Source: Rhizophagus irregularis (taxonomy: Eukaryota). Taken from it: 64,000 nt of DNA. The notes below the pieces were generated by a model. It worked only from the letters and a program-made list of their open reading frames with translations, was not told where the DNA came from and made no database searches. The DNA lies in NCBI RefSeq assembly GCF_026210795.1, contig NC_089436.1, positions 2,666,001-2,730,000 on the forward strand. The letters are read 5' to 3'. Of the stretch, positions 1-64,000 are shown in pieces; the first letter of the stretch is position 1; each line of letters begins with the position of its first letter. The translations under genes and the position numbers were made by a program.

Positions 1-198
1 CTGATTTTATAATTTAGGCATTGCGCATGATAAATGATAATACCCAATTATTATACGTTTTCTACTAATAATAATAAGGTGAATGGTAGGGTATAAGTTG
101 AAATTTGTATCATCCTGGGGTACCCCCGTTATACGGTAAATCAAATAAAAAATTTCGAATTTCTTTCTTTATTTTCCTTTAAAACAATTTTTTAATCT

Positions 199-3124
199 TT
201 AAAATAGTAAATTACCAAAAACAACTTTTCCTCCGAACACAGTTGCTAATACTTGTGTATCTACAATTTGCGATTCAGGTATTTCCATAATATCCCTATC
301 AATAACAATAAAATCCGCGTATTTTCCTATAGAAATGGATCCCATCTACAGGAAAAAATAATACGCTTAATTTCCAATTTTGTACAGTTTTTAACAGTGA
401 ATAATAAAATAAACTTACAATAGTTTCATTAAATGCTGCATAAGCTGCATCGATAGTAAATCCTTTCAATGCTTCTTGACGCGTTAATTTTTGTGAAGGA
501 AACCATCCGTTTTCTCCATGAGGCTACATTTTCAATGTGGCTTATAAACATTTGATTGAAGTATAAAAAGAATGATAAACATTTTCTTTTTTTACTTACA
601 GATTGCCCGTTAACCCATTTTCTTGTAATAGCAGCATAAATTCCCAAAAATGGATTTACAGATTCAACAGGAAAATCGGAAGAAAGCGGGAATGTCTTTA
701 CTCTAAAATTAATAAATATATTTATTAACTATAAACAAAATTAATGTGACTAAGTAATTTGATTTGTGGAAACAATACCCTGCTTCTATCAAACTTCTCC
801 ATGCATATGCACCTTTAATACGTTCACTACCTAGTCTTTGTTCAGCATATGCCATATCAGTAGTTGCTATCCAGAGTTATCAAGAGAAAAAAATTAATTC
901 AAAAATAACATGTAATTAACGAGAAATACGAAAGATTTCATATATTTACCATGAGTAGGTTGCATGGATGGTATAATATTTAATTTACCAATGCGTTTAA
1001 TATCTTCCAAAGTCTAGATTATCCCAAAGAATAAATCTTTAAAATTTATATTTAATACATTTTAGTCTATAAAAATATGTAGCTTACCAAAATCTGAGCG
1101 TGTTCAATTCTAAATCTAACTTTCTCTGCTAACTTTTTCATTTCATCATTCACTTCTTGTTCTGTTAATTTTTTATCACCATTTTGTGATAATACATATT
1201 CTCGAAAAGCTTTTTCATACGCATTAATTATAAGTTGATTTGCTTTATCACCTATACAATGCGTATTCACTTGAAATCCCTAATTCATTTTTTAACAACC
1301 ATGTATTCAATAATTTGAATATAAAATAGTATCAATGCATTTGGATGTAAAATTTACCTTATCGATCCATTTTTTGATTACAGGTGGTAACAATGTAGGA
1401 TCAGATATGAGAAGTCCTTGTTTCGTTGGATCATCTTTTATAAGCTAATGATATTTAGACAGTTTCAATATATATATATATATATATTTCAAATAAACTT
1501 ACCAGAATAAGGTTCTAATAATGCTAATTAAACGTAGTTTATGTTATAAAGTGCGTAAAGTGAACAAATCAATATTTAACACGTAGAAATGATAACACAA
1601 AATTAAATTGATCGATTGATTGATAATAACCTGCTCCCCAACTTCCCAAAGCACCGTCCATAAAGAATTTAACACTTCTAACAGTCAGCCTTCCATCACC
1701 TAATCCTTCAATTATTTCAACATAATCACCATCATACGTATTTTCTAAACTTTCTACCATTGCATAATTTCGGATATTAAATTCTTCCGGTTGTTCATTT
1801 ATAATTCTAAAAAAATGTTATATTATTAACAATAAAATATTATCTAAAATATTTATAAAAAATAAGAGAAATCATTGAGATATACTTTTTGAAGAATTCA
1901 AGTATATTTAATGGAATTCCTGCATCATGCACTCCAATTAATCCAAAAGAGTGCATTTTGGAAATTGCCGAACGTAATTGCTGTAATAATAATTGTTCAC
2001 TAGGCGAAGGCATAATTTTCTCTGATATTATAAAGAAAATAAATTTTTTTTATCAAATTAAATGACTTTTTACAATATTCTCTTCCCTGAATTGTTAAAT
2101 ACTCAACTAATTAATTGCATAGCATTATCAATAAAAATTCCAGTCAATTCACCGGTTTTCCTATCTCTTCCGATTTCTCCACCGTCAACAGTTTCAGGAA
2201 CCTTTACTAGCTTATCTAATATATTTTTATTCACTAATAAAGCGTGTCCATCAATACGTGATAAAGAAATTGAATATTTCTTGATTAGTGGATCACAATC
2301 TAAATCTTCCTGTTTATTGCCAAAGAACAAATTATAAATTTTACATATTTTTTATAAAAATTAAATTAATAAATTAGGACAAAAATATAATATACGCACA
2401 AAAGTTGGAAATGATTTTGATGTCCATTGTGTTTGATCCCATCCCCATCCTGTAATCCAATCTGTAGTAATATCTATTTCGGGGTGTGAATTGATGTATT
2501 CATGAATTCTTTCGCGTACCTCTATTAAGAAATCAAAAATTTAAATTTTTTATGTGATTATGATACAAAAGAGAAGTTCAAGGAGTTACCTTCAACGGAT
2601 CTTGTTCCCACGAGGTTCACCGATGTCAAAGATTCTCCTAAACCCATCAAATGCTATATAGACAAAATTTTATAACCAATAAATAATTATAATGCTCTAA
2701 AAAATCGATTTGATACATACAACATGTGCATCGATTAGTCCAGGTAAGATAGTACGACCTTGTAAATCAATACACTAAAGTAAATTCTTATTCTCATTAA
2801 ATTTTAAGACAAAAGAAAAAATCAAAGGAAATAGGAAAATTGTAAAAACGACTTACTTTCAACCCATTCCATTTTTTCATTAAATCAATTTTGGTGCCAA
2901 CATCTACAAATTTACCATTCGTTACTACAAATGATTCAATTTTTGGTAAAGTATCATCTGAAGTATAAATATTTGCATTATAGATAATGAAACCGTTTGA
3001 TGGTTCACTATTTAGAAAAAGTCACGTAAGTTTAGAAAATATGTATATATATGTATATAAAAATATAATTAATAGATGAGTGAAAGAAAATATCCTGAAT
3101 ATTAATTAACCTTGAATAACTCAT
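199..3124 (-). CDS. Amidohydrolase family 3 (YtcJ-like) metal-dependent hydrolase, many introns
   Basis: Collinear minus-strand exons give PGLIDAHV, DGHALLVN, GVHDAG, KFFMDGALGSWGA, HCIGDKAN, RFRIEHAQI, SMQPTH, SSDFPVE and GKYADFIVID. GT-AG introns lie between them. Stop at 199-201; likely ATG at 3124 (less certain). Confidence 0.9.
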
Positions 3125-4100
3125 AGATAATGTAAATTTAGAATTAAAATTTAGAAAAAAATTTTATTTAAAAAAAGTTTTTTTATCGTATTAAAACATT
3201 TAAAAGTGAAAAATTTTATGTTGCTTATTGTACAAATTCTAATTAAATAAATATTAAATAAACTTGTAAACGAAAAGGAAAAAGATTATCTTTTAATTAT
3301 AAATAAAATTCAGGAAAGGATCTTTCTTTAGTTGTGACCATATTATAAAATCAAATTTTGATCGTCCACCTATTACGCCAAGAATGGAATTAATACATGC
3401 AATTTTATCTGAATATACGCAGCAGATTTCTAATTCACTAGACAATATTTGATTCAAAAGATTTAACGTTTGTAGATTTAATTTATAATATCTTTACAAT
3501 TAATTAATAATCATACCCAACAATTACAAAAAACATGATTTTATGATTTTAGACACTATTTTTTAATAATAATATTTAGAAACCTCGTTGCGAAAAAATG
3601 GCATTAACAGAAATTTTAAAATATGAACTAGATGATTTATGTATTTTGGTGCCAAGATTTTATGATATACGTTAACTACGTTAGTAATTTATGAAAGTGG
3701 GTGGTAGAAATTAAAGGTGTAGTTACAGTAGAAGAAAATCATATTAATAATGAGGTTTGTGTCTTCGGAGTGAAATAGGCCAAACTCATAATGGTTTTTT
3801 ATTAATTATTAATGTAAGAATGTAAGATTTATCTTTTCTCTTAAGTATAAGTATTTTCTAGTGTGTTGTTTATCTTCTTAAAATTTTATTTAAATGTTAA
3901 CTCGTAAAAAATATACGTAAATAAATTTAAATTTTGATTTACATCAACCTTCCAATTCTTTGCTAGATACTGTAATCAAATTATCAGTAAAAAATTTCTT
4001 ATCGCCACACCTTCCCATCCTTAATAAGTAAATTTTTCTATAAATTTGAGAATTTTTATAACTGGCAACTGAGAGCACTCGCCAGACTACTAACTATTAA

Positions 4101-5498
4101 TTAAATGATGTTAATAAACAATAATTTAATAACTAAGTCAAATAAAATATACTTACGTGAATCTGTCGAAATTAGTGGAGTATTCGAATAGCTTTTTGAA
4201 TACTTTCGATTTCGAAATTTATTTTCGTTTGATTTATTCATATACTTTAGACTTCGAAATATATTTTCGTTTGATTTATTTAGTATAATTTCGTCTGATT
4301 TATGTGAATAATATGTTTGAGCGTACAATGACTTTAATCTAGTTTCACAATGTTTTATTTGAAAATAAATTTTGCTGTGTTTTTATATTTTTCTCTATTC
4401 CATATATTTAAAATTTGATATAATTCTCTAGTAGTTGGTCTATTTTCAACTTTACCATCCCAACATTTAGTTATCAAGTCTGCAAGTAATTCTGGCGTGT
4501 CTTCGGAAATTGTTGGTCTAAGACCTTCATATATATGCATCGCTAATTTCTTATGATCATAAAGAATATTTTTATAAGGAGCTGTTTCAGATAAAAATTC
4601 ATTCATTATTATTCCAAATGAGTAAGTATCTGCTGCTTTCGTATATTTATGATCATGAAATACTTCTGGAGCTACGTAAGGTAATACTCCATAAATTTTT
4701 TCTTTATTTTCATTTTTTACTGATTTACACATTCCAAAATCACCTATATATGGTGTATTATTAAATAATATATTTCCTGGATGAAGGTCTCTATGAACTT
4801 TTTCGGCGTTATGAATATACAAAATTCCTTTTGAAATTTGTAATAAATGGTCAATTTTTAATCCATAGTCTACATAATTTACTTTTAAATAATCTTTCAA
4901 ATTTCCATCCTCGCAATATTCTAAAATCATTACGTAATCATTAGTCTTTGGATCTTGTGTTATTCCATAACATTGAATAATACTGCTAATATAAATCTCA
5001 AGATGAGATTTAACCTAAATATTAAAAAGTTTTTTTTAGTAAACACACAATCTGTAATTTAAGTACAAATTATTTATTTAACTACCTCATTTAAAAAATT
5101 TGTAATTATACCAGAAAAATTATCTAAAATTTTTAGTGCAACCTTTTCAGGAATCCTCTTCCAATTTTGATTTTCGATATCCCAATTGCAAATGTATCCA
5201 GGCCAGTCAGCCGTATAAATGCGACTAAAACCTCCTTTGGCAATATAATTAACATTTTTAAAATTTTCATAAGGTACCCATTCAAGACATTTTGTATAAT
5301 GTACAGTACGGCGTTAAGTTGCGATTGTTGAATTAATTCATCAATATTTTTGTTTTCGCTAGTCCAATTTTCAAAATTTTCCTTAAACCTTTTAGCGTTA
5401 CAAGATTGACACCATTCTTTTCCTGTCCCAAGTTCATTACATTCTCCACATATTCCATATACTTCCCTTCTTTTTTCTAAATTTTCCATATAAACCAT
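4101..5498 (-). pseudogene. TKL-type protein kinase of the expanded Glomeromycota family, frameshifted
   Basis: N-terminal YGICGECNE..WCQSCNAKRFKENF..NWTS; kinase motifs HRDLHPGN, DFG, YVAPE, ADTYSFG. Frameshift near 5300 (the EWVPYENF and AKGGF segments are in another frame) and probably another near 4360. Confidence 0.8.
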
Positions 5499-8366
5499 TT
5501 TTTCGCATAATTCACTAATATCTTCTGATTCAGTATGAGAGGTTGTAACATGTACCTTTTAAATAAATTATTAATTGACTCAATTACAAAGTGATGATCA
5601 CGCTGGTTTAATTATTAGCTTGGTTATATTTTACCTGATATTCGTCATTGTATCCTTTCCATAAATTTTGAGAACTAGTTTTTGAATCAAATGGGTTTCT
5701 AAACTTATATTTAAACTTTTTAATCATTCTCCAGTTGAAGTTTAAACGTTAGATAATATATTATTTCGATTTTATCTACGTAAAACATGCTGTATTACAT
5801 TATGTACATTTCTATTTATATTGTATCCTAAAGGACGACGCTTTCTCCCCATAAAATTTCACCATTTTGAAAACGGCATCAATTGCATAAAATGATGCAA
5901 GTTATAGTCTATTACAGCATCCAGTAATTAAATTTTTGAAATCTCGAAACTATATAATGTTTTTGCCAAAACATATTTTCTGACAACTAAGAAATTTTTT
6001 TTTCAAACACACTAAGTATAAGATATTAAGATACTATATATGCTGAATGCCTGAATCATTATATAGCAATCATGTATTTATGTATGTACTGTATGGTTTT
6101 ACGCAGTATAGTTTGACTACTAATAAGGATTAATTTTATTGGTTATCAGTCCAAATATCATATTATTAATCGTTACATTGTAATAACAAAAAATCTATAT
6201 GGTAAACTAACAAACGAGAAAGGTTTATTTGGAAATTGGGGCCTAGTTATAAATGACTCATATTGATTAATTTTAGTATATCTATTGCATGATTAAAAAA
6301 ACTAAACTTTTTAAAAACAATGCTGATTTGATTTTTTATTTACAAGTTATTTGCTTTTTCTTTATTCCTTTTTTTTGATAACTTTTAATAAAGTTTATGA
6401 TCAAGAACATAATTCATTTGAGATTGATAGACAGCATACCATTTTGCAAATAGAAATTGGAGAACGAAAAATGCAATTAGCTGAAAAGAAAATCGTAGAG
6501 CTTTAGCAGAAGTTGAAAAACTAGAATTAGAAATATAAACTGCGCAAAGAATTAGGAAATTAAATTTTGGTTTAATAAATAAAATTGGTGTTAAATTGAA
6601 TACTATTTGTTACGATATGATCATCATGTATTGATCTGCAAGTTCGACGGTTCAAAAGCAGGTCTTAGTGATAGGGTTAAAATTATTAATGGTAAATCAG
6701 AAAGTTCAAAAGATAAAGAATGTAAACAGCGCAAGATCAGGGTGCCAGAGAAGTTAGCGTCTTAGCGATAGCGAGTAATTACGTGATAGAGTAATCTGTA
6801 GTACTATAATAGACTAAGTTACAAAATAGGGTTTTTTTATAGTATAAATTCAAATTTTGCATTAGATAGATACGTTATTGACACAATGTACCGTATTTAC
6901 TTTGGAATTAATTACGTTTGTAATTATTCCAATAATATAAAAAAAAAAATTTGTACACTACATGTATGGATTTGCATAGAGTAATATTGTAAAGTAGTAC
7001 GGTATGACGGTACGTCGGTACGATATAAGTAAGGTAATATTAATCATAGACTATGCCAATCGTACCAAGGAATCACAGTATTACATAAATAACCTTTGGT
7101 CGATCACAAGAACTTAATTCATTTGTAAGAAAAATTTAAAAAATTGTGAAGAATGATTTTATTTATTGTAAAAAGAAATGATAGAAGAATTCAAATTTAG
7201 ATAACAATTTTTCGCATGTTTAAAAAAAATATATAAGTGCATAATATCAAATAAATTTTTATAAAGTAAATAAAGTAAGTAGATTTGACAACTTTAATAT
7301 ATAGTGCATAGTGTATAAATGGAATTATTATTTTTCAGTTGCTTCATCACAATTTGGAGGTTTTTTTACTAATAAAAATTTAGTAAACTTATAATAATCT
7401 TTTATTTTTATAAACTGCTTATTTTTGCTTTTAGCTGGACAATTTCAGCTTCTTTATCTTTAATTGTCGAAATTTGAACACTCTTTAATAATCAGGGCTT
7501 GTGTTATTACAAGTACGATCTTTATATATTTGGCTTCGTACCATGCCTGTAACTTTAGTAGTAGTAATATATACATACGACAATACAGCAGGTACGGTAT
7601 GATTAGTAAATGGATTATCATACCAGTAATTATTGTTATCGTTCAGCCCATGCAAACCGATATTTTTTATTAAGCATAACAATAATGCATGATAAGGTGG
7701 AGTAAATGATGTAAATGAAAATTTTTATCAGAGCAGTTTAGATAAGTGAATTAAAAATGGCATAAAAATGAGATTAATAGAAAGATGAAGCTTATTTATG
7801 ACTATTGTTATAATTAATGCATGATCAAAAGCATCAGAACGATAACGCTTTATTGGATATGGGGCTATATCGACCACAGAGCCCTTCATTGATTAGTGAA
7901 AATGGCCACTACGTGTACCATGTCATTACTGTTACACTATATCATACCGTAACGATTTAATTAATAAAATAATACCTATTTGCATACTAAACCATTCAGT
8001 GCGTACATAAAAAACAATACCATTCAGGTTTAAGCAACGTCTACTGGCTACTAATTCTTAGGGGCAAATGTTTTTATTCAGAATTTCGAAAATTCTAAAT
8101 TTAATTTCTTCGTATTCTTCGTGTTCGTTACATCGTTACACAAATACGGAATCGGCAATTACTCAATTAGCATTGTATTCATTGTATTATTACCGAATTT
8201 GTAGCAAATTGTGGCACAGTTTAACAATGCCAATATACTTTATAAAGGCAATACGCGATACTTACGCTCACACTAATAGAAAAACAAAGAACAAAAAAAA
8301 TATCTAAAAGTTTTTTTCCAATTTTATTTATTGATTTATTTTTTAAAATACTTTTCCGCAGTAATA

Positions 8367-11300
8367 ATGGCTGATAATAATATTCAAAAAATCGGCAAAT
8401 TTGTTAAAAAAATAAAACAGGAGGTAAATAACATTTATTTGTTTATACAATATATGCTTAACTACAGTAATCATTTGTATTTATAATTTAACGTAAACTT
8501 CAGCAAAAAGATTACGGAATTACAGACAAAGGTAAAATATGCATATTCCACATGTGAATAAAACACTTCATATTTAACTTTATAACAAATAAAATTAATA
8601 AATTAATAGGTAGTGCTGATGATTGTTCTCTTCGAGCTTATTTGGAAAAAAATTTTACGAGTCTCACTTGGGAAGATAAATACGAATTAGCATACCAGAT
8701 AGTTTGCGCTGTATCGAATTTACATGAAAAAGGAATCGTGCATGGTGATTTGGTAAATTTATTTCATTAATAATTTAACAGTTAACAATTATTTATCTAT
8801 TTATATTCATTAATCTGCTATGTTATAATAGCACTCTGGCAATGTGCTAATCCATCAAAATACCGTCGAGTTGGCTGACTTTGGATTATCAAATAGAATG
8901 AAAAAGGTATCTGAACAACAAACGAGATTTGATACAGCTCTATACACTGATCCCAAAGGGTCTACTACACAACAATATTCATTAAATGAAAAGAATGATG
9001 TTTGCGGTATTGGCATGATTCTATGGGAAATATCAAGTGGACAACCACCATTTAAATTGGAATCATGTGATGGTAATTCGAACCTGGAAATTTTACAAGA
9101 TTATAGAGAAACAATTGTATCAGATACTCCTATTGATTATTCTAATCTTTTTATCGGTAAATATATATATACTTTTCAACTTTAATTTGCAATATTGTAT
9201 TTTTAAATTTATTTCATATATGCATCTATTATAGAGTGTTGGGATGGTGAACCAAACAATAGACCATCTATGAACCAAGTAGTTAATAAATTTGATAAAT
9301 TTAAAAACTACTTTTTAATTAAAAGAATGATTGATGAATTTGTTAGTCTTATTTTTAAGGAAGTAAATGAAGGGAAAGAAGAGAAAGTAAGAAAACAACA
9401 TGTTCTTAATTATATTGATGATCATGAAATAAACTCGCAAGAAATCTGTAATTGGCTTGCAAATAATCAAATTAATTCAAATTTTATTTATTTACTTGAG
9501 TATCTTAATTATCATGGAATAAAAACTTGTATCAATAAGCAAAAAGCATTTAAATTATATCAAAAAGCAGCAAATTTAGGAAATAATATAGCTCAATATA
9601 ATCTTGCTTTAATGTATAAAGAAGGAAAATGTGTTAATAAAAATGATGGTAAAGCTTTTGAATTGTTCAAAAAATCAGCAGAAGGAGAAAATTTAAGCGG
9701 AATAAATATGTTAGGATATTGTTATGAAAATGGAATTGGAACTGATACTAATATGAAAAAAGCATTTGAATTATATCACAAAGCAGCAAATTTGGGAAAC
9801 AATGTAGCTCAATATAATCTTGCTTTAATGTATAAAGAAGGAAAATATGTTGATAAAAATAATGGCAAAGCTTTTGAATTTTTTAAAAAATCAGCAAAAG
9901 AAGAAGATTTAAATGGAATAAATATGTTAGGATATTGCTATGAATATGGAATTGGAACCAATATTGACCTGCAGATAGCATTTGAATTATATCGAAAAGC
10001 TGCAAATTTAGGAAATAGTATAGCTCAATATAATCTTGCTTTCAGTTAATGTATAAAGAAGGAAAATGGGTTAATAAGTATGTTGGTAGAGCTTTTTGAA
10101 TTATTTAAAAAATCAGCAGAAGGGAAAAACTAAGCAGTATAAATATGTTAGGATATTGCTATGAAAATGGAATTGGAACGAATATTGACCTGCAAAAAGC
10201 ATTTAAATTATACGAGAAAGCAGCAAATTTAGGAAATAATATAGCTCAATATAATCTTGCTTTAATGTATAAAGAAGGAAAGTATGTTGATAAAAATATT
10301 AATAAAGCTTTTGAGTTGTTTGAAAAATCAGCAAAAGGAGAAAATTTGAATGGAATAAATATGTTAGGATATTGTTATGAATATGGAATTGGAACCAATA
10401 TTGACCTGCAGAAAGCATTTGAATTATATCAAAAAGCAGCAAATTTAGGGAATAACATAGCTCGATATAATTTTGCTTTAATGTATAAAGAAGGAAAATG
10501 TGTTAATAAAAATGATGGTAAAGCTTTTGAATTGTTTAAAAAATCAGCAGAAGGGGAAAATTTAAGCGGAATAAATATGTTGGGATATTGCTATGAAAAT
10601 GGAATTGGAACTGATATTAATATGAAAAAAGAATTTGAATTATATCACAAAACTGCAAATTTGGGAAATAATGCAGCTCAATATAATCTTGCTTTAATGT
10701 ATAAAGAAGGAAGATATGTTGATGAAAATTATGAAAGAGCTTTTGAATTTTTGAAAAAATCAGCAGAAGGGAAAAATTTAAGAGGAATAAATTTGTTAGG
10801 ATATTACTATGAAAATGGAATTGGAACCAATATTGACTTGCAAAAAGCATTTAAATTATATAAAAAAGCAGCAAATTTAGGAAATAATATAGCTCAATAT
10901 TAATGTATAATGAAGGAAAGTATATTGATAAAAATATTAATAAAGCCTTTGAGTTGTTTGAAAAATCAGCAAAAGGAGAAAATTTGAATGGAATAAATAT
11001 GTTAGGATATTGTTATGAATATGGAATTGAAACTAATATTAACCTGCAGAAATCATTTGAATTATATCAAAAATCTGCAAATTTAGGAAATAACATAGCT
11101 TAATATAATCTTGCTTTAATGTATAAAGAAGGAAAATATGTTAAAAAAAATAATGATAAAGCTTTTGAATTGTTTAATAAAACAGCAAAAGGAGAAGACT
11201 TAAATGGAATAAATATGTTAGGATATTGTTATGAATATGGAATTGGAACCAATATTAACCTGCAGAAATATTTGAATTATATTAAAAATTTGCAAAATTA

Positions 11301-12818
11301 CTAGGGAATAATACAGCTCAATATAATCTTGCTTTAATGTATAAAGAAGGAAAATATGTTGATAAAAATAATGATAAAGCTTTTGAATTATTTAAAAAAT
11401 CAGCAGAGGGAGAAGACTTAAATGGAATATATATGTTAGGATATTGTTATGAAAATGGAATTGGAACTGATATTGACCAATAAAAAGCATTTGAATTATA
11501 TCAAAAAGCTGCAAATTTAGGAAATAATGATAAAGCTTTTGAGTTGTTTGAAAAATTAGCAAAAGGAGAAAATTTAAATGGAATAAATATGATAGGATAT
11601 TGTTATGAATATGGAATTGGAACCAACATTAACCTGCAGAAAGCATTTGAATTATATCAAAAATCGGCAAATTTAGGAAATAATATAGCTCAATTTAATC
11701 TTGCTTTAATGTATGAAGAAGGAAAATATGTAAATGAAAATTATGAAAGAGCTTTTGAATTTTTAAAAAAATCAGCAGAAGGGAAAAATTTAAGAGGAAT
11801 AAATATGTTAGGATATTACTATGTAAATGGAATTGGAACCAATATTGACTTGCAAAAAGCATTTGAATTATATGAGAAAGCTGCTGATTTAGGAAATAAT
11901 ATATCTCAATATAATCTTGCTTTAATGTATAAAGAAGGAAAATATGTTGATAAAAATAATGGCAAAGCTTTCGAATTATTTAAAAAATCAGCCAATGGAG
12001 AAGATTTAAATGGAATAAATATGTTAGGATATTGTTATGAAAATGGAATTGGAACTGATATTAATGAACAAAAAGCATATGAATTATATCAAAAAGCTGC
12101 ATATTTAGGAAGTATTATAGCTCAATATAATCTTGCTTTAATGTATAAAGAAGGAAAATATGTTGATAAAAGTAATGATAAAGCTTTTGAATTATTTAAA
12201 AAATCAGCAGAGGGAGAAGACTTAAATGGAATAAATATGTTAGGATATTGTTATGAATATGGAATTGGAACCAATATTAACCTGCAAAAAGCATTTGAAT
12301 TATATGAGAAAGCTGCTGATTTAGGAAATAATATAGCTCAATATAATCTTGCTTTAATGTACAATGAAGGAAAGTATGTTGATAAAAATTACAATAAAGC
12401 TTTTGAATTATTTGAAAAATTAGCAAAGGGAGGAGATATATACGGAATATATATGTTAGGATATTGTTATGAAAATGGAAATGGAACTGATATTAATGGG
12501 AAAAAAGCATTTATACTATATGAAAAAGCAGCAAATTTAGGAAATAGTATAGCTCAATATAATGTTGCCCTAATGTATAAAGAAGGAAAATATATTTGTA
12601 AAAATTATGAACAAGCTTTTAGATTTTTTAGAAGATCAGCAGAAGGAGGATTTCTAAATGGAATAAATATGTTAAGATATTATTATGAAAACGGAATTGG
12701 AACTGATATTAATGAGCAAAAAGCATTTGAATTATATGAGAAAGCAGCAAATTTAGGAAATACTCATGGTAATCATCTAGATTATAAACGTACAAATGGT
12801 CACTCTGATTGTAATTAA
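8367..12818 (+). pseudogene. Kinase-like domain plus long Sel1-repeat gene, disrupted and 3'-truncated
   Basis: Short 5' exons, then HGDL/HSGN, LADFG, LWEISSGQPPF and CW..RP. Many Sel1 repeats follow (AQYNLALMYKEG alternating with GINMLGYCYENGIGT). Stops or frameshifts near 10047, 10130, 10900, 11101, 11270 and 11480. The last ~18 codons come from foreign sequence after ~12761. Confidence 0.85.
9540..12761 (+). repeat. Tandem array of ~216-nt (two Sel1 repeats, 72 aa) units
   Basis: 'gctcaatataatcttgctttaatgtataaagaagg' and 'ggaataaatatgttaggatattg' recur with ~216-nt period. Confidence 0.9.
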
Positions 12819-13618
12819 ATTTTGGTTAATAGTAGTTCTTCAAATGAAAAAAAAAATATTTTTTTACTTACATGTTCAGAGAGAAATTTTCTGATATTTA
12901 ACGGATATTCATTGGCAATTTTACGTTTAAAATTATTAACTGTTGTATAACAAGCAGAAAATCCAATACTATTCATTGTATCAATTGCAGCACGTGTTTG
13001 CACCCGATGCTGACAAATGTAATCCAACTTCCAACTTGAAATCGTTAACAAACTTATTTCGCATTCCAGCCATGATATAACATAGACTCATAATTGTTTT
13101 TCTTGCTTTAACTTTATTATATGCAGATCTGTTATCAGGAACCAATGCCTTTACTAATTTATCAAAAAGACCTTGTAAATGTGGATCTGCTTTTTCTATC
13201 ATTTGTTTAAAATAGGTAGGATTAAGCTCTAAATTACCACGCTGCTCATATAGAACCTTTGTAAGCATAGTAACCTGCTCGGCAAATGAATAGCTTTTTG
13301 ATTCTGTATGTAACAAATAAAAAATTAGTTATAAAAAAAAAAAAAATTTAATTTTCAATCATTTTAATATTTACGATTTGAATTTTCTTTATCTGGTTCT
13401 AAAAAAAAGGGAACTTCTGACTTTTGAGTATGGTAAGGTTCAACAATACTCATATAATGACTATGACACAATTGTTGTCCGATTCTTAGGTACGTATGTG
13501 CTTCATATGTTCCTTTTTTTTGGGCTTTCTCATATGCTAATGAAGTGAATTGACGAAAACGGGTTACTTGATTATTACAATTTTGTACTGAACATGGGCC
13601 ATGATTTTTTTGGACCAT
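12762..13618 (-). pseudogene. 5' part of an intron-containing gene, probably transposon-derived, truncated at the Sel1 gene
   Basis: Exons encode MVQKNHGPCSVQNC..LCHSH, then TKVLYEQRG..GLHLSASGA / TRAAIDTMNSIGFSACY..FLSEH (frameshift near 13000). After an intron comes SDHLYVYNLDDYHE, which ends abruptly at ~12762. A transposase (KDZ/DUF6589-like) assignment is tentative. Confidence 0.5.
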
Positions 13619-13742
13619 ATTGAATAGTTAAAACCCCTACAGATGGGCTGAAAATGGCTCATGGAATGATCTGTAATACGCGTAGTATTATCACGTGTTA
13701 TTTTATTTAGCCAATCATAACGTGACACACGTTGATCATAAC

Positions 13743-16187
13743 TAGGGATGTTAACAGTTTATGATTGGATGGTTCGAACCGCAGTTTGATCATAGGACCG
13801 GTTTCAGTTCAGTTCAAACGTCAAACCAAACCGAGACCGAACCGATAGAAACCGGTTTAGTGAACCGGTTTTAGATCGGTTCAATTAACGGTTACGTGTA
13901 TCTGCACGCGTAACTTTTTACAATAAAAGAATAACGGATTTTACATTCTTACATTTTTTTATATCACCTTGCATTATTACAACTATGTCGGGAGTTTTTG
14001 AAAATGACGATAATAATTTATCAGATGATTCCTTAGCATCTGATGATGAAAGAATTATAAATAAGAAATTGTCAGCAGATGTTTGGGAGTTTTTTCAAAA
14101 AATTCAAGATGAGGAAAGTTGGTTAATTACAAACTATAAGTGTATTTTGTGTGCAAAACTTTATTCACCTGGTAATCCAACATCTACACTTTGACGTCAT
14201 TTAACTAAAAAACATCCATCACATTATAAAAAACCTGAAACCCGCCAAACTACTTTACGTTTTAAACCTTACTCTCCATCAAAATCTAAACCTATCACAG
14301 ATTCTTTGGTTGATTTTGTTGCAACTGATTTGCAACCTTTTACCATTGTTGAAAATCCTGAATTCAAATTATTAATTAATAAATTGAATCCCCACTATAT
14401 TTTACCTTGCAGACAAACCTTAAAGGAAAAATTCATAGAAAATTATAAAATGAGAAAAAATGTGTTAATTAATGAAGTCTCACAAATTAACTCAAAAATC
14501 TCTCTTACTACTGATATTTGGACTTCAGAAATCTCAAAAGATTGTTATCTTGGAGTAACAATGCATTATATTAACAACAATTGGGAATTAAAAAATCTCT
14601 TACTTGATTTAATTCCTGTAAATGGTTCTCATACAGCTGGGTTAATTACTAGCAAGCTTTTACAAATTCTTGAAGAGTTTAGTATCAGTAATAATATTCT
14701 TGCATTAACTACAGACAATGGAAGCAACATGATAGCATGTGGTAATCAACTAGCAACTGAATTAGATCAGGAGTTTAATAATATGGCTTTTACTCATTAC
14801 AGATGTGCTGCACATATTATAAATTTAGCAGTAAAAGCAGGAATGAGTCATGTTGGAAATGAAATCAAAAAACTTCGTCAATTTGTTGTTAAAATCAAGA
14901 ATTCACCATTATTTTTGGATAAATTATCAGAAATTTGTACCCTTAAAAAAGTTAAATTTCTTAAACCAATTTTAGATATAGACATTCGCTGGAATTCCAC
15001 ATATTTTATGATTAATAGACAAATCTTAATGCAGGGTGTTTCAGAATTACTTGCAACAACAAATGTTGAAGAACTTGGAGATTTATTTCCAACAATATCT
15101 GAATGGCGACATATTAAGGTATTTTTTATTTTATAAATTATTATTTATTTTATTTTATAATTATATATTTATTAATTATTATTTTTTTTTTTACAGGAAT
15201 TAGCAAAGGTATTAGAACCTATGTATGAAGCAACCAATTTATTATCATCATCAAAAAATCCTACACAAGGTGATATAAGATTGGTTTTTAATGGAATGTT
15301 TAAAAAATTGGATCATTATCAAAGAGGAAATCACCATACACAAAAGGCAATAGCATCAGCAATTTGTAATAAATTGAAAGCCTATTGGGACAAATATTTG
15401 AATCAATCTTCCATTACTTCTTCAATATTAGATCCACACTACAAAACCACATTATTTAGTCATAATGATATAACTGAAATTATTAGTAAATTACAAGAAT
15501 TATATTTGTCATATTTACCCTTAAATAATCAAACCATACCATCAGCACCAGCACGATCATCTCGTGATTATTTTCTTAATTTACTTAATCCAAATAATAT
15601 TCGTCAAGAAGTATCGCATGATGAATTAGATCAATACTTAAATTCTCCAGTAGATAGTAATACAGGTTCTTTAATTTGGTGGAAAACTTATGAAAAGGAT
15701 TACCCAGTACTATCCCAAATAGCTAAGGATTATTTAACAATCCAAGCAACGTCGGTTCCATCAGAAAGGGCATTTTCAATTTCGGGATTAACTATTTCAA
15801 AAACTAGAAATAGGTTAGATCCTGAAACGGCAAGGGCAATTATATGCATGAAAAATTGGATATCAGAAAAAGAAAGAATGGAAAATTGAATCAATACTTG
15901 CAATATGTCTTTTTTTTTCCTTTTTTTTTACATTATGTGAAATTTTGTTGGTAATTTTTTTTCTTATAATAAAAAATTTTTTGATGATATACGATATATT
16001 TAAATTCATGATCTGCATTACACAATTTTGTATAAAATACTATAAATATCCAGTCTAAACTTCGGTCTAAACTTCAGTCCAAACTTCGGTTCAAACTCTG
16101 GTTCTAAACCTATAACGGTTCGGTTTTGTACTCAAACCACCAGTTTTTGGACCGAAAACCGGATGGACCGAACCGTTAACATCCCTA
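13743..16187 (+). mobile_element. hAT DNA transposon, 2445 bp
   Basis: 17-bp TIRs TAGGGATGTTAAC(A/G)GTT; perfect 8-bp TSD ATCATAAC at 13735-13742 and 16188-16195; subterminal AACCG/CGGTT repeats; internal transposase gene. Confidence 0.97.
13985..15889 (+). pseudogene. hAT transposase (BED finger, DDE, dimerisation domain) with one in-frame stop
   Basis: CILC..TL*RHLTKKH BED finger with TGA at 14192-14194; the frame continues to TTDIWTS, TTDNGSN, RCAAHIINL and IRWNST. Intron 15119-15196, then WWK and ATSVPSERAFS. Confidence 0.93.
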
Positions 16188-18416
16188 ATCATAACCAATA
16201 AAAACAAACTTTCCTTATGTTGTGTACTGATTATTTTACATTCTTAGGGATACTACTTTTCTAGTAAAAAATAAAATAATTTTACATTCTTAAAAAAATG
16301 ACAAGAAAAAAACAAGGTACTATGAACTATTCACATTTCATAATATATTAACTGACCTCTTGACATTTATTCGATTAAAATATAGCTAAACACAAGGAAA
16401 ACAAACTAATAAAAAAGGTAGCGTGGAGTGAAGAAGTTGAGGTAAGCATTTTTCTCCAGTTGCGAAAGAAAACACGTATTTAATAATATTTAATCTAACC
16501 TTTCATCTTTTATAATACAGGAGCATCGCAAGAAGCTCATTGAATGTGTAGAGAGATATGCTAAAGCTCAACAAGAAGTTCTATCTATTCCGGGTACCTC
16601 AGTCATCGAAGATATCCAATATGCGATGTCTCTTCTATACGAGGAATATAGGGCCAATACCTGGCCCGATAGATTCGAGCACAAATATGATTTATCACTT
16701 GCAGAATCTCCAACAAAGTAAGATCAATTGTCTTTTTATTTTGTCTTCTTACTTTTACTTTAATTTTGCATACCTACTAGGGAAGCTTTAGTTGCGGGCA
16801 GAATCCTGGAAGAATATTCAGACTTAACAACAGTTTTACATCGAGATCTTAATTACGATATATACTGGGCCGTTAATGAAACTGGAGAAATTCTTGATAA
16901 GGCTATAGGATATGATAATCATCTTGAAGAAAGCGACTCTATGGAAGGTTTGTACACCAAAAAAGTGTATATTTATCGACTCTAACACTAAAATAACATA
17001 CTAACAAAGCTATTATATCAACAATTAGTTGATGATAAATAAGTCTATGGTGCTTATACGTCATCACCCGTACCTCCACAACCATAATATAATAATATAA
17101 GGATGTTGAAAGAAGTACAAATACTATTTTTAACTCGTAATTGAATAAATAAAAATTAATTGCGATTTGTGTAGTTTTTTTACTAGTGTATTCCTGTATA
17201 TAGTGTTTGTATAATAATATTTCTTGATTCAGATTTTTCATTGCACATTGTATTGTGATAAATGCGCACTACAGGAGAACTATTAATTCAATGAATAAAG
17301 TCAAAAGAAGTGCACCCTTATGATGAACCGCAATATTAAGAAGTCATTTTTTTATTCATTTTTTTTCTTAGCCGGCTGGGTCCTTTCTCATGTATTATTT
17401 TACAAAAATATAATAATAAAGACTTTACTTCGATTTTTTAAGATGCGTGTTTACAAATGATATTAATTATTACATTTACTACTAACATAGCTTCTTAAAT
17501 TTATAGTTATAAAAAATAATAGCTAAGTTTATATTAGCAAATGGTGCTATTTTGAATGAAATGCGTATAAGATCATATTAGTAAAATTCAGGAAGAAATA
17601 TGATATTGTATCTTGCAATACCTTTATTAATATTTGCGAATTTCATCGTTGTCGCGCTATCTGTAGTCTGTGAAGGATTTGTAATAATTCTGAGCGGGAT
17701 CGCAGAAACAAAAAGATATCAAACTTTTATAGGTGACATAAATTCGGCACCTGTTTCTTCACCATCTGTGTCATTATTATTACTATCATCAAGTTGGGTA
17801 GTCTGCCTAGACTACCTATGATCTGTATGTGAAATATTTGTAAAATTTCCGTTGTTGATTGTTTTAATATTCCGAATATTCTCATAAAAGTTGACTGAAG
17901 GTCCAGTTTTGTTTCCAGAAGTACGATCTTTCTCTCAATCTTTGACACAAGTACGATCTTAGTATGCAAACTTTAGTAAATTATATTCCTAACTTTCTTA
18001 TAATTTCTCTTATTCCCATCAGGTCGACTTTATATCTTGAACGTCAGGCAAATTTAAAATTCGCCCGCGCCCCATGGGCTCAGTATCAGGTCGACTTTAA
18101 ATCTTACCTTAAAAGTTTGAATGACAGAAATCTTAAAAATCCCTGCCACGCCACCAATCCCTTATCCTATCTATATCTATCGAACAAATATTGTGCTTGT
18201 TCTTTCCTTCGTCTTCCGTCACATTTGACTATTATTTCGAGAGACGTGATATTAAGGCCTATTTTCTGACTGTATTGTTTCTGATCGCACTCTTCCATAA
18301 AGTCCCAAGATATCTCATTCTATTGACTTTTGATCGAAATAATTGTCTATAGACATTATTAAAACGAAAAATTATTGAGCAAGAGCGATTTAGTAAAACA
18401 AGAAGTAAAACACGAT

Positions 18417-18991
18417 CACTGCGGCAAAAATTACCTTCTTGACCCTTCTCGCATTACTTTCTTGACCCAGTCAAAATATGCATGATTATGTATGACAAAA
18501 ATGTTCCTTTCTTGACCTGAAATGCGATCGATATGTGATAAACAAAAAAGAAATATTTTATTTTTATTTATATTTAACAAAAATAGCATAAATAGCATGC
18601 AATCTGTCTTTTGCGAGTTGCGAGCATGGTCAATACTTTTTTATTTCTACAATATTGATAAAATTAAAATAATTTTATTTTATTTACAAAAGATAGCTGA
18701 TAAATAGATTACATTTAAGAGAAATACATTAATTAGGTAATAAATACTAGCATAAAACTAAATATTAAAATAAAAAAAAAAATAATAAATTATTTTGTCA
18801 TTAATCATTAATGATAAAAAAATTTTTAAAATCTCTTTGTGTATATCTCTTGAAAAATTATGAAAATAAGAAAAATAACAACGCGTTAATGTTTTTTTGC
18901 AAGAACATTTTTGTCATACATAATCATGCATATTTTGATCAAGTCAAGAAAGTAATACGAGGAGGTCAAGAAAGTAATTTTTGCATCACTG
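18417..18991. mobile_element. MITE-like non-autonomous DNA element
   Basis: ~50-bp imperfect TIRs, CACTGCGGCAAAAATTACCTTCTTGACC versus CAGTGATGCAAAAATTACTTTCTTGACC (reverse complement), with repeated TTCTTGAC. No clear TSD. Confidence 0.65.
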
Positions 18992-20367
18992 CGTATAAAA
19001 AGCATATGACTACGTAACCAAAAAGTTACGGTCACGTGATATTTGATTGTGCTACGTTATCTACGTATACACTTGCCGATAAAAATTTGTATTACGATAT
19101 TGATTCGTTTATTTTTATTATTTTTTATATTTTTATGTGGGATACATCTTAGAATTGGTACGTTACACGTAAGTTCATTTGTTATATTTCAGCTTGGATG
19201 CATATACAGCTTCTAATACTGCACTTCTTTACAATCAGATGTAATGTTAGGCAAAAAAAATTCCGCAATGAAAAAACACCGAAAGGGACATAGATATGTT
19301 CATCAAAAGACACGTCTTAAAATATTTTAGATACCCATTTGTATGTTTTATTATCATCATCCCTAAGTACTTTTCATTATTAATAATACTGATTATTTCT
19401 CAAATAAGTGGAGCTGTACATACATAAAATTTACCCGCCAAAAAAAAAAAAAAAAAAAAAAAAAATAACGGAGTCTCTGATTGGTTTTCTAATGTTATCG
19501 GAAATCTTGGAGATGAACAACAGACAACTTTCTTGAAGATTCTTATTACGGAACAATTATCTAAACTATTTATGAATCAATGCTCAACTTTCGATATAAT
19601 TTCATTGTCAGACATACCCTACGAAACTGAGAGATGGTTTCTAGGTCATCTCGAGATCGACGAAGTGAAGCAACAGATGCCCCGGTTAAGGTTGAAGGGT
19701 TTCACCTAGACTGGATGTTCACGGTATAACTAATCTTTATGAAGTTTTCATATTTTTTGTTTTATTACTAAGTATTAACAGATTCCTACATATAGAAACA
19801 TGATCTTGGAAAAGATATTTCACATGACCGAGAATTTTCCCTATATGAGCGTGCAGGATAATGGCACCAAGAATTTTTCAGACATTTCTTTATAAAAACA
19901 CTCAGAGGTATGCACAGAAACCTAGTCAAAAGCAATTGCTATCGAAAATAGAGGAGCACTTTCAAAACAAGTTTTAAATGTTTGTAATAAATTAATTATG
20001 CCTGGTTTCGTATCATCGTGGTTCTACCTTCATGCTGTTCTTATAATATATGTAGGAGGCGGATTCTACACATCAATTGAGTTGAAAAGTTCGATATCCC
20101 TACTTCGTATGATGAAATTTGGAAGCTAACTAAAATTACACGTATTATGTTGCAAATTAAGGTTGGTAATATCCAATCCCAATTTAAACTTAAGATTTAC
20201 TTACACTCACTTCATTTTTTTTTTCACTTGACATGCATAAATTGTTGCGTTCTACAGTTTCTCGATTCGAACGTATAATGGAAAGAGCTGAAAAAGAAAA
20301 GTTTATTCCCGGAAAGTAACAATTATCAAACAAAGAAATCCCGCACACCAAAAAAAACCGAGGTATA

Positions 20368-20952
20368 CGGACTTTTCGCCGAAGCCCATTTCACCGAAGG
20401 GACGTTTAACCGAAAGGACATTTCGCCAAAAGTATATTTTATCGAATCCATTTCACCGAATCGTCCATTTCACCAAATGGACATTTCGTTCGAAAATGGT
20501 AGCGATTAACATTTTTATAAAAAATATTCATAGCGCAATGAAAATAAAAATTGAATTAATTTTAGAGATTTTTTTTATTATTACTTATTACTTCAACATT
20601 CAAGTAACTGATATTAATTGTTAAGCAATAAATAAATAACTTTATTTTCCTGAAAACATTTATTCACGAAAAATAAGTAAAAAAAAAGATTAATGTATAT
20701 TACAGTATAAACAACGAGATAAATTTGATAAGAAATCAGTTAATTCAAAATTTATCTAGAAATTTCTTTATGTATTTATTATAAAAAGAAATAAAATAAC
20801 TGCGAAATGTCAATTCGACAAAATGGCTTCTGCGAAATGGGTATTTCGACGAAACGTCCTTTTGGTGAAATATCACTTTAGTGAAACATCCCTTCAGTGA
20901 AATGGCTTCGGCGAAATGGGTTTCGGTGGAATATACTTCAGCAAAAAGTTCT
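20368..20952. mobile_element. MITE-like element with inverted subterminal repeat arrays
   Basis: CATTTCRCCGAA-type repeats at 20370-20495 are mirrored by TTCGGYGAAATG-type repeats at 20800-20950 around an AT-rich core. Ends approximate. Confidence 0.7.
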
Positions 20953-21950
20953 TTAAGCACTATGAACAAATTATATTTATACATTTCATTGCGGTTAAGT
21001 AAAACTATGATTTAAATTAGAGGTTTATATCATAATTTTTTTATTAAATAAAAAAATTACGAAAGTGTGACAAAATATTAATTAATGTCGGATATTTTAT
21101 ATTTAAGATAAATAATAAATAGTCATTTACAATTTTTGCTTTTCAAAGATTTACTTCAAACGCAATTGAAAATAATTTTTCTAAGAAACATTATATAGTA
21201 TGCAATAAAATGCTAACTGATGAGATTTAAATTATTTGAGAAATTTTTTACATTAAAATTAGAATTTCCATAGTTCAATTTAAATAATATGATCCATGAT
21301 AGTAATTACATTTAATTAATGACAAAGTGTTTCGGCCTTAAAATATAAAATATATTTTTGTAAAGACAAAAAGGAAGGGGATAATAAACTATAAAGAAAA
21401 GAAAGATACAAGTAAATTTATTTGGTTACTTCACTGGGAAATGGGGAATAATGAAAGATTAAATAGTTTTTGGATAAAGTGACTTTTTATAAATTTGTAA
21501 TTGTTAGTCAGAGTATAAATATTACGTCATAATCTCAATAGTTAGGTTAAAAGCAAATAAACAAACCAAATAGACTGATGACGCATAAATTTTTCTGTTA
21601 ATATTCCAAGTTCCAACTAATAAAACATAACTCTTCCCTTTATATTATTTAAATTTTCAAAATATAAATTTAATAATTACTTGTAAATAAATTATTCTAA
21701 AGAATAAAAACAAATTATTGAAATCAACAATTTGTATATAATAATCTAATTTATGTCAATTTCTTTTTTAGATTATACTACAATAGATAATAATACAAAT
21801 TAATATATTGTTATTACTGTACATTGCTTCTAAAAAAAAATATTAGGTTTTTTAATCCATAATTATTTATATTTGATACAATGTACTATCTAAATTGTAA
21901 ATCGTCTTGTTCAATTTGAAAAAACATTTTTTTTTCTTGTATTATTTTTT

Positions 21951-22839
21951 CTAATTACTATTTTCTTGTTTTTGTTCAATTTGATAAATATACCATAATT
22001 TATTAAAAACATCTTCTAATTCTCTACCTGAAATATAAATGTCACTTTCATCATCATTAGATATAAAACAATTATCAAACATTAAATGAATATCTTTCTT
22101 AAACTCCTCTGCATTTAAATATTGATTATTTTCTAATTTTAAATTAATAGTAAATAAATCTATTGGTTGATTTATTGTAACATTAAAATAATTTGAATTA
22201 ATATATTTATAAAATGGATAAGCATGAGGATCATTTTCAAGTTCATAAAGAATATCATAACAAAATAATAAATCTGGTTTAATATTATCTTTAGTATTAG
22301 TTTTCTTGATTGTATTTTTTTTGTATATTGCACCAGGTATTAAATTGTCTTTTCTATATTGTTTGATTACTTCACACCAATATGCTTGAAAATATTTTTC
22401 ATGTTGTAAACGTTCTGTGTTTATCTAGTAATTTATAAAAAAAAAGATTGTTAATAGTGTTTTAAAAAAAAGGTCTATATAAGGTTTATCATTTATTTAA
22501 ACATACCTTTTCTTTTAAAACATCAAATGTACTCATTTTTAATATTATTTTATTTATCATCAAAAATTTTGCTTCTTCCAAAAATTTAATTGCCCAATAA
22601 TCATCAAAGGTTTTCCAGTTTGAGAATGGTAAAGATGAAATAAATGATAATGATGAAATAAAAATAATATCGTGGTGTTTGATTAAGAATTCTCGATATG
22701 ATAAATTAAATCTGTTGTATGTCAAATATCTGGTAAGATCTAAAAGTCAAAAGATGATTTATGTAAGAAACTGAAAAAGAAGAAAAAATTACAATTATTT
22801 GTTATAAACTTTACATTCTTTGCCAAGATATAAACTCAT
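21951..22839 (-). CDS. Bromodomain-containing protein (3 exons)
   Basis: My translation of exon 22424-21951 (absent from the ORF track): CYDILYELENDPHAYPFYK..QPIDLFTINLKLENNQYLNAEEFKKDIHLMFDNCFISNDDESDIY..LEDVFNKLW. Intron 22425-22506; upstream exon overlaps ORF 22489-22725; probable ATG at 22839. Confidence 0.75.
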
Positions 22840-23836
22840 GTTTGTAATAAATGTTTATAAATGTTTATTGAATGCCAGAGACAATAAATGGTTCAGAGCT
22901 GTGATTGTATAAATGAAATTTATACAATATATAATTTATACAATATATCAGAGAGGAATGTCAGAGATGTCAGAGAAGAGACTATGCTAAAAAAAAATTC
23001 TTAAAATTTTGTAAAATTGAGGGCCCTTAAATAAAAAAAATTTTCTTTGTAGACAATATGACTCATTAATGTGAAGAATTATAGCATGAAAAAATTAAGC
23101 CATGTTTGGTAAATGACTCAACTTTACCACTTCAGCCTGACCCATTATCCCATTATTCCAAAAACGATGACTCATAATCATTTGATTGTAATGTAATCAT
23201 ACTGCTTACATGCATGAAAAATCTGTACTTGTAGGTTTTAAGAATTTAATAAAGTAACAAGAATTTTTTCAATTTCTAAGATTATAAGTAAACTTTTGAA
23301 ACAAAAGAGATTTAAATATGTGTCAAATATTTTAGTTGATAAAGATTCGATGTTCCTTAAATATAAATATATGTTTGGTTTTAATATGTGAGTTTTAGAA
23401 TTGTTATAAAATTCATATTTTTTTGCACTGACATTGGATATTTTATTATCGAAAATAAAAAAAATTCATAAAAGAATAATTGGATCTATTTAGTTCGTAA
23501 ATCAAACTGATAATATTTGTACTATAACAAATGAAAAGTCTTTTTTTTTATTTCATTAAAAAATGAACATTTCTCATTTATTTACGATTTAATTAAATTA
23601 CTTGTATTTTTACTATCCTTTTACATCGTTTTATTTAAATAATTGTAATTTATATAAATAGAAAAAAGAAATTAAGTAAGGAGGAAATATTTAAAATATT
23701 AAAGTATATCACAAAATTTATTTGTTTATTTATTTATTTTTTATGATAAAATATTTTAACTCGACTTAGCTAGATAATAAGAATATCTACAGATATATTA
23801 TAAACTAACAATTTTTTGGACAAGTCGGGTGTTACT

Positions 23837-24235
23837 ATATTCTACGCCATACATAATATATAGGACATCGTTTCTTTTTTCACTCTAAAGAAAATAACTT
23901 TCTACGATGTTTACTCTTTTACGATAATATCATGAATAATTAGTAATACGAATGGAAAATTTCAGCTCAAGGCTAAGGGCGGGATAAGTCACCAATGTCA
24001 ATACTTCATGTAATACTCCCTGACACAAAAATATCCAGTCATAACTACGCTACAAAGATTATGCCAGATTTGATAGGGAATTCCATATGGATCGAACTCT
24101 AAACAAAATAGATTTTCTCATCTCTTCCAGCATGTGACGTCTGTGACGATGTTACAACAATAAAACCTTAAACAGCACTTCGGATTTAATACCGGTTTCC
24201 GTTTCCTATATACAGTATGTAGTGGCGTAGTATAT
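23837..24235. mobile_element. Possible MITE
   Basis: ~30-bp imperfect inverted repeat: atattctacgccatacataatatatagga (23837-23865) versus tcctatatacagtatgtagtggcgtagtatat (24204-24235). Confidence 0.4.
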
Positions 24236-24444
24236 CGAAATCAACATAATCAATAAACATCTTCATGCATTTTCTAATAATTTCAATTCTTGAAATTGCT
24301 ACATATTTGAAAAGCTTTTATTATTTATACTTAAAAAAAAAACAATAATAAGTTCCAATAGGTCTTTGATTGCAATAAAAAAGCTTTATTATGCAATTTA
24401 TAACATTACAGTAAATATCAAGTATGATTTACATTTATATACTC

Positions 24445-25800
24445 TTAACAAATTTCTTTAATCAGTACACTTTCACTTTTCTTTAATACACGCTCAAAAC
24501 AATATTCTATCGAACGGGATTGAAAAGTGACGGTACTATTTTCTGGATGATAAGTGAAAATATTTTTCTCTGGGATATCATCTGCTTCATCTACTTCTAT
24601 GGGATTATTGAAAAATCTCTCATGTGCAGTACGGGTAAGCTTTTTTGAATTAAGCAAACCATTAATGACTCATTCTCCTGTTTCATAATATTCATACCTT
24701 CAAATCGTGACCTTCAAGAAGCTTTGCGGTTCTCAATTTGTCTAAAACTTTCATTAAGATTTCCTGTTCTATAACTGCAGAAATAGAATTTGTAAGAAGA
24801 AATCAAAAGCGAAAGCTCATAAATTTTTTGGATGCAAAAATACTTTCAAAAGTTTGTCCATTTAGGAAATCATCTGTTACAGACTTTTCAGTTCTATAAT
24901 ACGACCAACTAAATTGTATAGCTTTCTTGACTCTTCTGCATTGATATTGCATTTTGCTGTTAAATATTTTATTGATCAAGATCACCGATTTCCACCACTG
25001 TTTAGCACGTGACCAAGAACTTTGTGCTAGATAGAAATAAGAATATTGATCAAACAAATGTACTTATAAATTTATGAATTAAAGAAAAGATACTTACATT
25101 GCATTTTTTTAGGGACTTTTCCTTCACTACTTACGAATACAGCAATATAATTTCGTTTATCTGCATTATCCTTATCATCTTTTTGAAGTATATCTAGAAC
25201 TTAAAGAATTTTTATGAACTAATCGGCCAACATTATCATAAATAATAATTGCATTTCTTTTTGTATTTTCTAAGACCACGCTTAAATGCTTCAACCAACG
25301 TGGATAAGTAAACTTCTCTATAAAGGGAAATTAGGGTTAAAACATTTGTTCTCAGCTATAAACAGTAAAAATCAACTTACCAGTATGACCCACAATATTC
25401 CGTTTCAATAGTGCCGTGAAGGAAACACATTTCTCGAATGAAAAATCAATAGCTTTTGCAAATTCCTCGGCAAATTTCTCAATGTTTGCAGGAACTCCCA
25501 TTCCACCTTGTGTACCTTTGTCATCCTGTCCTACTTCGTTTGACGCTATTTTAATTAATATAGTCTTCCCAGTTCCGTGTTCACCAGATACCACATGATA
25601 GAATGATTGATCTTCATTAGGTTGGAGAATTCCCTTAAGGAGTTTCATAATTTTAGGTCGGGAAACAAGCTTATCACTTGAAATTTCAACTTAGGGCGGG
25701 TTCCGTTATTGAAAAGATACTCATTATACTTGTTTCGAAGCCAAGCGTATAGGATATCCCAAATATAAATATGCCAAGGACGGATATCATCATAATTGAG
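24445..25800 (-). pseudogene. Degraded P-loop/AAA ATPase gene
   Basis: Walker A VVSGEHGTGKT, Walker-B-like IIYDNV, DNADKRNYIAVFVSSEG and C-terminal TVTFQSRS, spread over several frames with stops. Confidence 0.7.
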
Positions 25801-28385
25801 GTGGATATGTATCCTTCGGAGGAGGTATGAGGAGAAAGTGAAAAAATTAGATTGTTTCGAGAAATGAAAATAAAAAAAAAGTGTAACGTTAAAAATATAG
25901 ATATAAATACTGTAAATATACAAATATGGTTTGTTTACATTGTAATCGATGGTTAATGAAATGAAAGATCTGAACTATTTTGGAGGAAGACATTAATAAA
26001 GAATTTAATGGTTTAATTACGTTGTATTTAAAAGTAGTAATGTAATGATTGATTTTAAAAAGATAATTTAACGGATTGAATTAACATTGAATTTAAAAAA
26101 GTTTTGAGAAATTTTGAGAGTATATATTTATAAACCTTTTTGAATAAATCGTATAGACTCTTGCATGTATTTTTATTGAATCATTTTTTAATTATTTAAT
26201 TATTCTTTCTTTATATAAAAAGGGGAGTGATTAACCTAGTAAAAATTTTAACAAATAATAGATTTTTAACAATCATTAAAGATTCCAACAATCGAAAATT
26301 CACAACATTAAAGATTTTTAATATGTGTATACTATACTTATCTTTATTTTTTAAACAAGGAGAGAAATGAGTTAAACAAAATATTATAATAATTTTCATA
26401 TGATTTATCATATATACGCATATCCCTTTTTTAAAAAAATATATGTACTGTATATATATATATATGATGACTAGCCGTCAATTGTTCAGCGAAAAAAAAT
26501 ATATTTTTTTAGACTATTAGACTGTTTTGTTTCGTGTAACACGTAGACTTTGAACAACAATAAATTTTACGCTATAACAATAATGTAGTTAATAATACTT
26601 AATATATTTAATTATGTAATTGTCTAAATAATCGATTGTGATCCCGAACTAGGGATATATAATAACAAAATTTGACCAATTTGGACCTCTAATAATGATT
26701 AAAGAATAAAAGCCACGCGTAAATAAAATCACAACCGATAGTACGAGAAGTTTTATGATTTTAGGGTTTAAATCATTATGCAATAAATTTTTAATTTTTT
26801 TTTTAAAGTATGATACAACAATTATTTATGAAAAACATTTATGCAACAATAATTCTGCTCAGAAAAAACAATACAGCGACTTAGTGGAAAATATCGTTAT
26901 GGTTTTATAATCTGTATTATAAAGTATACACACACAAAACGAATACGGAACCAGATCAACCGTACGAGCGCTAAACTCCTTTTTTCGCATAAATTTTTAA
27001 TCTTTAGAATGTCTAGAAGAGTTTATTTATTTTTTTTTGTAATCAATATAATAGTCGTTATATATAATTTTGCTTAAAAATAGGGGTAATTTAAATAAAT
27101 TTAAATATCAGTAAGATAATTTTTGCAGATTTCCAATTATTTTATCATTTTCTTTTTTTTCATCAATTTAACAAATTCTACTAAGTTAAAATGAGAAGTA
27201 AATTTCTTTTTTACAATTTATGTTGTTTTTTACGAAAATTTTAAATCTAAAAGACCAAAACTAGAAAATGATTCCCATTTTTATTCTTAAAGTTAGTTTC
27301 ATCTAGTTTCATCTTACATATTTATTGAAGATAGAAAGTGTTGAACAGAAAATGTAATATATTGCGGGTTGATAATAAGTATTTACATTAGTACTTTCTT
27401 AAATACTCGATTTTATTTTTAATATATAGAAGAGTAAATATGAAAAACCACAAAAAAATAAGCTAAAAGAATCTAAAATTAACCTGTATTAATATAACCT
27501 ATTAAACAATTAAAACGATAACCCACTAAAGGGACCACTCTAAGGAATGAACTTCAGGATTAATGACCGCCGATCACCATGTTCAAAAATTTTTAGGATG
27601 AAAAAATAGGTGGTGGAATTCATAAAGTATATAGAAGGCAACGTTTTAACGCATTTCGACACTTGGAGTAGAATGGATAGTGATTATATAGATTAGTCGT
27701 TTGGGTTTAAGACAAGGTTATGTATAGAGGAGGGTAGCTTCTTGTAGTTCGACTTTAGGTAGTCACAAAAAAGTAGCTATTTGTAATCTTATTAGTCAGA
27801 TTGTGATGGTGCTGCTAACCTTTTTTTTTCCGTAGATAGGATTTGGGTTTAATCTATATGTGATACAATTGGAATAATGCGGGAACGTATATATAAAACA
27901 TATAAGTCGTGTTTGGACATTTTTTGATACTGTAATAATTTACGGAATTTCTCATCATTACGGGTGTACAATTGCAAAGCTTAAGGAGTATCGACCTATT
28001 GAACTATACATGGATCCTGATTTCAACCAGGAGCTTGCACATCGTTCACAGTATTTAAATTGAAATAATTTAAATGACTTCAAAGAAATAAATAAACAAA
28101 TTCATATGGCTGCTTATTTTATTTATCAAATGATAATATAAATTTTAAACCCTATAAACATTTAAAAACATTATTACTTATGATATTGAATTGCCAATTA
28201 AAAATTATTTTTAAACCACAATGTCATTAGACAATAAACAAAATATTTATTATTTACTATAAAAATGTTAAAATAAAAACAATAGAATAGAATGAATAAA
28301 GTGACATCTTAATATCTATTAAAATATAAAATATATACTCAGTTAGCTATCTATCAAGTTATTAATAATCATAAAAGTTTAATCA

Positions 28386-31300
28386 TTACTTGTTTAAAAG
28401 AATACTTAGATTCTCTTTAACGTCTAAATGTCCATTTTCTACAGCTTTGTTGTACCAATAAATAGAATTTTCTAGATTTTTGTTAGTCCCTTCACCTTGT
28501 TCATATAAATATGCAAGACTTTTTTGTGCAAAAATATTTCCTCTCTCTGCAGCTATCTTATATAAGCCAAATGCCTTTTCTTTATTCATATCAGTCCCAA
28601 AACCTTTTTCATAACAGTATCCAAGTTTATATTGAGCATCAACGAGTCCTAGATTAGCTGATTTTTTATAAAACTCATATGCTCTAACTTTATTTTCCCA
28701 AACACCCTTGCCTAATTCATAAAATTCACCTAATTTATATAATGCATATTTATTATCATTTTCTGCAGCTTTATGATACCAATAATTAACCTTGTCTAAA
28801 TCATTTACTATTTCTTCAAAGTTATCTTTGAAGTTACTGCCTGCTGCATCATTATATAATTCAAATCCCTTTTCTTTATTAATTTCAGTCCCAATTCCAT
28901 TTACATAACAATATCCAAGCTGAAACTTTGCAGTTATATGCCCATTTTCAGCTGATTTTTTATAAAGTTCAAATGCTTTAATTTCATTCTTATTTACGAA
29001 AGTTCCTAATTCATAATATTCACCTAAATTACATTGTGCTTCCTCACTTCCATCTTCTGCTGCTTTGTTAAACCAATAAAAAGCCTTTTTGAGACTCTTT
29101 TCAGTTCCTTCACCATTATCATATAAGAATCCCAAGCTATTTCGAGCGCAATTATGTCCTGCCTTAGCTGCTATACTATATAACTTAAATGCTTTTATTT
29201 TATTAGCTTCAGTGCCAATACCACTAAAATAACAATATCCAAGTTGATTTATAGCATTTAAATAACCTTGATTAGCCGATCTTTCATAATATTCAAAAGC
29301 TTTATTTTCATCTTTTTCAATACCTTCTCCATTTTCATATAAACATCCAAGACAAAATTGAGCTATATCATATCCTTTGTCTGCCACTATTTTGTAAAAT
29401 TCGAATGCTTTTATGTTATTAACCTCAGTTCCAATTCCATTATTATAACAATATCCAAGTTGGTATTGGGCATATAAATATTCTTGGTCTGCTGATTTTT
29501 TATAATATTCAAATGCTATTTTATTGTCTTTTTTAGTAACTTCACCATTTTGATATAACATTCCAAGATTATATTGTGCCACTTTATCATCCTTTTCAGC
29601 TATTATTTTATATAACTCAAATGCTTTTGTTTTGTCAACTTCAGTTCCAATTCCATTATTATAACAATATCCAAGTTGATATTGGGCATATAAATATTCT
29701 TGATCTGCTGATTTTTTATAATATTCAAATGCTATTTTATTGTCTTTTTCTACACCATTTCCATTTATATAACAATTACCTAAAATGTATTGTGCAACTT
29801 TATCACCTTTTTCAGCTGTTAAATTATATAATTTAAATGCTTTTATTTTGTCAATTTCAGTTCCAATTCCATTATCATAACAATATCCAAGTTGGTATTG
29901 GGCATATAAATATTCTTGATCTGCTGATTTTTTATAATATTCAAATGCTTTTTTTTCATCTTTCTCAACACCAATTTTATTCATATAACAATTACCTAAA
30001 TTGTATTGAGCCACTTTATCACCCTTTTCAGCTGTTATTTTATATAATTTAAATGCCTTTACTTTATTGACTTCAGTTCCAATTCCCTCATCATAACAAT
30101 ATCCAAGTTGAGATTGAGCATATAAATATCCTTGATCAGCTGATTTTTTATAATATTCAAATGCTTTTTTTTCATCTTTCTCAACACCAATTTTATTCAA
30201 ATAACAATTACCTAAATTGTATTGAGCCACTTTATCACCCTTTTCAGCTGTTATTTTATATAATTTAAATGCCTTTACTTTATTGACTTCAGTTCCAATT
30301 CCCTCATCATAACAATATCCAAGTTGAGATTGAGCATATAAGCATCCTTGATCAGCTGATTTTTTATAATATTCAAATGCTTTTTTTTCATCTTTCTCAA
30401 CACCAATTTCATTTAAATAACAATAGCCTAAATTATATAGTGCTGTTTCATTTCCATTTTCAGCTGCTATTTTATAATATTTATATGCTTTCATTTTATT
30501 GATTTCAGTTCCAATTCCCTCATCATAACAATACCCAAGATTGATATATGAATTAATATTTATAATTTTAGCAAATAATTTAGAATATTCAAAATCCTTT
30601 TTCTCATTTATCATAATTTTTTTATTACTGGATAAATATTTGATGTTCTTTTTAAAAGATTTTCTAAATAATTCAAATGCTTTTTTTCCATCTTTATTAA
30701 CTCCTTCTCCATGTATATAATATTGACCCAATAAATATTGTACATCTCCATATCCTTTTTCAGCTATTGTCTTGGCTAATTCAAATGCTTTTACTCTATC
30801 TATTTCAGTTCCATATCCAAAAGTATAACAATAAATAAGTTGTGATTGTGCATTTATGTATCCTCGTTCAGCAGAATTCTTATATAATTCAAAAGACTTT
30901 CTTAAATCTTTCATTACTCCATCTCCTAATTGATAACACCCACCTAAATTGAATTGTGCAAATTTACATCCATTTTCTGCTGCTTTTTGAAAATAGTAGA
31001 ATGATTTTTCATAATTTGTTTTTAATAATAATTTTCCAAAATAATAAAATCCAAGCTGACTTAAACTTTTATTAAATAATATTTTATAAAACTTGATTTT
31101 TTTAGATTTATCCATTTCAGCATATGATTTTATATTATAATTCCTTTTAAGGATATTTTTTGCTATAATATTTCCATTGTTTGTTGCTTTTTCGTACCAA
31201 CATTTAGCTTGAATTTTGTCTATTTTTGTTCCAATTCCATAATAATAACAATCGCCAAGTCGCAGTTGAGCATCAGAAATTTCTTGTTTTGCTAATGTTT

Positions 31301-33495
31301 CATAATATTTAAATGCTTTAATCTCATTTTTTTCAATTCCTTTTCCTAATCTATAACAATTTGCAAGATAAAGCCTTGCAATGACATTTCCATTTCTAGC
31401 TGCTTCTTTATAAAAATATACTGATTTTTTTTCGTTTTCTTCAGTTCCAATACCGAATTCATAACAATTTCCTAAATAAAATTGTCCAATAATACTTCCA
31501 TTTTCAACGGATTTTTGATACCAATAAAATGCCAAATAATAATTATTTTCAGCTCCATATCCATCATAATAACATTTAGCAAGATAAACTTGTGCAATTG
31601 AATAATTATCATTTGCCGCCTTTGAAAACAATTCAAATGCTTTGATGCTACTATTTTTTTCTAAAAGAATATTATAATAATAAAATAACCCAAAAAACCA
31701 AATATATTTTGATTGATTTTGATTTTTTAATAACCAATTTATAAAACGATCTGTAGCTTGATTTGTTTGTAATATTTGTTTGCTTATTAATTGTTGAATT
31801 TGTTCAAAAGTGATGCCTCTATCATGTTTTTCAATCAAAAATGCAATTAAACTATCGACATTGATAAATTCAATAAGATCTATCGACATTCTTGTTACTT
31901 GATCTGAGCTTGCACTTAATAAACTATTTTCATAATTTTGATTTTGGATTGTATTATTATTATTTATTACTGCTTTTATTGCTTCTGTAACGTCGGTAGA
32001 TGATGAGTAATAGTCTGAATTATCTATTAAAGATTCTTGTCTTACTTTTGAAGATTTTGGAATTTTATGTGAAATGAGTTGATCAGTTTCTTCACTATCA
32101 TTTATCTTTGATTCGCTATTTACACTTTCGTTTGATTTAGTGTTATATTCAACTAAACTTAATTCATTGTTTGACATTAACTCATTGTTTAAATCTATGG
32201 TTTCTTTGCTTAATTCTGAATTTGTTTCATATATTTCCGATAAATGATTTTCTTTTTTTTCAATAAAATTATTTATCATAGTTGTATTAATTTCCTCAAG
32301 AGACGTTATTGATCTAAGTGCTGAAACAATTTTCTGTATATTTGGTCGTTCATTTGGTTCATATTTCCAGCATTCTGATTAATTTAAATAAATAAAATTA
32401 GTAATTAAATTAAATATATAGACGCAAATATTTTAATCTATTACCTCTATATAAGTTACTATATTTAATAGGAGTTCCGTTGATAATTTCTTCTCTTTTA
32501 CCATTCAATATAGCTAAAACTAATCCTGCATCATGATCAAGTTCATAAAAAGGTTTATATCCACTTGAAATTTGCCATAGTAAAACTCCAATACTATATA
32601 CGTCAGATTTTTTATCTAATTTATAATTTTGATTTTCCAATTTCTTCGGATCTATGTAAGGCATTATACCAAGTATTTTTGATGTATTACTTGATGCTTC
32701 AGCTATTTTTTTTGATAACCCGAAATCTGCTAATTTAATGTTTTTCTGATGTACAAGTATATTATTTCCATGCTTTAATTACAGGATAAAATAATGATGT
32801 TAAAACGTGGTATATTACAATAAAAAAATAAGAATTTAAAAAATTTATATTACCAAATCACGATGAATAGTATCTTTTTCATGCAAAAATTCTATAGCAC
32901 TAGCAAGCTGTGACGCTAAGTAATATTTGTCATTCCAATCGAGCTTATTAAAATTCTCGTTTAAATATGTATTTAATGTACCGCTATCGGCGTATTCCAA
33001 TACAAAAGAATATTTTTGGATTGTGCCTAAATAAAACATTTCAACAATAATAAATAAATTTCTATTATTAAAGTTACAGTATATACAAGTATTAACGTAT
33101 TTATACTTACCAATTTCAACTCTTGTGATTCCATACAACCGTATAATATTTTCATGATAATTAACACTTCGGTGTAATTTTAACTAAAGTATATATAAGG
33201 GTATTACATAAGTATTTAATCGAAGTTTTAAATAAATATTGTTTAAAAGTATTAAATTTACCTCTTTTACAACTTCATTAAGAGTTTGTTTCTCATAATT
33301 AAAAGATTTCAAAGCGAAAATACGATTAGAATATTTTCGATTAACACGATAAACATTTCCATATGCGCCACTTCCTATCAGTTGAATATTTTTGAAGTCT
33401 GAATATTCATATAATTCGATATGTTCTTCGGTAATCGATTTCTCTAACCAGTCAATGTAATAATTTAAATCTTTTATTTTAGTATCTTTTGACAT
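28386..33495 (-). CDS. Protein kinase plus Sel1-repeat protein, apparently intact
   Basis: Exons give IGSGAYG, ALKSF, HRDL/HGNN, LADFG and KSDVYSIG. The long last exon (ORF 28386-32279, 1297 aa) carries more than 20 Sel1 repeats with no stops. Confidence 0.92.
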
Positions 33496-35577
33496 TTTTT
33501 TCCCTGAATTTATTATTTGAAAAAAAACAATTTACTTTATTCATTCGTTTGGTCAATAATTTATGTTGAGTCATGTGTAACAAGTGCTACTCACATTAAT
33601 GAAATCGATGTCGATCATCTATATTATTTTTGCATCCATGTGACAGGCAACACGTTACGGCATTCAAACAATTTGCATACACTTTCAAATGTAACACAAT
33701 TGTAAAGCGATCACGTGTTAGTGCATATAGAATAGGATCGACATTTATTTATACATGTACACGTGATAAAGCGTATGCAAATTGTTTAAATGCCAGTTAC
33801 GACGATTAAGATACTTTTTTGGAAATGATCGACAAATGATCGGCACATGCGCCACAGACAAAAACAAACCTTAATAAACCTTAATAAACTTATATTCACG
33901 TCTTTGAAACTACACACATAGGTGTATTTTTGTCCGCTCTGCAAGTTTACTTAGAGTGACGAAGAGGGGTTTTTGCTGTAAAATTTGACTTAACGCTTTT
34001 TTTTTTATAAAAATGCGCCTCATACTTTAAGCCGTAACCTGTCACACATTACATAGATGCATTATTTTTATGCTTTCGGCAATTGCCGTAACGCTATTCC
34101 TTTATAGGTTTTGTAGCTACGCACCGGCTGATGGGAGCATACACGTGATTCTGATTTCCCATGATTTTATCCGTAAATAAATTTCTAAAATATTTTAAGA
34201 ATAAAATATTTTACTCTTATCATTAATATTATCGAAAATTAAGTTATTTATCTTTCTAAATTTAATTTATAATATTTTTTTTAAAGAATCGTTGCTTTCT
34301 TGGCCAAGTTTCAAAAAAACACGTTGTCACCAACGTTGAGGAATCGATCAAGGGTTTTCAAGGCCCTGTAAAAAAGATAAAATATAATTATGAATTATTA
34401 TGAATAAAAATAAATAAACAAGTAAATAAAAATGAAAAATAAAAAATTATTATATATAAAAATTTCTTTTCGCCTGAATTTTTTTTAATATTTATTTATT
34501 GAAACTTTTCAAAAGAATTCGATAATTACACCATAAAAGATGCTCAAATAATGCCATATATAAAAAACAAAATAGAAAAAACGAAAATTTTTCTAAATAC
34601 TAAATAAAACTTTTTGTAATTATTTAACTATACAAAACTAACTGAATTTTTGTTTTGTAGTTGTACTGTCTGCTAACACGTTTATTACCGTTGGCGATTT
34701 CTTTTTCATCCGGTTTGGAATTCTTTTGTAGCCTTGATGTACAGTACACCTTTCGATAATTCTTTTGAGATCTTATCTTTAAACTTCGTTTTGTCTTATT
34801 TCTTTAATTACGTCACAGATTCCGTTGAAGTGTTATTGTTTAATCGACGTTGATTTTACAGTCTGTGGTTGTTCATCTGATAACCCTTTCCTATTATATA
34901 CTTATAAACTATCTCTTCTTCAGACACTGTCAGCCTCTCTTCTTTGTTCAGTTCTTATTTTCGATTAAATTTCTTTCCGTCATCATAATACTTCCTTCCA
35001 TATAAATTCACCGCACTTGACTCAATGTTGCTATAACCGGCTGAATTATTGGTGTTTCTTCGTACAAGATTCCTATAAAAATTTTATCCGTTATTTCTGT
35101 AAAATGAGCCTTTCCCGGATCCATTCACGGAAAATGAAAATAATTCAAAAAATTCCGTGATATAAGGTTATTAAGTCCGGAAATATGAGCCTTTACGGAT
35201 AAAAAGTGGAATATATAAAACGGGTCGACTTCTTTTACAGGGATTTCTTGCCTATATTTATTCACCGCATCAACCTCTTCAACAACATTAGATCTTTTCG
35301 CTTGAATTGCATCACGTAACATTCCAATTCTTGTCGTTGACCACAAGAGCTATTCAATCGTAACTTATATTAAAACCATATAAAGGATTTGCTTGACTTC
35401 TGGAAATGTATTAATTACAACTCACCGGAGAATAATAATTTTTTTTTCTTTTTCATTATGACTAACTAATGAACATTATTGTAACAAAGCAATAATTAAA
35501 AAATCTTTTTTACAAGCCAATTATTGATACTTACATTATATTGTGATTTATTTTTTCCTTCAAAAATTAAATTAATA

Positions 35578-35948
35578 CTAGTGTTCACCCGTTGTCTATG
35601 ACAACGGTTAATAATGTATTAAAATGGCCCAGAATTAAAAGATCTGCAAAGAATTTCCTTTTTTGGAAATTTTGAGCAACACAATTTTTTTAATTTCTCT
35701 GAAAAGTAACAGAAGATAAAATTTCCTTTTTTGGAAATTCGCGTAACTGTCAATTTCCTTTTATGGAATTCTGTGTAACCCAAAATTCAAGTTTTTCGCC
35801 AGAAATAAAATTTCCTTTTTTGATCTTGTGTAACATTGACGACGAATAGGAGTAGGGTTACACAATTCAAATGACTTATTTATATGGTTAATCTAAACAT
35901 AACGCCCACGTGATTGCAGTGTTTTTTAATATATAGATAGAAGATAGA
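35578..35948 (-). mobile_element. Non-autonomous Helitron, 371 bp
   Basis: The minus strand starts A|TCTATCTTCTATCTATATAT and ends CTAG|T. An 8-bp-stem hairpin CCGTTGTC-tat-GACAACGG (35589-35607) lies just before the 3' end. Internal AATTTCCTTTTTTGG repeats. Confidence 0.85.
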
Positions 35949-36706
35949 TTAGGGGCAGCAATTGACATGATAAAATTATTTTATAAACTTGAACTAATGA
36001 CATTGGAAATCATCACGTGTGCGTGATTGTGGATGGAATTCGACCAATACAGTCTCGTGCAACAAATAAAATTTACTATTAGCTTTTTCAGGACCAGAAT
36101 TATGATAATGTCAGCCAGTATCTAAAACTGGAGCTAATTTCCTGATTAGGATTATCACAAATTATCCATAAAAGGAAAGAACTACGTGACTATTTAGCGG
36201 GTGAATAACACTTGGATAACAAGTTCTGTACGGAAAGATTTGAAGGCAATTTAGCAATATCCGTACTTGAAGTTAAATCTGCTGCGGAAAAGGAGCGATC
36301 TGATGGTATTACATAAAGGGTAATCGGAAGTTCTAGTAATTTCCATTAATGAATCCAGTCAATTGAATACAGAAATCTATTTACCAACACAGCAGCACAT
36401 TTGAAAGAAAATGAGATTAATAAATTTTTTAATTAATAGGCCATGTGAAGAAATTAAGAAACGAAAAGCGATTTAAATATCAAATAGTAAGAGCAGATGT
36501 ATATTTGAAACACAATTCAGATCAAAGTTTTCGGGAGCTCTTTGGAGTACAATTCTCAGTTTAGATAGAAAAATGTTTCTATATCACTGATTCCCTATTC
36601 TATGCATTTGTCACCAATACATTAAAAATAAAAGTAGCAAACAATAAAAGGATTAAAGAACGAACTACTGAAGAACAATAACTGAAAGACGAAGTAAATA
36701 TGCTAT

Positions 36707-37596
36707 AGTAGTTGATTTGTGGGCGCTTTGGAGCCAAAATTGTTGTCGCTTATACGCCTACTTCCACCCTGCTAACTCCCCTTCTGCGGTGTGTTCTCAT
36801 TTTTGGAGCCAAAATTGTTGACGCTCATTTGCCTACATATCCCCCCGCTAACTCCTATTTTTGGCTCCATTTTTTTTCGTCTATATGCCTACATATCACA
36901 TGCTTACTCCCCTCCTGCGACTATTGATATACAGTATATAAAATGAAAGCATCTCTGCGATGATGCCACAGGCATCTCGCCAATTCAGGTCTTTCGCTTT
37001 TATATCATAATATCACTTTTATGCTATCATATTATATGAAACTCCCCTCTGAGGGGAGTTTCATTTTGTCCTATACGTTTTCACACTTATGCCTACATTT
37101 TGACCTATACGTTTACATTCTTATGCATACTCATACACGTCCACATTTACATGACCACACTTATGTGACTTCTTTCTGAGTTACAGGTCAATGTCCATTT
37201 GAATATGTAAGCTAGCTATAGAGATAACTCATTTAAAATAGTCCATCAGTATGCCTTGTCATTGGTTAGTTAAGGGGACAAAAGAATACTGTACCCGTTC
37301 TACTCAAAAAGAATACTGTGGAAAGCACGCATTTGCAATAAGACAGGGTACAACACCCCCAAACCATGCATATACTGCGGTAATGGTACCAACTCATTTT
37401 TACTGATTTGCATTCCATGCGGTCAGCAAAGGATACGTTCAAAGCTTTGGAGAGAAAAAAAAATGTCAATTACAATTAATTAAAAATTCAAAAATCATTT
37501 TTGTAATTGAATATATAGTACGGTTAATAGACGAAAAAATGAGTAGCTTATTAGGTTCTATCTTTGGTTCACTCGGCAATCTCTTTGGCTACTTCC
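36707..37596 (+). repeat. Left terminal inverted repeat (890 bp)
   Basis: Reverse complement of 54993-55887 apart from a few indels and SNPs (e.g. ~36835-36860, ~36930, ~37178); identity ends after CTCTTTGGCTACTTCC. Confidence 0.96.
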
Positions 37597-39415
37597 CGGA
37601 TAGTGGTATCCACTTGAACAATGCACCTTTGGCTGAACAAACCCTTGGTTATGAGGATAACAATAGTGACGCCTTTAGTGAATATGATACTACCACCTCT
37701 TTTTCTACCAGATGGTATTCTGCTAGTAGAGGTTTTCTTTGTTATAGAGAGAGTTCTAAGAGCAATGAAGTTGAATTTTTCAATGGGATAACTTATTGGA
37801 TAGGGCTAAAAAATGAGTTCTCAGAATTATCCCGTGATTGGTTTTTCATTAAAGTTGATAAAAACGAAACTCTAGAAGAAGCTCATAAAAGATATACTAA
37901 TGAATCAATCGCAATTTCGCAAAAAAGTCTTGGTCTTATCGATATGCGAAAAACTGGAACATATGCTGCTACCTCATTACGCCTATTTCAAGACGTAACA
38001 AATGGTCCAATTAAAAGTGCAAGGTTATCTGATGATGAAGAACTCTGGATTTCTAATGCAAGTATTGGCTCAATAATATGGGCAGAGCAGTATGAAGGTA
38101 ATGCGGCACAGTATGATATTAATGAATTTTACCCTTCAGTTTTACTACAAAAGGAAGCACAATGGCCAATAGGACCAGGTGAGTTCAAAATAATTACAAG
38201 TTTAAGTAATAATTTGCAGTATGGAATTTATCGAGTTCATATAGAAGGTCTGCCTAAAAAAAGTTCTTTACAATGCTCTCAATTATTCAGATTTAATCAA
38301 GAGGAGTACTATACGCACTATGATATAGAAATTGCGAGAAAGAATGGATTAGGGGTAGAATTAATTAATATTATGCCAAATGCTTATGTTTTTAATCCAG
38401 AGAATTTAAGAAGCGGCAAATTTTTATTTGAGAATTGGGCTGAAGAACTTATTCCTATAAAACGTCAAGAAGGAATTGCAGGTAAAGTTGCAAAAAATTT
38501 GTTAGTTTCATTATGGGCATTTTATGTGAAAAACCCACGGAAAAATGGAAAAGTAGGCCCTCATCGACGCATGAAGCCATTTATTTTAGCTCTTGGTCGT
38601 AAAACAATAACTAACATAATTAGACCTTTAAAAAATCATGTGAAACGTATCCATACAGACGGTTTTATTTTAACAAATACAATTGATAACAATTTACAGG
38701 TAGGACCAAATACAGGAGAGCTAAAATGTGAAAAAATTGGTCATGTCTTTATAAAAAATTCTATTAACGTTAGTTGGAGCAATACAGAAAAAGAAATTGT
38801 AAATTTTGTAGCTAAACAAGGTAAAAAAGAAAAAGAAATACGCATTCCTAATGAATTAGTTGTGTTAATTTTAGAATATTGTGAGAAATTGTATCCGCTT
38901 TTATTTGTAAATAAACATTGGAATGAAAATGCATGCTGGATGCTATGGAATAAAATAAAGTTAAATGGAATGACAGGTGTTAAATTCTTTTCAATTTTCG
39001 GAGTAGACATAAAACCATTACCATGTAAATATATTACATCTTTAAAAATTTGGGGACAAAAAAAAAGGATATAAATATCCTCTTTTCAGATATATGCAAG
39101 GCATGCCCTAATCTAAAAGATTTGTTCTTTATTGATTGTGGTCATCGACTAGTAAATAATGAAAGTATAGAAAAATCGGTAATAGAATGTAAAAACTTAA
39201 AATCCCTTGGATTAATAAAGCAAAAACGAGTAAGCTCTAACGTAATATTAAAAATTCCGATTTTATGTCCCAGTTTAGAAAAATTAGTAGTTATTCATTG
39301 TCCACGTATAAGAAAAGAAACTATTGAAAAAATGCGAATATTACACCCTTCACTTAAAATAGAGTGTGTTACTGATGAAGGACGCTCTCAGGAGGTAGTT
39401 CAACTCCATCATTAA
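37539..39415 (+). CDS. Reduced family-B DNA polymerase-like domain fused to F-box, with LRR in the -1 frame
   Basis: PolB motif A QYDINEFYPS, motif B AKNLLVSLW, motif C RIHTDGF and GELKCEK. F-box-like IPNELVVLILEYC..LLFVNKHW..MLW. LRRs ICKACPNLKDLFFIDC, ECKNLKSLGL and CPSLEKLVVIHC follow a shift at the A9 run 39058-39066. Confidence 0.7.
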
Positions 39416-39705
39416 CAAGTAAGAGTTCCTCCCTAACAAATCTACATTCAGGCCCGTCAAGTAACTTATAAAGGACCGGTTGATTTTTTTGTACACGAAC
39501 TTCCCAATGTTTATCAAAGCTTATTTATACACATACAATGTGTGAATTATTTTACAAAGTGCATTATTATATTTCTTTTTATTGCAAATTATAATAATAA
39601 AGCTAGTATTGTACTGATAATAATACCATAATACATAAAGTTAATTTATATTTAATGATTATTTACATTTTACAGACAACAAACAACCCAAATATTATTA
39701 GTAAA

Positions 39706-42250
39706 CTAAGATTGTAACGATATAGTACGATCTATAATATACTTAAAGTTGTTATTAGAGCTATCTACATATCGGGCATTCATTAGTACATATTCAAACA
39801 GATGGTCATGAAAAAAGTGTATAACATTAATTCTATCATTATCATCAGGTGGCCAATGAGGTCTATTCTTAGTTTTCTGAACTCCATAACCGTCTTCACA
39901 TGTAAAGTTTACTACCCAAATATCATCTGCAGATAGTTCTTTAGCATACTTAAGCACCCTATCAAAGTGTTCATTGAGTTCATTTCTTGTTGTAGTGGCC
40001 AAAAGCTCGAGAACAATTTTTTGACGCTTCGTTGTAATTACTATATCGCTATATGCGTCCTCAACATCTTCAATCAGATGCCACTGTCCAGTGACCTCGA
40101 AGCCAGCCCTCTTAACTAGCCAGTTAACCAGAATCCTGTTCAGCTCTGTGTCGTACACGCTTTCCCTAGGAACACATTTCTTTTTTAGACCATTCACATA
40201 CAATTCACGTGAAGATTTAAATGACCTTCCGAATGCATTAGTAATGATGTCCTTATCGAAGAACTGGACAGCATTCTGCAAAATTTTGAGAATATCCAGA
40301 GAATCATCATCTTTTTTGGGAATTGCATCTACCGGGGAAGTCATGTATACTTCAGGAATAACTCGTCGCCGAATCAGCTCATCTACAAGAGCAGATGACA
40401 TTTTAAACTCATTCTTGGTCTTTTCATTCCTGATTAACGCACTCTCAGCTACCAAGAATTGTATTAGGTTTCGTTCTTTTTCATCATAGATCTGCACATA
40501 ATCGAGGAATCCTAGGAATTTAGATCGAAGAAGACCAACAGCAGACTTGGCGTCCTCTTTTTTAAGCGAATCGATCATCTTATTAAAGGTAGAATATCCA
40601 AGTATCTCCACTTGCAATAGCGATAAAGCAAATTTCGACCAGATTGAAAAGTTAAGCTTCTTATCTTCGTCGTTAATGTCCTTAATTAAATTATTCTGGA
40701 TAGAACGTCCGCAAAGGCAGACAAGGCCGGCATGCCTGTCAAATAACAGAATAATAAGAAAATGAATTTTAGATTTGTTTCACGTGACTCTCCGGTCAGT
40801 TTAACTTACCCGCTTGTCCGTCTGTAGATATCTTCAATGATCTCTGGATCAATGATGAAATTGAAATCATTCGCAAATTCATTATATAGGAACTGCACTT
40901 GATCCAGCGTGAAATTTGGGTTTCGGTATGGCTCATTAACATTAAAGGGTGACGTAGTCATTTTCCTGATTTTAGATAAAGAATACTGAAGGTACCAATG
41001 GCGACAATAGAGTACATAGCATAGTTATATTTTGAGTTTTTCATGCCACGAAATGTTTCCAGACACGAGGACTTGACATCTTCATCCGCATCATACAGTT
41101 TATCGAACTCGTCAATGAAGAGAACAACATTATTATTCCAATTGTCTTTTTCAAATATTTCAAGAAAATCAGTACTGGAATTTATTCTCAAATCACTATA
41201 AGACCCGAAAACACTTGCAGATTTGAAATTAATGTTTCTACGAGCATCTCGCTTGATAGCAGCCCCTAACGTCCTCCAAAAACTTTCCTCAGTTTTTATG
41301 TTAATATGTTCAAAACTTACACTATTCCAAAGAGAAAAAGAAATAGGAGCGATCAGTTAGACTGCATTCAATGTAACCAGTTAACTTAAAAAGGAATCAG
41401 AACTTACTAAATGCAAACAAAGCCATTATCCTTTAACGGTTTCCTTATATGTTGCACCCGTGTAGACTTTCCGGATGCCCGTGCACCATATAACGCCACA
41501 TATTCACGTAACTTAATCATCTTAAGAAGCGATTCATTTCCCTCTGGTTCGGCATAGTAGATCCATTCACTCTCCTCTTGGAAGAGAGCACTATTAACTG
41601 CCCATCTTCTCCCTGTTGTAGCTGTAGAGAAAAAATTAGTAAGAATGATGTAATGAAATATATAACTAAGTATGATACCAAGTTTCTATCGTTTCTATCA
41701 CGCATTTCTTACTTTCTTCTTCCGTTAAAGGTCTTTTTCTTCCTAGTTCTAATGACAACGAGAAACATATTCAATATTATTAACAAATGTGACAACGAAA
41801 ATATATATTATTGTTTCGACTGCAGGTTTCTTCTTCAAGGGGTAAAAAATTGAGAGATACCTTACCAGTGGTGGTAGTTGCGATGACAGCAACGATGCTG
41901 ATGTTATCTTCCTCCTTAGGTTTATATCCATCTTGAAAATATTTTATAAACTTGCTTTGATTTTTCATAATCACACCTCCAAGGTTTTTAATATCCTCTT
42001 CAGTAAAATTATGGTTAAACATATTTTCGTCGACGTCAACTTGCCAAAGATTTAGCATGTCAGAACCTTCAAACATTCCATTATGTTTTATAAGATTCGC
42101 AAGTTGACCAACTTTTAGTTCTTCGAGTAAAATTTTTTTACCATCAATTTCAAAGAATTTTTTATCGTCATTGTCATTTTCATTTTTGTAAACTTCCACC
42201 TGGAAAACGTAACCATTATCTAGACGTAAACAATTGTACGATTCAGCCAT
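39706..42250 (-). CDS. Crinkler-like protein: CRN-type N-terminus, P-loop NTPase, PD-(D/E)xK-like domain; 4 introns, one frameshift
   Basis: Exon 1 has LNLWQVDV..ISIVAV; exon 3 (my translation) has YVALYGARASGKST; Walker B VVLFIDEFD; SPFN after a 1-nt deletion near 40962; GHAGLVCLCG; C-terminal PRESVYDTEL..YSDIVIT..IVLELLA. Confidence 0.8.

Positions 42251-64000: not shown

Follow-up and report, generated by a model that had tools for sequence, protein, structure and literature searches.

Mavirus-type polymerases and F-box/LRR proteins are each well known, the latter as substrate adaptors of SCF ubiquitin ligases. According to PMC11161782, the mavirus pPolB has a TP-vOTU-PALM organisation and is devoid of most of the exonuclease domain. 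A fungal lineage of the "pMVRE group 1" elements, which are defined by a mavirus-related pPolB, was catalogued in 2026 (PMC13215967, Virol Sin 2026). Its members are endogenous elements flanked by terminal inverted repeats (TIRs), without structural genes, and are listed for Rhizophagus irregularis, R. clarus, Glomus cerebriforme, Diversispora and Gigaspora. A supplementary co-occurrence table of the same study places F-box-like, AMN1, Crinkler and Asp_protease_2 domains together with DNA_pol_B_2 (PMC13215967). The genomes of arbuscular mycorrhizal fungi also contain giant-virus-like sequences (PMC7017919).

Herein, we describe a gene from an element of R. irregularis, located in a window of 64,000 nucleotides (contig NC_089436.1 of assembly GCF_026210795.1, forward-strand positions 2,666,001 to 2,730,000); all coordinates below are counted from the first letter of this window. 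The reading that we prefer, and consider probable though well short of certain, is that this element gene codes for a mavirus-type pPolB core fused to an FBXL-type F-box and leucine-rich repeats (LRRs), and that its product would likely dock on the host SCF. In the searchable papers we found no description of a single conserved polypeptide joining a mavirus-type polymerase with an F-box/LRR part. The gene is laid out as follows:

37539-39074, plus strand: main ORF of 511 aa (ATG at 37539, stop codon at 39072-39074)
37716-38783, plus strand: polymerase core, aa 60-415 (small beta domain, palm and fingers), delimited by the confident AF2 fold
38112-38135, plus strand: motif A, YDINEFYP, aa 192-199
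38493-38516, plus strand: motif B, KNLLVSLW(A), aa 319-326
38652-38666, plus strand: motif C, HTDGF, aa 372-376
38841-38960, plus strand: F-box, aa 435-474 (IPNELVVLILEYC...LLFVNKHW), placed by Pfam, by the Pfam scores of orthologs and by the module profile
39026-39089, plus strand: 64-nt GT..AG "intron" annotated in the public gene model
39058-39066, plus strand: A9 run where the frame breaks, by codon arithmetic
39059-39415, plus strand: LRR part in the -1 frame (KKKDINILFSDICKACPNLKDL...; stop codon at 39413-39415), within an open frame spanning 39029-39415

The 511-aa ORF runs from a low-complexity N-terminal part through the PolB-like core and the F-box to the first LRR strand, and shares 99% identity with the annotated protein GLOIN_2v1772900. 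It matches Pfam DNA_pol_B_2 (PF03175) with an E-value of 2.5e-6 and 27.1 bits, above the gathering score of 25.8; the same profile gives 33.7 bits in R. diaphanus P0004 and 53.9 bits in P0022. In this alignment, aa 134-287 fall on profile positions 170-344 of 468. Since the alignment begins only at profile position 170, we judge the exonuclease domain to be absent, as a model reading the bare sequence in an earlier note had also held; nothing in the 511-aa ORF aligned to the exonuclease part of PF03175, and no DxE or YxxxD motif was seen upstream. The AF2 model of the core has pLDDT values mostly of 80-95, and its predicted fold is that of a PolB palm with fingers. The top nine Foldseek matches of the model in the PDB are all phi29 DNA polymerase (E 4.7e-11 to 5.6e-10, probability 1.0), and in BFVD the model matches the mavirus DNA polymerase with an E-value of 5.4e-22. 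The polymerase palm suggested by the earlier note thus finds a counterpart in profile and structure searches alike. As far as phi29 is concerned, the link is structural only and comes from the predicted model; a profile of alignment A1 found no polymerase among PDB sequences. The sole match of a phmmer search with P0001 against PDB sequences, GH76, was discarded as spurious.

Motifs A, B and C are found at the very sequences that the earlier note had named. Motif A (YDINEFYPS) keeps the catalytic Asp of Dx2SLYPS, and this residue, Asp193, is invariant in all 20 of the 20 aligned sequences. Canonical motif B reads Kx3NSxYG; KNLLVSLWA departs from it in having Val for Asn, Trp for Tyr and Ala for Gly, the Lys being kept. 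In motif C (RIHTDG versus YxDTDS), the first Asp is His and the second is kept, and the core as a whole retains Asp193, Lys319 and Asp374. The earlier note had called motifs B and C degenerate, which for motif C needs correction. HTDG or HTDS occurs in 124 of the 146 mavirus-type representatives, with Asp at the first position in none (0/146); the His in motif C is therefore the norm of the family and not a sign of decay. Motif B does depart from the consensus, with Val for Asn in every fungal-type copy (Asn is present in 120 of 146 family representatives) and the change of Gly to Ala limited to the copy at 37539-39415. Overall, what had looked like degeneration in these motifs proved to be a matter of lineage traits.

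A profile search returned 2,935 representative proteins with E-values of up to 1e-3, and 1,353 with E-values of up to 1e-30; most are 600-720 aa long. Relatives are found in IMG/VR contigs together with genes for a Sputnik-type MCP, a D5-like helicase, an rve integrase and an A32 ATPase. According to alignment A1, the N-terminal ~200-280 residues with NDCLxxC...HYT (TP and vOTU) are absent from all fungal-type sequences, and ~45 residues between motif B and the RIKPF motif have been lost in the fungal clade. A TPR2-like stretch is gone from the fungal protein as well, our statements on TPR2 and the thumb being based on alignment A1 and Pfam profile ranges. In a tree built with a "quick" search, in which support is SH-aLRT only, the 14 rows devoid of TP/vOTU compose one clade (SH-aLRT 100); its sister is represented by soil TP-vOTU-PALM forms, and the joint clade of 17 rows has an SH-aLRT of 99. 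Such a topology nests the fungal core in the mavirus-type pPolB family, with soil TP-vOTU-PALM proteins as its nearest unfused relatives. The missing exonuclease and HTDG are traits inherited from mavirus-type pPolB as this family is described in PMC11161782.

Keeping this ancestry in mind, it is tempting to suppose that the core still serves as the active replicase of the element, a low-fidelity polymerase in the style of mavirus, to which the F-box/LRR tail was added as a host-manipulation module. Among 20 sequences with identities down to 23%, Asp193, Lys319 and the TDG of motif C vary hardly or not at all, and the dN/dS of the core, estimated from metagenome contigs (see below), is 0.23-0.33. 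HTDG is, moreover, the norm of a family predicted to be active (PMC11161782); DNA_pol_B_2 and Endonuclease_7 occur together in only one element of the published co-occurrence table, so that most such elements are probably without a second polymerase. However, protein priming requires the TP and vOTU domains, which have been lost together with ~45 aa after motif B; the motif B Asn, present in 120 of 146 representatives, has given way to Val in all fungal-type copies; and the Pfam alignment of the best-matching relative ends at position 416 of 468, whereas that of the canonical pPolB of the same element (see below) reaches 464. Since motif B has lost its Asn throughout the fungal clade and its Gly in the copy at 37539-39415, and neither the TPR2-like stretch nor a terminal-protein domain is left, we regard a replicase role as doubtful and less likely than not. 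The invariant catalytic Asp residues, on their side, make a purely structural role less favoured. In our preferred reading of a core fused to an SCF-docking tail, the core would be at best a low-processivity polymerase and, more probably, a module binding DNA or primer ends.

Downstream of the core and in the same frame, as the earlier note had proposed, aa 435-474 of the copy at 37539-39415 match Pfam F-box-like (PF12937) with an E-value of 0.012 and 15.9 bits, under the gathering score of 24.3, and this segment has low confidence in the full-length AF2 model (pLDDT 29-52). In P0013, P0015, P0017, L008, L009 and P0191, the same Pfam model scores above the gathering threshold (27.5-30.5 bits). 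A profile of the C-terminal module matches FBXL2 (E 9.6e-15, the alignment beginning within the F-box), FBXL17 (E 2e-13) and SKP2 (E 8e-4), and the F-box/LRR module of L008 was modelled by AF2 with a mean pLDDT of 78.7 and has SKP2, FBXL17 and FBXL2 as its top Foldseek matches. The tail is FBXL-like. With the C-terminal module as a query, a word-based search found only P0010 and P0003, and a "longer" search only P0191, which is probably a merged model. LRRs directly follow the F-box on one polypeptide in P0010, P0013, P0017, L007, L008 and L009, but not in the copy at 37539-39415.

In this copy, the LRRs lie in the -1 frame, exactly as the earlier note had observed, and the two frames meet in the A9 run at 39058-39066; by codon arithmetic, the run would be in frame as A10 or A7. 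The LRR part at 39059-39415 is 54% identical to the in-frame ORF of L007 and is modelled with pLDDT values of 83-93. The change of frame before the LRRs is a homopolymer frameshift, the stop codon of the 511-aa ORF is its product, and the copy encodes, as DNA, the core and the F-box without the LRRs. The frameshift is common to all DNA runs examined, and the A9 run is spanned without gaps by contigs of sequencing runs X1, X9, X12, X14, X3, X16 and X17. Run X15 shows 1-nt contractions at 38256 (A7) and 39058 (A9). We considered these contractions as a rescue of the frame and rejected the idea, because a run of A8 does not bring back the frame and the core would be broken by the change at 38256.

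In the public gene model GLOIN_2v1772900, the frames are joined by the 64-nt intron at 39026-39089. This intron deletes residues that are coding in orthologs (P0003 compared with P0004, P0010, L007 and L008), and its joint was not seen in the contigs, none of which comes from a run on record as RNA (X15-X17 being only guessed to be RNA). Most likely, the annotated intron is a device bridging the frameshift, and the public model is to be corrected in this respect, since its intron appears to hide a frameshift.

Two explanations of the A9 run deserve consideration here. First, the run might be a site of programmed slippage, either -1 ribosomal or transcriptional, that gives a short protein (core and F-box) and a long one with the LRRs. 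A -1 slip on A_AAA_AAA would produce GQKKKDINILF..., of the same length as GQKEKDINILF... in R. diaphanus, and precisely the substrate-binding LRRs would set the long product apart from the short one. However, the sequence downstream forms no stable structure (z -0.44; 61 of 200 shuffles fold as well), A9 runs are frequent (78 matches in the window), orthologs stay in frame with no run of this kind, and the A8 variant of X15 would fail to restore the frame too. We hold programmed slippage to be scarcely credible. Second, the copy might be a decaying pseudogene of a family that perhaps worked in the past, with the gene model as an artefact and most R. irregularis copies as mere relics of a defunct endogenous virophage-like element; to this we give a chance just short of even. 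The A9 frameshift seen in contigs of seven runs and the ortholog-coding residues deleted by the intron speak for such decay, and so does the Gly-to-Ala change in motif B of this copy alone, but the 511-aa frame is open otherwise and a truncated product with core and F-box is still encoded. The copy at 37539-39415 is most likely recently damaged.

The earlier note had suspected an element-encoded protein. Indeed, the first 58 nt of the gene lie inside the left TIR of a 19.2-kb element flanked by target-site duplications (TSDs), in which we recognised the following features:

36702-36706: left target-site duplication GCTAT (5 bp), read directly
36707-55887: element of 19,181 bp, delimited by TIRs and target duplication
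36707-37596, plus strand: left TIR of ~890 nt, with inverted-repeat pairs 96-100% complementary
37251-37480, plus strand: frameshifted relic of a zinc-ribbon exon, N-terminal in position (MPCHWLVKGTKEYC... / ...CIYCGNGTNS...CIPCGQ), like that of the intact paralog P0018
48022-48594, plus strand: retropepsin-like ORF (LIDTSV), a conserved companion, with weak Pfam aspartyl-protease matches
48797-49228, minus strand: ORF of 143 aa, the second conserved companion (58% identical in L009, 32% in L020)
49325-53226, minus strand: second, canonical pPolB in two overlapping frames (break at 52549-52558)
54994-55887, minus strand: right TIR, in which the zinc-ribbon relic and the initial 19 codons recur
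55888-55892: right target-site duplication GCTAT, read directly

The left TIR comprises an upstream region, the zinc-ribbon relic and the first 19 codons of the fused gene; in the right TIR, the shared 19 codons open a different gene (54517-55048, minus strand). The fused gene is the terminal gene of a TSD-flanked, TIR-bounded element integrated in R. irregularis. Neither this mobile element, nor the homopolymer frameshift, nor the mavirus-type inheritance of exonuclease loss and HTDG had been seen by the earlier reader. Over the inner ~600 nt, a pairwise alignment of the TIR arms shows 1 substitution and 3 indels, and such near-identity suggests a young insertion or ongoing homogenisation. 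Read-table "variants" at 37356 and 37510 and a loose end at 37596 were considered as alleles and rejected, as they derive from the other TIR arm.

These features bear on the pseudogene explanation in both directions. The near-identity of the inner 600 nt of the arms argues against it, while the zinc-ribbon exon is frameshifted in both arms (its C-run is C5 in the left arm and C4 in the right, in frame in neither) and the element is without an integrase, no ORF of at least 55 aa having a Pfam match to rve. Pfam likewise gave no match in the element to a capsid module (DJR MCP, penton, A32 ATPase or protease).

The canonical pPolB at 49325-53226 displays exonuclease motifs, DANNLYGWAM, KLMNNAVFGKT, YTDTDS, an Endonuclease VII insert and a vOTU-like NNDEFCFHEC, and matches DNA_pol_B_2 with an E-value of 9.2e-15 over profile positions 115-464 of 468. 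The presence of this second polymerase, in an element with neither integrase nor capsid gene, counts against assigning the fused gene a firm role there. We rejected the idea that such a polymerase makes the fused gene redundant in all elements of this kind, because only 1 element of the published table combines DNA_pol_B_2 with Endonuclease_7; therefore, we take the canonical pPolB to be special to the copy of the element at 36707-55887. As for other neighbours, L008 and L016 have homologs of the retropepsin-like ORF, 52% identical, directly behind the fused gene, an rve integrase adjoins the fused gene in L009 (E 5.5e-8), and L008 has additional F-box ORFs.

As an alternative to an element-borne protein, the earlier note had raised a recent chimera, and it had proposed looking for the same architecture in Glomeromycota and comparing dN/dS across copies. 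A single ORF without interruption encodes the fusion in Glomus cerebriforme, in Diversispora, in Entrophospora and in contigs of soil metagenomes, and the fused gene is conserved in three Glomeromycota orders: Glomerales, Diversisporales and Entrophosporales. L008:13-1914 is a single ORF with both Pfam domains above threshold, and the junction of polymerase and F-box/LRR is continuous also in P0010, P0013, P0017, L009 and L007. A metagenome scan with alignment A5 gave 23 loci; the same scan with a single protein found nothing, and an ESM Atlas search gave no usable match. In R. irregularis, the fused gene is multicopy (P0003, P0006-P0009, P0011 and P0018), and several of the homologs are short models of 322-478 aa. 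With pairs drawn from metagenome contigs, the frameshifted L011 and L016 among them, dN/dS (NG86) is 0.33 over 334 codons and 0.23 over 109 codons of the core, and 0.36-0.45 in three pairs for the F-box and LRRs; for the copy at 37539-39415 against L007, it is 0.29 and 0.32. These values, of about 0.2-0.45 and below 1 for the core and for the F-box with LRRs, indicate at the sequence level that purifying selection acts on each half of the gene. The fusion is an old one, conserved among arbuscular mycorrhizal fungi; with intact ORFs in several genera, a single clade and purifying selection on both halves, the recent chimera had to be abandoned.

The short R. irregularis models and the frameshifts in L011 and L016 would agree with the pseudogene explanation, but the dN/dS of 0.29-0.32 against L007 does not, and decay would cover a single copy only, leaving the conserved family unexplained. 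Conservation in Glomerales, Diversisporales and Entrophosporales with dN/dS below 1 might also point to a host-domesticated (exapted) Glomeromycota gene, to which the surrounding repeats are incidental. We consider domestication very unlikely: the gene starts inside a TIR within a TSD-flanked unit, is multicopy within R. irregularis and is accompanied in other contigs by the same companion ORFs and an rve integrase, and TIR-flanked elements of the same pPolB group have been catalogued in the same fungi (PMC13215967).

Returning to the preferred reading of an element gene with an SCF-docking tail, we infer the following mode of action. The putative F-box would bind host Skp1 and thereby dock the protein on the Skp1-Cul1 (SCF) ubiquitin ligase, and the LRRs, the polymerase-fold domain or both would select the target of ubiquitination. 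Candidate targets are host or rival-virus proteins at the DNA of the element, and the outcome may serve counter-defence or element maintenance. As an SCF adaptor, the fused protein would amount to a new virophage/Polinton-derived route to manipulate the host ubiquitin system, provided that the polymerase fold is really bridged to SCF; it would also offer a handle on the function of capsid-less, Crinkler-carrying elements in arbuscular mycorrhizal fungi.

A bolder version, which we think unlikely, is that an endogenous virophage-like lineage in arbuscular mycorrhizal fungi remodelled its replicase as an adaptor of a ubiquitin ligase. The polymerase fold would recognise DNA ends or replication complexes, whether these belong to foreign elements or to its own, and the F-box/LRR part would bring SCF to them. 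If this were true, the protein would be a virus-derived E3 receptor through which proteins bound to mobile or giant-virus DNA under replication are tagged for degradation, that is, a new kind of counter-defence or virophage-style host protection.

Finally, we would like to compare this gene with the known systems. Like "pMVRE group 1", the element at 36707-55887 is TIR-flanked and capsid-less, although the six R. irregularis elements of that study come from a different assembly; the main text of the study mentions the F-box 0 times, and the single-polypeptide fusion, the loss of TP-vOTU and selection are not described there (PMC13215967). With the mavirus DNA polymerase (Cafeteriavirus-dependent mavirus, A0A1L4BK92), the fungal protein shares the predicted palm/fingers fold, the missing exonuclease and the H-T-D-G of motif C, and its relatives are found in virophage-like contigs. 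Unlike mavirus-type pPolB, it is without TP, vOTU and the ~45 residues after motif B, has Val for Asn in motif B and bears a C-terminal F-box with LRRs. As in the cellular FBXL2, FBXL17 and SKP2, its F-box is directly followed by short cysteine-containing LRRs, but the fungal module has ~5-6 repeats only and is C-terminal to a polymerase fold, not at the N-terminus of the protein. Several viral F-box proteins hijack SCF, namely poxvirus ankyrin/PRANC proteins, nanovirus Clink and polerovirus P0; to our knowledge, none of them is fused to a polymerase fold. The likeness to these, a mobile or viral genome encoding an F-box protein that would redirect host ubiquitination, is a functional analogy only. 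Tlr1-like pPolB-S1H of polinton-like viruses and transpovirons, as described in PMC11161782 and PMC5499653, likewise combines an exonuclease-less palm with a C-terminal module in a capsid-less or reduced element. There, however, the module is a replication-related superfamily 1 helicase and TP-vOTU is kept, whereas in the fungal protein it is a putative ubiquitin-ligase adaptor cassette and TP-vOTU has been lost.

The gene under study opens with an ATG at 37539 and runs for 511 codons to a stop at 39072-39074, its main ORF being 99% identical to GLOIN_2v1772900, the annotated protein of R. irregularis DAOM 197198. All three polymerase motifs proposed in the earlier note lie in this ORF: A (YDINEFYP, aa 192-199), B (KNLLVSLW, aa 319-326) and C (HTDGF, aa 372-376). 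Pfam DNA_pol_B_2 is matched with E 2.5e-6 and 27.1 bits (gathering score 25.8), the alignment pairing aa 134-287 with profile positions 170-344 of 468; thus, the exonuclease part of the profile is unmatched, in line with the proposed lack of that domain. An AF2 model based on the annotated protein and 20 aligned relatives is folded over aa 60-415 (pLDDT mostly 80-95). All nine of its best PDB matches are phi29 DNA polymerase (E 4.7e-11 to 5.6e-10). In the set of predicted viral structures, a Harvfovirus "DNA polymerase" of 339 aa (E 3.5e-24) and the Cafeteriavirus-dependent mavirus polymerase (617 aa, E 5.4e-22) match best. A profile of the core retrieved 2,935 representative proteins at E<=1e-3, of which 1,353 reach E<=1e-30; they are mostly of 600-720 aa and matched as far as the C-terminus; relatives of this long type carry an N-terminal NDCLxxC...HYT pattern. 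Six core relatives sit on IMG/VR contigs of 5.4-24.6 kb. Neighbour genes were scanned on two of the six, both virophage-like: L001 carries a Sputnik-type major capsid protein, a D5-like helicase, an rve integrase, GIY-YIG and a lipase, and L002 an rve-chromo integrase and an A32 ATPase.

The exonuclease loss is an inherited trait of the core. Motif C, previously called degenerate, does have His in place of its first Asp, but this is likewise inherited: among 146 representatives, 97 have HTDG, 27 HTDS and 12 another xTD[GS], with ten sequences falling outside the pattern, and Asp never occupies the first position. Changes specific to the fungal proteins are the loss of the entire TP-vOTU part (the terminal-protein and vOTU domains of mavirus-type pPolB), a deletion of ~45 residues in the stretch that leads from motif B to the RIKPF motif (alignment A1) and a motif B Asn-to-Val replacement, this Asn being kept in 120 of the 146 representatives. 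The Gly-to-Ala change in motif B is unique to this copy. Across 20 sequences, Asp193, Lys319 and the Thr-Asp-Gly in motif C show little or no variation. Since the core has neither a terminal protein nor a TPR2-like stretch and its motif B is altered, it would more likely bind DNA or primer ends, or act as a weak polymerase, than serve as a self-sufficient replicase; we consider it rather unlikely that the core still replicates the element.

As proposed, an F-box-like segment follows in frame (aa 435-474). In this copy it stays below the Pfam threshold (E 0.012), which is exceeded in the homologs P0013, P0015, P0017 and P0191 and in the intact fused relatives L008 and L009. A profile of the C-terminal module from five Glomeromycota proteins matched FBXL2 (E 9.6e-15, with F-box and repeats both inside the alignment), FBXL17 (2e-13), FBXL5 (2e-4) and SKP2 (8e-4). 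The AF2 model of this module in L008, an intact soil ortholog, shows helices followed by 5-6 beta-alpha repeats (mean pLDDT 78.7), with SKP2, FBXL17, FBXL2, KDM2A and TIR1 as best PDB matches (E 5e-5 to 6e-4). Taken together, these profile, fold and ortholog matches identify the tail as an FBXL-type F-box/LRR cassette.

The LRR-like frame (39029-39415) is indeed in the -1 frame relative to the main ORF, the two meeting at a run of nine A (39058-39066). With codon starts at 39057+3k in frame 1 and at 39056+3k in the LRR frame, a run of ten or seven A would be in frame. The junction is unbroken in the R. diaphanus ortholog (...KIWGQKEKDINILFSDICKACPNLK...), in G. cerebriforme and in the metagenome ORFs L007, L008 and L009. 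The public gene model spans the break by a 64-nt GT..AG intron (39026-39089). Because the residues it removes are coding in all of these orthologs, we regard this intron as a probable annotation device. Contigs of seven runs (X1, X9, X12, X14, X3, X16 and X17) span the A9 site gap-free. Although four of these runs carry a flag as possible assembly sources, the nine A are present in the DNA itself and do not stem from an assembly slip. Contigs of another run, X15, whose kind is only guessed, carry no substitutions and have one A less at both long A-runs in the unique part of the gene, here (39058) and at the A7 run of the core (38256). Neither shortening restores an open frame, and strain, RNA or technology may account for them. 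We found no supporting RNA structure downstream of A9 for programmed frameshifting (z -0.44). The window is AT-rich nuclear DNA, in which A9 runs are frequent (78 matches). Given the frameshift, the DNA of this copy encodes the core and F-box without LRRs; that it is functionally dead has, in our judgment, slightly less than an even chance.

The fused gene is element-encoded, as the earlier note had supposed. Inverted repeats pair 36707-37517 with 55076-55887, and pairwise alignment carries their identity on to 37596 and about 54994, giving arms of ~890 nt with one substitution and three indels between their inner 600 nt. GCTAT stands at both outer ends (36702-36706 and 55888-55892); thus, 36707-55887 (19,181 bp) is an insertion with terminal inverted repeats (TIRs) and a 5-bp target duplication. 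The TIRs contain a frameshifted zinc-ribbon relic and the first 19 codons of the fused gene.

Features of the element, its flanks and a related contig
37251-37480 and 55110-55350, in both TIR arms: zinc-ribbon coding relic (MPCHWLVKGTKEYC...)
39706-41685 (39706-42334 as a multi-exon gene), minus strand: AAA-like gene
46124-47662, minus strand: gene with Crinkler effector N-terminal domain (PF20147, E 1.4e-28)
48022-48594, plus strand: retropepsin-like ORF (LIDTSV)
48797-49228, minus strand: 143-aa ORF
49325-53226, minus strand: second, canonical pPolB with exonuclease motifs, DANNLYGWAM, KLMNNAVFGKT, YTDTDS and an Endonuclease VII insert
54517-55048, minus strand: right-end ORF sharing its first 19 codons (MSSLLGSIFGSLGNLFGYF) with the fused gene
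28386-32378 (minus), 60646-63087 (plus), 9207-12818 (plus), 57386-58582 (minus): large Sel1-repeat genes flanking the element
14195-15889, plus strand: hAT transposase remnant (dimerisation domain, E 7.6e-26)
4355-5014, minus strand: protein-kinase fragment
L008:2610-2975, minus strand (E 2e-7), and L008:4197-4595, plus strand (E 1.9e-5): two further small F-box ORFs adjoining the fused gene in this soil-metagenome relative of the element

The right-end ORF shares these codons because the TIR extends into coding sequence; its acidic continuation is closer to the N-terminus of the R. diaphanus ortholog P0004 than the left-end gene is. The relic's C-run is C5 in the left arm and C4 in the right, both out of frame, and the R. 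irregularis paralog P0018 has an intact zinc ribbon as its N-terminus. The AAA-like and Crinkler-domain genes are cargo. The retropepsin-like and 143-aa ORFs share the end motif IYP[KE]GTK and accompany the fused gene in contigs L008, L016, L009 and L020. The second pPolB was unexpected; it is split across two overlapping frames at 52549-52558, with a vOTU-like NNDEFCFHEC upstream, and DNA_pol_B_2 missed its full 1077-aa ORF and matched the C-terminal 624 aa (E 9.2e-15). No integrase or capsid gene was found among the element's ORFs of at least 55 aa; an rve integrase lies beside the fused gene in L009, and a DUF5906 helicase was found in the unfused soil relative L015. The Sel1-repeat genes (up to 25 repeats, E 5e-227) are the source of long imperfect inverted repeats across the element.

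All 16 named matches of the first homology search belong to Glomeromycota. Fused genes are present in Glomerales (Rhizophagus and Glomus), Diversisporales (Diversispora) and Entrophosporales (Entrophospora). L008:13-1914 is a single unbroken 634-aa ORF in which both F-box-like (30.5 bits) and DNA_pol_B_2 (29.9 bits) exceed their thresholds. In a quick IQ-TREE phylogeny with SH-aLRT (52 rows, 604 columns, F-box columns dropped as below the fill threshold), the 14 rows that lack TP/vOTU all group in a single clade (support 100). Its closest relatives are the soil-metagenome TP-vOTU-PALM proteins L014, L015 and L017 (joint support 99), and both groups are nested within the mavirus-type family. 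Two sequences without an F-box, P0018 and L012, fall inside the clade, the simplest history being one gain and one loss. Pairwise NG86 dN/dS, for pairs with unsaturated dS, is 0.33 for the core (L008-L011, 334 codons), 0.23 for the core end (109 codons) and 0.36-0.45 for F-box plus LRR (three pairs), values biased upward since L011 and L016 are themselves frameshifted; this copy against L007 gives 0.29 for core end plus F-box and 0.32 for the LRRs. Overall, the fusion is old and under purifying selection. The alternative of a recent chimera is contradicted by single-ORF fusions in three orders, their single clade and dN/dS of 0.23-0.45.

A ubiquitin link of the fused protein is plausible: the F-box would bind host Skp1 and bring in Cul1-Rbx1, and target choice would fall to the LRRs, to the polymerase-fold domain or to both.

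PMC13215967 (Virol Sin 2026) defines "pMVRE group 1", to which the maviruses and a large lineage of fungal elements lacking structural genes belong. Elements flanked by TIRs are listed there for R. irregularis (six), R. clarus, G. cerebriforme, Diversispora and Gigaspora. The main text does not mention the F-box; the supplementary co-occurrences with DNA_pol_B_2 within elements include F-box-like (4), F-box_SF (2), AMN1 (4), Crinkler (13) and Asp_protease_2 (6). Full-text literature searches, with paywalled papers and bioRxiv supplements outside their scope, returned nothing relevant on F-box with pPolB or on Rhizophagus with F-box and virophage. As for pPolB fusions known in print, their partners are SF1 helicases (PMC11161782). 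The fused gene combines two parts of known kinds, a pPolB core and an FBXL cassette, and is not a recent chimera.
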